DNA of 60,568 bases, filler included, from Globobulimina sp. (Eukaryota): NCBI GenBank assembly GCA_003354225.1. It is 17 parts of 17 records of this genome, joined end to end, with 100 filler letters (N's around TTAATTAATTAA, not from the genome) between each part and the next. Parts side by side here need not be neighbours in the genome. Positions count along the whole stretch, not along the records: positions 42,839 to 46,305 come from PIVH01002725.1; 16 more parts are not named here. One strand, 5' to 3'. The number at the start of each line of letters is the position of its first letter. Positions within the stretch are counted from its first letter, which is position 1. A program made the position numbers and the translations under genes. This document shows, one piece after another, positions 1 to 60,568 of the stretch. The notes under the pieces are model-generated. The model did no database searches. It was not told the origin of the DNA and saw nothing but the letters and a program-made list of their open reading frames with translations.

Positions 1-1054
1 TCCAATGTCTTTATTTGTGATATAATCAGCCATTCCATCACAACCAAACAAACATCCACGATCTGTCTCTGCGACAATAGTCATTGCACATCCCTTACAA
101 TCGCCTTTTTCTTCCTGTACTTCAATATCAATATCAATCTTTATTTTATTCTCCTTAATTTTCAATCTATTTTCAAATTCTTGCATCGCGCCATTAACCA
201 TTTCATATCCGCTATTTTTGTCCATTTTATCTCCCGCAATCACCACAATTCCATATATTTTAATTAATTTCCCTCTATCACTCAAATCAAAACAAGGTAG
301 CACCCCATCAATGGGACGTGTATGTAACTCAATTTCTCCATTTCCTTTCGGAAAAAAGCCTCTCCGTTTTATGTCAACTCCCATTTGTATACCAAACAAC
401 TGCACAGAAGTCATGCAACAAAATTAAATATGGCAAAATCTCAAAGCATAAACGCATGCAAACCTTATTTAGCATTGGAATTAACACTAATTTTACATAA
501 TCGATAGATGGGGAAAAGAATACGTTTGTGCCACCTTTGAGAGTTACTGTTGATTTATTTTGTGAAAACAGTAAACATGGCAATATAGTTTGCATTAATA
601 GTGATATGGGAGCTGCTGTTCGCATATCACATACCATATCAATTTTGTTTTTATTTCTTAAGTTTGGATAAAATTCAACTTTTGTAGATTTCACATGATT
701 GCCAATTAATTGTCCACCAAATATTCTTTGTATCGTAGCTATACCAAATTTATGTTGCGATCGCAAGCCTGAAATTTTTCTGTGCCGTCTGATGTTTTGT
801 ATGGTGATGGCTTTATGTAATAATCCAGATAAACATATGCAATGTCTTACAATTTGACCGCCGCCTTCCATGATGGATCCATCAATGTATGTTATATTCT
901 CATCATTGTTTTTGGTTTCTTCTTGTTCGTCATTATCATTGTTTTTTTGTTGCATTTTGTTGCGTTTGTTTCTATTCTCATGACGCTTCTTTTTGAGTCT
1001 GCGATAACGCCGTTTCTTAGACCTGCTACTGTGGGTATTTTGATAGTTTGGCAT
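1..1054 (-). CDS. RTCA: RNA 3'-terminal phosphate cyclase (RtcA family), one intron, 3'-truncated at window edge
   Basis: IDGSIMEGGGQIVR, GLRSQH and LKGGTNVFFSPSIDY motifs. GT-AG intron 463..400 joins to LFGIQMGVDIKRRGFFPKGNGEIEL. Basic NLS-like N-terminus. Confidence 0.9.
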
Positions 1055-1163
1055 TTAGTGAAAACCGTTAACTTAAAAGTTTTATTAGGTGAAGTTTCAA
1101 ACGAAATCAGTGGAACGTTGCGTGCATTTTTAATTTAACAATAAAAAAAAATAAACAATTTAT

Positions 1164-1700
1164 TTATACTTCGACAGTTTGCTTTGTTGGTGTGTTTGCA
1201 TCTAATTGTTTCTTTTTGTTACAACATCCATTCACAGGAATACAACAACAAACACTATAAATTATCCCTGACAATGCGCTAAGTTGTATTGAATCTCCTA
1301 CGTCATCCATTATTTCTCGTATCGACCACGAATATATTACGCATGTCATCATTGCTGAAACAATTATTAACTTTGCTAATTTCTTTTTAATTGAGAGTAA
1401 AGCAATTAATGCTGCCATGCAATTTATTATCAATGCACCTTTTATATGAACACACAAATTTTCTTTACGTACAATCTTCGCATCATAAACTTCATAAATT
1501 ATCGCAGAAATGGAATACATTTGTGAGATAACTCCGAATAAAACCATTGAAACACGGACATAATAGCAACAAGGCTGTGTTTTAAATGTTTGTGTTTTTA
1601 ATGATTTCATGTCAAAACAAACAAAAAACAAACAATTTGGACATACTTTGGTTGAATTTTTGTTTTGTGTCTCCATTGTATTGAATATTGATAGAACCAA
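1164..1700 (-). CDS. Hypothetical multi-pass membrane protein
   Basis: 178-aa ORF with about 4 hydrophobic segments; no family recognised. Confidence 0.45.
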   Translation of the reverse strand: MVLSIFNTMETQNKNSTKVCPNCLFFVCFDMKSLKTQTFKTQPCCYYVRVSMVLFGVISQMYSISAIIYEVYDAKIVRKENLCVHIKGALIINCMAALIALLSIKKKLAKLIIVSAMMTCVIYSWSIREIMDDVGDSIQLSALSGIIYSVCCCIPVNGCCNKKKQLDANTPTKQTVEV

Positions 1701-1976
1701 TAATGGTATTTTGAGATTGAGCTTAATTGCGGGGAACGTGCAAAATAAAAGTGCGAATTACCGGCAATAATTATTTCCAGCTGTAGACAGTAGACTTCAT
1801 TGTTTTGAGATAATTTAGGAATTTCACTCTTCTTCGTTCTATATTTGCTGTACCTGTGTAGTGCTGTGAGGTTCTAGAACTGTCTGGAAGGCGGTTAGTC
1901 GATTACCAAACCCCATGATAAACAAAAAGATTTATATTTAAGCTTAAAAAAATAAAGTTTTACTACCCTACTCATC

Positions 1977-2519
1977 ATGGGTTGTTTGACAAATTTGATA
2001 TTGGCTGTTGAAGAAAAGATGCGTCAGCCTCGTGTTCGAAATATTTTAGGCGAAACTATAACGAATATATTACGTGCATTTTTGGTTATGCTTACTGGTC
2101 AATTTGGCATTACGATAACATGGATGGAATGGTGTATAATTGTATTTGGTGTAATATATTTTTTTTCACCAATTGATCTCATACCCGATGCTATTCCAAT
2201 TATTGGTTTTTTGGATGATATGTTATTCATTTATGTGATTTATTTGATATTAAAACCGCTGATCAGCGTTGCAATCGCTATTATTAAACACAATGATGAA
2301 CAGAACAACAATGCAGACGCAGATATCGATGATCTTCCATGGGTTCAAAATGATGACGAAGAGTGTGTGGTATGTTTTGGTGAAAATGGACCAAGAAACA
2401 CAGTATTTATCTCATGTGGACATAAACTTTGTAAAAGTGATGCAAAACTTATAATGCATCGCAAAATGTCATGTCCTTTTTGTCGGGCTGCCATTAAGTC
2501 TGCGCAAACAAATGAATAA
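1977..2519 (+). CDS. DUF1232 (YkvA-like) membrane domain plus C-terminal RING finger, putative membrane E3 ligase
   Basis: YFFSPIDLIPDAIPIIGFLDD (DUF1232 signature), then CVVC..CGHKLC..CPFCR. Confidence 0.8.
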   Translation: MGCLTNLILAVEEKMRQPRVRNILGETITNILRAFLVMLTGQFGITITWMEWCIIVFGVIYFFSPIDLIPDAIPIIGFLDDMLFIYVIYLILKPLISVAIAIIKHNDEQNNNADADIDDLPWVQNDDEECVVCFGENGPRNTVFISCGHKLCKSDAKLIMHRKMSCPFCRAAIKSAQTNE

Positions 2520-2822
2520 TACAAGTTCTTTGTTTTCGTTACATCACTTTTTTATTATCAATTAATAAACTAAAGTCAGTGCAAGGATAAATCCGCAAAT
2601 GTGTTGTTTCACTGCAATCGTCAGCAGCAACAATGAAAGTTTGCCAAGGCAGTCCAGCAGAGTCAACCTGCTTAACCCCAAGTTACAGAAAAAAAAATAC
2701 AGAAAATATTCGCCATACACTTTAATCACATTAACAATCAAAATTTACATCATGAAACTTTGAAAAAACTGTTCCACGCTCTTGATTCAACATTGTTGCA
2801 ATTGTCTATTCACTGAGATAAA

Positions 2823-3443
2823 TCATAATATATTACACATTTTTGCTTTTTTCTGTTGTTTCGGTTTAAAATATTGCCTCATTGCAGTTTCAAACACTTT
2901 TGAAACATTTGTTTGGGTCAAGGCAGAAACCTGCACATAGCCATCCGCCCCAATCATCCGTTCAACTTCGATGATTTTATCGCTTGGTATGACACATTCC
3001 AAGTCACATTTTAATCCAATTAAAAGGAACCCTTTATTTGGTGCATGATGCTTGATCTCTGGCTGTGTAGTTTCATCATTTAATTAAAATGCGCAATATC
3101 GCAATATAACATAATGTACAATGCATAGTTACATACAATCCATTTATCAGAGACATGATCAAAGGAATCCTGTGAGTTGACAGCAAAGCAAATCAGAAAA
3201 TAGTTAGCATCTCTATATGATAAAGGTCTGATTCTATCAAATTCTTCTTGGCCTACATATGTGTTATAATATGTGCAAGGATACATTTATATATTTGTAT
3301 ATTATGTATATATTTATGTATATGTATATGTGTCAGACCTGCAGTGTCCCAGAGGTCGAGTCGTATTTTCTTTCTATGTGCTTTCGGTTCATTAAATTGA
3401 ATCTCTTTTTCTTCAGAATAATTATCAAATACAGTTGGGATAT
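2823..3443 (-). CDS. Rho/Rac-family small GTPase, spliced, 5'-truncated
   Basis: IPTVFDNY, LDLWDTAG|QEEFDRIRPLSY, KWI|PEIKHH, LIGLKCDL, VSALTQ and C-terminal CaaX (MCNIL*). Introns 3338..3253 and 3136..3063. Confidence 0.95.
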
Positions 3444-3472
3444 CTGTTGTTTTTTATATCCATATTGATGTA

Positions 3473-3572
3473 NNNNNNNNNNNNNNNNNNNNNNNNNNNN
3501 NNNNNNNNNNNNNNNNTTAATTAATTAANNNNNNNNNNNNNNNNNNNNNNNNNNNNNNNNNNNNNNNNNNNN
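3473..3572. other. Artificial contig-joining spacer (first of 16)
   Basis: 44 N + TTAATTAATTAA (stops in all six frames) + 44 N. Identical spacers start at 7045, 10617, 14188, 17759, 21329, 24899, 28468, 32037, 35605, 39172, 42739, 46306, 49872, 53438 and 57004. Contig lengths fall monotonically from 3472 to 3465. Confidence 0.99.
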
Positions 3573-6500
3573 CAGTTAGCGAATAAGGCATTTTTCAAAG
3601 AATTAAATGAAACTTTACAACCGGCGTTTGATGATATTGAGGTGCTGCACGAAGGAGGAAAGCAATTCTTATCTCACGTAAAATTGATAATGGCCAAATT
3701 GCACATCGGAGATTGGAGCGCAATGAGTGGCGAACAAGCAAAGATCCGCGCAACTGAAATCCGGACAAATTTACAAAATGCAGTGGAAGCCGGAGCCATT
3801 ATACAGCCAAAAAACACGGAATACGGCGTTACATTCGAGGTCGACGATGATCAGAATTTATTATTATTGGATGGCAACAAAGTGATTCGAGTGAATCTCC
3901 AAAACGAAGTGCTTAATAAAATTAAAAAATATAAAGAAGTCATCGACGAATATTCCGAAATCGATGCCAAAATCGAAGAGAAAGTCATTCGAATTGTAGC
4001 CAAATTGAACGATGCGGGCTTGATGTTGGGCAAAAATGAGTCGTTGCAATTTTTATGGGAACAATTTAACATAAAAATAAAGCGAAGACATGACAATTTC
4101 AAGCAAATGGCGAATTTGTATCAATTATTTTTAGATATTATCTTAATTCGAAGAAAAGTGCGCGTGAATAGGTACATTACTGACAATACCAAGAAATTTG
4201 AAGATAAGAATGAAGTCGATTCCTTAGTTCAAGCGTCAGAGAGCCGTTTGAATGTAATTCGAGATTGCATGAAATTGTGTGGCGCCAAATGTAATGAATG
4301 CTTTTATTTGTGTTTGCTGTCCAAAAATCACGAAGATTTCGAGGATGAGCCCGACGATCATTCATGTAATCAAAGCCAACATCTATGCACAGAAAGCTGT
4401 ACATACTGCCATGACGACGGTAAGCAGCTAATTTGTGGTGACAGATGCGGCCATTCTGGAAAACATAACTGTCGCAAAGAAAATCATACCTGCGGATTGG
4501 AGTGCGGCTTATCGCAGTATGGCGGATGTCAAATAAAATGCAATCTGGCGTCTGGCCATAACCAATCTCAAACGCCATGCCAATGTGCCGCAGAAACGCA
4601 TTATTGTCCACAGAAATGCGCTATAAAAATGTGCAAAAACACGTGTCAAATAGCGTATAATACGACGCATGACACTCATATTTGTATCCAGTCGTACTGT
4701 CCGTATAAATGCCAAGTGCAGACATACAACGACTCGATCGGCGCCATCACCGATTGCGGCCGACCGTGTTCCTGCGACGACCACGAACATGAGCTGAAAA
4801 TGCAAAAAGGTGAATGCAAAGATGAGGGGCATTCATGTAACCGGGAACATCGATGCCCGCATTCCTGTAACGAGCAGGGAAACTGCATTGTGTCCATCCA
4901 GCGCAAAATCGTCGAGAAGCAAGTATTTTTATCCGGCGCCGGCAGCAAAATCGAATATGATTCTTTTGCCGAAGTGAATGGCGGAAAACGGAGATGTTGT
5001 AAGAAAATCCCAGTTGGTACGTTTTCGCATGTTGGGGATTTGCATAAATGTTTTTCGAAAGCAGCGTCAGAGAATATCCATACTTGCGACGTTTCGTGTG
5101 ATTCGTGCGGATATTTCTGTCAATTAAAGTATGGACATTATGAAGAATCCGGCACATTCCATGACTGCGTACATGGCAATATGCGGAATACACGGTTTTA
5201 TTCCTCCAAAGACACAGTGGATACTGGCGATGGTAGGACCTATAAAGTTGGCGATGTGGGCGTTGCCGAGATGTGTAATATATTTTGTCAACGACAGGGC
5301 CGCGGACACGTTCATTTGGAATATTGTCAGTATAATTTGCTGGGAAAACAGTGTTTCAATCAAGAAGGGCGAAGACACCAAACACAGCCTTACAAACCAG
5401 ACGAAGAAAAGGAAAAAGATGAGGTCAAACATAGCAAGTTTTGGAGGCGAAAGAAGTGGAAAGATCCGTGTTTGGATAAATTCAAAGCAGAGTTCGAATT
5501 ATGTCCATTTGTCTGCCAACATATATCGCATAAAGAGAAGAAAGAAGAGGAAAAGCAGGAAGTTGACGGTTATGAAGACGATGAAGAGAAGCTATTAAAA
5601 TGTTGTACGGGCAAATTATGGCATAAACCGGCTATGGACCACGGCGGACATATGTTTCGCTGCAAACATCCATTCAGCAATGCACACGTTGTATTTATTT
5701 GCGATGTGAACGATTCGATGCGGAATAATGATAACAGTCATTCCGTGCCAACACTATCCTTTATTACCAACAACAACCACAAAAACACCGCATTAAATAA
5801 CCGATTGGGTTCCTTATACGAAAGCATTTACAAATTCATTAAATGTCGAATTGAGTTAAAATGCCGCGATAAATGCTCCGCGGTGATATTTTCCGAAAAA
5901 AGTACCATTGCCGCCGACCATATTGAAATCAATCTCGATTTTGTGAAAAATTATTTATTAAAATATAAGCCCGGCCACTTCAACGAAAACAAAGCCAAAG
6001 CATTGCAAAATTTGATACCGAGGTTGCAAAGTACGGGCAGTGTCGGTGCGGCCAAAAGTAATCCCGAACTGAGTGTGGTTGTCACACCGCCGTCGAAGGT
6101 TGATTTTGGTTCGCGAGCAAAAAGCGACCCGGTCACTAGTATGCCGTCAAAAGTGGGCTTTGTGCCACCAAAAAAGGTGACGGATTTGCCCAAAATGGTG
6201 GTGGGGCAACGGGTGAAATTACCCAATGGCAAGACTGGCATTGTTCGCTATGTTGGGACGCCAACGGCTGCCAAGGAGGAATTAGTTGGATTTGAACTGG
6301 ACACAGCTTCTGTCAATGCGGGTGACGGCAGTATCCGCGGTGAGAAAATATTTGCCAGCCGCAAAGGAAGGGGGTACTTTGTCAAACTCTCAGCTCTTTC
6401 AAACCTGATCAGAGGCCGAATCATGGTCGGCGGCTATGCGAAATTGACAAATTTGCTCCGTGTGTCGCAGTTTAATGGCAAGACTGTGCAGATTGTAGCT

Positions 6501-7044
6501 TATGTGGAGAAAAAAGCGCGATGGAAAGTGAAGCTGATCAGTGGCCAAAAACATTTAGGTGTGAAAAAAGATAATTTGATACCAATATTAGATTGGGAAC
6601 CAATGCAGAATGGAACTGTGAATGTGAAGCGTTTGAAGGTTGCGCCGAAAATCGGTGATCGAGTCAAGACCGCTGACGGTAAGTATGGCGTTGTTAAATA
6701 TGTTGGAACTTTAAAGATTAAGTCTGAAGCAAAGAATATTAAATATATTGGATTGGAGCTAGAGGATTGGGATCCAAATGGACATAATGGAAAGTTTAAG
6801 AAAAAGCAATATTTTAAAGTAAGCAGTAAAGGAAGTGGGTATTTTGTGACTTTGAAGGATTTAACAGAAAATTTAGGCTCTGGTCAGTCTGTACATGTCG
6901 GGACAAGCAAAGACAATGTTGCTTTGGGCAAAACAATAAAGCTTAAAAATGGCTATGTTGGCACTGTTAAATATTTTGGACCGACCCATTTCAGCGAAGA
7001 GCAGGAAATGTTTGGTATTGCACTCAATGAATGGTCGGCAAATG
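3573..7044 (+). CDS. Large partial protein: Cys/His-rich zinc-finger-like repeats, partial vWA-like segment, tandem CAP-Gly domains
   Basis: Dense C/H repeats at about 4270-5670, VVFICDVNDSM vWA-like strand, three CAP-Gly motifs (GIVRYVG..VGFELD..GDGS; GVVKYVG..IGLELE..NG; GTVKYFG..FGIAL). The ORF runs off the contig. Confidence 0.7.
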
Positions 7045-7144
7045 NNNNNNNNNNNNNNNNNNNNNNNNNNNNNNNNNNNNNNNNNNNNTTAATTAATTAA
7101 NNNNNNNNNNNNNNNNNNNNNNNNNNNNNNNNNNNNNNNNNNNN

Positions 7145-8002
7145 CAAGCGAAACTTCCAGTAAACCTACAAACTTTTAGTGCCTATTTAAATGTTTACAT
7201 TCTCAATGGAGTTATGAAAGCAGTTGAAAACGTGTTACAGATTATGGATAAATACGGAGTTGAACAGAACATTATTATTGCAACTGATATAATGAGAGGT
7301 TATATTTCAGCAAGAAATCCAAGTGAAGCGTTGGCTTATTTTGCAACATATATAAAGGAGGGGAAACAACCAAAAGCACCGACGTTGTATATTAAATGTG
7401 TTGCTTTAATGCGTATCATCACAAATCATGAGCAAAATTTTGAGCAAAAATATGAATTATATGTCGAATTGGAAGATACAATATATCGACAATTACCTCA
7501 TTATAGGATTGAGATCAATTCGCTTTTTGTAGAAGTGCAATTGTCAGCGGCTATTGCATTGTATCATAATGTCGATCCAATGCGTATTGTTGTTATATTC
7601 GAATCATTGGTTGGTGCGGGATATATTGGTTTGAGAGGAAAAACGCAGAAAGAGATTGATTTGCATTTGTATGGAATATTATGTACACAATTTATTTTGA
7701 GATATATAATTGGATTTAAATTAAATGATTTTTTGTTGGAGCATAATGAGTTACATCTGGTTGTTGGCTCAGCAAAGCATGGAACTGGCAAAATAAGGCA
7801 ATTTGTAGTACATGAACTTTCCTCATATGATCCACCAATTCCATGCGAGCCACATAAATTGGATAAAGCAGTTTTGGTGGTGAAAAAAGAGCATTTACAT
7901 CACTATCTGCAGAACAAAGTAAACAATGTGACCCAAAAATTGCAAAGTCCATCGAACGACTGGATTTTAGCAGATACTAAAAATTTGAAATTCAACGTTT
8001 GA
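7145..8002 (+). CDS. PPR-like repeat protein with C-terminal Smr-like domain, 5'-truncated
   Basis: Helical repeats resembling PPR (IATDIMRGYISARNPSEALAYF), then IDLH...LHLVVGSAKHG, an Smr-like pattern. Confidence 0.6.
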   Translation, partial: QAKLPVNLQTFSAYLNVYILNGVMKAVENVLQIMDKYGVEQNIIIATDIMRGYISARNPSEALAYFATYIKEGKQPKAPTLYIKCVALMRIITNHEQNFEQKYELYVELEDTIYRQLPHYRIEINSLFVEVQLSAAIALYHNVDPMRIVVIFESLVGAGYIGLRGKTQKEIDLHLYGILCTQFILRYIIGFKLNDFLLEHNELHLVVGSAKHGTGKIRQFVVHELSSYDPPIPCEPHKLDKAVLVVKKEHLHHYLQNKVNNVTQKLQSPSNDWILADTKNLKFNV

Positions 8003-8146
8003 TAACATGTACAATATCGATATGCGTTTCTGTAGTGCAAGGATAATATAATTATATACACATTTTACACAAACTGAGCAACACAATTAACAGCAACACA
8101 AAAAAAAAATACAAAACAATTTAATACAGTACAGGTTAGCCGTTAG

Positions 8147-8857
8147 CTAATATTTGACCAAATGCTTGATTTTGTCATATCGATTTGGTGTGGGGTATGA
8201 AATATAGATTGGATAATTAGAATCCAATAATCGATGATGTGCCCTATGATGATTGCTAATATTCTCGTCATGTGTGGCGGCATACCATGTTTGCTGAATA
8301 GTGCCAATTACCATAAATGTAAACACATCGCCAGATATGAAATACCATAAGAAATTAAGCGTTGCGGGACCAAAAAACTCAATCAATAAATCCAAAGGAT
8401 GGAAAAATACATTTGTTGATAGCGATGTGTAAATACAACAATGATGTAACAAATGAATGCGACTGCCATACTTTGTCACATGTAATATTTTATGCGCAAC
8501 ATAGAATAAATAGTCTCCGCATAACACAACAACAATCACAGGCAATATCAATGCTAAATCAATATGAAGTTCCAATGGCTCCTCAGCTAACATTACCTTA
8601 TATGTGTATATTCCAACAGCATTATAATAAATACTATTCACCACAACACATGTCCAGATTTCAGTGGATGATAAACCGCTCGATTTCATAATTTCGAGAT
8701 TCTTCCAGGGCCTGTCTGAGATAACGAAGTCTGTCCATGTTATAATCTGTCCAATTGGAAGGAACAGCCACCAATAATCCCAAGCATACAATAAATACGG
8801 TGTTATTAGTGACACTGTCAACGCAATTATTGTATACGACCACTTTACAAAAGACAT
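8147..8857 (-). CDS. Fatty acid hydroxylase / sterol desaturase superfamily protein
   Basis: His boxes DYLFYVAHKILH, HLLHH, HPLD and HHRAHH, with TM segments. Confidence 0.88.
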   Translation of the reverse strand: MSFVKWSYTIIALTVSLITPYLLYAWDYWWLFLPIGQIITWTDFVISDRPWKNLEIMKSSGLSSTEIWTCVVVNSIYYNAVGIYTYKVMLAEEPLELHIDLALILPVIVVVLCGDYLFYVAHKILHVTKYGSRIHLLHHCCIYTSLSTNVFFHPLDLLIEFFGPATLNFLWYFISGDVFTFMVIGTIQQTWYAATHDENISNHHRAHHRLLDSNYPIYISYPTPNRYDKIKHLVKY

Positions 8858-8860
8858 GAT

Positions 8861-10219
8861 GTGTGCTACCTGATGGCTAAGAGTACTTACAGTAAAACTT
8901 TGTCAACAATGATGACGAAATCAAGAGTGCATGCAATGTTTTTACGATTGTTTGCATCGCCAATCATGCAAACACTGTACAGAACAGATCGGTATTCCAA
9001 TGAATTGATTGACCTGAACAATATGCAAAACAATGAACTGCAACAATCATTAATATTCATTGAAAAGTTAATACAGAACAAAGCCATTGAAACATACAAA
9101 GCATTATCAACCTATTACGACATTGAAAACGCATCATTGTTGCATAAAGATTTAATAATTGAGATCTTAGAATGGTCGTATGATACAGATAAATATTTAG
9201 GTAACGAACTATTAGATACGAAGCATTTTTCTGCGCCAATTTTTGATGTATTGTCACATGCATTTATTTCATTTGTGATCGAGCCAATCCATATTATAAA
9301 TGTATGGATATTGATCATATTGTACGTGCTTCCGCGTTTTCTGTCGCTATGTCTCTTAATAATCGACAAAAAACATAGAAACTATGCAAATAATTGGGAT
9401 TGTTCCGTTTATGATTATATTGTTGCTGAAACCATGCAAATACAATATTTTCTCACATTGATACATTTATTGTTGTGTCAAACTATATTCTTCATCAATG
9501 CATTGATGCCGTTACGTTCTTTTGTGCGATGGCGAAGATATTATATAATATATTTGAATCATTATGAGAGTGATGTGTACAATGACAATAGTTTTGAATT
9601 GGATGATTATGAAGCAATGAAATTGCTGCTTTTTCCATATCAGAAATTAACACTACATGGCAAGATTAGTAACATTAATATCTGTGATATTAACATGGAT
9701 GATAATGTTAATGGGTTTACATGGACAGAGTTTGCAGTGTCATATACTTTGTATGTATTTAATTTATACATTTATCATATTTGGTCAGTTATGTACAACG
9801 AAAACAGTTTATTAATGCGTAAGATATCTTATTATGAATGTGTGGTTTTTATAATATATATATTGCCGTTAATATTTGTTCTATTTATATTGGATAATAC
9901 ATATATTAAAATTAAACAAAGAATGGATATGTTAAAATTGACTGTTTTAGTTATAGGCGCATGCGCCGCTGGGATCATATTAGCATGTTTTCGGATCTTT
10001 GGATATGTTTATATTTATATGTTGTTTGACTTTGTATCATATTTATTTAATTTTATTCACATTATGTCATGTACAGTCATTGGATATATCTCTGTTGAGT
10101 GGACCATCCGACACGTTTACACATCTATATTTTTTTTAAAGTCATCAATCAAACAGAATATGTTAATTTTATCAAATACCGTTGCTATAACTATCTGGAT
10201 ACTGTTTACCAAGGGATAA
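8861..10219 (+). CDS. Hypothetical multi-pass membrane protein (start uncertain)
   Basis: 452-aa ORF with many hydrophobic helices; no family recognised. Confidence 0.55.
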   Translation: MCYLMAKSTYSKTLSTMMTKSRVHAMFLRLFASPIMQTLYRTDRYSNELIDLNNMQNNELQQSLIFIEKLIQNKAIETYKALSTYYDIENASLLHKDLIIEILEWSYDTDKYLGNELLDTKHFSAPIFDVLSHAFISFVIEPIHIINVWILIILYVLPRFLSLCLLIIDKKHRNYANNWDCSVYDYIVAETMQIQYFLTLIHLLLCQTIFFINALMPLRSFVRWRRYYIIYLNHYESDVYNDNSFELDDYEAMKLLLFPYQKLTLHGKISNINICDINMDDNVNGFTWTEFAVSYTLYVFNLYIYHIWSVMYNENSLLMRKISYYECVVFIIYILPLIFVLFILDNTYIKIKQRMDMLKLTVLVIGACAAGIILACFRIFGYVYIYMLFDFVSYLFNFIHIMSCTVIGYISVEWTIRHVYTSIFFLKSSIKQNMLILSNTVAITIWILFTKG

Positions 10220-10960
10220 TGATTAAATATTAATAGTTTTAAGAGTGTATATCGTTAATTAATTAAATTCAATATCAGTTTCAGTCCCTCATAGGCTAGC
10301 TTGGATCTTACATAAATCTTTTTGTTTGCTGACTCGGTAATGTACGTCAACTTGAACAGAAATATTTATTTAAACGGTTTTCCGTAACAGCCAATTCATG
10401 GTACACTCACTTATGGTCATATATTTAATAATGGGTGACACCAATATACATAGGTAAAAAACAGATATTAACGGTTAGATATGTATGATATTATTATTTA
10501 AGAAAAATAAATTAATAAAATGGAGTACATAAAACAAGATTGTTTATTGAAATGGTAAATTAAAGCAGTAAAAAGTCTGAGAGCGGTGATGATGATGTCA
10601 GCTACACCAAAATGATNNNNNNNNNNNNNNNNNNNNNNNNNNNNNNNNNNNNNNNNNNNNTTAATTAATTAANNNNNNNNNNNNNNNNNNNNNNNNNNNN
10701 NNNNNNNNNNNNNNNNAATAATATCATCAATGCTTTTATAGGCACCAATTATTTGTTTGATTGATTTGTGTGATAGCTTTATTTGTCGCAGAAATGGCTC
10801 AAAATCAATGCTTAGTTGCTGCTGATCCTCGTTTTCACCATATTTGTCTTGCTGCGTTTTAATGAGACTGAATTTACCGTTTCCTTCCATGATATACGAT
10901 GAGAGTGTGCCTTAAATTGAAAACTTTAACAGTCACTTCGGAAACAAAAAACGTATCGCC

Positions 10961-13148
10961 ATGACAGGCTCAAATAAAGGTGACTATGATCTAAACTCAA
11001 GTCTTCCAGTCCATGCCATTGAAGACTACGATCACACGTCAACACGCTCCAACCAATCGCCATATGACCACCTAACAGAACCTCATATTGCAGGAGCAAC
11101 CACAGAGAGTGCACCTATCCCTCACCCGAATGTGCCACACCAAGACACGAATTATCATTCATTTGCTGACACCAAAAACGAGGATCATCATATGACAGAT
11201 GATGATAACAAATCAATGTTATCAAAATTAATCGAACGAAGCAAATTAATCTCCGAAGTATTAGCAGCCACATATGGCAAACCAACGACTTATGTTCGCT
11301 ATGCAGCTAAAGAGCAAAAGGAAGGCATCGACGATGAGTTAGCGTCGGTTATTATGCAACAGGAATTTGACACTGGCCACAGGGTCAAATTTGGTACATG
11401 GGACGGTGTCTGCGCCCGATGCTTGTTGAACATCTTTGGTGTGATCATGTATTTACGCGTCGGATTTATTGTGGCTGAGGCTGGCATCATTGAAAGTTTA
11501 TATATTATTGTTGTCGCCTCGGCGGTTACTTTAATCACAACCTTGTCGATGAGCGCACTGTGCACAAATGGAGTGGTGCTCGGCGGCGGAGCTTATTATT
11601 TCATTTCAAGGGTTATGGGGCCGTCGGTGGGCGGCTCCGTTGGCTTAATCTTCAGTGTTGGGAACATGTTCGCGGTGTCTCTATATATCATTGGCTTTGC
11701 CGAAACTTTGGGTACTTTCTAATGACAAATAATTTGTGCAGCACACGTTGGAACCAATGAATATTGTTTGTGAGCTTTAATTGATTGGTTACAGTCAAAC
11801 AATGATTTGTTTTTCATTGACGGATTGCATGCACAAATTATTGTTTCTTTGTAGATACAAATTCTATGCAAAATATATGCTTTGTCAGGCCAACATATCG
11901 AAGACGAGACCGGTTGGACCATATTTGACAAACAGAACGATATTCGAATATGGTCAAATGTTTTGTTGGTCGCTACTTTTGTTTTAGCGGTGATTGGGAT
12001 GAGTATTGTGATAAAAACGCAATTATTTTTATTACTATTAATAATGGTGTCGTTGGTGTTTTTTTTCATTGGATCTGTGTATAAAACTGAACCAGGAGTA
12101 ATATTTGGAATTGATGGGTGGACCAATGGCAATTTCAAAACCAACTTGGAATCGGATTATGACGGTCAGTATGACTTTTGGAGGGTATTTAAATATTTTT
12201 TCTTCATTCAATCTCTAAATATTTTTCGTTGTGTTACGTGTGTTATAATTACATTGAAAGGTTTTTGCAATATTCTTCCCAGCGGTGACGGGGATAATGG
12301 CTGGAGCCAACATTTCAGGCGATTTGAAGGACCCCGCAAAGGATATTCCAAAAGGAACATTGTGGTCCATTGGTATCTCGACCGTGATATATATATTGTT
12401 GTCAGTGGTTGTTGGTGCTGTGGTTGTACGTGAAATTGAGGGGAATGATGAGGATGGATTGAAACATGATAATTTGATAATGGCTAAAATATGTTCGTGG
12501 AATTACTTGGTTTTATTAGGGATTTATGCGGCGACATTATCGTCGGCCATTGAAGCATTAGTCGGAGCACCGCGGATATTGCAAGCCATTGCTTATGATT
12601 TGGCAAAAGAGTGTTTCCCTTTTTTGGGCTACTTCGCCAAGGAAAATAAGGCCGGGGACCCCATTCGAGGCTATGTGTTGACCTGTTTTGTGACATTTTT
12701 GTGTAACTTGACAGGTGAACTAAACGCCGTCGCTGAGATGATATCGCAATTTTTTATGTTTACTTATGCCATTATGAATTTTTGTATATTCTGGATAGAG
12801 ATTGGAAAGAAGCCAAGCAAAAAAGCATGGGATCCAACATTCACGTTTTATAATAAATGGTTATCATTAATAGGTGGACTTGCTTCGTTTGCTTCGATGT
12901 TTGTAATGAATTATAAATATGCGGGACCTGCTATTTTTGTTACATTCCTGTTATATCTGTGGATTGAATATAAAGATCCTTCCACGACATATAGGCCGAT
13001 TAAAAGATTTTATTTGTTTCAATGTATTGCGGATTGCTTTGTTTGTATTTGCTGTCCATTGAAATGTTGTAAAATAAGAATGAAGAAATTAACACGAAGA
13101 AAAACAATGAATATAAAATATGATTTGGAAATGCGTGATAATGAATGA
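10961..13148 (+). CDS. Cation-chloride cotransporter (SLC12/NKCC-KCC family), two introns
   Basis: FGTWDGV..RCLLNIFGVIMYLR, TNG..GGGAYYFISR..GGSVG, FFPAVTGIMAGANISGDLKDP and LVGAPRILQAIA. Introns 11712..11888 and 12185..12260 give one frame. Confidence 0.93.
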
Positions 13149-14044
13149 GATCAAATACTGAATTAACTGAAGCGAATAATCATTAACTTTAAAAATGCAA
13201 TTAATTATCAATGATTTTGTAAGTATTATTTTTTATTTTTATGATGCTTGTAATTATTTGTTCGTATCACTTTATACAGACACAGAATATATTTAATTAT
13301 AGCGTTTCTGTGCTGTTTTCCCGATAGCAATTAAGGAGTCATAATTTGCTCCAATTCCGTTATAAATTTCACACAGTCACTGATTAAGCCATAACCGTTC
13401 GCCATTATACCATAAATAATTACCATAAATATTGCATATCCACCGTACAATTCCAAACACATTAACGGGGACACTCCTGTCAGGCCAAACGAAAGCAAAT
13501 GGAATAGACACAAACAGAACACACAGCACTGCAAAATATCAAACAAAAAACTCACGAAAATAAATCAAAAAATTATACAAATATACTTTTTATTAAATTT
13601 GTTCTGACTTTGTTCTGGATTTGCAAACCCAAGACAAAGTTATAACAATTAAACCCAGAACAAACCAAAGGCAAACATATAGCAAACCGTTTCTGGATCT
13701 GAAAAGCGTTTCTCAGATAATTGAATAAAATGTATACAACTTATCGACCAGAGGGGGGGGTTATCTTTTGGAATATATCGTTTAGTATATTTCCACATTT
13801 TCGAGTTTATTTACACATTTTTACACTGGCACTTGCCATTAATTACTCAACAGATTTTATATCTGGATTACCTGATCAAACTCGTTTATTTGTTGGATTA
13901 CCTGATCAAAGCCAAAAAAACAACAAGAAAAGACCGCAACAATCAACAATCCAATAAATAACAAATATCGATTTCAATCCGTAGATTACGACTATCAGAC
14001 ATCGAGAATACAAACAACAACAATACAAAACATAAAAACACGAT

Positions 14045-14187
14045 ATGGATTTTGATATATTTTTAGAGGAAGAGTTCAATGATAACTGTAGCTCAGTGAG
14101 TGACTGCAAAGCCATCCGGCGATTAGTGACCGCCTTGTTATATTACGGAGAATTAAGCAAAAGAGAGCGCGGCGAAGCTTATGGCTT
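14045..14187 (+). CDS. N-terminal fragment of hypothetical protein, truncated at contig end
   Basis: ATG after an A-rich leader; frame open to the spacer. Confidence 0.4.
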
Positions 14188-14287
14188 NNNNNNNNNNNNN
14201 NNNNNNNNNNNNNNNNNNNNNNNNNNNNNNNTTAATTAATTAANNNNNNNNNNNNNNNNNNNNNNNNNNNNNNNNNNNNNNNNNNNN

Positions 14288-15522
14288 ATTTGCACCATTC
14301 CTTAAACCAAATCAATGAGACTCAATCTTTGCCGAATGTCGACTTCAAGAATATATTAAATAAGCAGACTGAGAAAAATATTTTCTATTCGAATCTGATT
14401 AAACGGCTGATGTCCTCCGGGGAGCAGCAGGCCAACACTTGGAAGGATTACTTGTTTCATTCCCACAGCAATTTGAATTCCTTTTTGTTTGATGAGAAAA
14501 AGCGACGGTTGAACCAGATCAATATCAATGCGAATGGCGGAGAGCAGGCTGGACAGCAAAGGCATGCTTCGTTTAACAAGCAATTAAATAATTATATCCA
14601 ACAGCTGTTGTTACCGAAATTGATATTAAAGTGCAAGGAAAAGAGCAACAAATTGCAGGAGAAATTGATAGTGTCCTCGCAACTCAGTGTCCAGTGTTTG
14701 AAATCGAGGCAATATTTGGCGCAGAATGCGCATTCTTATTTTAGTGAGCATCACAATGTCAAGGATACGGCATCAACTTCAGGCTCTAGCTCTAGTTCAT
14801 CGTCATCAGAGGAGGGGGAGGAGGAGAAAGAGGCAGAGGTTGCGGTTGAGGCCGAGACGGTGTTGATTGAGGCGGATAAGACGCCCTCGCCTCGGTATCA
14901 TATGAATATACAACAACAGATATCGTACAATAAATATGAGGAACTGCAGAAACAGGCGTCTAAGGATCGGAATGATAGGAACTCGAATGACAGGAATGTG
15001 ATTGTTGGTGGTGAGGAAAGTAAGAAAAGTATGCGGAATAGAAAGAGGAGCGAGAAGGAGGAGGAAGATGTGAGCTCAGATGATGGGGATAAGGATAATG
15101 AGAGTGAGTTGATTGGGAGAGGGAGGAAAAGAAAATTGGTTGATTTGAATGAGAATGGCGAGGAAATGTTACGTAAGAAACATAAAGGAAAAGAATGTGG
15201 CGTTGGATTATGTGATGGTGAGATATGTGTTGATTTTAATAGGATGGAAGTGGATAAGTTTCTGAATTGCGGCATATGTCATAATGGGTTGGGTTCGGAC
15301 ATATTGACCATTAATGAATGTATGGATTCATTTTGTCGCTTGTGTTTGGAGGGCTATTTGGATAAATGTATGGTGCATAATGACACTGCAAAGTGTCCGT
15401 CGTGTAATCATGCTTTGGGGCAAGGATCGATTGCAAGCATTCGACACAAAATATGTAAAGAGGACAAACTGAAAATATCATTGATTGATTTGATAAATAA
15501 AGCAAAAGATGCGTCGACTTGA
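14288..15522 (+). CDS. RING-finger protein, 5'-truncated
   Basis: Acidic/basic low-complexity region with NLS-like RKRK, then CGIC..CMDSFCRLC..CPSC. Confidence 0.75.
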
Positions 15523-15587
15523 AAAATATGCGTTGTATGATATTTTTCCTGTTTTTTTGTTATAAAGTGTAGAATGAAGATATAGGT

Positions 15588-16626
15588 TTATTTATGTGTA
15601 TGTTTGTATTTATTTCTTGGTCTTCCTTCATTATAATAAACTTTTAAATACTTAGATATTTCACATAAACAATTCTCCATTGCCATTAAATTCAAACATT
15701 TTTCTTTCCTGTCCTCAAATAAAATTTCCACATTACATTGATTATCTGTAAAACCTTTTTTTTGTATTTTACAAAGATATTGGATGCATTGATTATAATT
15801 TAAATGTTTTTTATCTTTAAAAAGTCTGTTAATCCCATTAATAGCACCTGGTCCAGCAATGACATATTTACATTCATTAAATATATCTTTATTCCAATAG
15901 CCTAAATCTACGGAGATTTGATATGCCATAAAAGGACCAATTCCTCGCAATTTTAATAATGATTTATAAGTAAAATCTGAACTTTTATTGTTTAAAATAT
16001 CTTTACAAAACTTTGGAATCATTTTTAATGTTTTTTTGAATAAAATGCATGTTCTTCCAATCTTATCACGTTTAATTTTCTTATTCTTATCAATAAAACC
16101 ATAGCTTGGTACAATAAATGCATTCGTAAAAACTTTTTCATTTTTTTTTACTAAATCTCGCAAATTTGTTTCTAATTTTTTTGTATCAAATGCCTGAATT
16201 GTTTGAAAGCCAATTTTATTGAATGTATTTATTTTATTATAAATCCTATAAATAAATATATTAAAAAATAAATTTTCGAAATCGTTTTCAAATTTGGGAA
16301 TAATTTTATTTATAACATATTGTGTTCCTGGATCAATATCTCTGAATACATTGGTAAATCTCCATTGTGACAATATTTTGTCATTCGTCCATGGTGCTAA
16401 CTCATTTTTGCTTCTTTTCTTATAAATGTTATGTCGCTCAATAATATACTGCCAAAATAAATTAATATTTTCTTCATGAAGAATTATTTTTGTGTTATCC
16501 TCAGATAATTTTTGTTTTTTTCTTGCTGGCTCCGGTATATCAGCCTTGTGGATGGATACAGTGAAAAAGAGGTTTAATGAGCAACATGGTACATACATTC
16601 TCTGGCATTTGTTTTCTTCTTGGCAT
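15588..16626 (-). CDS. Homologue of phage DNA thymine-hypermodification enzymes (aGPT-PPlase / 5-hmdU-kinase-associated helical family), one intron
   Basis: ERHNIY..PWTNDKILSQWRFTNVFRDID, YRIYNK, FTNAF, HhH-like LRGIGPFMAYQI..DL, GPGA..G and ENCLCEISKY. Intron 16596..16545 joins MPRRKQMPEN to ADIPEPARKKQK. Confidence 0.8.
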
Positions 16627-16710
16627 CGATGTCTTGCGTCACGACGGAATGTTTAAAAAAAAAACCTAGTTTAATAAAATAATAAGTCATAATAAATAAT
16701 GCAAGACAAG

Positions 16711-17758
16711 TCATTTTTTTGTTTTTTTTTGCCAAACTAAACCTTTCATGTTTTGATCCGTGGAATCATCAATTTCGATATCATGATCATTTCCTTTGGT
16801 ATCACCTGTTACCAATGATTGTAATTCCTTTGTTATGGTTTGCTTTGCATAGTGATATGATCCACAAACTGACTGTTGAATATGCCATTGTTTATATCCC
16901 AATGCTTGTAGATTCCAACAATTATTATTTTTGAATATTCTACACATTACAACTGATCTTGATTTGCCTGCTTCGTCAATTTCATATCGAATTAAATTAA
17001 TATCAGCCGCGGTTTCTTCATATAATAAAATAGTCGGTTCCTTAAATTCTGACAAATCACTTGGTCCGCAAGCACATAATGTAAAAAATAATTGTTTAAT
17101 ATTTTTGTCTTCCATTAATTTGGATAAATTTAACCTAATTTTATGTACTGATTTACCATTAACTTTAGTATCACCACTATGTGATATGTTGTTGTACCGT
17201 CTGGCACCATAATGTACCACTTGTATGCAGTTATCATCATTATCATAAATCAAACACGCACCGCATAAAATATGTGACGAATCAGAGTCTAATTGCAAAA
17301 TAAAATTATTTATAATGTTTGGTTTGCACAATTTATCTTTTTTAAACATTAAATCTGTTGTTGGCACACCTAAAATGTCTGCAATTTCATGGTTTAATTG
17401 TTTACGTTTTGAATGAAGGATATTTGCTTCATTTTCATCCGTAAACACAATCTGATACTCAATTAATTGAGTCTCTTGATCTGTAAACGTAACATTTGAT
17501 ATTTCAACTTTATTATTTGCACCGTATACTTTTTGTACACATTGTATAAATTGATAAACATCAAATTTTGTGCTCATTTCGCATTTTATAATCATTTTAT
17601 ATTTAGGAATTGCAATTATTTGTTTTGATGTTAGCTTAATACCGGTTTTACCATTGGCATTATTATTATTTGTGTTACTATCAAGGAGCGGCTGATACAT
17701 TTTCAATACAGAATCTCTTGAACAGCCACGTAGATAATCATAGATTATTTGTGCTATG
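16711..17758 (-). CDS. TerD-domain protein, 5'-truncated
   Basis: ACLIYD..VHYG..ISHSGD..HKIRLNLSKL..LFFTL..SVVMCRIFK..WNLQALG matches the TerD pattern. Frame is open to the contig edge. Confidence 0.7.
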
Positions 17759-17978
17759 NNNNNNNNNNNNNNNNNNNNNNNNNNNNNNNNNNNNNNNNNN
17801 NNTTAATTAATTAANNNNNNNNNNNNNNNNNNNNNNNNNNNNNNNNNNNNNNNNNNNNTCACCCTATGAACAAGAATAATGATGAATGTGAGCAAATCTG
17901 CATTATTATTTGTATTAATTAGCATTTAATAGGTTATCGATTGCTTATGACATATCATATCATGACAACATAAAATAT

Positions 17979-19035
17979 GTGGTATTTAACGGTGAAAGTT
18001 GTATTATTGCAGGTGATTATGGTCGAGCTTGTAGTGAATTTACAAATAATGGCGTTTTAGAAGTAGTTCGTGAATCAACAGGGGTTTATTTGGTATATTT
18101 TTCTGCACCATTTGGTGATAATAATTATGTAGTATTAACAACTTCAAATTTACAAGGGACCAGTGGTGCTTTTTCATCAATTGGTGGTAATGATGACAGT
18201 TTACATATTTATTTTGGTGTTTCAAAATATTTTGTACGCATTAATACGAGAAAATTGCATGACAATTCCCCATGTGATTCAGATTATATTTCAGTTGTTG
18301 CTACACACAGCGTTTCCGGAGTTAATTAATCAAATATCTTATCTAAATATATGCATTTTTACATATATAAACAGATGGTAGAGGTAGTATTTAATGGTGA
18401 AGATTGCCCGGGAAATGTATGTGTCCCATTATTTAAATCAGGTGTTGATCAGGTACAAAAATACGAAAATGGTTTATATGAAGTAATTTTTTCATCAGCA
18501 CGATCTGCTGCAGAATATTTAGTTTTTGCATCATCAAATGTTTGGGGAACAGGAGGAACTATCACATCAATTGGTGGTGACACTAGTACTGCAACAACAC
18601 AAAGTACAATGCTTATTAGCCGTACAATGCATGATAATACCAACGCAAATTCAGATTATGTGGCAATGATGGCCGGTATACCTACTGTTAGCAAATAGAT
18701 ATGTTACATTTGATGGTGCTGATTGTAGCGGCAGTGGTGGCTATGGCGCCACATGCACAGTATTCCAGCAAAATGAGGTAAGAGAAGTAGTAAGAGAGAG
18801 TGCAGGCAGATACAAAATATATTGGACGAGTACTTTTCCAAATGCTAATTATGTTGTATTATGTGATAGTAATGTGTGGGGAACTGGTGGTACAGTTTGT
18901 GGTTTGGGTGGAAATAATGTTGGTTCATCGCCAGATCATGGAGTATCCATTTATTTCGTAGAAGTTCAAACAAGAAAAATGGGGGTTGGGTCATCTGCTG
19001 ATTCCAATTATGTTTCAGTTATGGCATTCCTTTGA
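17979..19035 (+). CDS. Protein with three tandem ~110-aa beta-rich repeats (5' end unresolved)
   Basis: Each repeat reads V.F(N/D)G..C...V..V.....G.Y...F......Y.V...SN..GT.G....GG...R......S.Y. Intron 18321..18374 joins repeats 1 and 2. There is a frame change near 18676-18698 before repeat 3. Confidence 0.65.
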
Positions 19036-19439
19036 AAAAAGGCACATGTACATGTATTTTATTTTATATATATATTTTTATATTATAATTAATTTTAAAA
19101 TGTGTGTCATTTCTCAAGAGTTTTGGATATTATTTGTAATATTTTTGTTTTAAGATTTTTTTTCATCTTTCAAATATAGCGACAAATACACTTTATTGGT
19201 GTTATTTGTAATATTTCAGTGAGGTATACAAATATTTCGTATACAAACGTGTTTCCAAACCTGTACTTTTTAGAGAATCTTGTTGGTTACAACGAATCAG
19301 TGATAGCATCGACTCGGCGGAACGCAGAGAAATCGCCAAAGCGCGGAAGAAAATGGAGCGCAGAAACAGTAAAAAAATAACGCACATGGTGGACGAATGT
19401 TAGGCATTGAAGTTAATCCCAAGCTGTTTTCAATCTAAC

Positions 19440-20840
19440 ATGTTTCAGCAATTGTTTTGTAATTTTGGTAAATGGCGTCGTTTTAGTACGTCTGCGTCAG
19501 CAACTTCGAGAAAGTCAATAAATAGAATAGTGCTTACCGGTGGACCATGTGCTGGGAAATCAACTGCATTATCAACCATACAACAATTTTTAATGAACCA
19601 TGGATTTATTGTTCATACGATTCCCGAAGCATCAAAATTACTGCAAATACAAGGTGGCATTAAACCATCCTTCATCACATTAACATCATTTCAAAAAATG
19701 GTAACAAAATTACAGAATGATTTGGAACGCTCATATTACGAATACGCATTAAATACATACAATGCAACCAATAAACCAATCGCAATTTTAATTGATCGCG
19801 GAGTACTCGATGGCAATGCTTACATAACGGATAAAAATGAATTTAATAACATCCTGCAATACGCATTAAATACCAATCAAACAATAGACACAGATGAATT
19901 AATTAATAATAAATATGATATGATATTACATTTAGTAACAGCAGCAAACGGTGCACGCGCGTTTTATACAAAGGAAGCATTCCGAAATGAAACACCACAA
20001 ATTGCTATGGAATTAGATGATAAATTATTAGATATATACAAAAATCACAAAGATCGCAGAATAATAAGCAATATAAAAACGTTTGAAGACAAGTTACAAT
20101 TTATAATCTCGCACATTTCTGATAAATTAAATATACAAAATTTAAGCCGGAAAACGTTACGATTTATAGTTAATATGATGGATAATAATCATTCCATTAA
20201 TAATATTATTGCACAATTGCAACAATACATAGATAACAAAAATCCATTGATTGTAACGTATGTTATTAAGTATTTTTTGCGTGATGATTTTACGCATAAT
20301 GAACAACAAAACGGATATACATTTATACGAGAAACGAATTTATTAAATATAAATACTAACAGCAACAAATCCGTTGGTGAACAAATACAAAATATTTATA
20401 ATAAATCATTGGATATGACATCGTTGTATGAGTATAAACATATTGATATTCCAGAAGAAGCGGGCAGTGCATGGATGGATGCCACTCATTATATGTTAAT
20501 AAAAAACAGTGAAGAATTTGGTCAAACTATAAATGGATCGGAAAAATTAACAAAAACGAGATATAATGAATTGCGGAAATATAATCGGGATATGAATAAA
20601 CATCGAGTAGAGAAAATCAAAATATTTTTTCATTATAAACAACAATTTTATGCATTGGATGTAATTATGAAACCGGAATCTTATAAAGATTCAATGTGGT
20701 TGAAAGTATATAGAACTCCGGGAAATAAATATATGCCAAATGCAACGGATACGGACATTGTTGATGTCCCGCCGTGTATTCAAATAATAAAAAATGTTAC
20801 TTCTAATCCAAATTTCTCATCATATTCATATTCGATGTAG
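19440..20840 (+). CDS. NadR/Ttd14-like P-loop (AAA_28) protein with possible mitochondrial presequence
   Basis: RIVLTGGPCAGKST, IPEA, IDRGVLDG.AY, YDMILHLVTAANGA and RNET. R/S-rich, acid-free N-terminus. Confidence 0.82.
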   Translation: MFQQLFCNFGKWRRFSTSASATSRKSINRIVLTGGPCAGKSTALSTIQQFLMNHGFIVHTIPEASKLLQIQGGIKPSFITLTSFQKMVTKLQNDLERSYYEYALNTYNATNKPIAILIDRGVLDGNAYITDKNEFNNILQYALNTNQTIDTDELINNKYDMILHLVTAANGARAFYTKEAFRNETPQIAMELDDKLLDIYKNHKDRRIISNIKTFEDKLQFIISHISDKLNIQNLSRKTLRFIVNMMDNNHSINNIIAQLQQYIDNKNPLIVTYVIKYFLRDDFTHNEQQNGYTFIRETNLLNINTNSNKSVGEQIQNIYNKSLDMTSLYEYKHIDIPEEAGSAWMDATHYMLIKNSEEFGQTINGSEKLTKTRYNELRKYNRDMNKHRVEKIKIFFHYKQQFYALDVIMKPESYKDSMWLKVYRTPGNKYMPNATDTDIVDVPPCIQIIKNVTSNPNFSSYSYSM

Positions 20841-20959
20841 AATTCTTTTTTTTTGAGACACTTTCTTCTTCTACGAATGCATCAATGTCAACACCGCTCC
20901 TTTGACAACTCTTGAGGACCACAAAGCAGTCATATCAAAATAATATTGGGTATAGTGTG

Positions 20960-21185
20960 TTTTGTTGAACAGTATGCTATATACTGTTTTTGCATATCAC
21001 CAAACTTGCACTTTTTTCCGTGTAAAAATTAAACAGTGTTTTAAACAGTATTGTCTTAAGATACATTGTTTTGATATTGTTTTTAAACAGTATCAAAACA
21101 AACTAACTAAATAATACATGCACTTTTGCCATTATGAGAAAAACAGTATGTTAGATATTGTTTCTGTAAAATATGAACAGTCACT
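20960..21185. repeat. Cluster of imperfect AAACAGTAT / ATACTGTTT direct and inverted repeats
   Basis: Repeated aacagta(t) units and a hairpin aacagtatgctatatactgtt. Confidence 0.4.
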
Positions 21186-21584
21186 CAATCAAACTCATAT
21201 ATAAAGTTGCTACTTATTTCACGGAAACACTTATGGGACAAAGGCTAAACATTTTAAATTAATTAAAGATCAATCATAAATTATATTATTTATGTATAAA
21301 ATGTACATAATAAATAGCAACAAAATTCNNNNNNNNNNNNNNNNNNNNNNNNNNNNNNNNNNNNNNNNNNNNTTAATTAATTAANNNNNNNNNNNNNNNN
21401 NNNNNNNNNNNNNNNNNNNNNNNNNNNNGGAGTTTTTCACAAATGTCACACAGTCACAGCATGTCAGCTCAAATAATTGAAGTACGGTTTGTTTTTTATG
21501 AATGTAATTTGGTCATAAAGTATTTAACTGCATGCATTTATTATACAATGAGTAAAAATCGAACAGCGCATATTTGGAGTCATG

Positions 21585-21835
21585 GAGCAATCCGTCCCAT
21601 CCGCATTGCCATTCGCATCCCGCAGGTTCGAGTGGTGGTGAAGGCGCTGATCGCGTCGCTGACCAATGTGATAAACGCAGTGTGTTTCTCCTTTTTTATC
21701 CTGTTCGTGTTAGGCATTGTGGGCTTGCAACTATTTTGCGGGCAGTTTGGGCGCTGCGTGTATGGCGACAGCAGCAATGCGTTCGACATTGTGTTGGATT
21801 TGGAGCCGCCGACGGAGTGGCAATGCCTGGAAGAA
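21585..21835 (+). pseudogene. Fragment of voltage-gated Ca/Na channel ion-transport domain (S4-S5)
   Basis: AIRPIRIAIRIPQVRVVVKALIASL...LGIVGLQLFCGQFGRC. GC-richer than the flanks; no other channel parts in the contig. Confidence 0.7.
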
Positions 21836-21874
21836 GGACATTCGTTTATCTGTATGACAGCAACGAAGGACTGA

Positions 21875-22819
21875 GTCGCAGCATCAACTTCGAGTATTGC
21901 AGCAAAGGAAAATAATTTAAAATTAGAAATGTTCAATTTATCACAGTATAATTATATCTCCACAGCGGACAACAACGATGGTTTACTCATTGAAATCAAA
22001 TATTATGACCCATTTATCCGCTATTTCGATTGTTCGTTTTTTACAGAATTTTGCAGCGAGAATGAATGTATTTTTTTTGGTGGATTGTCGCAGTTAAAAA
22101 TCGAAACTATTTATTGTATTTTCTTAGAGCATAATTATAAAAATTTTATCCGTGCAATGAATATTTTACAATCGATGTTAAGCGGCAAAATGAAGAAAGA
22201 GACCATGACAGAAAATGAACAACAGATTATTCGATATTTGGTTCAAAATGAATTCATTCGCGCCATGAATAACGAGGTCGATGTCACAAATAATATGAAT
22301 GGAAAATCCATCATTCCGCAATATATTTCATTATTATTTCATCATTTTTGTATCAATTTGAATAAAATTAATATTAATTTGCATAGAATGAATGATAAAA
22401 CATGTTATGGATATTTTGCGATAAAATCTTTATTTTTAACCTCGCAAAATAATTTTATTAAATTGGATGTTTTATGTTCGTTATTCCCGAATGTCCCCAT
22501 TATAAAAGTTATCGGTGACACACAAAAATATGCAAATAATTGTATCAAATTAGATCAGTTATTTTTTGAGGAAGTTTTGTTGATTTTAGATTCAAATTTG
22601 ATTTCTCGGAAATGTGCATTGAAGAAAATTATTATTTCATTTGCAAATGAAACGGATATGACCATCGAGTATGCGATCGCGAAATATAAATCACAATTTG
22701 ATGAAAAGGATTGTGTCTTAAAAATAAAACCAAAAACGAGGGAGTTAGTTATTCAAAGAGGTCTCAATCTAAATAATAATGTTGATAATGCACAAAATGA
22801 TGTTTGTTTAATTCAATAA
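21875..22819 (+). CDS. Hypothetical protein with possible ADP-ribosyltransferase-like C-terminal motifs
   Basis: ASTSS..A...GLLIEI..YFDCSFFTEFCSENECIF resembles the STS and ExE motifs. 5' end disrupted. Confidence 0.4.
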   Translation, partial: VAASTSSIAAKENNLKLEMFNLSQYNYISTADNNDGLLIEIKYYDPFIRYFDCSFFTEFCSENECIFFGGLSQLKIETIYCIFLEHNYKNFIRAMNILQSMLSGKMKKETMTENEQQIIRYLVQNEFIRAMNNEVDVTNNMNGKSIIPQYISLLFHHFCINLNKININLHRMNDKTCYGYFAIKSLFLTSQNNFIKLDVLCSLFPNVPIIKVIGDTQKYANNCIKLDQLFFEEVLLILDSNLISRKCALKKIIISFANETDMTIEYAIAKYKSQFDEKDCVLKIKPKTRELVIQRGLNLNNNVDNAQNDVCLIQ

Positions 22820-23033
22820 TGTGTAGATATTTATATATTTTGTTGATTGGTTTCTGCTTCGCCTTTTGTTGTTGTTTTTGTTGCTTTTTTTGTGTCGGCA
22901 GTTTTTTTTATTTTGGAGTCGGATTTACGGCTTGACTGAATTTTAAAAAACATGTTGTTTTCAGAAACGATAATGTACACTCTCTTCTGCTCAAAGCCAT
23001 TTTATTAGCCATATACAGACAATCATAACAAAA

Positions 23034-24059
23034 ATGAACCAAGATCACGACGATATGATCAGATTACAAATAAATACAAAAAACAATGACGAAAATATTG
23101 TTCCTGATGACGCAAAAAATACAAGCGGAGACAACAACGTTTATTGTGTTACGTTTGAATCAAAACCATATGGCTTTCGTCTTAAACCTTATAAATCACA
23201 AAACAACGATGCAATCATAAAATCAATAATCAACACAAAACTATCCAAATCCTTATCTGTCGGCTCAAAAATTCTACAAATAAATGATATTTCGGTTGAA
23301 TCCAAACAACTCTCTGAAATAACAGATATTTTACGCAATGCAGAGTTGCCTGTAAATATAACATTTTATAAACCAAATTACGACTATGCTGATTATGTAA
23401 ACACTGAAGATATGTTACAACAACGGGTGCCTTCAAATTCTGAAAGAATAAAGATTTGTAAAATTATGATTGAAATCAGTATCATATTTTGCTCCATTAT
23501 ATCTTCATTCTGTTTGTCTGGTAATTCAGTAAAAAAAAAAGGTTTGGTTGTTACTTTGAATTCCGTTATTTTGGGTGTCTCGCTTTTCAAATGTTATGTA
23601 AAATATTCGTTGGATTACGATAAGTCAACAACGACAAAGCCATATAACACCGAATGGGGATTATTAATCATTTTAAATGTTTTATACGTTCTAACAGCAA
23701 ATGCTTTATTCGATTTGATTCAGGCCATTGCTATAATAAACGGTGTGAGTCATGGTATTACAAAGTTGGTTATTTTAGCGATTGGGTCATGGATTGGCAC
23801 TATTTGTGTGATTATGGAGCTTATAAATATTAAAGAAATACGGAAACGAAATTTATCACTCGGAAAAAATGTTCGCTCGGTTATTGTATTATTTTTAATG
23901 ATTCAACAGGTTTTAGGAATTTATTTATCAGCAACTTATCATAATAGTGGGAGATATAAAACAGAATATGGATCTATACTGAGTTGGATTTCATATATTG
24001 TTGAAACTGTTTTATTGTTTGGTGGTGGTGTTGAGATCTTTATGTTGTGTGTGATATAA
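23034..24059 (+). CDS. N-terminal PDZ domain plus multi-pass membrane region
   Basis: VTFESKPYGFRL...LSVGSKILQINDISVE...ILRNAELPVNITF, followed by about 6 hydrophobic helices. Confidence 0.7.
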   Translation: MNQDHDDMIRLQINTKNNDENIVPDDAKNTSGDNNVYCVTFESKPYGFRLKPYKSQNNDAIIKSIINTKLSKSLSVGSKILQINDISVESKQLSEITDILRNAELPVNITFYKPNYDYADYVNTEDMLQQRVPSNSERIKICKIMIEISIIFCSIISSFCLSGNSVKKKGLVVTLNSVILGVSLFKCYVKYSLDYDKSTTTKPYNTEWGLLIILNVLYVLTANALFDLIQAIAIINGVSHGITKLVILAIGSWIGTICVIMELINIKEIRKRNLSLGKNVRSVIVLFLMIQQVLGIYLSATYHNSGRYKTEYGSILSWISYIVETVLLFGGGVEIFMLCVI

Positions 24060-24185
24060 TTAATTCCAATATTTGTGTTAGAAAGTTTCGTTTCTAACTT
24101 TTCTAACATTCGTCCAACAAGATTCTCTAATTTATGTGACGCGTTTAATTTTGAAGTTAATTCTGACTACGAAATAACTATAAAT

Positions 24186-24898
24186 ATGAGCGCCAGTGAT
24201 GAAGCACATGAAATCAAGACGACAGACGCTGCAGAAACAGCATCCAACGATATAGGTAATACGCCAAATAATAACTCACTGCAAACTACTCTACAATTAC
24301 CAGTAAATTCATCCACTTGGGAATCACCAGAAATATACCTCAATAAAGACATATTTTTAACCGACGACAATATGACTATAAAATCCCAACACGATGAAGT
24401 TAATTGGAATGAAATGGATATAAATAAATCTCATTTAATACGCGACTTTATTTTGTTTATATTGTATTGGATAGGTTTATTAAATGGTATTTTTTTGAAT
24501 ATTTGGTATATTCGTTTAACATTCTTTATAATATGGCTGTTATCATTAATCATTGCTATTTTGTCACATATATATTTTAGATCTCCTCCATTTTATCCAT
24601 TGTATAAAGGATGTGATAATGATTATAAATATAACAAATATCTGAGTGAATCCGCAGAACAATATATCACCGAATGGAATGAAATGGGTCTATGGAATGG
24701 CAGGGAATCTCAGTTAAAAAGAAGAGCATTGGAAATAAAATTATGTTACCTACAAACATTTGGTGGTTTCACCGATAGCAATTTTGGTAGCATTGATATT
24801 ACAGCAACAAAAATGGAGAATAAAAGGTGGTTGGGCGGGGCGGGGTGTGTGATTGGGTGGCGTGGGTGGTGTGGGTGGTGGTGGGTGAGTACACTAGA
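24186..24898 (+). CDS. Hypothetical membrane protein, 3'-truncated
   Basis: Open frame with two TM helices, running into a G-rich contig end. Confidence 0.5.
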
Positions 24899-24998
24899 NN
24901 NNNNNNNNNNNNNNNNNNNNNNNNNNNNNNNNNNNNNNNNNNTTAATTAATTAANNNNNNNNNNNNNNNNNNNNNNNNNNNNNNNNNNNNNNNNNNNN

Positions 24999-25913
24999 GT
25001 GAATGTTTTATAACTCTGTCGACAATGCCCATTTTTAAAGCATTCTTAACTGCAACTTGCGTAGTAATGCCTGTGTGGTTCAATAGGTGAACAAAATCGA
25101 TGTCATGTTTTCAATGATTCGGCAATAATGAAAAAAAAAAGTTAAAAACGCGTTTTTAGTTTTTTTTTTTCATTATTACTTGGTTCAACTGTTTGTTGTG
25201 TGATAACATCGATTTTGAACATTACCGCATGCCCAAAACACAGGCAATTCATCTTGTTTGATTGGCACAGTCTGACCATAATTCGGCTTATTTATATCTT
25301 TTATACCAATTCCTTGCGGGTATCCAAATGCTATCGGTGATCCATGAGCGTTTGCTAATGGTTCAGTAATCTTATAAGCAGATAAAATTTGTGTCCGTTT
25401 AATAGGACGCATGGAAACCACCATATGTTTCCCAAATCCATTAACGTTGTTTGTAACAATATTGGTATCATACATTGCTACGTTTCTATTTAATTCTATA
25501 TGTCTCATATTTATACCACTGCTTTGCAGTGCGTTTTCGAATGAAAATGAACATCCTAAAAAAAATGTTACCAAATCATTATTCCACAGATTTTGAATAT
25601 CATTCACTTCATTAAATGTGCCATCATTTTCATATATGCGATATTTTGGTAATGAACTTCGGATATCAGCATTTGGTGCAAGTATGGATGTGTACGGATT
25701 GCCAGCGGATAGCACTTCTAATAATGGTGCTGGCCGCGGATTTAATTCACAAAATGTTTGAAAATCGGAGGCATACTTTTTCTCTAAAATTACAACGTTT
25801 GCTTGTATGTAACCATCACAACAACCATTGGTTGGTGATTTGTATTTTTGATCACAAAATATTTTACGTGCTTGTTGTGGTTGTGCGTTGCGCAGAGATT
25901 GTCGAGTGTACAT
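24999..25913 (-). CDS. DUF1445/UPF0317 putative hydro-lyase (D-glutamate cyclase-related), one intron, 3'-truncated
   Basis: GYIQANVVIL..FCELNPRPAPLL, GCSFSFE, VVSMRP, AHGSP and PVFWACG|ITTQ. Intron 25225..25071. Confidence 0.9.
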
Positions 25914-26024
25914 ATTATATATTTATATATCACCAGACTAAACTGTTTTTTTTTTATTTTTGGCATTTTATTATGTAAATTAATGGCTCCTTCCAGTTTG
26001 TGGTAAAATACTTTAACATATTGA

Positions 26025-26840
26025 ATGAATGTAAATGGATTTATGTGGATGATTCCCTATTCTTTATGGATGAGTGGATGTGTCTATTATTTGTATAGAG
26101 TTTATTTTCTTTTTAGGCGATATAAACATGGAATTATTACAACAGGACAAATAACAAGAAAATGGATAGAAAAACAAAATATTGATACAGCTGAAACAAT
26201 TGAATATTTTGTTGAATTTACTTTCATGGATAAACGAAGTGAACTTACAAACAAATACTTATACAAAATGATTTATATATTTTTCAATAATGACGATACT
26301 CATTTATATGTACCCGATGATATTATTAATTTATGCTTGGAATATATTGAAGGCGCATTTATGTTTTATTACGGACCTTATAGCTCACAACAACAAATTA
26401 CAAATTTTAAATATAATCAAGTTGATGAAAATGATAATATTGCAGTAAAATATGACATGGGCTATCCTCGAAATGTTGAAATTTATAAAGACAATGAGAA
26501 TAACGATTATCTTTATTATTGCTGTATGTTTATTACGCCAATATTTTGTATTTTTGCTATTGGTGTTGCAATTGTTTATGGATTAAAAATAACAGTTGAT
26601 TACAATACGAATAATCATAATGAACGGAATGGACTGATTATGATAATATTTGTATCATCAATATTTATAACAATTGCTTTTTTTGCATTTTACTGTTTTA
26701 AGAAAAAGTATTTTTGTTTCAAATTGCAGAAAGAATTGAAATTTTTTAATGACATTCAAGATATAAATCATGTCAACGTTGTTTGTGATACAGTCATGTC
26801 AAATGATGAAGAAACCAGCGATGACGAGTCAATCATATAA
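26025..26840 (+). CDS. Hypothetical membrane protein (DUF3592-like layout)
   Basis: TM, then GIITTGQI..YFVEFTF..IAVKYD..P, then two TMs. Confidence 0.5.
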   Translation: MNVNGFMWMIPYSLWMSGCVYYLYRVYFLFRRYKHGIITTGQITRKWIEKQNIDTAETIEYFVEFTFMDKRSELTNKYLYKMIYIFFNNDDTHLYVPDDIINLCLEYIEGAFMFYYGPYSSQQQITNFKYNQVDENDNIAVKYDMGYPRNVEIYKDNENNDYLYYCCMFITPIFCIFAIGVAIVYGLKITVDYNTNNHNERNGLIMIIFVSSIFITIAFFAFYCFKKKYFCFKLQKELKFFNDIQDINHVNVVCDTVMSNDEETSDDESII

Positions 26841-27132
26841 AATATCTTTTTTTTACAGTTTGGATTTACGTTTAGTGTTTTTTGTGCATTGTTTTTTCTC
26901 TTCTGATTTATTTAGTATTTGATATTAATGACTTAACGATTTGGTTCAGTTTTTTATACAGAAACTGTTTGCTATGGCTTTGTGTCGGTTTGCTATAACT
27001 TTAACGTTTGGGACATATCGTTTAAAGCTCTGACTTGAAAACTTACTTTCAATATTATTTTAATAATGACAACTGCCAATTTAGTTGTGTCCATTTTTCG
27101 GTTTTGGTGATAAAATCCAGCACCAAACGATC

Positions 27133-28467
27133 GATGCAAAATAAAAATAAAAATAGAAAGACAACCAAAACCAAAACGTCCCCGCGATCGCCTAAATTAC
27201 AGGTACACGTAGATTATTATGAAGGATTCACTGACCACACTACGCCATCAAATCAAAACCACCAAAACACTCGCCATCGAGCTTCCAAATCGCAACCACC
27301 AAAAATGAAAAACAGTACAAAAATTAAGAAATCAAAACCTAAAAAGATTAAAAAATCTAAAAAAAATACAAAACCCCACAACTATAAACGACATAAACTG
27401 TCAAAAAGTAAACCTTCTCCACCACTGCCACCGCCACATTTACTCCACACTCCATCGCGTTCCCTCGATGATCGCGACACTGCGCCAATGACAAAAGCCA
27501 CAAAAAAAACAAGGCTACGACCCAAATCAACATCACATAGAAACTCACACAAATCCACACAAAAAACACGTTTCTCAATAATTAGATCACGATCAATGAC
27601 TCCATCAAAGCCCAAACACGCATCACCTCCAACTGCGCCGGTACAGCCACCCACCAATCAACAGCAAAAAGCATCCAATATCAATTTAAATGTTCGCATT
27701 GAGCAGGCCAAAGGTTTAAGAAAGCACCATATTTATTGCATAACTGTCTCGATTGGATCGCGCTGTTACACCACGCAAAAGATAGAGTCATCGCACCCGA
27801 AATGGAATGAATCGTTTTTATTTTCCTTCGAATATGCAAATTATATAATCATTACACTGAACGAAATGGAAAACACTGAAAGAAAAACAGATTTGGACGA
27901 TGAAGGAATGAGCAATGAATCGATTATGATGCATTTTCGAGGCATTGGTAAGTATTCAAAATTGACTTGGCTGACATTGAACAAATTGGACGCAAAGTTA
28001 CGCGTTAAAATCAAATTGCGTGCTTCCGCCAAATTAGATTTGGAGAAATATAAAACAGAAATGAATAATATGTTGGCGTTGTGCAGGGAAAATAATTTAA
28101 ATTTAACTATTAATGATGTTAAAATGAGATCGAATCAGAAAATTCATAATTTGGATGTAAAATCATTACAACAATCAACAACGGCATCGGCTTCGTTAAA
28201 TCACAGCAAATTATCTCATCAATCGAAAGTGCGCAGTATTGAATATCCTGTCGGCTCAGAAAAGTTGTTAATTATATTAGAAAATGTGAATATTATCGTA
28301 AACCGTGGCATTGTGGAGGTTTGCGATGTTATATTAACTTCATACCGGTTAATAATACGATATCACGCCATGGAATCACAGGCATTGTCCTTTCAAATAT
28401 TGTTCGGCCTGATTCTAAAATTAAAAATTAAACAAAAACGAGTGAATAACAAAATCATTAATCCGTT
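27133..28467 (+). CDS. C2-domain protein with start of a GRAM/PH-like domain, 3'-truncated
   Basis: K/S/P-rich N-terminus, LNVRIEQAKGL..YTTQKIESSHPKWNESFLF (C2), and EKLL...VILTSYRLI (PH-GRAM-like). Confidence 0.7.
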
Positions 28468-28878
28468 NNNNNNNNNNNNNNNNNNNNNNNNNNNNNNNNN
28501 NNNNNNNNNNNTTAATTAATTAANNNNNNNNNNNNNNNNNNNNNNNNNNNNNNNNNNNNNNNNNNNNTCTCTGCATCCGACAAGTTAAGTAAAGAAAGAG
28601 AAATAAATAAAACAACACTTTTTAAACAATAACATTCTTTACACGCTGCCAAATATCATTCACTCACTGTCTCAACACATTCAATGACGGATTCTTTTAT
28701 CAATTTGTTAATCGTTCTTCTTTTGTTTTGTTTGGTTACAATTCATGCAAATCATTTTATTTTTTACCTTTTTGCCAACTAAAATTTATCCCTCATTGTG
28801 AGAGAAATCGAGAAAGAAAAATATTTATTTATATAAAAAAACTCCAACTGTTTTTAAATACCGCCAGAGCCACAAAAG

Positions 28879-29893
28879 ATGGCAGATGAAGAATCAATTG
28901 CACTTCGAAAGAAACTATTAGGATTAGACAAAAATGAAGTGGCCAAAAAATGTAAAAAGAAATCGTTATCAACGGGTGGTACCAAAACTGATATGGTTGA
29001 TCGTTTGGTAGAATATAACGCAGAAAATGGCGGAGTGACCGGTGCGCGGGAAGGCTCAAACAAAAACAAGAAGAAAAAAGGAAGCACCGCTGGCGGTGCT
29101 GACTCTAAAAAGTCTGATAAAAAACGGAGTAAATCTGGCGGCGGCCGCTCCGGAGGAGGTGGTGGAGGCGGAGGTGGCAGATCAAATGGAGGAAGTCGAG
29201 GTGGCGGCGGTGGCAGATCAAACACCGGCGATGACGGAGGAGGTGGAGGTGGCTGTTATTGCAACTGTGGAGGTGATGGTGGCGCAGAGGATGAGAATCA
29301 AAATCAAAACATGCGAAGAATAATCGGCGGCATTTTGGGTGTAATATGTCTATTATTAATCGTTAAGTGTCTGCTATGTTACTTATATTGTATACCATTA
29401 ACTTTATACTGTGCAGATTGTAGCAATGGGCGTGAATGTATTATCTAGATATTCCACAACGGATTTCACTGTCACGTGCAGATGGAGTGAGGTGCGAGGT
29501 TGTGATGCCAATGACAACTGTCAGGTAGTTACGTTTGATTATGACTGTGATGCGTGCGGTATCGATGAGGATTGCAAGAGCTGCAAAACACAAAAAGGTG
29601 GGCAGGCATGGCTTGCGTTTAATATTTTGGCGCTTATTTGTTTATTGGTGGGTGTTGTGCTTGTGTTTGCGGGCCATTTTAGTTTGAAAGCACAAGCATT
29701 TGTAAAATGGGCAAAGATATTTTATATTGTTTCTGCAGTATTTTTATTTATTGGTGTGGTGGCATGGGTGGGTGCCAATAGTTATAATGCAAGTTGTTAT
29801 GATCCGGATAATGATCTTGGTCTGGGGACGTCCAATATTATTGATATAATCACTGGTTGTTTATTGGTCATCGGATTTCTTTTGGTGTTTTAA
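28879..29893 (+). CDS. SAP-domain plus Gly-rich linker plus claudin/PMP22-like four-TM protein, one intron
   Basis: LDKNEVAKKCKKKSLSTGGTKTDMVDRL (SAP). Phase-0 intron 29362..29416 completes TM1, followed by a Cys-rich loop and three more TMs. Confidence 0.75.
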
Positions 29894-30069
29894 TCAAACA
29901 GAAAAGCAAAAAAAACGAGCAATTAAATTTGATCTGTGCATAATTGTAAATAATGAATGAAACCATTTTGTGTTGGTATAATCTGTGCAGTGTTTTTGTG
30001 AAAAACGTTACACCAATTTGCCGAATGAAAATTAAGCAATGGTTGAGACGCTTGTTTAGTAGCTAATAT

Positions 30070-30663
30070 TTATAACAAATCAATATTAAGGTTTGAATAC
30101 AATGCAGTTGACGCATATCCTCTCAATCCAACACTCCCAGCAGTATATGAGCTTGAATTGTCAGTATATGTGGTGAGCATTTTTCCATTAACATAAATAC
30201 TATATTTATTGCCCACAGCCGTCACAGTCAAAACAAATGGATTCTTTGCGTCACAAACAGAGTTTGGTGAGGAATAATGTGCAAGATATCCATTATCCAT
30301 TTTACCAAATTGTAAGAAGCCCAGACCATTAACACCAACGTAATATTGTTGTCCACCATTATTTGTAGCAGATACTGATTTTGCTCTAAATAGTAAACCA
30401 GCATTGTCAGCAGAATCTGATGCGGGATCAAGTACTTGCATTGTTAATGAAATATTATAATTTGTCCAAGTTGTAGATGCTTTATAACGGTCACCAATCC
30501 ATGTTATTGCGCCTGCTGTTTGATCTGCACCTAATATACCACATGGTGGATACGCCCATTGTCCCGATATTTTGCTCCATATCGTAGTATTACAAAACCA
30601 ATTTTCCGAACCATATGCTACATTTATGAGCAACAACACTGAAAATAAATTTAATAACGACAT
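30070..30663 (-). CDS. Secreted DUF1080-like (ConA/LamG-fold) protein
   Basis: Signal peptide; WTNYNISL..NAGLLFRA..YY..LTVTAVGN..IYVNG..Y.D...GSVGL. Confidence 0.7.
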   Translation of the reverse strand: MSLLNLFSVLLLINVAYGSENWFCNTTIWSKISGQWAYPPCGILGADQTAGAITWIGDRYKASTTWTNYNISLTMQVLDPASDSADNAGLLFRAKSVSATNNGGQQYYVGVNGLGFLQFGKMDNGYLAHYSSPNSVCDAKNPFVLTVTAVGNKYSIYVNGKMLTTYTDNSSSYTAGSVGLRGYASTALYSNLNIDLL

Positions 30664-30706
30664 GATTACAAAACCAAACACTTAAGCTTTTTGAGTAAAC
30701 TTTCAA

Positions 30707-31883
30707 TTATTTATATTGCATTTCAACCATATCTTTCTGTAAACTAAGAATATCATCACTTAAACTTGTTGTACAAAGTTCCAAATCACATAAAGGTTTC
30801 GCCCATCTTATTTTACCGCTGTCTCGTTTCTCTTGCTTGTCATACATTTCTGCAGTTTTTTTAATTAGTTCCCACCTCGGAGAATGCAATGGATGCTCCA
30901 ACTTTGCAGTCCAGCTCTTGCCACCAACTTCAATTACATTATGCCTATCATTCGCCAACATCTCTTCCTTCGAATTCTCTTTCTCTTTCCTCATATCCTC
31001 CAACAATTGTTTTATCATATTTTCCTGTATCAGCATGACCCGTATTTTTCTGTGCCGCACACTTCTCTCCGGCTCACAAGTCAATGCCATCAAATAAACG
31101 CCAGTCTCAATGTTACTCGCTATGTTTACACCATTTCTGCTTTTTATATTTGACAAGAAATTGCCACTCGAACAAGATTCACTGAGGTTCCTATCGTCAA
31201 TCTCGCCATGTTTATTAATGAAATTATGATACACAATATCACGATGAATGAATGCATTGGCACATATTGAGCTGATTTGGTTTGCTATTTGATTGCAAAC
31301 AGTCCAATGATTGTTACTGTTTTCAATTATAATGAATGGGTTTTCTTCATTGGTTTTCTTTGCTGCCTCAATTAGTTGTTTTATACCCTCTGGATTTGGG
31401 ATAACATCACGGACTTCTTTTTCCATCAAAGTCCGAAAGTATAATGTATATTTTGTACAACCTGTAGCTGTTTTCGGTGAACGGATAATTGTATTTAATG
31501 ACACGTTCATAACATTATAGAAATCTTTCCTATGCCAGGAACGTTTTGAGCGGAAAAGTATTCTCGACGATGCTATTCCAGTTAGAAGCAATGGGATGGA
31601 AATCAAAGCAAGTTCGATTAGTACTTCTTGTTTGCGTAATTCACTGAAATCCATATTGTATATTTTCTTCAATAACACTGCTTTGAATGCTGTGTATAAC
31701 GTGATTAGGTGTTGCTATTTGGAGAAAATTACAGAAATATCATATACATGGCAGCAATGTGTCAGATTCGAATCTTTTTGGCCACGAATCTTTAGATTCA
31801 CATCTGGCGTAATGTCGTTTCACATAGTTGCCATAATAGAATCCAGTGCAACATGAGGAGAGCAGTAAAGCCCGTCGTAGCAT
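30707..31883 (-). CDS. Hypothetical single-TM protein with presequence-like N-terminus, one intron
   Basis: MLRRALLLSS first exon joined by predicted intron 31747..31690 to the 323-aa ORF. Confidence 0.55.
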
Positions 31884-32330
31884 TATTTCTTACTACTAAC
31901 AAATTAACGATTTTCTTGATAATTGATATTTAACCATGGAAGAACTACGAGTGACAAAAGCAGTGCAACTCTATCGAACAATGAACGGCATCTGGCTATG
32001 TCTTGAAATCCTGATAGATTTCATCTTAATCACGTGNNNNNNNNNNNNNNNNNNNNNNNNNNNNNNNNNNNNNNNNNNNNTTAATTAATTAANNNNNNNN
32101 NNNNNNNNNNNNNNNNNNNNNNNNNNNNNNNNNNNNAACTGTTGGAATGGTGGGATGGGAGATTGCGATGATGTTTGCACTCAAACAAACAGAGATTATT
32201 TTATTGCAACAGATGATAACATACAAAATGAAGTACCATTGATTTCTGTGGATTCTCCACAAAGTGTTTTTGCTTCACAGCAAATCGGTTTTTTATCGGT
32301 AAATGAAATAAAACAAACATATAATGCCAT

Positions 32331-32370
32331 TGCCTCACTTTACCTCACTTTACCTCACTTTACCTCACTA
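32331..32370 (+). repeat. 10-bp tandem repeat (TACCTCACTT) x about 4
   Basis: tgcctcactt tacctcactt tacctcactt tacctcacta. Confidence 0.85.
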
Positions 32371-32763
32371 GAACAATACCCTCGCTATTTTTAGCGTCAT
32401 TTTTGATAAGTTAGCAACTGGGATATACCCAACAATTAGTCAAGACGCAGCAGTTTAAACTTTGTAAACTGCAGATAAAGCATATTGAGAATACAGCAAA
32501 CATTGACGTATTAACATAATCATTAAACTTGGAATTACAAATTAGCATTGAACGCGAGGAGGAACTATTAGTCGCACACCGGCTTTCTACCTTCGACTAA
32601 AATAATTACAGTGAGAGAATAAGTAAAGTGCTGAGGTCATATCTTTAGAAGTATTTATATTAACAATATTAATCCTATATAGATATTTATTTTATACTTT
32701 ATTTTTAAACAAAATATATTTACTTTTATCATACGCATATTCGCATATATTATTATATAAAAT

Positions 32764-34074
32764 ATGGCAGATTTTACTGAAGCAAATAAGCATTTAAGTA
32801 AGGATCAATTAGCATTTATTCGAGACATTAACAACTATAAAATTGGTGAGTCAGTAATTGGCTTTACAGCGCGGAAAATTGATGATATTATTAATTCGTA
32901 TGAAAAAAATGCAATTTTCGTTCGAGAATTTAGAAACTACCACGATGCGACGCAAATTATGCACGAAGCTCAATTAATATTGAAATCAAACAAAGGGTGC
33001 GATATGAGCCAGTTTGGCATTACCTGCATCCTAAAAAAAGTCGTAAGTCTTCAAATTGCCACAGAAATAAATCAATGCATTAGCGATGTCACAGTGGTTC
33101 GTAGTTTCAATGATGAGAACCAGCAATTTGTCCGCTACGCGAAAATTATATTTGTCGTGAAAAAAGAGGAATGTTTTAAGTTAAATAACACAATTAATCT
33201 GATTAAAAAACATATAATTACAAGTGTGAAATTAGTAAACCTCTTAGGTGGTAACGGCAGAGATTCCGTATGCCACTTTACGACGAATAAGAACGCAGCG
33301 TATCTCTATAAATATAGAATTTATGGGTTAAGGCCCAATTTTTATTCAAGCAGTATTAAAGAATTAGCATCGTTGCAGCAGTTAGCAATATTCTTCGCGA
33401 TAAACATGAAACAGTTAGAACCAATGCAATGGGAATATTTCGTCTCATATGATGCCATTGGCCGTAAATTTAAAGAAAATGTCTTTGAATTATCAACAAA
33501 TAAAAGAATCGAAAACTTGGATGAAAATATACGCATATTCGAACCGACAGAGTATACAATCAATGGACTTCCGTGTGGTCTAAACATTAGAATATCGCGA
33601 ATAGGCAAATTATTCCGCGCTACAAACAAAGAATTATTAATAAATAATGAAAAACAAAAATCCGAGTTCCAGCAAAAAATTGACAGTCTTTGTACTCACC
33701 AACCTGTAATTGATGAGATACATAAACAAGCGATTAAACTCAAAAGATATCAGATTTCGACGCCATTATTAGTACAGGCGATGTCGCGCATTTTTAACTA
33801 CAAAGACAATCAAAATGGCAATATTTCACCGTATGACACCATTAAGTATGCGGTTGATAAGAAACTGTGGATAAGAAATGACGCAAATATTAAGTTTAAG
33901 TGTTGTATGAAACAAAGTATGCAGCAAATCAATAATAATGACTTAGACGATACAGATATGGTAGATTTGCAAAATAACTCTGACAATTTGGACAATCTTA
34001 ACATTCAATGCAACTCTTTCAACTCATTAAACTTTGGTGGCTCGCACAATTCAGTGAGTCACCGAAACGCATAA
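32764..34074 (+). CDS. Putative ORF1 of a non-LTR retrotransposon
   Basis: Intronless 436-aa ORF directly upstream of, and co-oriented with, an APE-endonuclease ORF; no known domain seen. Confidence 0.5.
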   Translation: MADFTEANKHLSKDQLAFIRDINNYKIGESVIGFTARKIDDIINSYEKNAIFVREFRNYHDATQIMHEAQLILKSNKGCDMSQFGITCILKKVVSLQIATEINQCISDVTVVRSFNDENQQFVRYAKIIFVVKKEECFKLNNTINLIKKHIITSVKLVNLLGGNGRDSVCHFTTNKNAAYLYKYRIYGLRPNFYSSSIKELASLQQLAIFFAINMKQLEPMQWEYFVSYDAIGRKFKENVFELSTNKRIENLDENIRIFEPTEYTINGLPCGLNIRISRIGKLFRATNKELLINNEKQKSEFQQKIDSLCTHQPVIDEIHKQAIKLKRYQISTPLLVQAMSRIFNYKDNQNGNISPYDTIKYAVDKKLWIRNDANIKFKCCMKQSMQQINNNDLDDTDMVDLQNNSDNLDNLNIQCNSFNSLNFGGSHNSVSHRNA

Positions 34075-34486
34075 AATTGCCCATTCGCCACATTTGTGGC
34101 GGTTGGAAGTTGTCCATAAAAGTCCGTAATTTGTGTGTTATTTGTGTTACGTTTTTGTCTCTACAAAGTATATCACGCTAATTTAACAGATTTGTTGTGG
34201 TATAAATAAGCAAATATAATATTGATTCCTTAAAATAACTTACTTTGAGTGACCTTAGTATTAGTTTTAAAGTAACTTTTTTTTCCTTTTTTTGTTTGAC
34301 GTTGCGGTATTTATTTTATTGTAATATCGAGCATAGTATATTTTACACGTTTACTTTTTGTTTTGTGTGTTAAACTATACTTAAATATAGTATATTAAAC
34401 GTATATTTTACATTTTTGTTTGTTTACTTTTTGAAGTGGTTAAGCAGTCTTTAATTTAATTTTTCATATATATTTAATATATATAT

Positions 34487-35604
34487 ATGCCGAGAAATAA
34501 GCCAGTTCCGTTAAAAAGAGGTACAAAGGAATGGTACATTAGGTATCCTTTCGCGGCAAAAGCAAAATATAATCGATTAAAACGAAAAATTGATAATAAA
34601 AATAAAAAAAAGCGGTATAGTAAAACGACTGTGCAGTCGGTAAAACAGTCTATAATTAATCCGTTAACATGTAAATCGAATAAAATTAAGATTATAATAT
34701 GGAATGTTGATGGGGGAATGAATGCGAATTCAATTAAAAACGCCGATGTTATTACGTATATTGAAGATAAGCAGCCCCATATTTGTATGTTTCAAGAAAC
34801 AGTCGGATTTAAGAATTATAGGGGTTATAAAATTGCGAATGATGGTGAATTTGCACAAATTAATGGAATGAAGCGCATTGCGAATGATATTATTGGTGTA
34901 ACGTCGATTTATGTGTGCGATAATATGGTAAATAGCACCAGTTCTATAGATATCCCATATGATTTAATTGATGCAGTGCCAAAAAATAATATTCATTCAT
35001 GTGCGGTTGTAGTTAAATTAAAAAAAAAGTACAGAAACAGGGATAAAATCGTATTATGGAATGGTTATAGGTCACCAAATAACGATGCAATCAACTTGGT
35101 AAACATCAAAATAATCCATAGATTTATTGCGAATTATATGAATGATGCAACACCGACAATTATTAATAGTGGTGACTATAATATCCGTTCTGAATTCTTA
35201 GGGTCGATTGATAGAAATGATGAGAAACGCTATAATTTATTAAAAAAATATGATGACGGAGATAATTTATTTAATGTAATGAGCAATATCGGCCTGAAAA
35301 ACATGAACGTATATGGACAGAAAACGAGATTTATGAAGAACAAATACGACGTTGTGGAAGAATCAATTATTGATACAATTTGGCCAAATATCAACAAAAA
35401 ACGTCGTACAAAATTAATTAATACTTATATCCCCGAAACTATATCTGATCACTATCCAAATCACTTATATCTAATTAATGTAAATGCTATTAAACAAAAG
35501 AAACGTTTTACGAAAACAGTGTGGGATTTGGAAAAAATGTCGGCCCAAAACATAGAAAAATACCAAAATGATTTAGATATTAAGTTCAAATCAATGAAAA
35601 TGGT
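34487..35604 (+). mobile_element. LINE-like ORF2, APE/EEP endonuclease domain, truncated before RT
   Basis: IIIWNVDG, PHICMFQET, NGYRSP, SGDYN, SIIDTIW and ISDHYP in canonical order, followed by WDL..., as in non-LTR ORF2. Confidence 0.8.
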
Positions 35605-36008
35605 NNNNNNNNNNNNNNNNNNNNNNNNNNNNNNNNNNNNNNNNNNNNTTAATTAATTAANNNNNNNNNNNNNNNNNNNNNNNNNNNNNNNNNNNNNNNN
35701 NNNNTGTCTTGTTTCCTTTGATTGGATGTATTGTTGTAATGATGCCCTTTCTGGATATACTGGATTATTTAAAGGGTAAATAAAAGATTTTATGTTGTAT
35801 AATGCTTGAAATTGTTCAATTTCATCCATGCAAAAATTAGTATTATGCTAACCAGTTAACGTCACACATTTAATAATACAAACGTCACGCATTTAATCTT
35901 CATACAAAGCAGTTTTCGAAAAAAAAAACAATTTTAATAAAAAACACCAAAAACAATTAAACTCATTTTAATAAAGGTGAATACGCAAAACTAGAAATAA
36001 TATCTGCA

Positions 36009-36437
36009 ATGGATAAAGGTGAAGAAAAAGAATGGCAAATTGTTCCTGGATGTAGCAAATCAGCACCATCATCATATCAAATCATAAATAAACAAATGCA
36101 AAACATCGAACAAGAAGTTAAAGAGTTAAACATCGTAAATAAAAATGTAAATGATCATGCTGCTTATCTACAAACCCAGTGTAACGAATTACATGATAAA
36201 GTTTCATACTGGAAGAACAGATATTTACATGTTGTTAAACATGAATTTGATGACTTGAAAGGCGAAAATAAATATTTAAATGAAAAAAATAAAGATTTAA
36301 ATGATAGTAATAATCATTGGAAAGCTCGATGTGACAAATTAAATGAAGAACTTACATTTTGGCAACACAAACATGATGGGCTATTATTAAAAATGAAAAA
36401 TATTGTAAATACCATTTGTGGTTTTAAATTTGATTAA
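36009..36437 (+). CDS. Hypothetical coiled-coil protein
   Basis: Heptad pattern with internal repeats CNELHDKVSYWK / CDKLNEELTFWQ. Confidence 0.55.
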   Translation: MDKGEEKEWQIVPGCSKSAPSSYQIINKQMQNIEQEVKELNIVNKNVNDHAAYLQTQCNELHDKVSYWKNRYLHVVKHEFDDLKGENKYLNEKNKDLNDSNNHWKARCDKLNEELTFWQHKHDGLLLKMKNIVNTICGFKFD

Positions 36438-36609
36438 GACATATTTGTTTTTTCCGTTGTGTATTTTTCCGGTTGGTTTTTTGTTTTTTAATTGCACGTT
36501 TATTTAAACATATCCTGATATTATATCAAAAAAATTACATCAATCAAATCAAAAATAAATTAGTTTTGATTTGTGATAAAATTCTGAAACAAAATGTATT
36601 TACTACATA

Positions 36610-37842
36610 TCAAGTTATATTTTCTTTTTTGATAAAATGTTTTAAAAAAATTTCAATATTTCCACGACTCCACCAATCAAAAATATCCTCATCCGTTTCA
36701 ACTCCTACTATTTTATCCAATTTAGCTCCAAAATCATATAACATATTAATAGATTCTTTACATTCATCAATCATATTTTTAACATTATCCTTAATCAATA
36801 CATCATTCTTTTTTAACACATTCATTATTGTAAATAATATAGATGCATTAATGGTTAAACACAATCCATTATTGTCATCACTCTCTGCGTCACCATTTTG
36901 TGGTTGCGACAGTTTATTTAATCCTAAATATATATAATGAACTTTCAAATTCTTATTTACAACCGCATCATTAAAACTATTTTCAAATATTGTACATTTC
37001 TCATTAATTGAATTTATAACTAAACAATCTGAATTTGTTGCAATAAATATTAATAAATTATGTCCGATATCGGCTCTGCCAGCAGGTGTAAAATCCATCA
37101 AATAAATACCATTTTCTTTAAATGTGTCCGTTGTTAAAATTGTATGTGAATTTATAAAGGCTGCAACTTTCTCTTTATTTCTCTCATTTTGTAAATAATG
37201 CAAATAATCACTTTCAAATATAACATATTTTGAGCAAATATTTACTTTACCTAAATATTTATTTCTCGATTCTATACCATTAAAAATCGTTTTTTCCAAA
37301 TCACTTAATCCAATATCCTCTCGAATATCATCAATCGCTGGGAATATTAACATCCTTAAAAATGTATTATTTCGACACTCTTTATCGAAATCGAGTTTGG
37401 CAAATGATTCGATTTTGGTAATACATAAAGCGCAAAAATAAGTTGGCATACAATTAGTTTTATAAAAAATTTGTTTCTCTTTATAACAAACAGGACACAA
37501 TTTATTTCTTAAAGCTTCAACTCTTTCAAACTGACATACACTCATTGGATTATGATTGATGCATTGAATGTGAATATTACTGGCATTTTCATCAGAATCT
37601 CCTTCAATATTGCTTGCATTATATGTTTTTGTTTTCTTGCATTTGAAATCGCGTACATCTTCATCAGAATCGCTTTCACTATCTAATTCAATATCGGATG
37701 AACTAAAACAAAAATCGGATGACATAATTTCTGATATTGGCTGAATTTCTGATTTATTATTGGGTGGCGTCAATCGTGTATCATCATCTTGTGGCATCAT
37801 AATAGGTTGAGATGTATTGTTTTCTTCGTCAGAGTTTGCCAT
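36610..37842 (-). CDS. Zn-finger plus possible clan-CE (ULP/adenain-like) cysteine protease domain
   Basis: CPVC..C...CALC, then GHNLLIFI...VINS...QPQNG...GLC, i.e. His, Asn, Gln, Cys in clan-CE order. Confidence 0.45.
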   Translation of the reverse strand: MANSDEENNTSQPIMMPQDDDTRLTPPNNKSEIQPISEIMSSDFCFSSSDIELDSESDSDEDVRDFKCKKTKTYNASNIEGDSDENASNIHIQCINHNPMSVCQFERVEALRNKLCPVCYKEKQIFYKTNCMPTYFCALCITKIESFAKLDFDKECRNNTFLRMLIFPAIDDIREDIGLSDLEKTIFNGIESRNKYLGKVNICSKYVIFESDYLHYLQNERNKEKVAAFINSHTILTTDTFKENGIYLMDFTPAGRADIGHNLLIFIATNSDCLVINSINEKCTIFENSFNDAVVNKNLKVHYIYLGLNKLSQPQNGDAESDDNNGLCLTINASILFTIMNVLKKNDVLIKDNVKNMIDECKESINMLYDFGAKLDKIVGVETDEDIFDWWSRGNIEIFLKHFIKKENIT

Positions 37843-38032
37843 GATGAAGACTAATCTTAAAATGTTGACTCACTTTGTAAAAATCTTAAAATGTTACTTA
37901 CCGCATACAATCACGGTCATAGCGCAGGTCCTAACGAGTTCGACAATGTAGATTCATTCATTAAATTAAATTAGACAAAATTAGACAATATAGATTGATT
38001 CATTCATTAAAAGACAAGTTAAATTAATTTAT

Positions 38033-38674
38033 TCATATTTCTGTTCCTTGATGTGAAGACTTACTTTCCTTCGCTATATAGCTTAGCCATTGTTCATCTC
38101 GATCTGGAGAATAATCTGCATCCATACGATCTTCAAAAAGCACAGTTTGGTCCATATATTCCTCTTGGCTCCAAGTTTCAGCACGTTCTAAATTAGCAGA
38201 TTCATTATCACCATCAATATCTTCTGAAATATCCGGTTCATTATCACCATCAATATCTTCTGAAAAATCCGGTTCATTATCACCATTCAATTTTCGTATC
38301 TCGGAAAGTAGCTCTTGCTGTCGTGTATTTATTATTTCTCCTAAACCATTAATTTTTGATTGTATTGTATCTTCGATCATATTGTAAAATACATCTTTAT
38401 TGATTTGTACTTCTTGAATTATTTCCAATAATTCTTGAATTTTTGTTTGTGATGCTCTGAGTTCAATTCTGTAATTTTGATGCATCTGTTTTATTTCATC
38501 ATCTTTCCGTGCTACCTTTTGCAATAATGAGGACCTTTCTCTTTCCGCTTTTAAAAATTTTGATCTAAAATTTTCAGTAACATCGCCTTTCCTCTTTAAG
38601 GTTCTGAAGCTCTTGACTTTTCGGTTTGTGTTGTTTGTGTTGTTTGTGTTGTTTGTGTTGTTTGTGTTGTCCAT
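38033..38674 (-). CDS. Hypothetical coiled-coil protein with NNT and DGDNEPD repeats
   Basis: 213-aa ORF; 9-bp repeat at about 38625-38670 and 33-bp repeats at about 38200-38285. Confidence 0.55.
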   Translation of the reverse strand: MDNTNNTNNTNNTNNTNRKVKSFRTLKRKGDVTENFRSKFLKAERERSSLLQKVARKDDEIKQMHQNYRIELRASQTKIQELLEIIQEVQINKDVFYNMIEDTIQSKINGLGEIINTRQQELLSEIRKLNGDNEPDFSEDIDGDNEPDISEDIDGDNESANLERAETWSQEEYMDQTVLFEDRMDADYSPDRDEQWLSYIAKESKSSHQGTEI

Positions 38675-39271
38675 ATCTGTGTAAAATAGTATTAAAATTT
38701 ATTACTGTCAATTTAAATGGATTATGTTAGAAGATACGTATAATGACGTGGACGAAAACCTCACAACGTTTTTTTTTAGAAGTAGCTGAATATACCGGGA
38801 TATGTCATATAATATCGATTTTTGCGTACCTAACAAGTTTAACGGTGCTATACAAAAACAAAAAATATCAACAAATATCAATACTCAATAGTTATTGCAT
38901 TATCATATAGATACTTTGATAAAAAACGCAAGATATGTAAACAACTCCATTTACCTTTTTTAATGTTATGTACGTGATGACTTTGTAACATTCCTCCCTG
39001 ATTGACCATCAACGAAACAGATCCAGCTCTTTGAGTAAAATGTAAATTGTTGTACTCCGCATTTCTTCCACACTTTATTGATGTATCATCGAAACAGAAT
39101 TTAACAAACTCATCAGAAACATAATCAAATGATTTGGTTACTGCATTCGCAGTGCCATTCCTCTCAAATGCNNNNNNNNNNNNNNNNNNNNNNNNNNNNN
39201 NNNNNNNNNNNNNNNTTAATTAATTAANNNNNNNNNNNNNNNNNNNNNNNNNNNNNNNNNNNNNNNNNNNN

Positions 39272-39885
39272 ATCTCGCGCACTCTTGAAGCAAATACATT
39301 TTTCCATCCCAACTGTTGCGCAATCATCAAATACGCATATAACTGCAACCCCAAATGTACGCCATGGAATCTTCGCGCCACAACAAACCATCCACCAACT
39401 TTCAACAACCGATTCGCTTCAACCAAAAAAGTCTTGCATGGATGTCCAATTTGCTTATCCTGCATTATGCAGTTCACACTGCTCACAACATCCACAGTGC
39501 CATCCCCAAACCGCTTCAATTCATTGCTCTTGCAATCCAACACCGCCATATCCTCATAATACGTATCAAATTTGTTATCCTTTCCAATAGCAATCATCTC
39601 CGCTGATACATCAAATCCATACAAACACACTTTTTTTAGCAGCGATTCTTTCTCGATTTCAGCCATATATCCTCGAACATTTTTATCCATCAACAACTTT
39701 CCAAAATCGCCCCATCCGCAGCCAATGTCCACCACCTTATAAACTCCGCCATTATCTACAACATTGTCATTATTTTTCATCTCTGGAACACTGCGAATTA
39801 GTTTTACAATCTGCGTTTGCCGAATATAAATACCCAAACTATCAGCACAGCCAAAGAAGCGTTCCTGGTTAAAATAGCCATTATG
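39272..39885 (-). CDS. Class I SAM-dependent methyltransferase, partial copy 1
   Basis: VVDIGCGWG, YGFDVSAEMI, DVVSS and RLLKVGGWF motifs. Confidence 0.85.
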
Positions 39886-40019
39886 GCTCGCGCACTCTTG
39901 AAGCAAATACATTTTTCCATCCCAACTGTTGCGCAATCATCAAATACGCATATAACTGCAACCCCAAATGTATGCCATGGAATCTTCGCGTCACAACAAA
40001 CCATCCACCAACCATCCAC

Positions 40020-40192
40020 CAATTGGTGGTTCCTTTGTTGCACATATATTGGCGATGGATCCATCATATCCAAAAGTATTGTTATTAGAAGCAGGCACTA
40101 AACATAATACATCTGGCTTATCCACGCAAATGGTGCCCGCAATGGTAGCAGAGAATCAATTAACTGATATCGATTGGGAGTATCAATCATGA
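40020..40192 (+). pseudogene. GMC oxidoreductase N-terminal fragment
   Basis: GGSFVAHILA..KVLLLEAG...DWEYQS, abutting a third partial methyltransferase copy at about 39887-40010. Confidence 0.65.
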
Positions 40193-40933
40193 TAAGAACC
40201 GTCGGATGGTTATTGTTGTAAATGGAATAAAGAAAGAAATGGAATAAAGAAAGGTAAAATAACCGGAATGATGCGCGTAATTTAGTGGAGAAAAATAGTA
40301 TTTTTAATGAAGCGGTTGTCAATGCATAAAAAAACATTCATCCTGGCCATTATTAATTATTTTATGCACCATTCCGATTGATTTTAATACATATTGGTGA
40401 TTTTTTCATTCATTCAAAGCAAAATTGGTATGTTTTTGCTTTATTCAACCCTTTGGCCTTTTCCTCCATCAGGCTTTGCTACATCTCGTTTATCATAAAT
40501 TTAGGTATTTGATCACGTGTATTTGATCGTTATGTTCTGCGATATTGTTAGTGAATGACTGCTCTTTTCCATTTCCACCTCTTTTGCATGGATTCCATAT
40601 TAATTAATGTGAAAATTGATACATTTTTATATTAATAGATGAGGAATCCTCTGCAAATCCGGTCCCTCCGTTTAACGTATATTAGTTATTTAGTGACTAT
40701 TTCAATACAAAAACGGAAAATGGTAACTATTTATGCGACTATTTAACTTGTACAGGCTCTTTTTTAGAAATCTAAACGATTAAAGTAATTATACTAAAAA
40801 CCTTAAAATGTTCACTAGAGGTGCGACTCTTTTAACATTATATTTTTAACATATTTTCCTTCCTAAAAGCCGTTTTTTCAAATTGTAAGAAGTTAAATAT
40901 TAATAATAACAAACAATCCTAAACTAGACAAAC

Positions 40934-41846
40934 TCAAAAAATAAATGTGGAAACAAAAGCAAATAAAATAACATGAATTATGCTGTGCTGAATGCTTCCA
41001 GAGTTTTGTGTTGTGGCTGGAATTTGCGATTGTTCCGTTGGCTTTTCGCAAAAATTGTCGTTCTTCTTGATATCTACATCATTTTTGTAGCAGCCAATTT
41101 GTTTTACATAAAGAGTGCTGTTTAAGTATACTTTTTCTGGAATACACATATCAATGAGGCTGGCTGAATAGAAGCCCTGCGAATCATCACTGCATCCACC
41201 TGCACCATTATACTTATATACTAATGTTGTTGTCGCATTACATGTTATCCTGTTACATGCAAACAAATATTAGTATTTTATGTATTTTTTTATAGATATA
41301 AATATAGATTACATACATTTGATAGGTATCGTCTGTTTGATGTAGACACACATCAACAACATTGGATTCCGGTCTACAATCATCAGCGCAACAATCAGGT
41401 ACAATATTCTGATAGCCATATGATCTACAAACATCTGTCACTGCATAATCATCAGTACCATCACAATTAAATGAATTTAGTTCGCCAGCTCCTGTACTCG
41501 TGTCATACAAAGTTGTTTCTGCTGCTGCTGTTGCGTGACATGTGTCAGTCTGACCATACTTTGTGAATGTTACTGTATCTTTATTACACGAATATTTTCC
41601 ATGCCAATTTATAGGTTGTTCTCCAGCTAATGTTGTTTGATAAATAATACAAACATCAATTGGATACACATGATTTTCTAACTCTGAGTCCATCTCTGAA
41701 CTGAATGTTCCCACAAAATATCGGGGAGCACCATTAATCTGTGTGATTATTTTAAATTTGATTAAAGCAAAGATAGAGTTAATGTATGTAACTGTTCATA
41801 CCAATGAGATTAATGTTGATAATGTCAGTAGTTTTAACGTGTACAT
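40934..41846 (-). CDS. Secreted Cys-rich, probably GPI-anchored surface protein, two introns
   Basis: Signal peptide; introns 41801..41739 and 41316..41250; repeated PIDVC/VVDVC/LIDMC units; hydrophobic C-terminal tail after NSG. Confidence 0.75.
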
Positions 41847-42265
41847 TGCTGGAATGATTGCTTTGTTTTTGAAGATTTACAGTTGAGTTTCTGACTCCGA
41901 CGAGTTGTGATTCACGGTTAAGGTTCTAGAGATATTTTATTTATAAATTTAGATTCTATAATTAGCCATCTACTATTTTTATAGATTTTTTATAAAAACA
42001 TAAATGGTATTTTACTGCAGCTGGATGGTTTATATCTATTTAAAATATTTAAAATAATATCTTCAAAAAAAAAAATAATATTCAATATACCATAAACAAC
42101 CTCGCCGGGATGTTTCAACAATCGGTGAGTATGGAGCCAGACTTACTTATATGACACGATTTGGATCAAACACATGTGACGAAAGTAGTTGTGCCCAATA
42201 TGTGGTGTCATGTAATATTTATACATAACAAGAAAATAACACACAAGACAAAAATTAACATATTT

Positions 42266-42738
42266 TCATTGTCCATCCATTGGATTTTGCATTTTTTGCC
42301 ATCCAATATAAAATATCTCGCGCACTCTTGAAGCAAATACATTTTTCCATCCCAACTGTTGCGCAATCATCAAATACGCATATAACTGCAACCCCAAATG
42401 TACGCCATGGAATCTTCGCGTCACAACAAACCATCCACCAACTTTCAACAACCGATTCGCTTCAACCAAAAAAGTCTTGCATGGATGTCCAATTTGCTTA
42501 TCCTGCATTATGCAGTTCACACTGCTCACAATATCCACAGTGCCATCCCCAAACCGCTTCAATTCATTCCTCTTACAATCCAACACTGCCATATCCTCAT
42601 AATACGTATCAAATTTGTTATCCTTTCCAATAGCAATCATCTCCGACGATACATCAAATCCATACAAACACACTTTTTTTAACAGCGATTCTTTCTCGAT
42701 TTCAGCCATATATCCTCGAACATTTTTATCCATCAACA
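42266..42738 (-). CDS. Class I SAM-dependent methyltransferase, partial copy 2 (C-terminal part)
   Basis: 42315..42738 is nearly identical to 39272..39695, with scattered substitutions. Confidence 0.85.
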
Positions 42739-42838
42739 NNNNNNNNNNNNNNNNNNNNNNNNNNNNNNNNNNNNNNNNNNNNTTAATTAATTAANNNNNN
42801 NNNNNNNNNNNNNNNNNNNNNNNNNNNNNNNNNNNNNN

Positions 42839-43328
42839 TCATATAATATTTTATAATGGTATTAAATGGAGCGTTTTTCAAATATTTATGCGTATTATAT
42901 ACGGTGTAAAATCTATAAAAATGTAAGAAACCCTCAAAAAAATAAATAATAAATAGCATAATGATACTAATTATCGTTGAGTTGTAAATCCTGTAATTAT
43001 CAGAAATTATCAATATATTATGTATTGGCGTTGGTTTTACGAAATATGTAAAATCTTGTGTTTGACCAAATGGATATAATAATATTATTGTGATCAAGTC
43101 AGAAGAATTCCGACCATGTTCCGGATATTCATATATAGCATCTGGGTCACAAATATATAGCAATGTTAAATACATTGACAATCCTAATTGAAATACACCA
43201 TACATAATGAATAAAACTGGATATGCTCCAAATTCTGTATTGTTACCTTTAGTTTGTCGACATTTGAAGTGTTTATAAAAGTGGATTAGGTTTACGAATA
43301 TTAAAATTAGATTGCATAAAATCACCAT
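42839..43328 (-). CDS. Hypothetical multi-pass membrane protein, 3'-truncated
   Basis: Hydrophobic ORF open to the contig edge. Confidence 0.45.
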
Positions 43329-43468
43329 TTTTAATCCACTAAATTAGCAGGGATGATTGCTTGAAGATTGAAACGTTTTTAAAAAACGCTGACTAGTATT
43401 TATAGGCGTTGTTGTCGGGATATCGTGGTCAGAAAAATCAAAAGATGAGTCACATACAATCTGACATC

Positions 43469-44107
43469 TCAACAATTAGAAATAAATAATCTTTTAAAAC
43501 AAACCAATAAATGTCTATTTAAATTTGATTTGTTTGTAAAATGAGCATTACATTTCTTGCAAGGATACAATTTTCGCTCCTTTGTTTTTAAATGCGTTTC
43601 AAAGTGTTTTTGTAATGAGTTTTTCCGATCAAATCGCTTCTTACAATATCTACAAATAAATTGTAACTGTTTCTGATAGATCCCATCCGCATGGATTCTT
43701 TTCGTATGCTTCCGTAAATTTGAAGGATCATTGAATTTCATCGAACAAAACTTACGTTGATGTATTTTTAAGTCATATTTTCGAGCAAATGATTTGTTGC
43801 AAATATTCAAATATGAACATTTAAATGGCTTTTTTGTATGTTGCCGTGAATGTGCTATCAAATATTTTAAATCTGCGAAGTATTTGGTGCAGCCATTAAA
43901 AGTACAACAATAATATTGCAATTGCACAGGTTTTAAATTGTTATCTGGTACGAAACTAAAATGATTATATTTCTTTTGATGGCTTAATAATTGTTTTCGA
44001 TCAGCAAATATAGCAAAACAATGTCGACAACAAACAGCTGTGTTATTTTGTGTATTAAATTTGTTTGAACATTTTACAGAAATTTCAGGGGAAAATAATG
44101 GAAACAT
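43469..44107 (-). CDS. C2H2 zinc-finger protein
   Basis: Multiple CxxC..F..L..H..H fingers and an HTKKPFKC linker; one finger appears partly deleted. Confidence 0.88.
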   Translation of the reverse strand: MFPLFSPEISVKCSNKFNTQNNTAVCCRHCFAIFADRKQLLSHQKKYNHFSFVPDNNLKPVQLQYYCCTFNGCTKYFADLKYLIAHSRQHTKKPFKCSYLNICNKSFARKYDLKIHQRKFCSMKFNDPSNLRKHTKRIHADGIYQKQLQFICRYCKKRFDRKNSLQKHFETHLKTKERKLYPCKKCNAHFTNKSNLNRHLLVCFKRLFISNC

Positions 44108-44546
44108 ACAGTGAAATCGACAAATTTGTTCCTTGTGAGTTTTAATGTTTTGAATTTTTTTTTTAATCCAAGTATTACAAAGACATAATGTATGCGATTT
44201 AGTCGATTTATGTGCGACGACCGGCTCAAGCTCACCTCGGACAATACCTGACAGCGTTATTTGTCCTCACGATGTAACCATTCTGTTTTGAGTATAATTT
44301 GGATGTGGGATAACATTGCACATTCGGTTCTATTCCCGGTTTGAGACTTGGAAGTAATTGCATTGTTTGTGTTGTGATTGGTTTGTTTGTGGTTTGCGTT
44401 GCGTTCAATATTAAAGAGACAAGGATTAGAGTTCTGCAGATAGTGCTTTTTTTTACTATGTATGTGAAGTGTGCATAATTATAATATTATTCTGCTCAAA
44501 TAAAAAAGCCGTAAAGTATGTTTAAACACTTATTTATTTAGAAGGC

Positions 44547-46305
44547 TTAGCGCGGCTCAGAACGAGCAAAATATATATTACAAACACCGATATTGATCAT
44601 CTGTATTTGAGGATTTTGAGCGGACCAAGGGTTATCACCGTCGATTAGATTGTCTTTTTCGTCATCATTTATAGCTTCATTATCCAATTGCAATTTCATT
44701 TTACATTTTTCAAATCTGATCGGATTAAAACGAAGAGAGCCATAAAACGAAGAGATCTCTGAATGCTTTGATTCATTTTCCAAATCTCGCCCAATCTCTG
44801 TGATTAAAGCAATAAAATCAGCTTTGACTTTTCTATTCAAGTTATTTGCAAAAGAAGCACAAATACATTTTGTAAAATAACCCCGATCAGACATAGCTCG
44901 ACCTTTAATATTCCCTGATATTGTCATAAAATTTGAGTCATACGATATCTTTCCATATTGGTCGCCACTGTTATCATAAACCAATGAAGTGTGCACATTT
45001 ATTGATCTTAGTAATTGTGTTGATTTAGATGTACGATCACCTTCTCCATCTCCATAATCATTTGTACCTTGACAGCCATGATGGAATATTAACTTAATCA
45101 ATGATGAGTGATCAAATAATTCTGCTGATGTTATCAATTCATGACAAATGAAATCAACAGCAACACTTTTTCCATCCGATGCTATAAAAACATCATTCGA
45201 TCCATGAGATATGACATGAACAATAACACAATCATAATATTTCTCGTCATTCAATGTTTGACCCAATTTTTGCTTATGACGATCAATAAAATCAATTACA
45301 TCCCCTTTGGAACAGTATAAACTATCACCACAAACAAACACATCATATTCATATTTGCCTCGCCATAATGCCATGAGATCAATAACATTTTGTTCAACTC
45401 CGGGCAAATTTTGATCTTTATCATCAAACTCAGACATGGCAATGATTAAAACCAATGCGTTATCCACCACATGGGCATTCATATAATTTTTTCTGCAACA
45501 ATATAACAACGTAATTACACACAAACACACAATTATGGCAAATGATAGCAACGCATAAAACAAATAGGAAACAAATGGAGGGATTTTTGGCGGTTTTGGC
45601 CCTGTTTGTTGCAATTCTGCGGAGAACATAAGTTTATTGTTGTTAAACAACGTCCTCAATGTAGTGGTTGTATCATTAATAAAGACGGAGTTCAAAGAAA
45701 TAAAGCGGATTATTTCGCAAACGTTTTCGTCTTCACATTGGATGATGGATAATAATAACATGCTATTCTTAGAGGTCTGAACTAATCCATTTGGTTTCGA
45801 AAGAATTTGGAACAGTTTGTAATGTAGTTCATCTGCATGCAATTCAATTTTTGAAGTTTCCAAGTATGAGCGCTTCAATATCAACAAAATATTATGCAAA
45901 ACAGTTTTATTGTTTAGGACGTAATTGCAATTGTTTTGTGTTAGCTCGTAAAATATATAATCGATTTCTAGCGACACTGAATATTCATCGGTTGTCGTGG
46001 GATCCATAGTTGGCAATGAAGTTGGTTCAAACGTTGGAACTAACGTAGGGTTTGACGATGGATTCAAACTTGGAATTACAGTTGGATCTGTAGTTGGATT
46101 TGACGTTGGGTTTTCTGAAGGATATAACGTGGGATATATAGTTGGTAATGCAGTGGGTTCAAACGTTGGATCTAACGTAGGGATTAAAGAAGGATTAAAA
46201 CTTGGAATTACAGTTGGATATGTCGTTGGATTTAAAGTAGGATATGTCGTTGGATTTAAAGTTGGATTTGTACTTGGATTTGAGCTCGGATTTGTGGTTG
46301 GAATA
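44547..46305 (-). CDS. Single-pass membrane protein: PT-repeat stalk, TM, cytoplasmic peptidase C14 (caspase-family) domain; 5'-truncated
   Basis: (P-T/S-x-x)n open to the contig edge; TM YLFYALLSFAIIVCLCVITLLY; NALVLII..LPG, VHVISHG and KLIFHHGCQG dyad motifs. Confidence 0.85.
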
Positions 46306-46614
46306 NNNNNNNNNNNNNNNNNNNNNNNNNNNNNNNNNNNNNNNNNNNNTTAATTAATTAANNNNNNNNNNNNNNNNNNNNNNNNNNNNNNNNNNNNNNN
46401 NNNNNAATATATGGTTAAGATGAATACAATGGTTGATATGGTAATAACATTCATACTTTATTTAAAAATGAAGACCTTTGTTCATTAGACTATGGCTATT
46501 AAAATAATTCAAAACGCTTGAAAACTTCAACATGAATACTGATCGGATTTATTTAAACGTACAAATATGAATTGAAAACAATGCATACAATAAGTGTTAA
46601 TACGAGAAGTCACA

Positions 46615-47319
46615 TTATAAAATTTCGCAATCAACAGGTTCAATTTTAAATAATTGTTTTAATGCAATTTTGTCATAAGCATCTCCGTCCGATGCACGTT
46701 CTATCAATCTGGCTTTCAACTCATCCGGAGCCAACTCCCTGATTGTTTTAAGTAATCCGCCTTCATCACTTTTAACCAATGTCGTTTGTAAATTTTGAAT
46801 GAATTTCATAAATTTCTCATTGTGTGCTACATTTTGAATTGGTTCCCATGTCTTGTCCTCTTCATTTGGATAACCGTCCCATTCCACCTTATAAAGACAT
46901 TTGCCGCCGGAAAATGTCCAACAAAGAATATCTTTTACTGGATAGTTATTATCATTTTTTGCTGATTTTTTTATTTTTTTTTTGCTCGGCTCTCCGTTAT
47001 CTCCATTTACATTTACATCTTCATCTCTTTTTCTTTTTTTATTCTGATTTTTATTTTTATCATTATTTTTATCCATTTTTATATCATCATCTTCGTCTTC
47101 TTCCTCCTCGTTTTCATTATTTCCAACCAATTCATTTACTTCATTCTCATTGTCTTGTTTTATATCATTTGAGTCATCATCTTTTTCATTTTTTTCTGGT
47201 GTGTCTTCATTTTCTGATGTTTCAGTTGTTTTGCTTTTGGTAACCTCCATCAAGGCAAGTTTCGGCGATGATTCAGTGGATGTTTCAACTTCATTTTCTT
47301 TGGCTTCTGCTGCAGACAT
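46615..47319 (-). CDS. Chromodomain protein
   Basis: YPVKDIL...LYKVEWDGYPNEEDKTWEPIQNV; acidic N-terminus and NLS-like KKRKR / PSKKKIKK. Confidence 0.9.
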   Translation of the reverse strand: MSAAEAKENEVETSTESSPKLALMEVTKSKTTETSENEDTPEKNEKDDDSNDIKQDNENEVNELVGNNENEEEEDEDDDIKMDKNNDKNKNQNKKRKRDEDVNVNGDNGEPSKKKIKKSAKNDNNYPVKDILCWTFSGGKCLYKVEWDGYPNEEDKTWEPIQNVAHNEKFMKFIQNLQTTLVKSDEGGLLKTIRELAPDELKARLIERASDGDAYDKIALKQLFKIEPVDCEIL

Positions 47320-47473
47320 TATTTAACAGAGTGTCACTAAAAAACAATACAAAAACATAAACTTCAAAAATACTATCTTCAAAACACTAAGAAATCAATT
47401 TGAATCCATTGATGCATGCACAGTACAATAATTACATTAACTCACAAAACGATACAAACAGTTGACAGGAATA

Positions 47474-49138
47474 TTATGTTTTTGACATAGTAATTAATCG
47501 ATTTGTCATTAACAACTCAGAATACCAAACATCAGTATCCTCATTTTGTTGCTCTTCTGTAACAAAATCAAATTTTTTAACAATGCAACGAATATGCCGT
47601 GGCGGTTGAATTGGAAATGGATTATATTTCATTAATCTCAAAATGCTTGGATTGTTTTCCTGTAATAACTGTATAACTTTCTTAAACCATTCCGGTGGTC
47701 GGTAATAATTACAATTATAATCCAAATATCTTTTCCAATATAAGGGTAAAAACCATATTCTCCAATCCAATCTCGGTACGTGCAAGATAACCAACTGTGG
47801 CTTATCTGTAATTAACGATGGCTTATACACAAAATGATATGTTTTCCATTCAACCAAATCATCACTGCCTTCAACAATAAACTCATATCTTTCCGTGTTC
47901 ATACTGCCGAATTTTGCGTATTTATTTCCGAACTTATACCTCCGCAATTTTCTGCTGACACGCGTGATATCGTCAGTTACCGGCAGCGGATATTGAGAAG
48001 TTTCAGTCAATGGCTGCCATGAACCGACCACGTACAAACAAATCATAACACAGGATATTGGAATGGTTATCCATTCATAGAAAAACCAATGTGTGCCACC
48101 ATTTAAATATTGCTGTTTGATATTATGAGCAACATTGAGCAGAAACTGTGGCAACACACTGTCGTCCAACAGCGACATGGTTTCAGTCATCATCAACTGA
48201 CCAATATAGCCGAAATTGCCAGACATATTAATTACTAATATCAGCCATTGGAATCCAATGAAAGCGACATAGCGAGACCAGGATGGACCAAACACGCCAA
48301 AACATAGCGGTCCTTCAATAAATAAAGTGCCAAACACAGAGAGTTTATGTTGGTAAATGGGTAAATGATGGAAAAAGAAAGAGAATATATTTGGCAGTGG
48401 CTGGGTGATATAATGTCGATTCATTGCTGTCAATTGTTTCCAGGATGCCGCGCCAAACCATTTACACATTCCGCAGCCAAGCATTATGCGAAAGGCTAAC
48501 CATCGATATACGAATATGGCAATAAATGGATATCGGAAATGCGTAAAACTGCAGCAGAACATTAACAGATTTAACTCTACCATTTCAGAATCATTTTGTA
48601 GCATTAAAAAATCACCGGAAACACCAATATATGAGTTGTATAAAATAGCATTGGTCATATAGCAGGTTGCTAATATAAATATGGAGTATGAATAAAAAGG
48701 TAATAAACACATGACAAAGCCTGAAAGAATGCCAATAATACCTACGATTCGAATAAATGTTGGGGAGGAAGATAACCAAAATATTGAAGGTTTGAGCATG
48801 AATTTAGAGAAAAAAGAAGCATTTTCATCAATGTTATAACGTAATGGCCATTGGCTAATCAGTGTATGTGCTGGACAGACACCGTCGGGTAATATTAATC
48901 CGAGCTGAACATACCATGATGTAAACGATACAATATTTAATAATCCAATCATGAATTCAATCAACATTAACGTTGCATCGCATGGTTCGAATAAATCATT
49001 AATTGACAATGACACAAAGTAACTTAATACATTATCCGTAAGCAATATGTACAAAAATACAATGATAGGGACATTGAGGGATGGATACTCCGCCAACAAA
49101 TCACGTAATATCATCTGTGGCTCTTTGAACAATGACAT
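47474..49138 (-). CDS. Lipase maturation factor family protein
   Basis: RWLAFRIMLGCG..K, W..LTAM..HY.TQPLPN, SGNFG, RYEFIVEGSDD..W..Y.F.YKP and PRLDW..WF. Confidence 0.92.
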   Translation of the reverse strand: MSLFKEPQMILRDLLAEYPSLNVPIIVFLYILLTDNVLSYFVSLSINDLFEPCDATLMLIEFMIGLLNIVSFTSWYVQLGLILPDGVCPAHTLISQWPLRYNIDENASFFSKFMLKPSIFWLSSSPTFIRIVGIIGILSGFVMCLLPFYSYSIFILATCYMTNAILYNSYIGVSGDFLMLQNDSEMVELNLLMFCCSFTHFRYPFIAIFVYRWLAFRIMLGCGMCKWFGAASWKQLTAMNRHYITQPLPNIFSFFFHHLPIYQHKLSVFGTLFIEGPLCFGVFGPSWSRYVAFIGFQWLILVINMSGNFGYIGQLMMTETMSLLDDSVLPQFLLNVAHNIKQQYLNGGTHWFFYEWITIPISCVMICLYVVGSWQPLTETSQYPLPVTDDITRVSRKLRRYKFGNKYAKFGSMNTERYEFIVEGSDDLVEWKTYHFVYKPSLITDKPQLVILHVPRLDWRIWFLPLYWKRYLDYNCNYYRPPEWFKKVIQLLQENNPSILRLMKYNPFPIQPPRHIRCIVKKFDFVTEEQQNEDTDVWYSELLMTNRLITMSKT

Positions 49139-49242
49139 GATAAGTTTGAAGTGTCTGAAAAACCGTTTACAACTGAACTGATGGCGTGACAATAAAGCCA
49201 AGGCGATGCAAATTCAAAACATGTTAAAAGAAAAGAAAAATG

Positions 49243-49798
49243 TCAGCAACTCATTCGCTTTGCAGCAACCTGACGTAAGCCATCCCACCATATCCAGGCC
49301 CACCATATCCTAAGCCATAAGTGAGTTTCCAACTTTATCAAATAAGCCTGGTGATATTCTTTCAGGCAGCCGACAAATAAAACATATAAACCCAAAACCA
49401 TTCAATAAGAAAAACTTTACACTCACACTGAAAAAAATTGAATATTCATCCTCTGTCGCAAACACAAATAACCAATGAAATGGTATTATGATTGCTCCAA
49501 AGCCACCAAACATTGCTAATGTGAGTGCTTTGCATTTAAAACCTGTCATTTTAGGCCATATAAAAAACATCGGTGTCAACACAAACAATAGAAATCCAAA
49601 TACAATTCCAAAGTATGTATATTGTATAATTGGATAACATTCAAATCCAACATAAATACATGATAAAAATGAACAAATCATTAACAATAAGACTCCACTC
49701 CAATCAACGGATAAATAATAATCATGCAAATGTGGATCGCAACACCGACCACAATGATAATATGACGATAAAAAACACATAATAAATATTGAAATCAA
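49243..49798 (-). pseudogene. PAQR/haemolysin-III family membrane protein, partial, frameshifted near C-terminus
   Basis: SSYYH, DWSGV and RLPERISPGLFDKVGNS. The expected HxxxH motif is missing and a PAQR-like tail (AWIWWDGLRQVAAKRMSC*) lies in another frame. Confidence 0.75.
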
Positions 49799-50205
49799 AT
49801 TTATGTTACAATAGTGGTACTATGGTACAAAAGTGGATTTCTTTTTTGCCATGATACAGAACTATTCTGCANNNNNNNNNNNNNNNNNNNNNNNNNNNNN
49901 NNNNNNNNNNNNNNNTTAATTAATTAANNNNNNNNNNNNNNNNNNNNNNNNNNNNNNNNNNNNNNNNNNNNAGAGTCAGTTGTCAAATATATGTACGCAT
50001 TTAGTTGTTTTTTTCGTGTCACTACTATTGATATAATATGGCTTTTTGCTGCGCGGATTAGTATATGTACTTTTATAAATCAGTATAATTAATGAATTAA
50101 TAAATTAATAATCGGTCACGCACAAACATAATAAAAAAAAAATAACGAAAAAAAAAGTACTATAATTAGAATATTAAACTATTTGTATGATGTTACTTTT
50201 ACAAT

Positions 50206-52130
50206 TCATGCAAATTCAATTAACTCCTCATCACTTTCACCACTAGTACTTGAATATACATTTTTTTTATTTTTCTTTCCGCCACAATACATACAACATA
50301 CAAAACACGCAACAGCCACAACAACCATCACCGCAAATATTGCATTCAATACCTGTACCATACTTCCATTCGCTTCAAATTTTAATGTCTCCCTAATTCC
50401 CTCCACCACCGTCAATAACCTTCTGTTTCCAGGTAAATTATGCAATTTAGTACAAGAACCTTTATGGCAAAAACAGCTTTTCTTACAACATTCCTCATCA
50501 TTACTACAGCGAAAACCAGGTTTTATACAACAGCCCATATCGCCATCACCCGTACTGCCTTTGTATTTGCTCGAACATGCAACTCCAAAATGTGCCGGAT
50601 TCACACCACCAACGCAACAATCTTCTGTGTCGTCACATTCTTCACCGATAAAACATTTACCATCATCACTATCGTCACTATCACCATCATCACTATATTT
50701 GCGATGTTTAATTTGTTTGCCAGCTGGATATTCTCCCATAGCATTGCCGCCTGTATCAACCCCATTGCATGATTTATCATTATCTTCCACTGTATATAGT
50801 GTAACCATTCCAGCAGCAATATGGTCAAACACATGGCAATGATACAGCCAAACCCCTGGCATATCAACAGTCATTGTCACAGTATATGTGGTACCAGCTA
50901 TCAACACCAACGTATCGGTGTTATCACCTAATGAATCTACTGCGATACTTCCATGCCTATATATATACAAACAGAGAAGTTTGCAAATTATATGCACACA
51001 TAAACGTTGCTAATGTTGCAATTATACTGTATACGATTTAGCTTTGCAACATGCTTCAAATACAAACAGAAACACCTAACCAGTGAGGACTGTGTGGACC
51101 GTCCACCTCATTTCCAAGAGAACACGTATACCATCTCACACTTTCACATTTCTCCATCGATAAAGTATCTAAATTGCCGAATAAATATCCATTGATTGCG
51201 TGCATTTTATTCGATTCAATGAAACCTTCATCTTCAAGCAAGTCCGCATCATCACCGTCAGATATCATTGCTAAATTATCCTCAAACAACATCGACCGAC
51301 TTTCTTCATATAATACCATAAAAGTTGTAAACTCTCTGTCGACATCCTTTGGCATTAAATTAGTTTTACTGGTTTCCATCCCTTTTTTTGTTACAATAAT
51401 CGCGCCAAATAAGCCGGTATAAATATCCTTGATGGCATTAACGTGGCTGTGATATAGCCACATTTTCGAACTTAAATTCTCATCGACCATATTGTTTCTG
51501 GCATACCAAATATAAATCCATTTCCCTCCATCCTCTGCAACAACATCACCGCCTGTCACTCCGTCATCGTCTAAATATGGAGCGCCTTCACTTAATTTAT
51601 CATACGCTACGCCATGGCCATGTAATGAGGTTGGGAAAGAGCACATATTTTTGTAATATATTTTAATTTTCTCACCAGTTAAGGCTCGGAAGTTCGGTCC
51701 TAATGAACCTAAATGTTCATCTGCTTCGCTCCGTTTCTGGGTTTTGAAACAAGCATTTGTATATTCGCGATATAGCGCTTTCCAATATGTGGCACCAATT
51801 CTGTCTACGCCATTGCCCCATAGCCACGTCGCTTCATGTGAGGTGTTGGTGACATTCTTACCTGCGATCAAATGGTATTCAGATGTACAAATATGGTGTT
51901 TTTACTTATTACGTACAAATATGGAGTGTGTATATTGTTACTCACGGACCTGAATATACATTCTTTGCATATGGCGCGTAATTCCATTGTACTTCAACAC
52001 ATGCTACGTAATATACACGCTCTGCATATACATCGTAGTTAACATTGCTTTTGAACTTGTAATCGCAGTTTGCACTTGCATATAATGCGGTGATTTGATA
52101 CAATGAGAGCAACAGTAAAGTTAACGCCAT
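50206..52130 (-). CDS. Two-domain ceruloplasmin/hephaestin-like multicopper oxidase with Cys-rich region and C-terminal TM, two introns
   Basis: Signal peptide; RVYYVACVEVQWNYAP, LHGHG, WLYHSHV, HSPHW|HG and WLYHCHVFDHIAAGM. Introns 51949..51862 and 51080..50957. Confidence 0.92.
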
Positions 52131-52365
52131 GTTATTATTGTTATACAAATATAAACTGAAGGAAGTTTTTTTTTTGTTGAAATATCCTTGCATTCAGAAT
52201 TAAAATCAACTTCAAAACTCAAAATAGTATATGCCAAACACAACAAAATATATATAAATCAAAAAAAATAATGAAAAAAGCTCACCAAAAGACACAACAA
52301 CAAAAAGTAACGAATTGAGAAACAACAAGCAAAAAATCTACGCGTTGATGACAACAACAATACAC

Positions 52366-53304
52366 TCACCAATTACCATGGATATCTTTGCACTTTCTCG
52401 TTTTTATAACCTCAGAGCCATCGAACTCATCAGCATGTTTACACCATATTTGGTCATGTTTTTTCCATTCATGATGACATTCCGTACATTCTCTTTTAAC
52501 AACATTCATATCATCACAATACGTATGGTTATGATTACAGACTCTACACCGATGCATTACAAATCTTTTAACCACTTCATATTTCCTCAAATTATGATCA
52601 ATAAATATGGTATGATGCCTTATTTGTGTCTCACAGCGAAGAACAACGTTATACGCATTGCTAAAATCGTATTTATTCACTTCTTTCTTATAATTATATT
52701 CATACGAATTGTCCACTTCGTGTTCGATAAATAATGTCGAAATATCATAATTGCGACAGATTTGACATCGCCAATGTTTCTTTCGCCCTTTATTCGTGTT
52801 CCAATCTTGTTTATATTCCAATAACTCGGATTTTATGCCGTCTATTTTTTTAATTCTATTTCCAATGAATTCCAACCGTTTGGCCGCCCATAATTTTTGT
52901 GCAGTAAATTGTTGCTTTGGCGAATGGGCAAATAAACATTTTTGTGTATCATAAGCATAAGATGGCACTGTGACTTTTGGGGTTTTATCTTTTTGGTTTG
53001 TGTATAAACTCTGTTGCCAATTATATGCATATGACAGCATTAGATTTACTGTGCTTTGTGAAGTTAATTTAAATATATATTCTCTTAACCAGTATGATAT
53101 GATGTATGTGCATTGTTTTGTCATTACTTTCTCGTATTCATTCAAATTATTTATTTCATTTCTCCAATGTTCTTCTTCACTTTGGCATAATTTAAGAATT
53201 CTGTCCAATGCCTTGTCGCGTTTGTTCCATCCTGTTATTACATGTTGCAATTTACTGTCTGGTTGAAATGAAGGTTGTGCAGCGTAAGAATTGCAGTTAC
53301 CCAT
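52366..53304 (-). CDS. Hypothetical protein with myristoylation-like N-terminus and Cys/His-rich C-terminus
   Basis: MGNCNS start; several CxxC pairs (CQIC, CRVC, CTEC). Confidence 0.55.
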   Translation of the reverse strand: MGNCNSYAAQPSFQPDSKLQHVITGWNKRDKALDRILKLCQSEEEHWRNEINNLNEYEKVMTKQCTYIISYWLREYIFKLTSQSTVNLMLSYAYNWQQSLYTNQKDKTPKVTVPSYAYDTQKCLFAHSPKQQFTAQKLWAAKRLEFIGNRIKKIDGIKSELLEYKQDWNTNKGRKKHWRCQICRNYDISTLFIEHEVDNSYEYNYKKEVNKYDFSNAYNVVLRCETQIRHHTIFIDHNLRKYEVVKRFVMHRCRVCNHNHTYCDDMNVVKRECTECHHEWKKHDQIWCKHADEFDGSEVIKTRKCKDIHGNW

Positions 53305-53537
53305 TGTAGTAAAACTGTTTTTTTTCAAAGCTTAAAAGTTTTCAAATCATGAAATGATGGGAAAGGTGCAGTGAACTATGAGCTCTCTTACCAAACAAAT
53401 CGATACCTGTCTCAAAAGATATTACAAATACAAAAATNNNNNNNNNNNNNNNNNNNNNNNNNNNNNNNNNNNNNNNNNNNNTTAATTAATTAANNNNNNN
53501 NNNNNNNNNNNNNNNNNNNNNNNNNNNNNNNNNNNNN

Positions 53538-54835
53538 TAACGAAGGGAATAGTTTTTAAATAGGTCATTTGTCAGATGGTCAAAGCCCGACTCAAAGGGT
53601 TCATTAATAAACCTGATGTTGCAATATTTAGTAAAATGAGATAAGTTCTTATCAATTGTTTGTTTCCTGATAAATTCCAATTGATTTCGAGTCGGTCGCA
53701 ATAACGAATCAGTAACATCTGGTATGACCAGCGTAGGATGAATATTAAAACAATGATTTTTTATATTTTCATTTGTTTTGATGTATTTAAAATAGTTATC
53801 CAATGGATATAAATTTAAGAAATTTTCATTATTTTTAGTCTTAGCATTTACTCGTTGCTTTATCACAGATTTTAGATCACTTCTTGACACATTTACATTT
53901 ATTAATAAATCAAAAGTGGAAACATTTTCGATGAAATGGATATAGCAAATGTACCAAAAGAGGCCTAGCTCATTTTTTATGTAATATTAATTAATTTAAT
54001 TCACTCTGCTTTGCTGATATTGGTTTATGCCAAGACCCAATGTGTACCACTCTGGCATCGCATGTTCGTACTTACAAAACAAATGTATATATCGGGGGTT
54101 GCTTAATAATATATCGTCTTCGAGTATTAACACTTTTGCGTAATTATGAAACAATGAATATTTCAGGATATCAATTTGTGTTTGCCGTAAAAAAAATACA
54201 TGTTTGTTATAGTATGCTGAATTTACGTATTTAACGTCTTTCATATCATCGTATATTCTTTGTGCATTTGCATTGATATTATGAGCGGAAACATTGTTAT
54301 CCAAATAACTATCGATGGTTTTATTTATATTGTTTTTAAATAGGTTCCATAACAACATTGAATATGAATTTTCTTCGTTGTGTCCCTCCCAAACTGTAAA
54401 ATGTATATTTTCAGCCTGTAATTGAAATAATGTCAGTGACAATGTCTTGACTCTCCCTTTTATGGATATTACGTAGATTTCATCAAATAGCTTATTTAAA
54501 CACGAACAATCTGGATATACATATTTGCCAAATCCAGATTGTCCATAAATTGATAACATGGATAGTTTACTCGTTGATGGATATTGTAATTTTAATTTAT
54601 TTTCCCATACAAATAAGTTTATAAAAGTCACAATTATTATGAGTACTAATAATATAAAATAATATTTTTTGATCCAAGCAACAGAATATCTTTCCAGCAG
54701 ATGTGAAACTGCCAATTTTTTATTTTTTGGAGATTTTGATCTTAGACAATGGGTCGAATGGCCATTTTTAACCCGTTTGATGTACTGATTGTGTCTATGT
54801 GTAGTCACTGTAGTGTGAGGTCTGCAAAGTGACAT
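53538..54835 (-). CDS. Type II membrane glycosyltransferase (GT25-like); 3' structure uncertain
   Basis: N-terminal TM, FDEIYVISI..R and VLILEDD. Downstream pieces GTFAISIS and PTLVIPDVTDS lie in separate frames. Confidence 0.65.
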
Positions 54836-54900
54836 GATTCGCTTACTTTATATATTTAATAAACAGATACTAAGTAGCTCTACCCACAAAACTGTATGAA

Positions 54901-55992
54901 ATGATCGACACGTTGATCGCAGTGTTTTTTACGTTTCAGGAATTATTGGCAGAGCCATATCCCATTTACGAAGCAAGTGGAAGTTATTATGAAGTGGGTG
55001 TTCAAATAGGACAGCAATCATCTGATAGAATTGTAACATTCATTGAAATGAACGCAGATATGGACACAATGAGGAGTTATATAAACACAATTGAAGGTGG
55101 TACTGAATTTGCACAATTAATAGAATATAATCAACAATATTATAGTAATTATTTTGAAGAATTACGTGGTATGTCACATGGTTCGGGAGTCAAATACGAA
55201 GATATTTTATTAATTAACTTTGAATATGAATTGGATGCATTAATGGCAATGAATAATTATTCAGAAACACATTTAATTGATAGTTGTTCTGATTTATTAG
55301 TATTTAATGAGGATATATTTATAGGTCATGGCCACAATGAAGATGATTGGAACGGTTCATTGAGCACAGCATATTTTACAAATATTACATATAAGACAAA
55401 AAATCAACAAAATAATATCTTTGGTTTCAGTTTTATGCCAGGAATATTGCCATCAACCTCGAGTCCTGCGATATCTTTAACGAACCACATTACATTAACT
55501 ATAAATTATTTATTCCCGTCCATTGTAACATCATTTGGCAGAGCAACGGCATTTATTTGTAGATCCATTTTGGAGGCAAATGATATAAATGAAGCAATAA
55601 ATATGGTTATAAATTATGGTGGAAATGTAAGTGTCGGCGCATCATTTAACATTGGTGAGTATGATGAGAATGGAAATGGATTAGTGAATGTTGAAAATTA
55701 TATGGATACATATTCCGTATTAAATATTGATAATCATAATTATTCATATCATTTTAATACATATCAAAGAATTGAAAATATTCAACAAATGGAAAGTATA
55801 ATGGCATCATCAAACAATCGGATGAATAGAACAATTGAAATGATAAATGATGATTACAATGGAACATTGACAACAAAAAATCAAGTTGTAACTGTTTTAG
55901 GTGATACACAAAATCAACAGTATCCAATTTGGAGATCTAGAACTGGCTATATTTCGACACTAATCACAAGCTTATATGATTTACAAAATTGA
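54901..55992 (+). CDS. Secreted peptidase C45 family (Ntn-hydrolase)
   Basis: Signal peptide; GSYYEVG.QIG, EELRGMS.G, catalytic CSD, GHNED and HFN.Y. Confidence 0.85.
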   Translation: MIDTLIAVFFTFQELLAEPYPIYEASGSYYEVGVQIGQQSSDRIVTFIEMNADMDTMRSYINTIEGGTEFAQLIEYNQQYYSNYFEELRGMSHGSGVKYEDILLINFEYELDALMAMNNYSETHLIDSCSDLLVFNEDIFIGHGHNEDDWNGSLSTAYFTNITYKTKNQQNNIFGFSFMPGILPSTSSPAISLTNHITLTINYLFPSIVTSFGRATAFICRSILEANDINEAINMVINYGGNVSVGASFNIGEYDENGNGLVNVENYMDTYSVLNIDNHNYSYHFNTYQRIENIQQMESIMASSNNRMNRTIEMINDDYNGTLTTKNQVVTVLGDTQNQQYPIWRSRTGYISTLITSLYDLQN

Positions 55993-56322
55993 AACGCATA
56001 TTTTTATCAATGTAATCCTAAAAACTGCACTCCATACATTACCATTCGTTTGTAACAGTATTGTGTCTAAAGTTTTTCTCATTTTTCTTTGGTTTGGAGT
56101 CATATGGCTCTTTTCGTAAAAACTTTACCTCTGAATTGAACTCTGTTTATGTTTCAAATAAATGCTGTTCTAAAGTATATGAAGATTACTGGTGGTTTCG
56201 AAACACCGTGCTTTTGCTCGGATAGAAGTTCTAACTGATGCAATATTAATGATGGCCTACAACAAACGTTCTGATGGCTATTATTTTCAATTTCATTTAA
56301 AAAACTTGGCTCACTGTGTAAA

Positions 56323-57003
56323 ATGTGCAAACTAGACGATCATATAGTTGATATATCATCATTTGTGGTAATTTTCGTTATTTGTGTGATGGGAATGATT
56401 GCAACTGGCTGGTGTTTGAGCTATTATTTGTTACGTTCATTACCTCAAATAAGCGCACGGAAACCAATAGCATCGATTTTATGTGGCACATCATGCATAT
56501 TATCAAACTATATGACATATCCACTCACCATCCTGCAGGGCAACGTAAGCATAATGCCGACAATATCGCACATTTCAGTGATTACAACCATACTGTCATG
56601 GTTTACGACTCTTGTCATATATCACTTATTTACATACCGTACATATATGGTTTATTACGACATTAAATTGACAAACAATGGCGATTACATGGTTAATAAT
56701 TGAAACTATTTCAATGTTATTAAATAATGGCAAACCAACCACAATGGGCAGAATAGCAATTTTGTTATGTAGTTTTATACCGATCACGATTGATATTATT
56801 GTTTATTTAAAATTCCCCAAATTTAATGATGTCTGGTATTTGGCAAAGGAATCTCTATGAATTTTAAGATTTGAATTGGTTGCCTTTCTTTTCCCCATTA
56901 AACAACATAGCATTCCATATCTAATATTGCCTTTTATCTCTGCTCTCTACGCATTGCTGTATGTTTATATCATAAATGGTTATGTCTTGAAAGTATTTAA
57001 GTT
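56323..57003 (+). pseudogene. Multi-pass membrane protein, broken into frames (pseudogene or assembly error)
   Basis: Consecutive hydrophobic ORFs 56323-56703 and 56678-56860, and further hydrophobic sequence beyond, without clear intron signals. Confidence 0.4.
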
Positions 57004-57103
57004 NNNNNNNNNNNNNNNNNNNNNNNNNNNNNNNNNNNNNNNNNNNNTTAATTAATTAANNNNNNNNNNNNNNNNNNNNNNNNNNNNNNNNNNNNNNNNN
57101 NNN

Positions 57104-57597
57104 ATGGTGCAGTTAATTTGATAGAAACAATCAGAAAAGATGTTGAACACAATAATGATAAGAATGTAACTAAAAAAAGGAAAGACAGTTTGTTGATATT
57201 GCTGAAAGATTTGAATCAGAAAGAAATGAATAGTTTAGATTCAGAATGGTGTGATGTGTCAAATGAAAGTAATGCAAACGCAATCATATCATTTATCGCG
57301 GTGGAATATAATAAGAAGGCCATAGATGAAATACCGAGTTGTATTGAAGCTTTGATTGGGCGATTTTATTTGGTAAAATGTGATTTTGTTGTCCCATATT
57401 TGAAAATGCAGTTAGATTTTGATGGGATGGTTATTGTGAATAAAAAGAAGATCTGTGCTTTCTGTCAAAATATCCAAATTAATATGCAAAGATGCAGTGG
57501 GTGTAAATATGTATTTTACTGCAACCGATTGTGTCAACAAAAAGACTGGAAACCAACTCATAAAACCATATGTGCTACAATCAAAAAAGTGATTTAA
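57104..57597 (+). CDS. MYND zinc-finger protein, 5'-truncated
   Basis: CAFC...RCSGCKYVFYCNRLCQQKDWKPTHKTIC. Confidence 0.9.
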
Positions 57598-57992
57598 ATG
57601 TTAGAACTCTTCAAAGTGATTTTATTCTTAGATTTAATATTTTATTTAGCTACGCTATTATAATATAGGTTAAATACCGGCTGTTCTAATTTCGACTATA
57701 CTGTAAATGCTGTTTCTATCTGACGGTATATCGTTGTCCATACCAATTACTTTTGCTTGGTTTGCAAGATACTCAACAAAAACTTCAACTAACAAACTCA
57801 CTCACTCCTCTTTCCAATTAACCAACCTCTTGTTTCCCTGATCAGATCAAAGCGCGGACCGTTGACTTATTAGTAAATTAAATCACAAACAGTTGCGTAT
57901 ATATATAAATAATAAATAATATATATGATTTAATAGGGACAGCATTTGTGTCTATAATATTGAATAACAAATTAAATTAAATATATTTGTAG

Positions 57993-60392
57993 ATGGCCGA
58001 CGTAGCACCAAAAGAAGGCGAATGGATTTTGCGTCCAGCAAAGACGAACTGGATCGCGACATTGTCGAACAAGAATTACTGGGCCTTTTATTTCCTAGTG
58101 ATTGTGGCAATTTGTGTGGGCGGAATTGGTTATTTTGGGGAAGTGGCGCATTATGAGGTGCCGCCATTGTGCGATTTCGTGGGTCCTGATGGCAGCGTGG
58201 TGATATCGGCCAAGAGCATCAATCACGGCGAGGAGGTGTTCCATTTGCGAGGTTTGATGGCTTATGGCTCCTTCTTAGGGGATGGCAGTGAGCGTGGCCC
58301 CGATTATACGGCCGAGGCGTTGCACGAATTAGCAATTGGAATGACCAAACATTACGAATCCAAATTGAAGCACAAGACGCAGCACGATGTGGAAGCCCTG
58401 AAACCCAGAGTCCGCATGGAACTCCGCAACAACGCGTACGATTTGGAGAAGGATGTGATTGTCTTGAATTCGGCGCAAATCTCTGCGTGGAAGAGGATCA
58501 AAACTTATTATCGGCGAATCTTTGCGGGTGCGGACCAAGGAACGTCCACTTTGACGCCAAATATGTTCATAACGAACCCGACGGACATCGCAGATTTGGC
58601 CGGCTTCTTTTTTTGGGGCGCCTGGATGTCTGCGGCGGCGCGACCCGGCGAAGATTACAGTTATACTCATAATTGGCCGCATGAGCCGTTGGCGGGAAAC
58701 ATCCCAACGCCGGCCGTGATTTTGTGGTCGGCCATCTCAGTGTTGATATTATGGTTTGGTTTGGCGGCCACCCTATTTATTTACGGACAGTTGGACCACG
58801 AAAACGAGGACGAAGAGGACATTAAGACGAAAGGACAGCCGTTGACGACCCAGGATTTGGAGACTGGCGTTGTCCGCGAAACGCAGGTGGACTGTTACAA
58901 GTTCTTCGTATTATCGATGCTGGCCTTCGCCATTCAAGTGATAGCCGGGGTTTGCTGCGCCATCGACTTCGTGCGACCGCTCGGCTTCTCGGCCTGTTAC
59001 ATATTGGGTTACAACGTCTTGCGTTCCTATCACGCCACTTTCCAGATCTTCTGGTTCTTTGTGGCTTGGGTTGGAACCACCATTTGGTTTTTGCCGCGTT
59101 TCCAGCGACGAGTGCCCATTGGACAGAAATTTTTGATTAATTTGTTGTTTGGCGGTTGCTGTGTGGTGGCACTTGGCGGCGCCATCGGTATTCCATTGGG
59201 ACAGACCGGGTACATTCAGGGCGAAATGGCGTATTATTTCGGATCGCAAGGCTGGGAATTTATGGAATTGGGCCGCATATTTCAGGATTTATTGTTGTGC
59301 GGCTTTGTGTTATGGATTTTGATCTTATTTCGCGGCGTCTATTCGTACATTACGTGGAACACCATCTGGTCGACTCCGGCCTGGGTGTTTTACGGCAGTT
59401 TGGTGATGGTTTGGTTTTTATTTTTCAGTTTGAAGGTGACGCCGAAAACGAATTTCATAGTGTCGGACTTCTGGCGGTGGATGGTGGTGCATATGTGGGT
59501 CGAGGTAACTTTTGAAGTGTTCACCACTGTGATTGTGGCCTTCTTGTACCGCGAAATGGGATTAGTGAGCAAAAAGGCAGCGGAGCGAGCCACGTATATC
59601 GCGGTGATGTTGTTCTTTTTGACTGCGACCATCGGTGTGGGGCATAATTTTTATTGGATTGCGAAGCCAACGGGAGTCATTGCGATGGGCAGCGCCTTCT
59701 CGACGACGCAGGTGATGCCTCTTATTTTGCTGACGATGGACGCCTGGAAATTCATCCAAATGCGCGAGAAAGCCGAGTTGGAGCAAGCGAAAGGAAATCA
59801 GAAGCATATTATGCGCGGAGTGTGGTTATTTATGTTGGGCGTCAACTTCTGGAATGTGTTTGGTGCCGGAATCTTGGGCTCGTTTATCAATTTACCCGTT
59901 GTCAATTATTACATGCACTCGACATATTTGACTGGCAATCATGCTCATGCCGCCATGTGGGGCGTAAAAGGAAACATTGCCATTGCCGGCGTCTTATTTT
60001 GTGTGCAACATACGGTGCAAGAGAAGTATTGGTCGCCTAAGATCGTGTCGGTGGCGTTCTGGTCGTTGAATGGTGGTATTGCGGCGCAGATGTTTTTGTC
60101 GATGTTCCCCGCGGGTTTGGTGCATATGTACACCGCCATGGCAGAGGGACTATGGGCAGCGCGTACGCACGATATGTATAATTCGACCATCTTCCAGAAT
60201 TTAGCGAAAGGTCGAGCCTTCGGAGGACATATCTTTTTATGGGGTGGCTTATTGCCGTTGGTTTATTTCGTGGTTTCCAGATATTTCTATCTCAAACCAG
60301 TCACGCCGAATATTGATAAGAATCGCAAATATGACTCATTTTGGTTGGATGCTGCGCATACTGCACCTTATTCCACTAAAAAACTCGTGTAA
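57993..60392 (+). CDS. nod: qNor-family heme-iron enzyme with nitric oxide dismutase (Nod) signature residues
   Basis: YGSFLGDG..RGPDYTAEALH, YSYTHNWP.EP..GN, GSQGWEFMELGR, WRWMVVHMWVEVTFEVF, GHNFYW, STTQVMPL, WNVFGAG and HAHAAMWG. 799 aa, complete. Confidence 0.9.
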   Translation: MADVAPKEGEWILRPAKTNWIATLSNKNYWAFYFLVIVAICVGGIGYFGEVAHYEVPPLCDFVGPDGSVVISAKSINHGEEVFHLRGLMAYGSFLGDGSERGPDYTAEALHELAIGMTKHYESKLKHKTQHDVEALKPRVRMELRNNAYDLEKDVIVLNSAQISAWKRIKTYYRRIFAGADQGTSTLTPNMFITNPTDIADLAGFFFWGAWMSAAARPGEDYSYTHNWPHEPLAGNIPTPAVILWSAISVLILWFGLAATLFIYGQLDHENEDEEDIKTKGQPLTTQDLETGVVRETQVDCYKFFVLSMLAFAIQVIAGVCCAIDFVRPLGFSACYILGYNVLRSYHATFQIFWFFVAWVGTTIWFLPRFQRRVPIGQKFLINLLFGGCCVVALGGAIGIPLGQTGYIQGEMAYYFGSQGWEFMELGRIFQDLLLCGFVLWILILFRGVYSYITWNTIWSTPAWVFYGSLVMVWFLFFSLKVTPKTNFIVSDFWRWMVVHMWVEVTFEVFTTVIVAFLYREMGLVSKKAAERATYIAVMLFFLTATIGVGHNFYWIAKPTGVIAMGSAFSTTQVMPLILLTMDAWKFIQMREKAELEQAKGNQKHIMRGVWLFMLGVNFWNVFGAGILGSFINLPVVNYYMHSTYLTGNHAHAAMWGVKGNIAIAGVLFCVQHTVQEKYWSPKIVSVAFWSLNGGIAAQMFLSMFPAGLVHMYTAMAEGLWAARTHDMYNSTIFQNLAKGRAFGGHIFLWGGLLPLVYFVVSRYFYLKPVTPNIDKNRKYDSFWLDAAHTAPYSTKKLV

Positions 60393-60568
60393 ATTCTTAG
60401 TATTATTATTAGTATTAATATTAGAAAACAATGACATTTGAAGAATTATTTCCCGAATATTTGTCTGGCGATCTTTTATTGCTTTTTTGTTTTTTTGCTT
60501 TTTATATTCACTTTGTTACTTTTTTTTTCTTTTTTTTCTTTATTTCCAGATGTTTTGTTTTCCATTTT

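Follow-up and report, generated by a model that had tools for sequence, protein, structure and literature searches.

A solitary, intron-containing PF18723 (aGPT-PPlase clade 1) gene in the foraminifer Globobulimina sp., with a plausible nuclear role on 5-hydroxymethyluracil-type bases

A genuine two-exon gene with one 52-nt intron is present on a eukaryotic, foraminifer-type contig of Globobulimina sp. (GCA_003354225.1), and its product is a full-length, apparently catalytically intact member of the family PF18723 (aGPT-PPlase clade 1), for which a nuclear role on 5-hydroxymethyluracil (5hmU)-type bases seems plausible. To our knowledge, clade-1 aGPT-PPlases have been kept in every thymidine-hypermodifying phage examined and have no assigned reaction. 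Phages are also reported to convert part of their 5hmU back to thymine enzymatically. Within the solitary branch to which the Globobulimina gene belongs, proteins from a protist, from CPR bacteria and from archaeal-looking contigs share 42–74% identity, and such a strongly constrained branch offers a route to the clade-1 reaction apart from the remaining phage pathway. The intron, the nuclear-type leader and the MYND finger of a relative make a role on nuclear DNA a concrete hypothesis. If the enzyme were to write or rewrite a C5-modified thymine there, which is unlikely, eukaryotes would have another system of thymine hypermodification in addition to base J, and the clade-1 activity would come to light (e.g., activated 5hmU being turned, at the polymer level, into thymine or an adduct).

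Gene structure and genomic context

The window, i.e., the whole stretch of DNA that was analysed (60,568 nucleotides, filler included), consists of 17 unlinked pieces, from 3472 down to 3465 nt, separated by spacers of the form N44-TTAATTAATTAA-N44; it was rejected as a gene neighbourhood, since its pieces are separate contigs sorted by size. The sole physical context of the gene is its own contig (14288..17758, 3471 nt), which also carries a Cys-rich zinc-finger-like ORF on the plus strand (14410-15522) and, on the minus strand, a TerD-like ORF broken off by the contig end (16711-17758). Both flanking ORFs look eukaryotic, and the best relatives of the TerD-like neighbour are foraminiferal (Rosalina, 48%; Nonionella, 50%), which upholds the eukaryotic setting assumed in an earlier note on this DNA.

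The gene is read on the minus strand. Exon 1 (16597..16626, 30 nt) comprises the ATG and nine further codons, encoding MPRRKQMPEN, and its start codon (16626-16624) is the first in-frame ATG after a TGA located five codons upstream. The intron (16545..16596, 52 nt) has GT..AG ends (GTATGT...CACAAG on the minus strand) and is followed by exon 2 (15588..16544, 318 codons), which begins at 16544 with ADIPEPARKKQKL and ends with a stop codon at 15588-15590, the spliced product being 328 aa long. The exon junction is bridged in runs X3 and X4, from two studies, where one contig each shows an exact 52-nt skip whose joint (16543->16596) has CT..AC ends on the plus strand (cut +1). The shorter side of the junction is 40 nt in the X3 contig and 255 nt in the X4 contig, the latter being 1798 nt long. 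The junction falls outside the coverage of runs X1 and X2. None of the runs listed for this stretch, X3 and X4 included, is recorded as RNA, which leaves intron-less DNA alleles as a formal possibility. In addition, the start of the Bolivina homologue, MSHKRRNKNNDTLEPTRKKQKIS, parallels the spliced leader, unlike the unspliced start MYVPCCSLNLFF. The 52-nt GT-AG intron that had been proposed from the sequence is therefore borne out by the contigs of two runs lacking exactly these nucleotides and by the match of the Bolivina start to the spliced leader.

The basic leader of the spliced protein contains an NLS-like motif with the core RKKQK (16509..16523, minus strand; residues 26-30 of the unspliced ORF, as placed by alignment). 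This motif was judged by eye (RKKQKL, of the K-K-x-K type), and nuclear import is inferred from the motif only. Bolivina has RKKQK here and Nonionella has KKRK, and the prokaryotic homologues, which start where the domain starts, do not have the motif. The basic leader described in the earlier note is kept in two other foraminifera, and as far as the aligned homologues indicate it is eukaryote-specific. Other eukaryotic-type additions occur among the relatives: one Nonionella form (P0059) bears a MYND zinc finger (E 4e-8 against solved MYND domains), and three relatives (P0025, P0040 and P0063) carry Lys/Arg-rich, SPKK-like tails. No MYND exon adjoining the Globobulimina gene was found by tblastn, the best match (57442-57573) lying on a different piece. 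The MYND fusion in Nonionella fits a nuclear or chromatin role.

Family membership and conserved residues

The minus-strand ORF 15588..16598 (336 aa) contains all four motifs previously noticed, which read APWTNDKILSQWRFTNVFRDID, GIGPFMAYQISVDL, AGPGA and ENCLCEISKY; residue numbers refer to this ORF. The PF18723 domain (HMUDK_hel / aGPT-PPlase clade 1) extends from 15630 to 16469 on the minus strand (15630..16469, residues 44-323) and is matched in Pfam with E 6.5e-66 and a score of 223 bits (cut-off, 25), covering profile positions 3-277 of 281; hence the motifs are no chance match. The protein also matches PHROG 2396 (E 1.3e-66), PF18723 is present in all 57 database relatives (57/57), and the matches in the ESM Atlas are PF18723 clusters only. 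M6 gp55, itself a PF18723 protein, shows 28% identity to the Globobulimina protein over the whole domain (E 3e-29). The family had thus been named correctly, aGPT-PPlase clade 1 being the 5-hmdU-kinase-associated helical domain PF18723, as supported by Pfam, by M6 gp55 and by structure matches in BFVD. In the HMM search that the earlier note had called for, PF18723 was the best family and no HhH-GPD glycosylase family was matched at E <= 0.01. There was likewise no Pfam match to PF18724 (clade 2) at E <= 0.01, a family that M6 gp51 matches with 1.4e-46 when run against the same library, and in Pfam the protein consists of the helical domain only, the P-loop kinase domain PF18748 being absent. 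"5-hmdU DNA kinase" is the NCBI/UniProt name on many members of the family; M6 encodes its kinase apart from this domain, as the 187-aa protein gp54. No longer fused form scored among 2521 candidates, which is weak evidence, and neither PADLOC nor NCBIfam has a family matching the protein.

Residue conservation was scored on an alignment of 28 sequences (23-74% identity). In this alignment, the 12 invariant columns are all intact in the Globobulimina protein (R55, F81, N83, R86, D89, A160, F223, D231, G249, G251, C312 and K316), and the consensus residue is held in 17/17 nearly invariant columns. The GIGPF helix-hairpin-helix-type hairpin (15930..15944, minus strand; residues 219-223) includes the nearly invariant G221 and the invariant F223, and pairs with GFGPW of M6 gp51 in a low-probability alignment. 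The motif ENCLCE (15660..15677, minus strand; residues 308-313) contains the candidate catalytic Cys/Glu: Cys312 never varies in the alignment, Asn309 and Glu313 hardly vary, and Glu308 is not invariant because Glu or Gln is found at this position across PF18723. This region stands opposite VETVLCK of M6 gp51 (ENCLC versus ETVLC), with an hhalign probability of only 0.9 and an E of 0.064, i.e., negligible.

Predicted fold

The AF2 model (pLDDT 88, pTM 0.83) has a predicted helix-hairpin-helix, glycosylase-like fold. Among 48,161 solved chains, the best match is 8z2m_A, PaMx11 gp46 (Z 10.3; 219 residues superposed with an rmsd of 4.2; 9% identity when aligned by structure), a Z of 10 being reachable by helical proteins through common architecture alone. 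Ranks 1 and 4-26 are occupied by gp46 and by HhH-type DNA glycosylases, and ranks 2-3 by the queuine-salvage enzyme DUF2419 (Z 9.1 and 9.0). Foldseek against the PDB returned nothing at E <= 0.001, its top row being an archaeal Ogg with a probability of 0.80. Against BFVD it gave 10 matches at E <= 0.001, including SP10 gp186 (E 9e-13, TM 0.75), PhiW-14 (E 4e-9) and two "Pplase1" entries, behind which rank amino-acid:DNA transferases with probabilities >= 0.99. The matches to PDB sequences, a flagellar protein (E 2) and coronavirus nsp7 (E 0.01, profile), both look spurious and were discarded.

Comparison with phage and bacterial systems

The phage members of clade 1 (M6 gp55, ViI gp160 = Cba120 orf156, PhiW-14 gp72 and the C-terminal domain of SP10 gp186) have in common with the Globobulimina protein the family PF18723, a like predicted fold (TM 0.61-0.78) and like invariant residues. 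Their genes adjoin those for the 5-hmdU kinase, a TS-like hydroxymethylase, dCMP deaminase, MazG or the clade-2 transferase, whereas the Globobulimina gene is solitary, eukaryotic and spliced, encodes a basic leader and branches with cellular solitary genes. The linkage extends beyond these phages: dCMP deaminase is found in 28/76 viral loci and a TS-like gene in 25/76, and among 77 bacterial loci 48 have a neighbour of the thymidylate-synthase superfamily, 45 have MazG plus MazG_C, and 69 have MazG or a TS-like gene. On this ground PF18723 can be tied to C5-pyrimidine chemistry. The earlier note had taken it as established that the family acts in phage pathways that hypermodify 5hmU; this is true by gene linkage only. 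In the published work consulted, activity is demonstrated for the P-loop kinase and for the transferase of clade 2 but for no clade-1 protein: M6 gp55 was omitted from the minimal reconstitution without loss, and ViI gp160 is nowhere shown to be necessary. According to table 3 of Lee 2018, SP10 carries a fusion of the clade-1 domain with its 5-hmdU DNA kinase, and a clade-2 gene was not detected there.

The clade-2 amino-acid:DNA transferases (PF18724; M6 gp51, ViI gp247 and PaMx11 gp46/PUGT, PDB 8Z2M/8Z2N) are the best solved structural match. In the low-probability alignment, their helix-hairpin-helix hairpin and E-x-x-L-C motif line up with those of the Globobulimina protein; clade 2 has a proven activity, which needs the kinase product. 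In the reports on these enzymes, the structure of gp46 binds duplex DNA and flips a thymine that is contacted by Glu243 and Cys247, M6 gp51 and ViI gp247 do not work without the corresponding Cys and Glu, and the proposed chemistry is an attack of the Cys on C6 of 5-phosphomethyl-dU. Conservation of the cysteine in the Globobulimina protein suggests covalent pyrimidine chemistry rather than cleavage of the N-glycosidic bond.

In bacteria, PF18723 genes occur in islands with MazG plus MazG_C, a TS-like protein, an IrrE/M78 peptidase and an XRE repressor (predicted nucleotide modification or defence), which no PADLOC model matches. Their products are 25-32% identical to the Globobulimina protein and form a separate clade (support 100), and none of these neighbours lies near the Globobulimina gene or its near-clade relatives. 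The HhH-GPD glycosylases (Ogg/AGOG, endonuclease III, AlkA and MutY) and Qng1/DUF2419 share the two-lobed helical HhH fold (Z 5.6-9.1), but they have no sequence-level match to the protein and their conserved residues appear to differ. Finally, thymine hypermodification is established in eukaryotes for base J of kinetoplastids, made by a JBP dioxygenase and a glucosyltransferase. The outcome would be analogous if the Globobulimina enzyme derivatised 5hmU in nuclear DNA, although the enzymes are unrelated and base J uses a dioxygenase, none of which was found among the 17 Globobulimina contigs; nor is Globobulimina known to us to have a modified base.

Relatives and origin

The nearest named relatives are foraminiferal (Bolivina, 74% identity; Nonionella, 60%), followed by proteins of CPR bacteria and of archaeal-looking contigs (42-63%) and by phage proteins (24-38%). 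A single-protein query retrieved no close viral relative, and with an alignment query the best one was 38% identical. In the tree, Globobulimina groups with Bolivina (support 96) and both with Nonionella (support 92), this group being nested in a starred set of 11 rows that also includes 7 metagenome proteins, itself inside a starred 42-row clade that includes no named phage. This tree places the gene in a clade made up of solitary genes from recoded CPR bacteria and archaeal-looking contigs, which are without the kinase, TS-like and MazG neighbours of phages and other bacteria. Among 18 loci of the near clade, 125 kb in all, a given neighbour family turns up in two loci at most, and 0/13 partner seeds match at E <= 0.01. 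Moreover, the complete-looking genome of 1.3 Mb that holds one of these relatives (L004) yielded no PF18748, PF18722 or PF12851, the searches for PF18748 and PF12851 having no positive control. Since it is nested among solitary cellular genes, the gene most likely reached the foraminiferal lineage through horizontal transfer and was domesticated afterwards; the signs of this are its intron and leader, the fusion to a MYND finger in a relative, and a GC3 of 0.18, the lowest of the 40 ORFs measured and at the edge of their range. The label "phage-type" given in the earlier note has to be corrected, given that the solitary CPR and archaeal-looking genes are nearer than those of phages.

Proposed function and alternative explanations

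We consider it about an even chance that, as a whole explanation, the gene encodes a domesticated enzyme of the solitary clade acting on a C5-substituted uracil in nuclear DNA. Such an enzyme would bind DNA through its helix-hairpin-helix lobe, as its clade-2 amino-acid:DNA transferase relative does, and would flip out the C5-substituted uracil, which might be 5-hydroxymethyluracil or an activated derivative. Cys312 could then attack C6, aided by Glu308/Glu313, the C5 substituent would be expelled to give an exocyclic methylene, and this would finally be resolved by a nucleophile or a hydride donor. Processing or conversion of the base in nuclear DNA (e.g., of a 5hmU-type base to thymine or to another product) seems to us more likely than the last step of writing a modification, because the closest cellular relatives are without a linked kinase, hydroxymethylase or dioxygenase. 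Against the proposal, 5hmU would not readily lose its hydroxyl unless a kinase had activated it, and we know of no source of 5hmU in this organism.

The earlier note had suggested that the protein may write or process an unusual modified thymine. As a writer, it would carry out the final transfer in a nuclear pathway of thymine hypermodification and would depend on unlinked genes that make 5hmU (TET/JBP-type or dUMP hydroxymethylase) and activate it (kinase), and the appended group would be a new epigenetic or self-marking base. Because SP10 has the fusion to the kinase without a detected clade-2 gene (Lee 2018), clade 1 could plausibly be the transferase; TS-like and kinase-like genes are linked to the family in bacteria and phages, and the eukaryotic forms have the MYND fusion and basic tails. 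However, no partner family was found by Pfam among the 41 ORFs of the window, nor did any of 13 partner seeds (including the M6 gp54 kinase and TS seeds) give a tblastn match in its 17 contigs. Among cellular relatives the nearest are solitary genes, and in one genome that looks complete no partners were found. The absence of neighbours says little, since eukaryotic genes need not cluster, and with a search confined to 17 unlinked contigs the missing partners neither support nor refute a pathway. No report of a modified thymine in foraminiferal DNA was found, by title or abstract, in the literature searched. A writer of this kind is possible but unlikely, and the broader idea that foraminifera and marine protists with histone-H1-like tails write or rewrite C5-modified thymine by an acquired, chromatin-targeted clade-1 enzyme is doubtful, slightly more so. 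Distinctly improbable is a nucleotide-level enzyme, active in the salvage or sanitation of free modified nucleosides or nucleotides (C5-modified pyrimidines from prey or hosts) and not on DNA. A non-DNA substrate is suggested by the rank of DUF2419, a free-nucleotide enzyme, as solved folds 2 and 3, and the nucleotide pyrophosphohydrolase MazG lies beside 45 of the 77 bacterial members. The solitary clade occurs in CPR bacteria, small archaeal-looking genomes and a bacterivorous protist group, organisms likely to depend on salvage. The hairpin is nevertheless kept, in the nearest solved structure a thymine is flipped out of bound duplex DNA, and the NLS-like leader, the MYND finger and the histone-H1-like tails of the eukaryotic forms point to chromatin.

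Two further readings carry little weight against the preferred one of an enzyme acting on nuclear DNA. Many HhH DNA glycosylases match the model (Z 5.6-8.6) and Foldseek ranks an archaeal Ogg first, as expected of an ordinary HhH-GPD base-excision repair glycosylase filed under PF18723, but no HhH-GPD family is matched in Pfam at E <= 0.01, where PF18723 scores 6.5e-66, and profile searches of PDB sequences found no glycosylase. The family invariants (KFTNVFRxxD, AGPG and Cys312) also appear to differ from the glycosylase motifs. This reading is very unlikely. It is hardly credible that the locus is a contaminant or an assembly artefact, either a prokaryotic gene misjoined to eukaryotic sequence or a decaying, functionless transfer. 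The assembly is highly fragmented (contigs of ~3.47 kb), the GC3 is the lowest among the ORFs and the relatives at 42-63% identity look prokaryotic; yet a canonical intron breaks the reading frame and contigs without it exist, eukaryotic-looking ORFs lie on both sides in the same contig, orthologues occur in two foraminiferal protein sets (74% and 60%), and the invariant residues are all intact.

Earlier records and other features of the window

Eukaryotic homologues as such are not new. Algal homologues were reportedly described by Iyer et al. in 2013. Basidiomycete homologues are mentioned in another study (Lee 2018), and a search for literature naming PF18723 or HMUDK_hel found none. Elsewhere in the window, an AAA_28 P-loop ORF (19440-20837) was considered as a kinase and rejected, since it lies on another piece and does not resemble the Tmk-like neighbour of the bacterial genes (E 0.64). 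A loose end at 17758, seen in three runs, corresponds to the contig end or the spacer and is no splice. The N-terminus of the AAA_28 ORF resembles, by eye, a mitochondrial presequence.

Gene Model and Family Membership

The target gene has been shown to be a real, intact and probably spliced eukaryotic member of the PF18723 family. All the motifs listed in the earlier note (APWTNDKILSQWRFTNVFRDID, GIGPFMAYQISVDL, AGPGA, and ENCLCEISKY) are found within its minus-strand ORF of 336 aa (15588–16598). Upstream of this ORF, a first exon of ten codons (MPRRKQMPEN, minus strand, ATG at 16626) can be read from the sequence, followed by a 52-nt intron (16545–16596, minus strand, GTATGT...CACAAG), and the main ORF frame resumes at ADIPEPARKKQKL. 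An in-frame TGA lies five codons 5′ of the gene's ATG, and the spliced product has 328 residues (residue numbers here are those of the 336-aa ORF; subtracting 8 gives the spliced protein). The junction was checked by aligning Logan contigs of four public sequencing runs (X1 to X4) to 15400–17800. Junction coverage is absent from X1 and X2, while one 184-nt contig of X3, which extends past the joint by 40 nt, and one 1798-nt contig of X4 join 16543 to 16596. Both omit exactly 52 nt, with ends CT..AC on the plus strand, that is, GT..AG on the gene's strand. X3 and X4 come from two studies and are not recorded as RNA (the type of X3 is a guess and that of X4 unknown); a joined form of the gene therefore exists, its status as a transcript not being implied by these contigs. 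In addition, the spliced leader is independently supported, because the N-terminus of the Bolivina homologue (MSHKRRNKNNDTLEPTRKKQKIS) parallels it and not the unspliced MYVPCCSLNLFF; this N-terminus matches the window from 16541 downwards only. The 52-nt GT–AG intron with a basic leader that had been proposed agrees with both the joined contigs and the homologue.

The Pfam scan assigned the target to a single family, PF18723 (HMUDK_hel; E 6.5e-66, score 223 bits with the cut-off at 25), spanning residues 44–323 and profile positions 3–277 of 281, and detected no kinase domain in the protein. In PHROGs it matches phrog_2396, of unknown function. The earlier assignment to the aGPT-PPlase/5-hmdU-kinase-associated family was right, given this HMM result and since PF18723 also takes in M6 gp55, Cba120 orf156, and a protein of a Glutamicibacter phage that carries the annotation "aGPT-PPlase clade 1", in accordance with table 3 of Lee et al. 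(2018). In that table, PhiW-14 gp72, the C-terminal half of SP10 gp186, and ViI gp160 form the first of two glycosylase-like paralogous lines, and the Pfam name derives from the fusion of the SP10 gp186 domain to a kinase. The phage enzymes with proven activity fall into different families, PF18748 for the M6 kinase gp54 and PF18724 for the M6 transferase gp51.

Relatives and Signs of Domestication

All 57 database relatives carry PF18723. Three are from EukProt, one of Bolivina argentea (74%) and two of Nonionella stella (60 and 49%), and a fourth protein, P0059, is also from Nonionella; the rest are metagenome proteins of about 290 aa. The tree comprised 113 rows: the window protein, 4 proteins from EukProt, 52 further database entries at least 250 aa long (two shorter ones being dropped), the gene of locus L004, 26 bacterial and 26 viral sequences (every third locus), and 3 named phage proteins. 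The window and Bolivina proteins group with a support of 96 and are joined to Nonionella a and c at 92. This foraminiferal group falls inside a starred set of 11 rows with 7 metagenome proteins, which is in turn nested in a starred clade of 42 rows. The phage clades and the bacterial island clade (support 100) lie outside it.

The relatives branching closest to the target (near clade) are solitary cellular genes, of which 18 loci were examined. Four of them (L004, L176, L177, and L178) are on TGA-recoded contigs. In these nearest prokaryotic relatives (L004:7995–8882 and L176–L178) TGA must be sense, with 5 to 13 in-frame TGA codons in the gene, and coding density is 0.06–0.75 under table 11 versus 0.77–0.97 under table 25. 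On other near-clade contigs, the neighbours include a ZPR1-like protein, an archaeal/eukaryal-type PheRS beta, a proteasome-ATPase-like AAA protein, and Trm5/TYW2, which in our reading would indicate archaea; 5 of the 10 neighbours scanned there have no family. Most likely, as judged from these sequences, the target was acquired from this solitary cellular branch.

A basic motif precedes the domain in the eukaryotic sequences only (RKKQKL in the target, RKKQKI in Bolivina, and KKRKL in Nonionella). In P0059 (EukProt, 422 aa), a MYND zinc finger at residues 55–97, similar to the MYND structures solved for ZMYND10 and SMYD2 (E 4e-8 to 1.5e-6), lies N-terminal to the basic motif and the PF18723 domain; no MYND exon was found for the target on its contig. 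P0002 is the same protein as P0059 with a different N-terminus, which may be due to alternative isoforms or to incompleteness of the model. Three further relatives with 41–46% identity (P0025, P0040, and P0063, the last at L171:38–1297), from short metagenome or run contigs, have Lys/Arg/Ser/Pro-rich C-terminal tails of 70–140 residues resembling histone H1 or SPKK. The eukaryote-specific additions of the target point to the nucleus.

Gene Neighborhoods of the Relatives

Bacterial relatives are encoded in at least 579 of at least 600 matched stretches; 80 loci were retained, 77 of them with the gene called. Counting within four ORFs of the PF18723 gene, labeling neighbours by one representative per cluster, and among the matches listed, the most frequent neighbours are MazG+MazG_C (45 of the 77 loci; 54 when seed BLAST covers the whole locus), an IrrE/M78 peptidase (39), and a 270-aa protein with weak similarity, far below cut-off, to archaeal thymidylate synthase (TS) (38). 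These are followed by XRE HTH (22), a papain-like peptidase (17), a Tmk-like kinase (13), PF00303 TS (13), ThsB-TIR (12), Nmad2 (11), and ACPS (11). Any TS-superfamily gene is present in 48, and a MazG or TS-like gene in 69. The 270-aa protein (L037:5606–6415 and 37 further loci) usually lies directly upstream of the PF18723 gene and has no Pfam family; judging from its match to TIGR03283 (archaeal-type thymidylate synthase; E 5.5e-9, with 36 bits where the cut-off is 175), it could be a TS-fold enzyme that has diverged strongly.

In viral contigs, relatives are encoded in 188 of 220 stretches (80 loci kept, gene called in 76). Their neighbours include dCMP deaminase (28/76), D5-type primase (26), TS-like proteins (25), DNA polymerase A (18), and, by BLAST seed, the M6-type kinase (8) and the clade-2 transferase (2). 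A TET-associated glycosyltransferase-like gene (12/76; L100:1780–2595 and 11 further viral loci; PF20691, E 4.7e-12) lies one or two genes from the PF18723 gene, which hints at sugar-modified hydroxymethyl-pyrimidine pathways with a clade-1 enzyme.

The 18 near-clade loci cover 125 kb, and none of their neighbour families occurs in more than two of them; 13 partner seeds gave no match at E ≤ 0.01 in these loci or the window. The 1.3-Mb genome containing L004 has one canonical thyA and gave no PF18748, PF18722, or PF12851 match, the PF18748 and PF12851 searches being run without a positive control. The MazG_C search was validated on three of three island-bearing genomes.

Predicted Structure and Chemistry

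In the phage pathways, the kinase produces 5-phosphomethyl-dU in DNA, onto which glycine, serine or putrescine is transferred by clade-2 enzymes that rely on an essential Cys and a neighbouring Glu and proceed via an exocyclic methylene (Lee et al., 2021). The M6 kinase gp54 and transferase gp51 are enough without the clade-1 protein gp55 (Lee et al., 2021). The clade-1 protein ViI gp160 was a component of the 2018 five-lysate mix and is not in the 2021 table of characterized proteins (Lee et al., 2021). In the same phages, the unmodified share of 5hmU is converted to thymine, a step described with no enzyme named (Lee et al., 2021). No statement of a clade-1 activity was found in Lee et al. 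(2018, 2021), the 2024 structure paper, the 2026 diaminopropane paper, or the 2026 T-dioxygenase paper. A literature search on PF18723, HMUDK_hel, and IPR040684 found no paper naming them. Algal homologues were reportedly described by Iyer et al. in 2013. Basidiomycete homologues have also been mentioned (Lee et al., 2018), so the target is not a new kind of gene. What is new is a solitary, foraminiferal, chromatin-flavoured branch of the family.

An AlphaFold2 model of the target built on 28 sequences has a pLDDT of 88 and a pTM of 0.83, residues 1–31 being disordered. Its best match among 48,161 solved chains is PaMx11 gp46, a 5-PmdU glycinyltransferase (8z2m_A; rmsd 4.2 over 219 residues), at Z 10.3, although about 10 is reachable by helical proteins from architecture alone. 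Next come two DUF2419 entries of queuine salvage (Z 9.1 and 9.0), then HhH DNA glycosylases to row 26 (Z 8.6 to 4.6). Foldseek gave no match in the PDB at E ≤ 0.001; a Foldseek search of BFVD viral models gave 10 at that threshold, including SP10 gp186 (TM 0.75), PhiW-14, and two "Pplase1" entries, with amino-acid:DNA transferases in further rows at probability ≥ 0.99.

Twelve columns of the 28-sequence alignment, which extends down to 23% identity, are invariant (R55, F81, N83, R86, D89, A160, F223, D231, G249, G251, C312, and K316), and 17 more, including N309 and E313, are nearly so; at position 308, members of the family have either Glu or Gln. When the profile is aligned to the M6 gp51 sequence, GIGPF falls on GFGPW and MENCLCE on VETVLCK, a lead and not a proof because the probability of this alignment is negligible (0.9). 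In gp46, a metal held by Glu243 and Thr244 sits on O4 of the flipped thymine, and the base is clamped by Cys247 (2024 structure paper); this E-T-x-x-C spacing matches E308-N309-x-x-C312 of the target. By analogy, we infer a covalent chemistry in which the Cys would attack C6 of a flipped, C5-substituted uracil in DNA. The earlier note had interpreted the target as a nuclear enzyme that may write or process a modified thymine, a view that is supported in part: the family and the additions pointing to the nucleus stand, and a dedicated writing pathway is not favoured. We lean instead toward a processing or converting role, because the nearest relatives have no linked partner and, in one genome, no detectable one.

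Genomic Context

The window consists of 17 pieces falling monotonically from 3472 to 3465 nt, separated by 16 spacers (3473–3572, 7045–7144, ... 57004–57103) of the form N44-TTAATTAATTAA-N44, into which ORFs run straight. It looks like a string of length-sorted separate contigs and not one chromosome stretch; therefore, the physical context of the target is restricted to 14288–17758, and distances or "neighbours" over more than about 3.5 kb have no physical meaning. The same contig carries a Cys-rich zinc-finger-like ORF (14410–15522, plus strand) with no Pfam family at E ≤ 0.01. Upstream of the target, in the same orientation and separated from it by 84 nt, lies a TerD-like ORF (16711–17758, minus strand; PF02342, weakly matched at E 2e-6) that is truncated by the end of the contig. 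One X4 contig covers both this ORF and the target. No TerD gene was seen beside the target's prokaryotic relatives. Since foraminifera supply the top named matches to the TerD-like ORF (Rosalina sp., 48%; Nonionella stella, 50%), alongside metagenomic TerD/"SCP2" proteins, the contig looks like nuclear DNA of a foraminifer or a close relative. With a GC3 of 0.18, the target ranks lowest of 40 measured ORFs (median 0.29) and lies at the margin of the values seen in the window.

Finally, a separate piece encodes a full-length quinol-type nitric oxide reductase (57993–60392, plus strand; E 2e-127 to 3AYF over residues 38–773) with COX1 and NorB cytochrome-c-like Pfam domains. Its GC (0.49) and GC3 (0.62) are much above the rest of the window, and it could be either a protist denitrification gene or a bacterial contaminant contig.

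Follow-up and report, generated by a model that had tools for sequence, protein, structure and literature searches.

In the textbook view, caspases are confined to animals and are recruited to receptors via adaptor proteins. The DISC, formed by a death receptor, FADD and caspase-8, consists of three animal proteins joined through death-fold domains. The paracaspase MALT1 is a soluble protein with death and Ig domains, is activated by dimerisation and owes its Arg specificity to an acidic S1 pocket. Foraminifera, although ecologically important, have seen almost no functional genetics.

Caspase-type proteins have already been reported in the foraminiferan Reticulomyxa filosa. According to the accessible part of that study, they group with animal caspases with 92-95% bootstrap support, and it is raised as an open question whether caspases predate animals (Klim et al. 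2018, PMC5982838). The Reticulomyxa protein ETO10778.1 has since appeared as an outgroup in the available text of another study (PMC10959488). For bacteria, in silico studies have described caspase homologues that are anchored in the membrane and linked to receptors; examples in the available portions of these reports are a Trichodesmium metacaspase-CHASE2 protein and MaOC6 (PMC3501461, PMC5756287). Here we describe a foraminiferan locus in which a caspase-type protease domain is combined with a receptor-like membrane architecture.

Locus and domain architecture

The window, i.e. the whole stretch of 60,568 nt that was analysed, consists of 17 contigs arranged in descending order from 3472 to 3465 nt and joined by 16 identical linkers. 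For annotation purposes, adjacency across these linkers does not mean genomic adjacency. Since the contigs were size-sorted and joined artificially, the sequence past the linker next to the receptor-like gene is not its genomic neighbour. The next contig has a hydrophobic ORF start (46406-46454, minus strand) that is in frame in window coordinates. It was considered as a signal peptide and ruled out, since only an artificial linker and sorting by size place it beside the gene.

The receptor-like gene is located on the contig at 42839-46305. Translation of the minus strand from 46305 to 44547 gave 585 codons without interruption, followed by a stop. At 33% GC, with about 7.5% stops among random codons, the calculated chance of an open frame of this length is approximately 2e-20. 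The contig ends inside the tetrapeptide repeats of the stalk, which interrupts the stalk on its 5' side. Hence, the 5'-end of the gene is absent, and 46305 is not a natural frame boundary, since the gene is truncated there by the contig end. A tblastn search of the whole window with the protease domain returned the gene itself only (next best match E 1.7), and an Rfam scan of the entire window gave no match.

Table 1. Features of the receptor-like gene and the adjoining linker, with positions in the window.
Feature	Residues	Position	Strand	Basis
Stalk, 26 tandem x-P-(T/S)-x tetrapeptides	1-104	45993..46305	-	translation; Pfam PT repeat, 31.6 bits
Membrane-proximal extracellular module, 139 aa	105-243	45576..45992	-	translation, hydropathy
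Single membrane span (F244 to C270)	244-270	45495..45575	-	Kyte-Doolittle; AF2 helix 243-275
Basic juxtamembrane linker (RKNYMNAHVVDN)	271-282	45459..45494	-	translation, family alignment
Caspase-type Peptidase_C14 domain	283-535	44700..45458	-	Pfam, AF2, fold search, conservation
Key residue Leu300	300	45405-45407	-	
Key residue His367	367	45204-45206	-	
Key residue His409	409	45078-45080	-	
Key residue Cys411	411	45072-45074	-	
Variable predicted-disordered insert after the catalytic Cys	414-452	44949..45065	-	pLDDT, alignment A1
Key residue Arg469	469	44898-44900	-	
C-terminal tail, then stop codon (44547-44549)	536-585	44547..44699	-	low-confidence model; not conserved
Artificial linker between contigs, not genomic sequence (N44, TTAATTAATTAA, N44)		46306..46405	.	

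An earlier note on this DNA had read, in a single frame, a mucin-like PT stalk, a juxtamembrane domain of about 150 aa, one transmembrane segment followed by CCRK, and a C14 domain with the motifs ISHG and HGCQG. Our analysis found all of these parts in one frame (Table 1); the juxtamembrane domain is present but measures 139 aa. The proline/threonine-rich stalk is probably O-glycosylated. The module that follows has three Cys as well as N-x-S/T sequons at N132 and N210. In local phmmer and jackhmmer searches of 152 family proteins it was common only to P0002, P0003 and P0053. With residues 104-248 as query, a database search gave no match at E<=0.01 and also missed P0002 and P0003, which marks a limit of the word index. 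As AF2 confidence across the module was only 24-45 (pLDDT), no fold was assigned. The SEA fold adjoins the membrane in animal mucins, and a SEA-like fold of the module is only an idea.

The best 19-residue Kyte-Doolittle mean was 2.77 at residues 252-270, the sole peak of at least 1.6 in the translated frame. The span ends in C269-C270-R271-K272, of which the two Cys are a possible palmitoylation site. The first strand of the protease domain follows the membrane after a linker of just 12 residues, and the family consensus after the span reads R-K-x-Y-x-N-A-F-V-V-D.

Independent contigs bridge each junction from the stalk through the first part of the C14 domain. A 540-nt contig from run X1 covers 45128-45667 with 2 differences, and a 773-nt contig from run X5, which carries another organism code and belongs to another study, covers 45357-46109 at about 93% identity, with listed indels summing to multiples of three. 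Since these contigs span it, the junction between membrane segment and C14 domain, a point on which the earlier reading depended, is intact. At the stalk end, the X1 contig stops at 46291 and the X5 contig runs 15 loose letters past 46302; hand translation of this loose end suggested one extra in-frame repeat unit in the related organism. As runs X5 and X7 are RNA only by guess, they were left out as evidence of transcription. Furthermore, the frame aligned colinearly with full-length transcripts from two other species.

A caspase-type protease domain

Residues 284-524 matched Pfam Peptidase_C14 (PF00656) with an E value of 7.3e-10 and 39.4 bits, compared to a curated cut-off of 21.4. The ISHG motif contains His367 and the HGCQG motif Cys411, and both motifs align on SHG and QACQG of caspase-8 (phmmer, E 0.0054). 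Judged from these motifs, the His-Cys dyad of a cysteine protease is intact.

Structure prediction, which the earlier note had proposed, resulted in a caspase fold (AF2, mean pLDDT 84.6, pTM 0.81). The closest folds were chain 4jj7_A (Z 26.1, rmsd 3.3 over 220 residues), chain 4pry_A (Z 25.2) and caspase-9 (Z 24.8), and Foldseek identified procaspase-7 with an E value of 3.9e-11. Z scores for caspase-8, -3, -9 and CED-3 ranged from 22.6 to 26.1, followed by MALT1 (21.8), the protease-like domain of c-FLIP (20.3), metacaspases (13.2-18.3), GPI transamidase (16.6) and legumain (16.1). The nearest clusters in the ESM Atlas were animal caspase-3, -14 and -7-like proteins (0.94 each). In the predicted models the domain is thus nearer to caspases than to the paracaspase or to metacaspases. 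Against PDB sequences, the family profile A1 gave no match at E<=0.01 and profile A3 matched caspase-2 only (E 0.33). Given this weak resemblance in sequence to solved caspases, the caspase assignment rests on Pfam and predicted structure.

The insert after the catalytic Cys occupies the site of the linker between the large and small caspase subunits. Its pLDDT was below 50 in the first AF2 model and 55-65 in the second, and its length differs among family members (alignment A1).

The Asp-binding S1 pocket of caspases is formed by Arg179, Gln283 and Arg341 (caspase-1 numbering). In alignment with caspase-8, the Gln283 slot is taken by His409, kept in 125 of 131 members, and the Arg341 slot by Arg469, which aligns to the caspase-8 Arg and is kept in 117 of 129. 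For the Arg179 slot, motif and helix position (L-P-G-V vs R-x-G-T) point to Leu300 within NLPGVEQN (residues 299-306), with Leu in 121 of 126 members. The slots therefore hold Leu, His and Arg instead of the full caspase triad. Metacaspases have an acidic S1 pocket for Arg/Lys, and none of the three slots, as placed by the caspase comparison, is acidic. The earlier note had stated that the S1 region lacks the caspase Arg. This holds for the Arg179 slot, but the second Arg is kept, so that the pocket is altered, not lost. With Leu300 and His409 altering the pocket, a caspase-like Asp specificity seems doubtful, and, as two of three S1 residues are replaced, the P1 substrate preference is probably unlike that of Asp-specific caspases.

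A symmetric homodimer was predicted with a median ipSAE of 0.48 over three runs, compared to 0.00 for the best of 3 controls. At least 58% of contacts agreed between runs, and the partner pLDDT was at least 75. The predicted interface comprises residues 517-528 (last strand, 521 against 521) and helix 496-509, which we take to be the position of the caspase dimer interface. The model thus suggests a caspase-like two-fold dimer via the last beta strand. The prediction was run without an alignment, and its score may be drawn from the model's memory of solved caspase dimers. The mark of the tool, which this prediction passes, was reached by 21 of 30 one-chain pairs and 0 of 23 single-chain proteins from microbes, and by 17 of 29 pairs and 0 of 30 singles from eukaryotes, but by only 1 of 7 among those without an older solved relative. 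The 12-residue tether to the membrane may constrain the pairing of two domains.

A foraminiferal family with variable ectodomains

A profile search of 1.84 billion representatives resulted in 390 relatives at E<=1e-3, 202 at E<=1e-10 and 144 at E<=1e-30; in terms of clusters at 50% identity, the last set comprises at least 144. The 28 relatives looked up comprised 22 from Bolivina argentea, 4 from Nonionella stella and 2 NCBI records; all 26 named relatives are transcriptome sequences from the foraminiferal genera Bolivina and Nonionella. The receptor-like architecture that had been read from the single gene turned out to be the rule: in 108 of the 115 members whose C14 domain is complete at its start, a membrane span lies at most 45 aa upstream. 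Among the other 7, 3 have too little upstream sequence and 4 are without a span. In the family, C14 is preceded by a median of about 737 aa and followed by a median tail of 27 aa.

Among 80 members, the protease domain was alignable in 3160 of 3160 pairs with a median identity of 39%, compared to 1074 pairs (34%) for the 250 aa outside next to the membrane. Such a pattern, constant inside and variable outside, is typical of receptor repertoires and not of a housekeeping anchor. Of 33 large relatives scanned with Pfam, 24 matched Peptidase_C14 at E<=1e-4. The ectodomains of the 33 were mostly blank; Beta_helix appeared in 2 of them, and a weak Lectin_C, LNR plus LRR, and PT in 1 each. One relative had a SAM_2 tail. 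No common ligand-binding domain could be named by Pfam in these 33 relatives, and no death-fold domain was found in them or in the receptor-like protein itself.

Taken together, the explanation to which we give slightly better than an even chance is that the locus represents the 3' 1.76 kb of an intron-free foraminiferan gene, that this gene belongs to a large foraminiferal family with a constant protease and long, varied ectodomains, and that its product is a type I membrane receptor-like protease of the caspase type, activated in the manner of initiator caspases. The data show the architecture, the family, the fold, the conserved dyad and the topology at family level; glycosylation, activation through dimerisation, substrates and biological role are inferred.

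The same parts could instead form a membrane-tethered protease without ligand sensing. Stalk and module would then serve the glycocalyx or adhesion, and the enzyme would be constitutive or under cytosolic control at the cortex, where cytoskeletal or membrane proteins, for example, might be its substrates as the reticulopodial network is remodelled. The ectodomain of the present copy, which barely exceeds a mucin-like stalk plus a small module without a recognisable binding domain, fits this alternative, as does the short linker that fixes the enzyme at the membrane; the conserved dyad indicates that catalysis matters and is silent on sensing. Nevertheless, we consider it rather unlikely in view of the length and diversity of the family ectodomains, of which so few pairs are alignable compared to all pairs inside, and of the predicted caspase-like dimer interface.

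The receptor reading also requires a cytosolic protease, which the earlier note had assumed and which the family data support. Of 120 members examined, 116 start with M, and 71 of these begin with a signal-peptide-like hydrophobic 10-mer; the other 45 may be truncated transcripts or different. The density of N-x-S/T sequons is 2.13 per 100 aa ahead of the span vs 1.05 behind it, and is higher ahead of it in 106 of 117 members. In the 15 flanking residues, K+R amount to 1.75 on the N-terminal side and to 2.89 on the C-terminal side (net charge +0.1 and +1.9, respectively), and in the present copy R-K follows the single span. As many long members start with a signal-peptide-like stretch, the C14 domain should face the cytosol in a type I protein, a topology that for this copy is carried over from its relatives. 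In an inverted, secretory topology, C14 would be lumenal or outside, like legumain and the GPI transamidase subunit of clan CD, and would act on extracellular or vesicular substrates. Both enzymes are among the fold matches, any signal peptide or start codon of this copy would be in the part cut off at the contig end, and Cys density is equal on both sides of the span (3.08 vs 3.06 per 100 aa). Since a signal-like N-terminus with a single later span gives type I, sequons and charge have the distribution described, and cytosolic caspases are the closest folds by a wide margin, this topology is very improbable.

A similarly slim chance is given to a non-catalytic scaffold which, like the pseudo-protease c-FLIP, would recruit partners instead of cutting. 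The c-FLIP domain is indeed a close fold, and two of three caspase S1 residues are replaced. However, His367 is kept in 129 of 132 members, Gly368 in 118 of 132, Cys411 in 127 of 131 and Gly413 in 128 of 131, and conservation of dyad and flanking glycines in 89-98% of members would be unexpected for pseudo-enzymes. An assembly chimera or decaying pseudogene fragment, as might be suspected from the highly fragmented assembly, the contig end within a repeat and a repeat slip of 33 bases that one run shows in the stalk region, is hardly credible given 585 open codons, the colinearity with transcripts described above, junctions bridged by independent contigs and in-frame indels in the related copy.

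Proposed mechanism and significance

In the favoured reading, that of a type I receptor-like protease, stalk and small globular module would lie outside, followed by the span and, 12 residues on, by the cytosolic protease. As in initiator caspases, the monomer would be inactive. A ligand, a surface or another cell would draw ectodomains together, so that two protease domains could pair through their last beta strands and form active sites. The paired enzyme might then cut itself in the disordered insert, cytosolic substrates, or both. Activation by clustering is plausible; that a ligand drives it, and that it serves death or immunity, we can only infer.

A broader proposal, to which we give a minor but appreciable chance, is that foraminifera have diversified one-polypeptide 'receptor-caspases' into a large repertoire, with variable ectodomains that would detect prey, microbes, symbionts or other foraminiferal cells. 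The protease would be turned on by clustering, directly at the membrane, and would act in immunity, in regulated death or in a self/non-self check on cell fusion. If true, receptors would be coupled to caspases outside animals as well, with no need for death-fold adaptors, and this would point to an unexplored repertoire of surface receptors in foraminifera. In any case, well over a hundred divergent genes in a protist lineage place a caspase-type domain behind a span and an ectodomain, which bears on the question of caspases before animals. If induced proximity drives this fusion, it would represent the simplest possible form of death-receptor signalling and a test bed for the evolution of activation by dimerisation.

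Comparison with known systems

Foraminiferal caspase-type proteins were already known, and within the literature searched the new aspects are the receptor-like membrane architecture and the family size. The caspase-like proteins of R. filosa likewise represent a caspase-type, not a metacaspase-type, C14 domain in a foraminiferan and probably belong to the same family. In the accessible part of their description, a membrane span, an ectodomain and an expansion are unmentioned, the word 'transmembrane' being used only of mitochondrial potential (PMC5982838). The receptor-like architecture and family size were not found in the literature searched on foraminiferal caspases, membrane-anchored caspases, protist metacaspases and caspases or metacaspases of Bolivina argentea and Nonionella stella, although the Reticulomyxa genome paper or the supplements of Klim et al. 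could mention the architecture.

Bacterial metacaspases (Asplund-Samuelsson et al. 2012, PMC3501461) and orthocaspases (Klemencic and Funk 2017, PMC5756287), according to the available portions of their descriptions, likewise have a caspase fold linked to a membrane helix and to what is presumed to be a sensor outside the cell. They differ in being prokaryotic and of the metacaspase type, in having the protease N-terminal to the receptor part, and in their known bacterial sensor ectodomains. In our fold search, metacaspase structures did not exceed Z 18.3, compared to 25-26 for the closest caspase folds.

Animal initiator caspases (caspase-8, caspase-9, CED-3, Dronc; MEROPS C14A) are the closest solved folds (Z 20.7-26.1), closer than the paracaspase MALT1. 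They share with the foraminiferan protein the His in S-H-G, the Cys in x-x-C-(R/Q)-G, an Arg in the Arg341 slot and a predicted-disordered insert at the inter-subunit position; a two-fold dimer via the last strand would be shared as well if the dimer prediction holds. In contrast to them, the foraminiferan protein has no DED or CARD prodomain and would need no adaptor, and it has His for Gln283 and, by motif position, probably Leu for Arg179. Its host is a rhizarian protist, whereas initiator caspases are animal proteins, and its C14 domain starts just past a membrane span and behind an ectodomain, a fusion not known from initiator caspases. The proposed logic would be that of the DISC, in which clustering of surface ectodomains gathers caspase domains. 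While the animal complex assembles it from three proteins, the foraminiferan version, with no death-fold domain found, would unite receptor and protease in a single polypeptide.

Architecture and family of the caspase-type gene

The minus strand at 44547-46305 holds a single open frame of 585 codons, truncated on its 5' side where the contig ends. The earlier note had read it as a receptor-like transmembrane caspase-family protease, and every element it listed, namely the PT stalk, the module, the membrane span with CCRK, and a C14 domain with ISHG and HGCQG, is present in the frame. The span has a 19-residue Kyte-Doolittle mean of 2.77. The ectodomain module is common to only 3 others among the proteins collected, and was without fold in the structure prediction (AF2) of the full-length protein.

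Features of the caspase-type ORF and spacers of the window
Feature	Position	Strand	Basis
Stalk	residues 1-104	-	26 perfect x-P-(T/S)-x tetrapeptides; Pfam PT repeat
Module	residues 105-243	-	no family match
Membrane span	residues 244-270	-	sole strongly hydrophobic segment; ends C-C, then R-K
Peptidase_C14	residues 284-524	-	Pfam 39.4 bits, cut-off 21.4
Spacers	3473-3572, 7045-7144 ... 57004-57103		N44-TTAATTAATTAA-N44

A word-indexed search yielded 9 relatives of 37-51% identity, in each of which an N-terminal region and a single hydrophobic span precede the shared C-terminal domain. The profile built from these and the window's copy (ten sequences) matched 390 of 1.84 billion representatives at E<=1e-3; 202 of these reached E<=1e-10 and 144 reached E<=1e-30. 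Many are 1000-3100 aa long and carry the domain C-terminally. Among 28 relatives looked up, 22 stem from the Bolivina argentea and 4 from the Nonionella stella transcriptome (EukProt), the remaining 2 being NCBI proteins encoded by contigs 10.8 and 7.3 kb long; every named relative is from Foraminifera. The window gene adds a new member, truncated at its 5' end, to this large foraminiferal family.

Domain statistics rest on 152 collected proteins, 149 of which were matched by an HMM built for the cytosolic domain. In 108 of the 115 proteins with a complete domain start, a hydrophobic span (mean >=1.6) lies at most 45 aa upstream of the domain; the other 7 have too little upstream sequence (3) or no span (4). 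Family medians are about 737 aa before the domain and a tail of 27 aa after it. Four family proteins (P0067, P0075, P0096 and P0122) have the span and protease domain close to the N-terminus and extend 600-950 residues beyond them; this extension has LNR/LRR matches in P0067 and a SAM domain in P0096. These represent either other architectures or fused transcript models.

Ectodomains and topology

Inside and outside were compared in 80 members in which the domain is complete, a span is present and the outer part reaches at least 250 aa. Among them, the protease domains aligned in 3160 of 3160 pairs (median identity 39%), the membrane-proximal outer 250 aa in 1074. Receptor repertoires show this pattern of a constant inside and a diversified outside, and the members are candidate receptors for which no ligand can be named. 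In 33 large members, Pfam matched Peptidase_C14 in 24 and left the ectodomains nearly blank (Beta_helix in 2, a weak Lectin_C in 1, LNR/LRR in 1, a SAM tail in 1). Of the four alternatives considered, a protease that is tethered to the membrane and senses no ligand carries the most weight; the outer diversification favors receptors.

Topology was assessed in the 120 family members with a span. A signal-peptide-like hydrophobic N-terminus was found in 71 of the 116 members starting with M. The density of N-x-S/T sequons, which may be glycosylated, falls from 2.13 per 100 aa ahead of the span to 1.05 beyond it (the former exceeding the latter in 106 of 117). K+R in the 15 residues flanking the span average 1.75 N-terminally (net charge +0.1) and 2.89 C-terminally (+1.9). 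At the family level these features indicate a type I arrangement, with the ectodomain outside and the protease in the cytosol. Because the 5' end of the window's own copy is missing, its type I topology is deduced from the relatives. An inverted topology, with the protease outside, is the second alternative by weight, and both sequons and flanking charges run against it.

Fold and active site

The domain-only AF2 model (59 sequences; pLDDT 84.6, pTM 0.81) was compared with about 48,000 PDB representatives. The top folds were the caspase chains 4jj7_A (Z 26.1) and 4pry_A (25.2), caspase-9 (24.8) and CED-3 (22.6), followed by MALT1 (21.8) and by caspase-4, Dronc and c-FLIP (20.3-20.8). Metacaspases (13.2-18.3), GPI transamidase (16.6) and legumain (16.1) ranked lower. 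Foldseek with the full-length model gave solely animal caspases as top matches, and the nearest ESM Atlas clusters were caspase-3, -14 and -7-like. The sequence-level tie to solved caspases is weak: ISHG (His367) and HGCQG (Cys411) align with the SHG and QACQG motifs of caspase-8 at E 0.0054 for the single sequence, and family profiles did worse.

Across the family, His367 (129/132), Gly368 (118/132), Cys411 (127/131) and Gly413 (128/131) are kept, which argues for a working enzyme. The S1 arginine had been described as missing. In caspase-1 numbering this probably holds for the Arg179 slot, to which motif position and the point where helix 303-317 begins in the model assign Leu300 (121/126), but not for the Arg341 slot, where Arg469 (117/129) lines up with the corresponding arginine of caspase-8. 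His409 (125/131) takes the Gln283 position in QACxG. The P1 preference cannot be predicted from these slots. A pseudo-protease, the third alternative by weight, could accommodate the altered slots; the conserved dyad and glycines speak for catalysis.

Integrity of the gene and composition of the window

The joining of these parts in one gene is borne out by independent contigs from public sequencing runs. A 540-nt contig of X1 spans 45128-45667 with 2 differences, from the module end through the membrane span into the protease domain past His367. A 773-nt contig of X5, a run with another organism code and from another study, spans 45357-46109 at ~93% identity, reaching from the stalk to where the protease domain begins, and its listed indels sum to multiples of three. 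An assembly artefact is last among the alternatives, even though assemblies break in the stalk repeats because of slippage such as the 33-base slip at 46249-46281 in run X2.

The window of 60,568 bases contains 16 identical spacers between 17 pieces of strictly descending size (3472, 3472, 3472, 3471 ... 3465 bases), most with a GC of about 0.27-0.37. The window thus comprises short contigs, ordered by size, of a fragmented, AT-rich assembly rather than a single genomic stretch; genes across a spacer are not genomic neighbors, and frames entering a spacer are cut by contig ends. The contig of the caspase-type gene covers 42839-46305, beyond which lie a linker and an unrelated contig. The end of the latter (46406-46454, minus strand) offers an ATG and 15 mostly hydrophobic codons, in frame with the gene in window coordinates. 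This resemblance to a signal peptide is most likely coincidence: the linker is artificial, and past 46302 a related contig carries on with the repeats. That contig adjoins the 773-nt contig of X5, and its 15 letters past 46302 encode, by hand translation in the gene's frame, one more x-P-S-x unit; thus the stalk continues upstream.

The sole true genomic neighbor visible is a C2H2 zinc-finger ORF (43469-44107, zf-C2H2 E 1.9e-19) on the same contig and strand, 440 nt downstream of the stop. On the neighboring contig, an acidic chromodomain protein (46615-47319) and a lipase-maturation-factor (LMF1) homologue (47474-49201), both on the minus strand, are apparently intron-free, which fits a gene-dense, intron-poor genome. 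The contig at 3573-7043 consists entirely of one plus-strand open frame (1157 codons), truncated by the contig boundary on either side. Toward its end it encodes two CAP-Gly domains (E 2.6e-32), and the product is a large microtubule-binding protein. The last piece (57104-60568) has a GC of 0.50 versus about 0.3 elsewhere. Its ORF at 57993-60389 (plus strand, 799 aa) combines a NorB cytochrome-c-like and a COX1 domain, the architecture of a quinol-type nitric oxide reductase, and among 145 bacterial relatives from 185,579 species genomes the best reaches only 55% identity. It either derives from an unsampled bacterium in the sample or represents a foraminiferal denitrification gene. Denitrification genes are reported in some foraminifera.

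Proposed activation and known systems

After the catalytic Cys, 39 residues of variable length and low confidence (414-452) occupy the position of the caspase inter-subunit linker. Homodimer prediction for residues 272-540 gave a median interface score (ipSAE) of 0.48 in three runs versus 0.00 for the best of three controls, with at least 58% of contacts agreeing and partner pLDDT of at least 75. The mark applied was reached in microbes by 21 of 30 proteins solved as homodimers and 0 of 23 proteins solved as single chains, and in eukaryotes by 17 of 29 versus 0 of 30, but by only 1 of the 7 that lack an older solved relative. The predicted interface is symmetric and involves the last strand 517-528 (521 against 521) and helix 496-509, the region in which caspase dimers meet. 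Since caspase dimers are already solved, this pass may be model memory, and it shows likeness, not binding.

On the most probable reading, the cytosolic caspase-type domain of the type I membrane protein would be inactive as a monomer. Clustering of the ectodomains would let protease domains pair through the last strand, the mode of initiator caspases, and the activated enzyme would cleave itself within the insert, cleave cytosolic substrates, or both. The receptor-like caspase proposed earlier is partly supported: its architecture, family, fold, dyad conservation and family topology are established, and its glycosylation, activation, substrates and role are inferred.

Klim et al. 2018 (PMC5982838) report, in the text available, that caspase-type proteins of Reticulomyxa filosa branch with animal caspases (92-95% bootstrap), and passages of later papers (PMC10959488, PMC10565124) take ETO10778.1 as outgroup. 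The available text on these caspases in the three papers makes no mention of a membrane span or ectodomain. The literature searched contained no relevant eukaryotic transmembrane caspase. The family is best described as a caspase-type protease incorporated into a receptor-like protein with a single membrane pass. In silico work has described bacterial metacaspases that carry membrane helices and receptor domains (PMC3501461, PMC5756287); in contrast to the foraminiferal proteins, these are, as described in the available text, of the metacaspase type and have the opposite domain order.

Follow-up and report, generated by a model that had tools for sequence, protein, structure and literature searches.

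The DNA of the foraminifer Globobulimina sp. contains an intact gene whose product belongs to the Nod type within the qNor family; the gene looks resident in its host and not a contaminant. The gene lies at the end of a stretch of 60,568 nucleotides, the whole of which was analysed and is called the window here. It is real and well read, and its kind is already known. In our best explanation, the gene is of bacterial origin, was acquired anciently and now forms part of the nuclear genome of a protist with AT-rich DNA. Its product would be an NO-converting haem-iron enzyme of the membrane, placed in the Nod-like branch within the qNor family; it may consume NO once nitrite has been reduced, as part of denitrification by the host itself, with N2O as the favoured product. 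Identity and residency we hold with high confidence; the statement as a whole, chemistry included, is about evenly balanced between right and wrong.

The gene, hereafter nod, was called as a single-exon ORF on the plus strand at positions 57993..60392, which starts with ATG and encodes a protein of 799 aa (P0001). Pfam searches matched COX1 (PF00115, E 2.1e-46) at residues 303-745 and NorB_cytochrome_c-like (PF22085, E 2.9e-44) at residues 62-230, and the closest solved structure was the G. stearothermophilus qNOR 3ayf (E 2.2e-127, residues 38-773). The predicted structure of the protein compared with qNOR structures at TM values of 0.79-0.87, and ~14 hydrophobic segments were recognised. The qNor-family architecture is thus present in one polypeptide, comprising the COX1-type 12-helix core, the N-terminal helix and the haem-free cytochrome-c-like domain. 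The Pfam and 3ayf matches confirmed the claim of a first-pass annotation that the ORF is a complete member of the qNor family. The 799-aa protein contains no CXXCH motif, shows no clear targeting signal at its N terminus and matched no NCBIfam family, and no second nod copy was found elsewhere in the window. The exact protein is absent from a collection of 15 billion proteins, its nearest relative being 74% identical.

Alignment to 3ayf and to 15 canonical qNors located the diagnostic residues, all encoded on the plus strand. In helix VII, His551-Asn552 (GHNFYW, 59643..59648) stands opposite GHHYYY of 3ayf, so that Asn replaces the second His of the His-His pair at the non-haem metal site. Gln573 (STTQV, 59709..59711) replaces the conserved SALEV glutamate of qNORs, and the adjoining Thr572 is specific to the eukaryote-like clade described below. 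The quinol site is lost: Ile324...Arg328 (CAIDFVR, 58962..58976) align to the quinol-site His and Glu of qNOR (AHYYTE), the codon opposite this His being that of Ile324 (58962-58964), and Gly745 (GRAFGG, 60225..60227) aligns to the quinol-site Asp. Kept in invariant columns are His500...Glu504 (HMWVEV, 59490..59504), which provide the helix-VI metal-ligand His and Glu, and the helix-X pair His650-Ala-His652 (NHAHAAM, 59940..59948), which we take to be the haem b3 and haem b ligands. H347, H500, E504, H551, H650 and H652 all align to qNOR residues and were invariant in 18/18 aligned sequences. The motifs HN, STTQV, CAIDF and GRAFGG, first picked out from the sequence by the earlier annotation, proved exact, as did the coordinates given there.

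Quinol-site roles have been assigned to His328 and Asp746 (G. stearothermophilus numbering; PMC3413370), and the putative Nod is defined by replacement of a metal-ligand His by Asn, replacement of a catalytic-site Glu by Gln and the lack of a proper quinol site (PMC3413370; Ettwig et al. 2012). All three features were found in the window protein (Asn552; Gln573; Ile324, Arg328 and Gly745), which differs from a canonical qNOR by Ile324/Gly745 at the quinol site and by His-Asn plus Gln573 at the catalytic site. In a single alignment, the four diagnostic sites read His / His-His / Glu / Asp in 15/15 canonical qNors and non-His / His-Asn / Gln / non-Asp in 202/202 Nod-like rows, the window protein included. 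Canonical qNor and Nod-like sequences were split by 47 alignment positions, and the window protein has the Nod-like residue at every one (47/47). At thirteen positions, among them Thr572 (in place of Leu), the eukaryote-like clade differs from the 192 bacterial Nod-like rows. Three sequences (L081, L082 and L083) were excluded from these residue counts and from the tree.

In a tree of 65 rows, built without named foraminiferal, M. oxyfera or HdN1 Nod sequences, the window protein fell in a clade of 10 (100 SH-aLRT) nested within the bacterial Nod-like clade; the branch between the Nod-like clade and the 15 canonical qNors measures 3.31. No branching inside canonical qNor was seen. With the four-site signature and the 47 positions, this tree, which lacks the M. 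oxyfera and HdN1 type sequences, upheld the earlier assignment of the protein to the Nod type and not to canonical qNor; those type Nods are placed in the Nod-like clade on the authority of bioRxiv 10.1101/2023.11.21.568154. Canonical-type matches left out were G242 (over-long frame), G112 (contig edge) and G225 (in-frame TGA); a 283-aa fragment in G207 was likewise omitted. A genome scan with one genome per species, from which the best 80 of 505 relatives were retained, gave a closest relative 55% identical, with no prokaryote nearer; the top prokaryotic matches, at 53-55%, include Rhodospirillaceae, Magnetovibrio and ETNP MAGs. Short contigs carry relatives 59-74% identical, and viral Nod-likes (L081, and L082 on a 231-kb contig) are 44-48% identical. 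The DNA around clade members L100, L101 and L118 is rich in repeats and free of bacterial genes, whereas the window is gene-dense, and in the clade relatives the GC of the gene exceeds that of its flanks, as it does for the window nod.

Nor/Nod-like proteins of foraminifera (Globobulimina spp., Nonionella stella, Bolivina argentea and Peruvian rotaliids) are described in PMC6783311, PMC8153729 and PMC9231491, which bears out an earlier caveat that such genes are known from this group. The foraminiferal genes are, like the window gene, eukaryote-encoded, of bacterial origin, multi-copy and adjoined by eukaryotic genes, and their proteins, like the window protein, are without the quinol site and carry the Nod-type catalytic substitutions. 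The foraminiferal proteins are ~50% identical to marine alphaproteobacterial Nod (bioRxiv 10.1101/2023.11.21.568154) and the window protein 51-55%; host DNA is AT-rich in foraminifera, according to PMC9231491, and the GC of the window is ~0.32. Since no named foraminiferal or Methylomirabilis sequence stands in the tree, it is by these matching figures that we infer the eukaryote-like clade of 10 to be the published foraminiferal Nor/Nod-like clade.

The putative Nods of Ca. Methylomirabilis oxyfera (DAMO_2434/DAMO_2437) and strain HdN1 (PMC3413370), compared by published description and not by sequence, show the same His-to-Asn and Glu-to-Gln changes and loss of the quinol site, and keep the haem ligands and the qNOR fold as the window protein does. 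They are bacterial and lie in operon-type contexts, whereas the window gene is eukaryotic; activity is putative for them and for the window protein alike. Marine 'Alpha-type' Nod, from uncultured Alphaproteobacteria UBA11136 (bioRxiv 10.1101/2023.11.21.568154), ranks among the top prokaryotic matches given above and has the signature in common with the window protein, but is bacterial, uses CTG-type Leu codons and reads STLQV in place of STTQV. Canonical qNORs (3ayf; A. xylosoxidans 6qq5/8bgw; N. meningitidis 6l3h) have the same fold and domain order at 26-32% identity over ~760 aligned columns, but keep the quinol-site His/Asp, the second His and the SALEV Glu, all of which are replaced in the window protein.

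Read from its sequence, the protein still has the qNOR fold, ~14 membrane segments, a cytochrome-c-like domain free of haem, the conserved His residues and the metal-site His/Glu. The canonical quinol site is gone, Asn stands in place of one metal-ligand His, and Gln in place of the proton-path Glu. The reading that competes best with an N2O-forming enzyme is that of a true NO dismutase, in which 2 NO at the haem b3 / His-His-Asn-Glu site would be converted to N2 + O2 with no electrons or protons supplied from outside. Such an enzyme would supply internal O2 to mitochondria in anoxia and bypass N2O reductase; the first-pass annotation took this view, and PMC8153729 argues for it. The full Nod signature of PMC3413370 is present. 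N2O reductase (NosZ) is reported as not found in foraminiferal genomes though some species make N2 (PMC6783311, PMC9231491), and a dismutase would explain this absence. With the quinol site gone and no haem-c motif (CXXCH) in the protein, no entry route for external electrons is visible, which fits dismutation better than reduction.

Other observations argue against dismutation. The histidines that we take to be ligands of the electron-transfer haem b are kept in 18/18 sequences and are not obviously needed by a pure dismutase, and one of the 13 positions at which the eukaryote-like clade differs from bacterial Nod-likes adjoins Gln573. Our analysis brought no support for the earlier inference of a host that completes denitrification without N2O reductase and makes its own O2, and the physiology published for foraminifera that carry genes of this clade speaks against it. 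Measurements on Globobulimina showed production of N2O, and their authors judge the function 'not Nod-like' (PMC6783311). N2O accumulates in foraminifera under acetylene block (PMC8153729) and is thus an intermediate, which argues against a pure O2-forming dismutation. In the sea, the abundance of nod follows modelled N2O production, and no biochemical characterisation of a Nod has been reported (bioRxiv 10.1101/2023.11.21.568154); nor was a paper with such a characterisation, for 2 NO -> N2 + O2, among those listed by our literature search. For the eukaryotic lineage we favour N2O as main product, with electrons arriving otherwise than via the classical quinol pocket, and give this about an even chance. 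N2 + O2 by dismutation ranks below N2O as main product and seems unlikely, as does a true dismutase in the sense above; N2O formation and dismutation could also occur together. More doubtful still is the fuller picture of a mitochondrion-bearing protist whose compact nuclear DNA encodes a working NO dismutase, with internal O2 from NO derived from nitrite and N2 release without N2O reductase, in which clade-specific changes beside the active site, such as Thr572, would be eukaryotic adaptations of that chemistry.

The favoured reading, an NO-consuming denitrification enzyme, also competes with the idea that the protein detoxifies or senses NO and has no part in respiration, or that the gene is a decaying copy of a multi-copy family. 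Degenerate nod copies do occur in run X1, some bases (1 b and 2 b) being deleted there and stretches of 195 b and 294 b replaced, and the window contains neither a nitrite reductase nor a nitrate transporter. A NirK was suspected at 50206-51871 from Cu-oxidase domains; the multicopper oxidase encoded there proved ceruloplasmin-like, so the window holds no denitrification cluster. The window copy of nod, in contrast, is intact and keeps all conserved ligands, and it is under constraint, 29 of the 36 variant positions listed in the runs being synonymous. Foraminiferal homologues are expressed ~tenfold above NirK, as stated in PMC8153729; run depths were not taken as an expression ranking in our own analysis. 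We consider a non-respiratory or decaying gene improbable.

The surrounding DNA looks eukaryote-like. The window contains 47 ORFs of at least 150 aa, and Pfam matches were obtained for 24 of the 42 ORFs scanned, with none for the other 18. The eukaryote-like content includes CAP-Gly, chromo, C2H2, RING, MYND, SAP, LMF1, metacaspase and LINE-type endonuclease domains, and the permease, RNA cyclase and multicopper oxidase genes are split. Inspection by eye for a GT-AG intron that would link the two oxidase ORFs gave incompatible phases, and no splice sites are therefore claimed there. Scans of the window for tRNA and Rfam families gave no match. As a separate observation, the RNA cyclase has relatives in animals that are 45% identical at most.

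If the window belonged to a giant virus, or to a viral element integrated in the protist, with nod as an auxiliary metabolic gene, it could likewise present AT-rich, dense and mostly uninterrupted ORFs, many (here 18/42) without a Pfam match. Nod-like genes do occur on the viral contigs L081 and L082, and bioRxiv 10.1101/2023.11.21.568154 also mentions viral nod. We nevertheless regard a viral window as very improbable. No viral hallmark family was found in the 42 ORFs scanned, and the Mimivirus-type AAAATTGA motif was not enriched (13 found versus 17.8 expected). The split genes and the LINE-type endonuclease speak against it, as does LMF1, whose best relatives are four EukProt proteins at graded identities of 46-73%. 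Neither LMF1 nor the hmdU kinase, both scanned, had a relative in the viral collection, and the viral Nod-likes are only distantly related to the window protein (identities above).

The window stops 176 b past the nod stop codon, and the view of the neighbourhood is therefore confined to the upstream side. On that side a MYND-finger ORF on the same strand (57118..57597, plus; Pfam E 5.7e-12) ends 395 b before nod, in line with the ~400 bp reported earlier, and its own 5' side meets a masked stretch at 57004-57103. The AT-rich spacer between the two genes (57598..57992, plus) is the probable 5' leader of nod, as suggested by its sequence and by contig starts: nod-covering contigs of three runs start within 57684-57915, a weak hint that the transcript starts there. 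An AT/T-rich 3' flank (60393..60568, plus) runs to the window end, and contigs from X1, X2 and X9 that contain nod extend over it. GC is 0.31 over the 3 kb upstream, 0.49 in nod and 0.22 in the 176 b downstream, with a sharp step at both ORF ends. The AT-rich flanks without an operon noted at first were thus recovered, with eukaryote-like domains in the ORFs of the window.

This GC step (0.49 against a background of 0.31) might betray bacterial DNA misjoined to a eukaryotic contig, as a chimera or contaminant, and the same can be said of the lack of an intron in nod, of its position at the very window end and of its GC3 of 0.62, compared with 0.19-0.49 in 26 other window ORFs; a sign of foreign origin is also a conceivable meaning of this GC3. 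Leucine codons tell otherwise. The TTR share is 0.83 in nod and 0.78 in 26 host ORFs, against a maximum of 0.58 and a median of 0.12 in 80 bacterial nod-like genes, and the CTG share is 0.04 in nod against a bacterial nod-like median of 0.52. In run X1, which is DNA-like, the MYND gene and nod are at equal depth (~7-14), and a 1032-b contig (record 3) spanning 57734-58765 leads from AT-rich upstream DNA into the ORF. X1, which may be the very sample from which the window derives, is the only run in which the MYND-nod linkage was seen; cover is missing at 57568-57683 in X2 and before 57800 in X9 and X11. The nod-covering contigs of X2, X9 and X11 all reach into the AT-rich leader, and those of X2 and X9 also into the trailer. 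A joint in X11 (57880>57993), considered as an intron, is without GT..AG ends and was read as a paralogue's shorter leader. No RNA run was among the matches listed. With host-like leucine codons, a contig bridging flank and ORF, at most 55% identity to any prokaryote among 505 relatives, no Shine-Dalgarno-like purine run ahead of the nod ATG, and clade relatives likewise richer in GC than their non-bacterial, repeat-rich flanks, the bacterial chimera for which the first-pass annotation had allowed is the least probable explanation of all.

The eukaryotic lineage of nod and the O2-dismutation hypothesis are both already in print, and the window contributes little on NO chemistry beyond the literature. 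What it offers is one complete, intact nod, flanked by untranslated DNA on either side and next to a eukaryotic gene, together with codon-level evidence of long host residence. The 47 family-wide and 13 eukaryote-clade-specific substitutions may serve as a guide to expression and mutagenesis work. Denitrifying foraminifera account for a sizeable share of fixed-nitrogen removal in oxygen-poor sediments, and whether their NO enzyme yields N2O, a greenhouse gas, or N2 + O2 decides their climate role. The product would also show whether eukaryotes can make "dark oxygen". If the dismutase reading were true, these protists would be capable of aerobic respiration in anoxic sediment and of releasing N2 without an N2O reductase.

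The open reading frame at 57993-60392 (+) is uninterrupted from its ATG and encodes 799 aa, in agreement with the first-pass annotation, which had called a complete qNor-family gene here. Pfam identified COX1, the haem-copper oxidase core, at residues 303-745 (E 2.1e-46) and PF22085 at residues 62-230 (E 2.9e-44), a haem-free cytochrome-c-like domain of the type typical of single-subunit NO reductases. An NCBIfam search of the protein named no family. The top solved relative is the G. stearothermophilus qNOR 3ayf (E 2.2e-127, residues 38-773 aligned), followed by the Alcaligenes and Neisseria qNORs, and an AlphaFold model (mean pLDDT 75, pTM 0.80) superposed on qNOR structures with TM 0.79-0.87. 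A hydropathy scan indicated ∼14 membrane segments.

Pairwise alignment with 3ayf located the diagnostic sites, all on the + strand. GHHYYY is replaced by GHNFYW (His551-Asn552, 59643-59648), SALEV by STTQV (Gln573, 59709-59711), AHYYTE in the quinol-site stretch by AIDFVR (Ile324, Arg328) and VPD by FGG (Gly745); the four motif calls made previously from the sequence (His-Asn, Gln, and loss of the quinol-site His and Asp) were exact. HMWVEV keeps its His and Glu, and helix X its His-x-His. The same set of substitutions is described as splitting putative NO dismutases from qNOR in Ettwig et al. 2012 (PMC3413370). Judged from sequence alone, the gene has every tested trait of the putative NO dismutase (Nod) family and does not qualify as a canonical qNOR, since it lacks the quinol-site His and Asp, the His-His pair and the SALEV Glu.

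We examined these sites in a family alignment (n=219) of 121 database matches, 82 open frames at prokaryotic and viral loci, and 16 relatives sampled from 301 genomes, of which 15 were of low identity (30-32%) and one was Nod-like (54%). All 15 low-identity proteins carry His / His-His / Glu / Asp at the four sites and are therefore canonical qNors, whereas non-His / His-Asn / Gln / non-Asp was found in 202/202 remaining rows with these columns filled, including the window's protein. Outside the four sites, 47 alignment positions consistently split canonical qNor from Nod-like proteins. Thirteen additional positions split the window's clade from 192 bacterial Nod-like rows, among them Thr572, immediately before Gln573.

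A maximum-likelihood tree was built on 65 rows comprising the window protein, its 9 nearest matches, 40 Nod-like proteins and 15 canonical qNors (IQ-TREE quick search, LG+C20+F+G4, SH-aLRT support only). The window's protein fell in a clade of 10 (support 100), nearest to database proteins P0003 (74% identity) and P0002. This clade and its sister P0017 are nested within the Nod-like clade, which is separated from canonical qNor by a branch of 3.31 substitutions per site; the protein therefore does not branch inside canonical qNor. The eukaryote-like clade has a single sister sequence, P0017 (789 aa; SH-aLRT 98). It has Ile at the quinol-His position as in the clade, but the bacterial Leu before Gln, and could represent the donor lineage or a further eukaryote. 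In a search of one genome per prokaryote species, all 505 relatives were ≤55% identical, the best being from Rhodospirillaceae, Magnetovibrio and marine MAGs, and the exact protein was absent from a 15-billion-protein collection. Membership of the foraminiferal clade described in print is very probable, as inferred from matching figures for identity to marine alphaproteobacterial Nod and for AT-rich host DNA.

Relatives within the eukaryote-like clade were also found in metagenomes, at loci L100, L101 and L118 (64-69% identity) and at L102 and L123; in all five the gene is richer in GC than its flanks. The surroundings of the first three are repeat-rich and hold no bacterial genes. These three, from different records, share one nod-like gene and one tandem-repeat-rich downstream DNA, with gene GC 0.56 and flank GC ∼0.44, and represent a second, more GC-rich eukaryote-like carrier.

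The sequence shows loss of the canonical quinol entry and of one proton-path Glu, with one metal ligand altered and every conserved His kept. The putative activity would be turnover of NO within the host's own denitrification. Nod-like genes are reported beside eukaryotic genes in Globobulimina genomes, branching next to M. oxyfera Nod, and N2O production was measured in Globobulimina, the authors concluding against a Nod-like function (PMC6783311). In two other foraminifera such genes are expressed ∼tenfold above NirK; these authors favour Nod, yet note N2O as an intermediate in acetylene-block experiments (PMC8153729). Nor homologues are described in 10/10 sampled Peruvian rotaliids, with an origin placed in the rotaliid ancestor (PMC9231491). 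According to a preprint (10.1101/2023.11.21.568154), a "eukaryotic Globobulimina clade" is ∼50% identical to marine alphaproteobacterial Nod and no Nod has been biochemically characterised; our literature search gave no purified Nod among the matches listed. From the sequence changes together with the published N2O and Nod data, we therefore prefer NO turnover with N2O as the likelier main product in this lineage, a view held at about even confidence, and rank dismutation second, as possible but rather doubtful.

The DNA around the gene is that of a eukaryote. Window GC is ∼0.32, and 24/42 ORFs scanned (47 are ≥150 aa) matched Pfam, with CAP-Gly, chromo, C2H2, RING, MYND and SAP domains, and also lipase maturation factor, metacaspase, D-glutamate cyclase, a LINE-type endonuclease and 5-hmdU DNA kinase. 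tRNA and Rfam scans of the window gave no match. For the lipase maturation factor, the top matches come from four EukProt proteomes (46-73% identity), and for the RNA cyclase fragment from animals (≤45%); the host is thus a eukaryote with no annotated close relative. The amino-acid permease (10961-13148, +), which occupies two or more ORFs, and the partial RNA 3'-phosphate cyclase (374-1054, -) were found only as pieces; short introns apparently interrupt these genes.

Several other loci deserve mention. Two adjoining ORFs at 50206-51871 (-) with Cu-oxidase_3 and Cu-oxidase_2 domains were considered as nitrite reductase NirK; this was rejected, the N-terminal part aligning to all three rat/human ceruloplasmin repeats (E 1.6e-133), and the gene is a ceruloplasmin/hephaestin-like multicopper oxidase. 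It has a ∼58 b interruption, for which no GT-AG splice phases fitted by eye. At 15588-17706 (-), a 5-hydroxymethyl-dU DNA kinase helical domain (E 6.4e-66) adjoins a TerD-domain ORF, a pair that may point to a system for modifying DNA bases in this protist. The ORF at 34487-35656 (+) has a domain of the endonuclease-reverse-transcriptase type (Exo_endo_phos_2) and is probably a piece of a LINE-like retroelement. Sixteen pairs of 44-N blocks, 12 bases apart within each pair, recur every ∼3570 b and are masks rather than biology; one pair (57004-57047 and 57060-57103) covers the 5' side of the MYND gene (57118-57597, +).

Giant virus DNA could account for the dense, AT-rich ORFs, and Nod-like genes do occur on viral contigs. 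However, the 42 ORFs include no viral hallmark family, the Mimivirus promoter motif is not enriched in the window, split genes and a LINE fragment are present, and two host genes (lipase maturation factor and the DNA kinase) have no relative in the viral collection, making a viral source very improbable. The viral copies, both from IMG/VR, are 48% (L081, 50.7-kb contig) and 44% (L082, 231-kb contig) identical to the window's protein; the latter seems interrupted, its open frame spanning only part of the match.

Codon use bears on how long the gene has resided in its host. TTA/TTG make up 83% of its leucines, against 78% in host ORFs and at most 58% (median 12%) in 80 bacterial nod-like genes, and CTG 4% against a bacterial median of 52%. 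Its codon family choices are thus the host's despite outlying GC (0.49) and GC3 (0.62, versus 0.19-0.49 in 26 other window ORFs), a pattern that fits a long-resident gene whose codons have shifted towards G/C endings and does not fit a bacterial insert.

Parts of 56000-60568 were found in 13 public sequencing runs from four studies, none recorded as RNA. We mapped four onto the N-free 57104-60568, without taking depth as an expression ranking. X1 covered 30/30 bins, at depth ∼7-14 over MYND and the initial 1.3 kb of nod alike (to ∼59190), rising beyond, and a 1032-b contig runs from AT-rich DNA (57734) into the nod ORF (58765). Among the matches listed, X1 pieces are mostly identical to the window; X1 is possibly the window's own source, and so provides internal consistency rather than independent proof. 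In X2, from a different study, the MYND region lies on a 1749-b contig with one difference; 57568-57683 has no cover, so X2 has no MYND-nod bridge. A bacterial chimera, which the compositional outlier might suggest, is very improbable given the host-like leucine codons, the X1 contig with like depth over both genes, and the clade relatives in DNA free of bacterial genes with the same GC offset, and the placement in eukaryotic DNA proposed earlier stands.

The nod-covering contigs of X2, X9 and X11 start within 57684-57915 and continue beyond the stop codon in X2 and X9, which hints, though weakly, at a transcript whose leader and trailer are AT-rich. In one X11 contig, 57880 is linked to 57993 by two other letters, skipping 112 b of the AT-rich leader; the ends are not GT..AG, and the contig probably comes from a paralogue whose leader is shorter. 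The existence of thousands of variant contigs, 90-99% identical, indicates that nod is a multi-copy family. Low-depth X1 contigs (58655-59646 and 59813-59988) carry deletions of 1 b and 2 b, two stretches (195 and 294 b) in which the sequence is replaced, and clustered non-synonymous changes, and are degenerate copies beside an intact one. Among the in-ORF differences listed (87 more exist), 29/36 are synonymous, and 5/7 non-synonymous ones fall in one degenerate X1 copy.

The kind of gene, its eukaryotic lineage and the O2 hypothesis are already in print (PMC6783311, PMC8153729, PMC9231491), bearing out the earlier caveat that the foraminiferal lineage is not new. What is new is one further member of the family, ≤74% identical to any sequence in the searched collections, together with its genomic setting.

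Follow-up and report, generated by a model that had tools for sequence, protein, structure and literature searches.

A candidate dilysine ER-retrieval motif at the C-terminus of a foraminiferal Nod-like haem-copper oxidase

The locus and the enzyme it encodes

The window (the whole 60,568-nucleotide stretch of Globobulimina sp. DNA that was analysed) carries an ORF for a qNor/Nod-like haem-copper oxidase and, upstream of it, an ORF with a MYND zinc finger. The features are as follows:

57106..57597, + strand: neighbouring ORF on the upstream side, with a MYND zinc finger (PF01753, E 6e-12), a eukaryotic context
57993..60392, + strand: intronless ORF, 799 amino acids and a TAA stop, qNor/Nod-like haem-copper oxidase
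58083..58139, + strand: first hydrophobic segment, residues 31-49 (hydropathy 2.12), a predicted signal-anchor with the N-terminus cytosolic
58140..58712, + strand: hydrophilic cytochrome-c-like domain, residues 50-240, between segments 1 and 2, predicted non-cytosolic
59643..59648, + strand: His551-Asn552 in GVGHNFYW, where 3ayf has His-His, a Nod-type active-site change
60219..60275, + strand: 14th and last hydrophobic segment by hydropathy, residues 743-761
60276..60389, + strand: C-terminal hydrophilic tail, residues 762-799 (7 K/R, 3 D/E), predicted cytosolic
60378..60392, + strand: KKLV and the TAA stop, a canonical KKXX at the free C-terminus

The window protein matches Pfam families PF22085 (E 2.9e-44, residues 62-230) and PF00115 (E 2.1e-46), and its best solved relative is the qNOR 3ayf (E 2.2e-127, residues 38-773). 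As in other members of the qNor/Nod branch, a COX1-type core and an N-terminal NorB cytochrome-c-like domain are combined in one chain with 14 segments. The GC content is ~0.50 in the ORF vs. ~0.30 in its flanks, and the genome is AT-rich. His551 and Asn552 are invariant in 12 of 12 sequences of the clade described below, and we take the HN-for-HH position (FeB-site His to Asn) to be Nod-defining. In the alignment to 3ayf, Ile, Arg and Gly of the window protein occupy positions 328, 332 and 746, which we assume to be quinol-binding and whose loss we assume to be Nod-type. Both Nod-type features, the FeB-site His to Asn change and the lost quinol-binding residues, are present in the window protein. 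Nod-like catalytic substitutions and loss of the quinol site have been reported for foraminiferal Nor (Gomaa 2021; PMC8153729), and Woehle 2018 argued from measured N2O that Nor reduces NO to N2O (PMC6783311).

The window protein and 12 relatives (13 motif-bearing proteins, full or near-full) form one clade with a support of 100 (FastTree, 129 rows), and the SH-aLRT value was also 100 when each row was trimmed of its last 45 residues (IQ-TREE, 51 rows). P0017 and P0020 are its sister rows. EukProt labels within the clade are Globobulimina turgida, Bolivina argentea and Nonionella stella, and over the last 160 residues of the window protein the G. turgida fragments match it at 89-94% identity. 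Members without a EukProt name lie on repeat-rich, gene-poor contigs: tandem repeats make up 9-76% of the flanks at those clade loci where the flanks were of sufficient length for scoring (L001, L002, L003, L005, L007, L008 and L013), vs. 0-10% at all but one of the other loci, most of which have dense long ORFs. The labels and the repeat-rich flanks together argue that the clade is eukaryotic. A host rather than contaminant origin, as originally predicted, is supported by eukaryotic neighbouring genes (zf-MYND, CAP-Gly, RING, chromo and LMF1); the 5′ side of the MYND ORF is broken by N runs (57004-57048 and 57060-57103). Judged from its sequence, the ORF belongs to the qNor branch as a Nod-like enzyme of bacterial origin that is now encoded by a foraminifer-like nuclear genome. 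Multicopper-oxidase ORFs at 50209-51901 (- strand) were considered as NirK and rejected, being ceruloplasmin-like.

The C-terminal motif and its conservation

A C-terminal KKXX is the COPI retrieval signal of eukaryotic ER membrane proteins; what the WD40 domains of alpha- and beta'-COP recognise is a Lys at -3, a Lys at -4 or -5 and the free carboxylate. Positions 60300-60392 encode the last 30 residues of the window protein, from codon 770 (which begins at 60300), and the stop (60390-60392): VTPNIDKNRKYDSFWLDAAHTAPYSTKKLV followed by TAA. The protein ends ...YSTKKLV, with Lys796 at -4 and Lys797 at -3 (60378-60383), so that KKLV combines both lysines with a free C-terminus. The original prediction of a KKXX end on a hydrophilic tail after the last transmembrane segment was thus accurate in coordinates and sequence within ORF 57993-60392, the tail following the 14th hydrophobic segment (residues 743-761). 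Two independent contigs from two sequencing runs, X2 record 16 (60270-60511) and X6 record 20 (60087-60399), show 0 differences from the window in the stretch that spans the stop, and variant copies in the sequencing runs, translated by hand, also end in KKVN and a stop. The window tail is homologous to the tails of its relatives up to the end, which leaves no room for a hidden 3′ intron. When the residues of the window tail were shuffled, KKXX or KXKXX appeared in 1.7% of 20000 trials; this frequency and the motif's presence in 0/111 bacterial-type relatives put the motif beyond chance.

Within the clade, KKXX/KXKXX or KXHXX ends were found in 60 of 71 proteins and in 31 of 38 distinct C-ends, although the members share ancestry and their ends are not independent events. 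The motif-bearing distinct ends comprise 19 KKXX/KXKXX and 12 KXHXX (among the latter KVHAE, KVHAQ, KAHAE and KLHTE), and include those of named G. turgida and B. argentea proteins. All nine clade loci with a complete end carry the motif. In contrast, a dibasic C-end was seen in none of the 111 bacterial-type relatives, and among bacterial-type loci the motif occurs in 2/69 (1/47 distinct ends). This lone tail (L037/L038) ends KKEQ, which on our reading is chance. The proposed conservation in eukaryotic orthologues and absence from bacterial relatives hence holds, with the exceptions given below.

In 16 aligned tails, position -3 is K (9) or H (7), and a K lies at -4 (7) or -5 (9). An acidic residue, D or E, stands at -6 in 10 of these tails and the final residue is often E or Q; positions -1, -2 and -7 are variable. 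Tail length past an invariant S-x-W anchor ranges from 7 to 19 residues, and the distance from motif to stop stays constant although the tails differ in length and sequence. Among Globobulimina copies that are nearly identical, the ends are STKKLV, KTKKIA, QTLKKVN, TTLKKVN and QTNKKIN, with KK held at -4/-3 despite the changes in length. Beyond the stops of L001-L008 and L013 no recognisable trace of the longer window tail was detected.

The exceptions are of three kinds: (i) the G. turgida fragment P0312 reads KKVN and then YSL; (ii) in one 90%-identity cluster, six of nine members end AKQA, AKQS, AKQT or AKKA, with Lys at -3 only, and the other three end KAHAE; and (iii) four clade records stop short of the motif and are probably cut records. 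Among other ORFs in the window, FA_hydroxylase (8147-8902, - strand; ...HLVKY) and LMF1 (47474-49213, - strand; ...TMSKT) have no dilysine end. Either of these two ORFs may be a single exon.

Predicted topology and location of the enzyme

The topology of the window protein was predicted from hydropathy, charge counts and homology to qNORs. Hydropathy gave 14 hydrophobic segments, and 14 TMH have been reported for qNORs (PMC6713497). The 30 residues before the first segment contain 4 K/R, and the flank right after it begins EVAHYE. Loops of 60 amino acids or less contain 31 K+R on the N-terminal side (tail included) vs. 9 on the other side. From the 14 segments and this charge bias, both the N-terminus and the C-terminal tail are predicted to be cytoplasmic, consistent with the orientation that a retrieval signal calls for. 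The hydrophilic domain (residues 50-240) is predicted to lie on the periplasm-equivalent, ER-lumen side; no N-glycosylation sequon common to three or more of 12 clade sequences was found in the predicted lumenal parts.

The N-terminus had been described as acidic and unlike a mitochondrial presequence. The second half of that description stands: acidic residues at 3, 8 and 10 and a single Arg make it unlike a classical presequence. The first does not, as the first 30 residues (4 K/R, 3 D/E) are not net acidic. Across the clade, the N-termini before TM1 span 7-54 residues with 0-2 Arg, and D/E are present in 8 of 9 members, so that by composition none resembles an Arg-rich, acid-free presequence.

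These features can be assembled into the following route. The first hydrophobic segment would act as a signal-anchor and leave the N-terminus in the cytosol; the 190-amino-acid hydrophilic domain would point into the ER lumen, which corresponds to the periplasm; and after 14 membrane passes the C-tail of ~38 residues would return to the cytosol. There, the WD40 domains of alpha- and beta'-COP would bind the KKLV end, and copies that escape to the Golgi would travel back in COPI vesicles, keeping the enzyme in the ER or early secretory pathway. Because KKLV fits the binding rule of the WD40 domains, retrieval of escaped copies is the expected outcome, and we consider it rather probable, from sequence features, that KKLV is a working COPI retrieval signal and that it holds the enzyme in the ER or early secretory pathway. 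Clade conservation, bacterial absence and the predicted cytosolic tail favour the ER retargeting proposed originally; COPI binding, ER residence and any effect on the site of NO turnover are what we infer from them. Counting against this reading, 12 of the 31 motif-bearing ends (~40%) are of the weaker KXHXX form, and the exception ends, the lone bacterial KKEQ, the ancestry shared within the clade and the lack of a conserved sequon weigh in the same direction.

Three other explanations were considered. That the basic end reflects composition, with Lys-rich tails produced by AT-rich DNA or the positive-inside rule and the motif unselected, is already disfavoured and seems to us highly improbable. 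The AT-rich genome, the Lys share of the last 25 residues (0.16 in clade vs. 0.06 in bacterial tails) and the one bacterial-type tail that has the motif by chance would be in its favour, but composition-preserving shuffles yield the motif in just 1-15% of trials per tail, it is kept in genes of 55-57% GC (L001, L002, L007 and L008), and it follows the stop codon through changes of length. In published models Nor/Nod is assumed, by analogy, to sit in the mitochondrial inner membrane; Woehle 2018 hypothesised this from homologues in bacteria and fungi (PMC6783311). In that setting the tail would project into the matrix and the motif would play no part in sorting. Coupling to a respiratory chain would be physiologically sensible, and a protein that lacks a presequence can still reach the inner membrane by internal signals. 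We nevertheless regard a mitochondrial location as distinctly unlikely: the Arg-poor clade N-termini (7-54 residues, 0-2 Arg, D/E present in 8/9) are not presequence-like, published predictors gave 'little support' for it in foraminiferal Nor/Nod (10.1101/2022.07.20.500910), and loss of the quinol site has been reported (Gomaa 2021; PMC8153729). Moreover, a matrix tail would be under no selection for a dibasic motif anchored to the C-terminus, yet the motif is kept.

The end could also be a real, selected signal with a function other than ER retrieval, recognised by another partner of free C-termini or associated with a later endomembrane steady state (cis-Golgi, nitrate-storage vacuole or contact sites), especially in the KXHXX subclades. 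Position-specific conservation is evidence of selection whichever partner reads the end, D/E at -6 and the final E/Q lie outside the canonical COPI rule, and KXHXX is leaky in coronavirus spike (PMC8429659). On the other hand, the interchange of KKXX, KXKXX and KXHXX in one clade matches the known degeneracy of COPI motifs (PMC8429659), and the ends mismatch the PTS1 and PDZ-ligand classes when compared by eye with the patterns of those classes. We hold such a function to be unlikely, and retain COPI retrieval as the preferred reading.

A clade-wide candidate sorting signal offers a concrete alternative location for Nor/Nod. Word-stem searches of the main texts of Woehle 2018, Gomaa 2021 and Woehle 2022 found no C-terminal motif or ER location: 'endoplasmic' and 'targeting' do not occur in the main text of Woehle 2018, nor 'endoplasmic reticulum' and 'targeting' in that of Gomaa 2021, nor 'endoplasmic', 'retention', 'lysine' and 'C-termin' in that of Woehle 2022. 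Literature searches returned nothing that pairs foraminifera with KKXX or dilysine, and nothing relevant on foraminifera, nitric oxide reductase and endoplasmic reticulum. Should the ER location prove true, the modelling of electron supply, of product (N2O or N2 + O2) and of the energetic role of eukaryotic denitrification would change. More tentatively, and at odds that we judge low, the NO-consuming step of foraminiferal denitrification may lie in the ER membrane and not in mitochondria, which would make the enzyme the first relative of a respiratory-type haem-copper oxidase known to have moved into the eukaryotic secretory pathway. For a true dismutase, O2 (and N2) would then be produced by the ER itself under anoxia. 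That O2 would arise beside the O2-dependent enzymes of the ER and the ER-clustered peroxisomes of chemocline foraminifera. An ER location together with reduction of NO to N2O (PMC6783311) would leave the electron supply unexplained; a link of the location to peroxisome-ER complexes and quinol independence is plausible speculation. A conserved, eukaryote-specific signal would also be independent sequence evidence of a long-domesticated host gene.

Comparison with known systems

The published foraminiferal Nor/Nod proteins (Woehle 2018, Gomaa 2021, Woehle 2022) belong to the same gene family as the window protein, and according to the papers on them the active site is Nod-like and the quinol site has been lost (PMC6783311; PMC8153729). 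Like bacterial qNOR 3ayf, the window protein has the same two Pfam domains, 14 hydrophobic segments and the haem/FeB His ligands, and the two align over the full length, but His-Asn replaces the His-His of 3ayf. The active-site string HNFYW is held in common with bacterial Nod-like relatives of ~50% identity; one of these relatives, P0067, carries the name nitric oxide dismutase in its source. Many bacterial tails, unlike that of the window protein, have a common acidic segment of the EGEWTVYEKDWA type.

As in canonical KKXX/KXKXX signals, the lysines of the window protein lie at -3/-4 at the extreme C-terminus of a predicted cytosolic tail, and KKXX and KXKXX interchange among its relatives. 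The KXHXX ends resemble coronavirus spike tails, 12 distinct clade ends reading K-x-H-x-x. The spikes of SARS-CoV-2 (KLHYT) and PEDV (KVHVQ) document KXHXX as a COPI-binding form, in these systems a much weaker one, which binds COPI through beta'-COP (PMC8429659). Spike, however, is a single-pass viral glycoprotein whose His makes the signal deliberately leaky. Yeast Wbp1, a type I protein of the ER, carries a KKXX on its cytoplasmic side (PMC2120234); unlike such type I carriers, the carrier in the window is a 14-pass, bacterial-derived haem-copper oxidase, known here from its sequence.

The Nod-like gene and its scaffold

The last segment of the Nod-like ORF (60300-60392, starting at codon 770) encodes VTPNIDKNRKYDSFWLDAAHTAPYSTKKLV followed by the stop codon. 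Translation places Lys796 and Lys797 at positions -4 and -3, so that the coordinates and the KKXX C-end originally predicted for the window protein are exact. Records from two sequencing runs (X2 record 16, 60270-60511; X6 record 20, 60087-60399) showed no differences to the window across the stop codon.

57993-60392, + strand: Nod-like ORF, uninterrupted, 799 aa, stop TAA
Directly upstream of the Nod-like ORF: zf-MYND ORF (Pfam, E 6e-12)
50209-51901, - strand: ceruloplasmin-like multicopper oxidase, two ORFs (best solved match ceruloplasmin, E 1e-133)
34478-35653, + strand: endonuclease-reverse transcriptase ORF (PF14529, E 1.5e-08)

AT-rich DNA lies on both sides of the Nod-like ORF with no N between (GC ∼50% in the ORF vs. 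∼30% in the surrounding sequence). Further window ORFs carry CAP-Gly, RING, C2H2, chromo, caspase and LMF1 domains. An amino-acid permease and the multicopper oxidase each occupy two ORFs, suggesting introns, and an intron probably splits the oxidase. The scaffold is eukaryotic nuclear and not a bacterial contaminant; the eukaryotic-domain ORFs support the host origin proposed for the gene. The ORFs at 50209-51901 (- strand) do not encode NirK.

All other 2-kb bins of the window have 27-42% GC, other coding ORFs included; the high GC of the Nod-like ORF may reflect codon bias, as in a highly used gene, or a signature left over from the donor. An ORF with PF18723 (5-hmdU DNA kinase helical domain, E 7.6e-66; 15591-16652, - strand) adjoins a TerD-domain ORF (16714-17802, - strand), an unusual pair for a eukaryotic scaffold, and the PF14529 ORF is probably a retroelement remnant. 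The 3′-end of the Nod-like gene (59800-60568) is matched by 1266 records in run X1 and 925 in run X9 with 80-99% likeness, and variant contigs over this end in X1, X2, X6 and X9 point to a multi-copy family. The variants part from the window just past the Tyr793 codon (60371), and complete ones end again in KKVN plus stop.

The window protein matched PF22085 (NorB cytochrome-c-like domain, E 2.9e-44) and PF00115 (COX1 core, E 2.1e-46) in Pfam, with no match in NCBIfam. The closest solved structure was the Geobacillus quinol-dependent NO reductase 3ayf (E 2.2e-127, residues 38-773 aligned). The window protein has GVGHNFYW where 3ayf has GIGHHYYY, and Ile, Arg and Gly opposite 3ayf positions 328, 332 and 746; we take the HH site and these three positions to be FeB ligand and quinol-site residues. 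His551-Asn552 is identical in 12/12 aligned close relatives. Gomaa et al. (2021, PMC8153729) describe a foraminiferal Nor without the quinol site and with catalytic-site changes in common with Nod. Among named proteins, EukProt fragments of Globobulimina turgida are nearest, with 89-94% identity over the last 160 residues.

Distribution of the C-terminal motif

Screening 5.8 billion proteins yielded a list of 120 relatives. The nine nearest of these (57-73% identity, 2-5 kb contigs) all end in KKXX, KXKXX or KXHXX. Such ends were found in 0/111 of the remaining, bacterial-type relatives (∼50-55% identity; in many cases bacterially named or from long bacterial contigs). After cluster members and the translations of two loci had been included, the 13 motif-bearing rows formed one clade in a FastTree tree (support 100, 129 rows, tail columns included). 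The clade was recovered by IQ-TREE with the last 45 residues of each row removed (SH-aLRT 100, 51 rows).

A second search for short records (residues 640-799) and two cluster look-ups yielded named foraminiferal records ending in KKIA and KKVN (G. turgida) or KKTN and KKKV (Bolivina argentea); Nonionella stella fragments end short of the tail. All 358 collected proteins were then sorted by BLAST, the clade being defined by a best clade-representative hit 5% above the best bacterial hit, and 101 were assigned to it. Leaving out 28 that end before the tail and two N-terminal pieces (P0127, P0135), the tally covers 71 clade proteins with 38 distinct C-ends: KKXX/KXKXX in 19 (32 proteins), KXHXX in 12 (28 proteins) and neither form in 7 (11 proteins). 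The motif is therefore kept in 31/38 distinct ends of the clade. Every named foraminiferal sequence groups with the window protein in the KKXX subclade, and KXHXX subclades were seen only in environmental records. Among metagenome loci, the motif is present in 9/9 clade loci with a complete end and in 2/69 others, L037 and L038, which have one common tail (KKEQ); KKEEQ, the end of the sister loci L025 and L026, does not fit the motif.

Four exceptional G. turgida fragments end in APYQ or APYTT, prefixes of the tails of near-identical records (APYQTLKKVN, APYTTLKKVN), suggesting that they were most likely cut. In P0312, QTLKKVN is followed by YSL, owing either to a replaced stop in this copy or to a fault in the record. 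Within a 90%-identity cluster, three members end in GKAHAE and the other six in AHDDS[HQ]AK[QK][AST], with Lys at -3 only.

Tandem repeats make up 9-76% of the flank in the scorable clade loci (L001, L002, L003, L005, L007, L008 and L013), the score being limited to those of the short clade contigs with enough flank, and ORFs there are scarcely more than open frames inside repeats. The L001 flank, for example, carries (ATCC)n, (CTCCT)n, 42-bp and 21-bp arrays and (TC)68. Repeat content was 0-10% in all but one of the other loci, most of which had dense ORFs reaching 1142 aa. L009 scored 0%.

In the clade loci L008 (1-3049) and L009 (1-3085) the Nod-like frame does not begin until about residue 99 of the window protein and is preceded by a common Cys-rich ORF; upstream, L009 also has another copy's broken 3′-end. 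Such a layout points to tandem units, a fusion or an upstream exon. P0017 and P0020, sister rows of the clade on ∼2.4-kb contigs with little beyond the gene, end in EIKQN and DEKEE, with Lys at -3 only.

Form of the C-end and predicted topology

Aligned at their C-ends, 16 tails have K (9) or H (7) at -3 and K at -4 (7) or -5 (9), with free variation at -1, -2 and -7. An invariant S-x-W anchor stands 7 to 19 residues before the end. Near-identical Globobulimina copies end in STKKLV, KTKKIA, QTLKKVN, TTLKKVN and QTNKKIN, the Lys pair shifting with the stop codon as tail length changes. The sole fixed reference point of the motif is the free C-terminus, which is what COPI WD40 domains read. The pattern has the look of selection acting on a signal at the C-terminus.

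Many bacterial-type relatives (P0009-P0121) have an acidic tail segment of type EGEWTVYEKDWA, and the acidic fraction of the last 25 residues is 0.26 in them vs. 0.17 in the eukaryotic clade, which has the S-x-W anchor and a basic end in place of that segment. The internal LDA[AK]HTA of window-type tails (P0003, window) is similar to DK[VL]H[AT]E, with which tails of other subclades terminate (P0157, P0004), and both GKAHAE(stop) and GKAHDDSHAKQA(stop) occur in the P0313 cluster. Tails seem to have been extended beyond an earlier KXHXX end, with KKXX then regained at the new end in the window lineage. Reading past the stop in clade loci revealed no trace of tail lengthening.

Hydropathy gave 14 hydrophobic segments, and 14 TM helices are described for qNORs (PMC6713497). 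The even number places both termini on the same side. Loops of ≤60 aa carry 31 K+R on the N-terminal side (7 from the C-tail) vs. 9 opposite, so that the N-terminus and C-tail are predicted to be cytoplasmic and the 190-aa hydrophilic domain to lie on the far side. In the ER membrane, that domain would be lumenal and the tail cytosolic.

Location of the enzyme

Both computational checks named for it, conservation and predicted topology, favour retargeting of the bacterial-derived enzyme to the ER, as originally predicted. KKXX is a classic signal for retrieval from the Golgi to the ER (Wbp1; PMC2120234). KXHXX binds COPI via β′-COP more weakly, His-to-Lys raises binding, and the PEDV spike KVHVQ binds much more poorly than KXKXX; a COPI motif has to stand at the C-terminus (PMC8429659). 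On the sequence evidence, the best explanation, and the one we consider probable, is a functional COPI retrieval signal, by which the Nod-like enzyme would reside in the early secretory pathway or the ER. The same conserved end might serve a different reader or compartment, which we regard as rather unlikely.

A mitochondrial location would make the motif irrelevant. Woehle et al. (2018, PMC6783311) hypothesise an inner-membrane site in mitochondria for Nor by analogy with bacterial and fungal homologues, and a preprint (10.1101/2022.07.20.500910) still retains denitrification proteins in its mitochondrial model; it reports "little support" from MitoFates, TargetP and PredSL, and its accessible text describes only peroxisomal and mitochondrial predictions. 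We consider this location improbable for the Nod-like enzyme. Chance is a further alternative; shuffling each tail's own residues produced the motif in 1-15% of trials, and clade genes of 55-57% GC (L001, L002, L007, L008) carry it, so that it is not a by-product of AT-rich DNA. We give chance very little credence.

Stem searches of the main texts of Woehle 2018, Gomaa 2021 and Woehle 2022 found no mention of ER targeting or of the C-terminal motif, and a literature search found no paper joining foraminifera with KKXX or with dilysine. The sorting signal and the foraminiferal gene are each known, but their combination is undescribed in the literature searched, and it conflicts with the working model for the site of eukaryotic denitrification.
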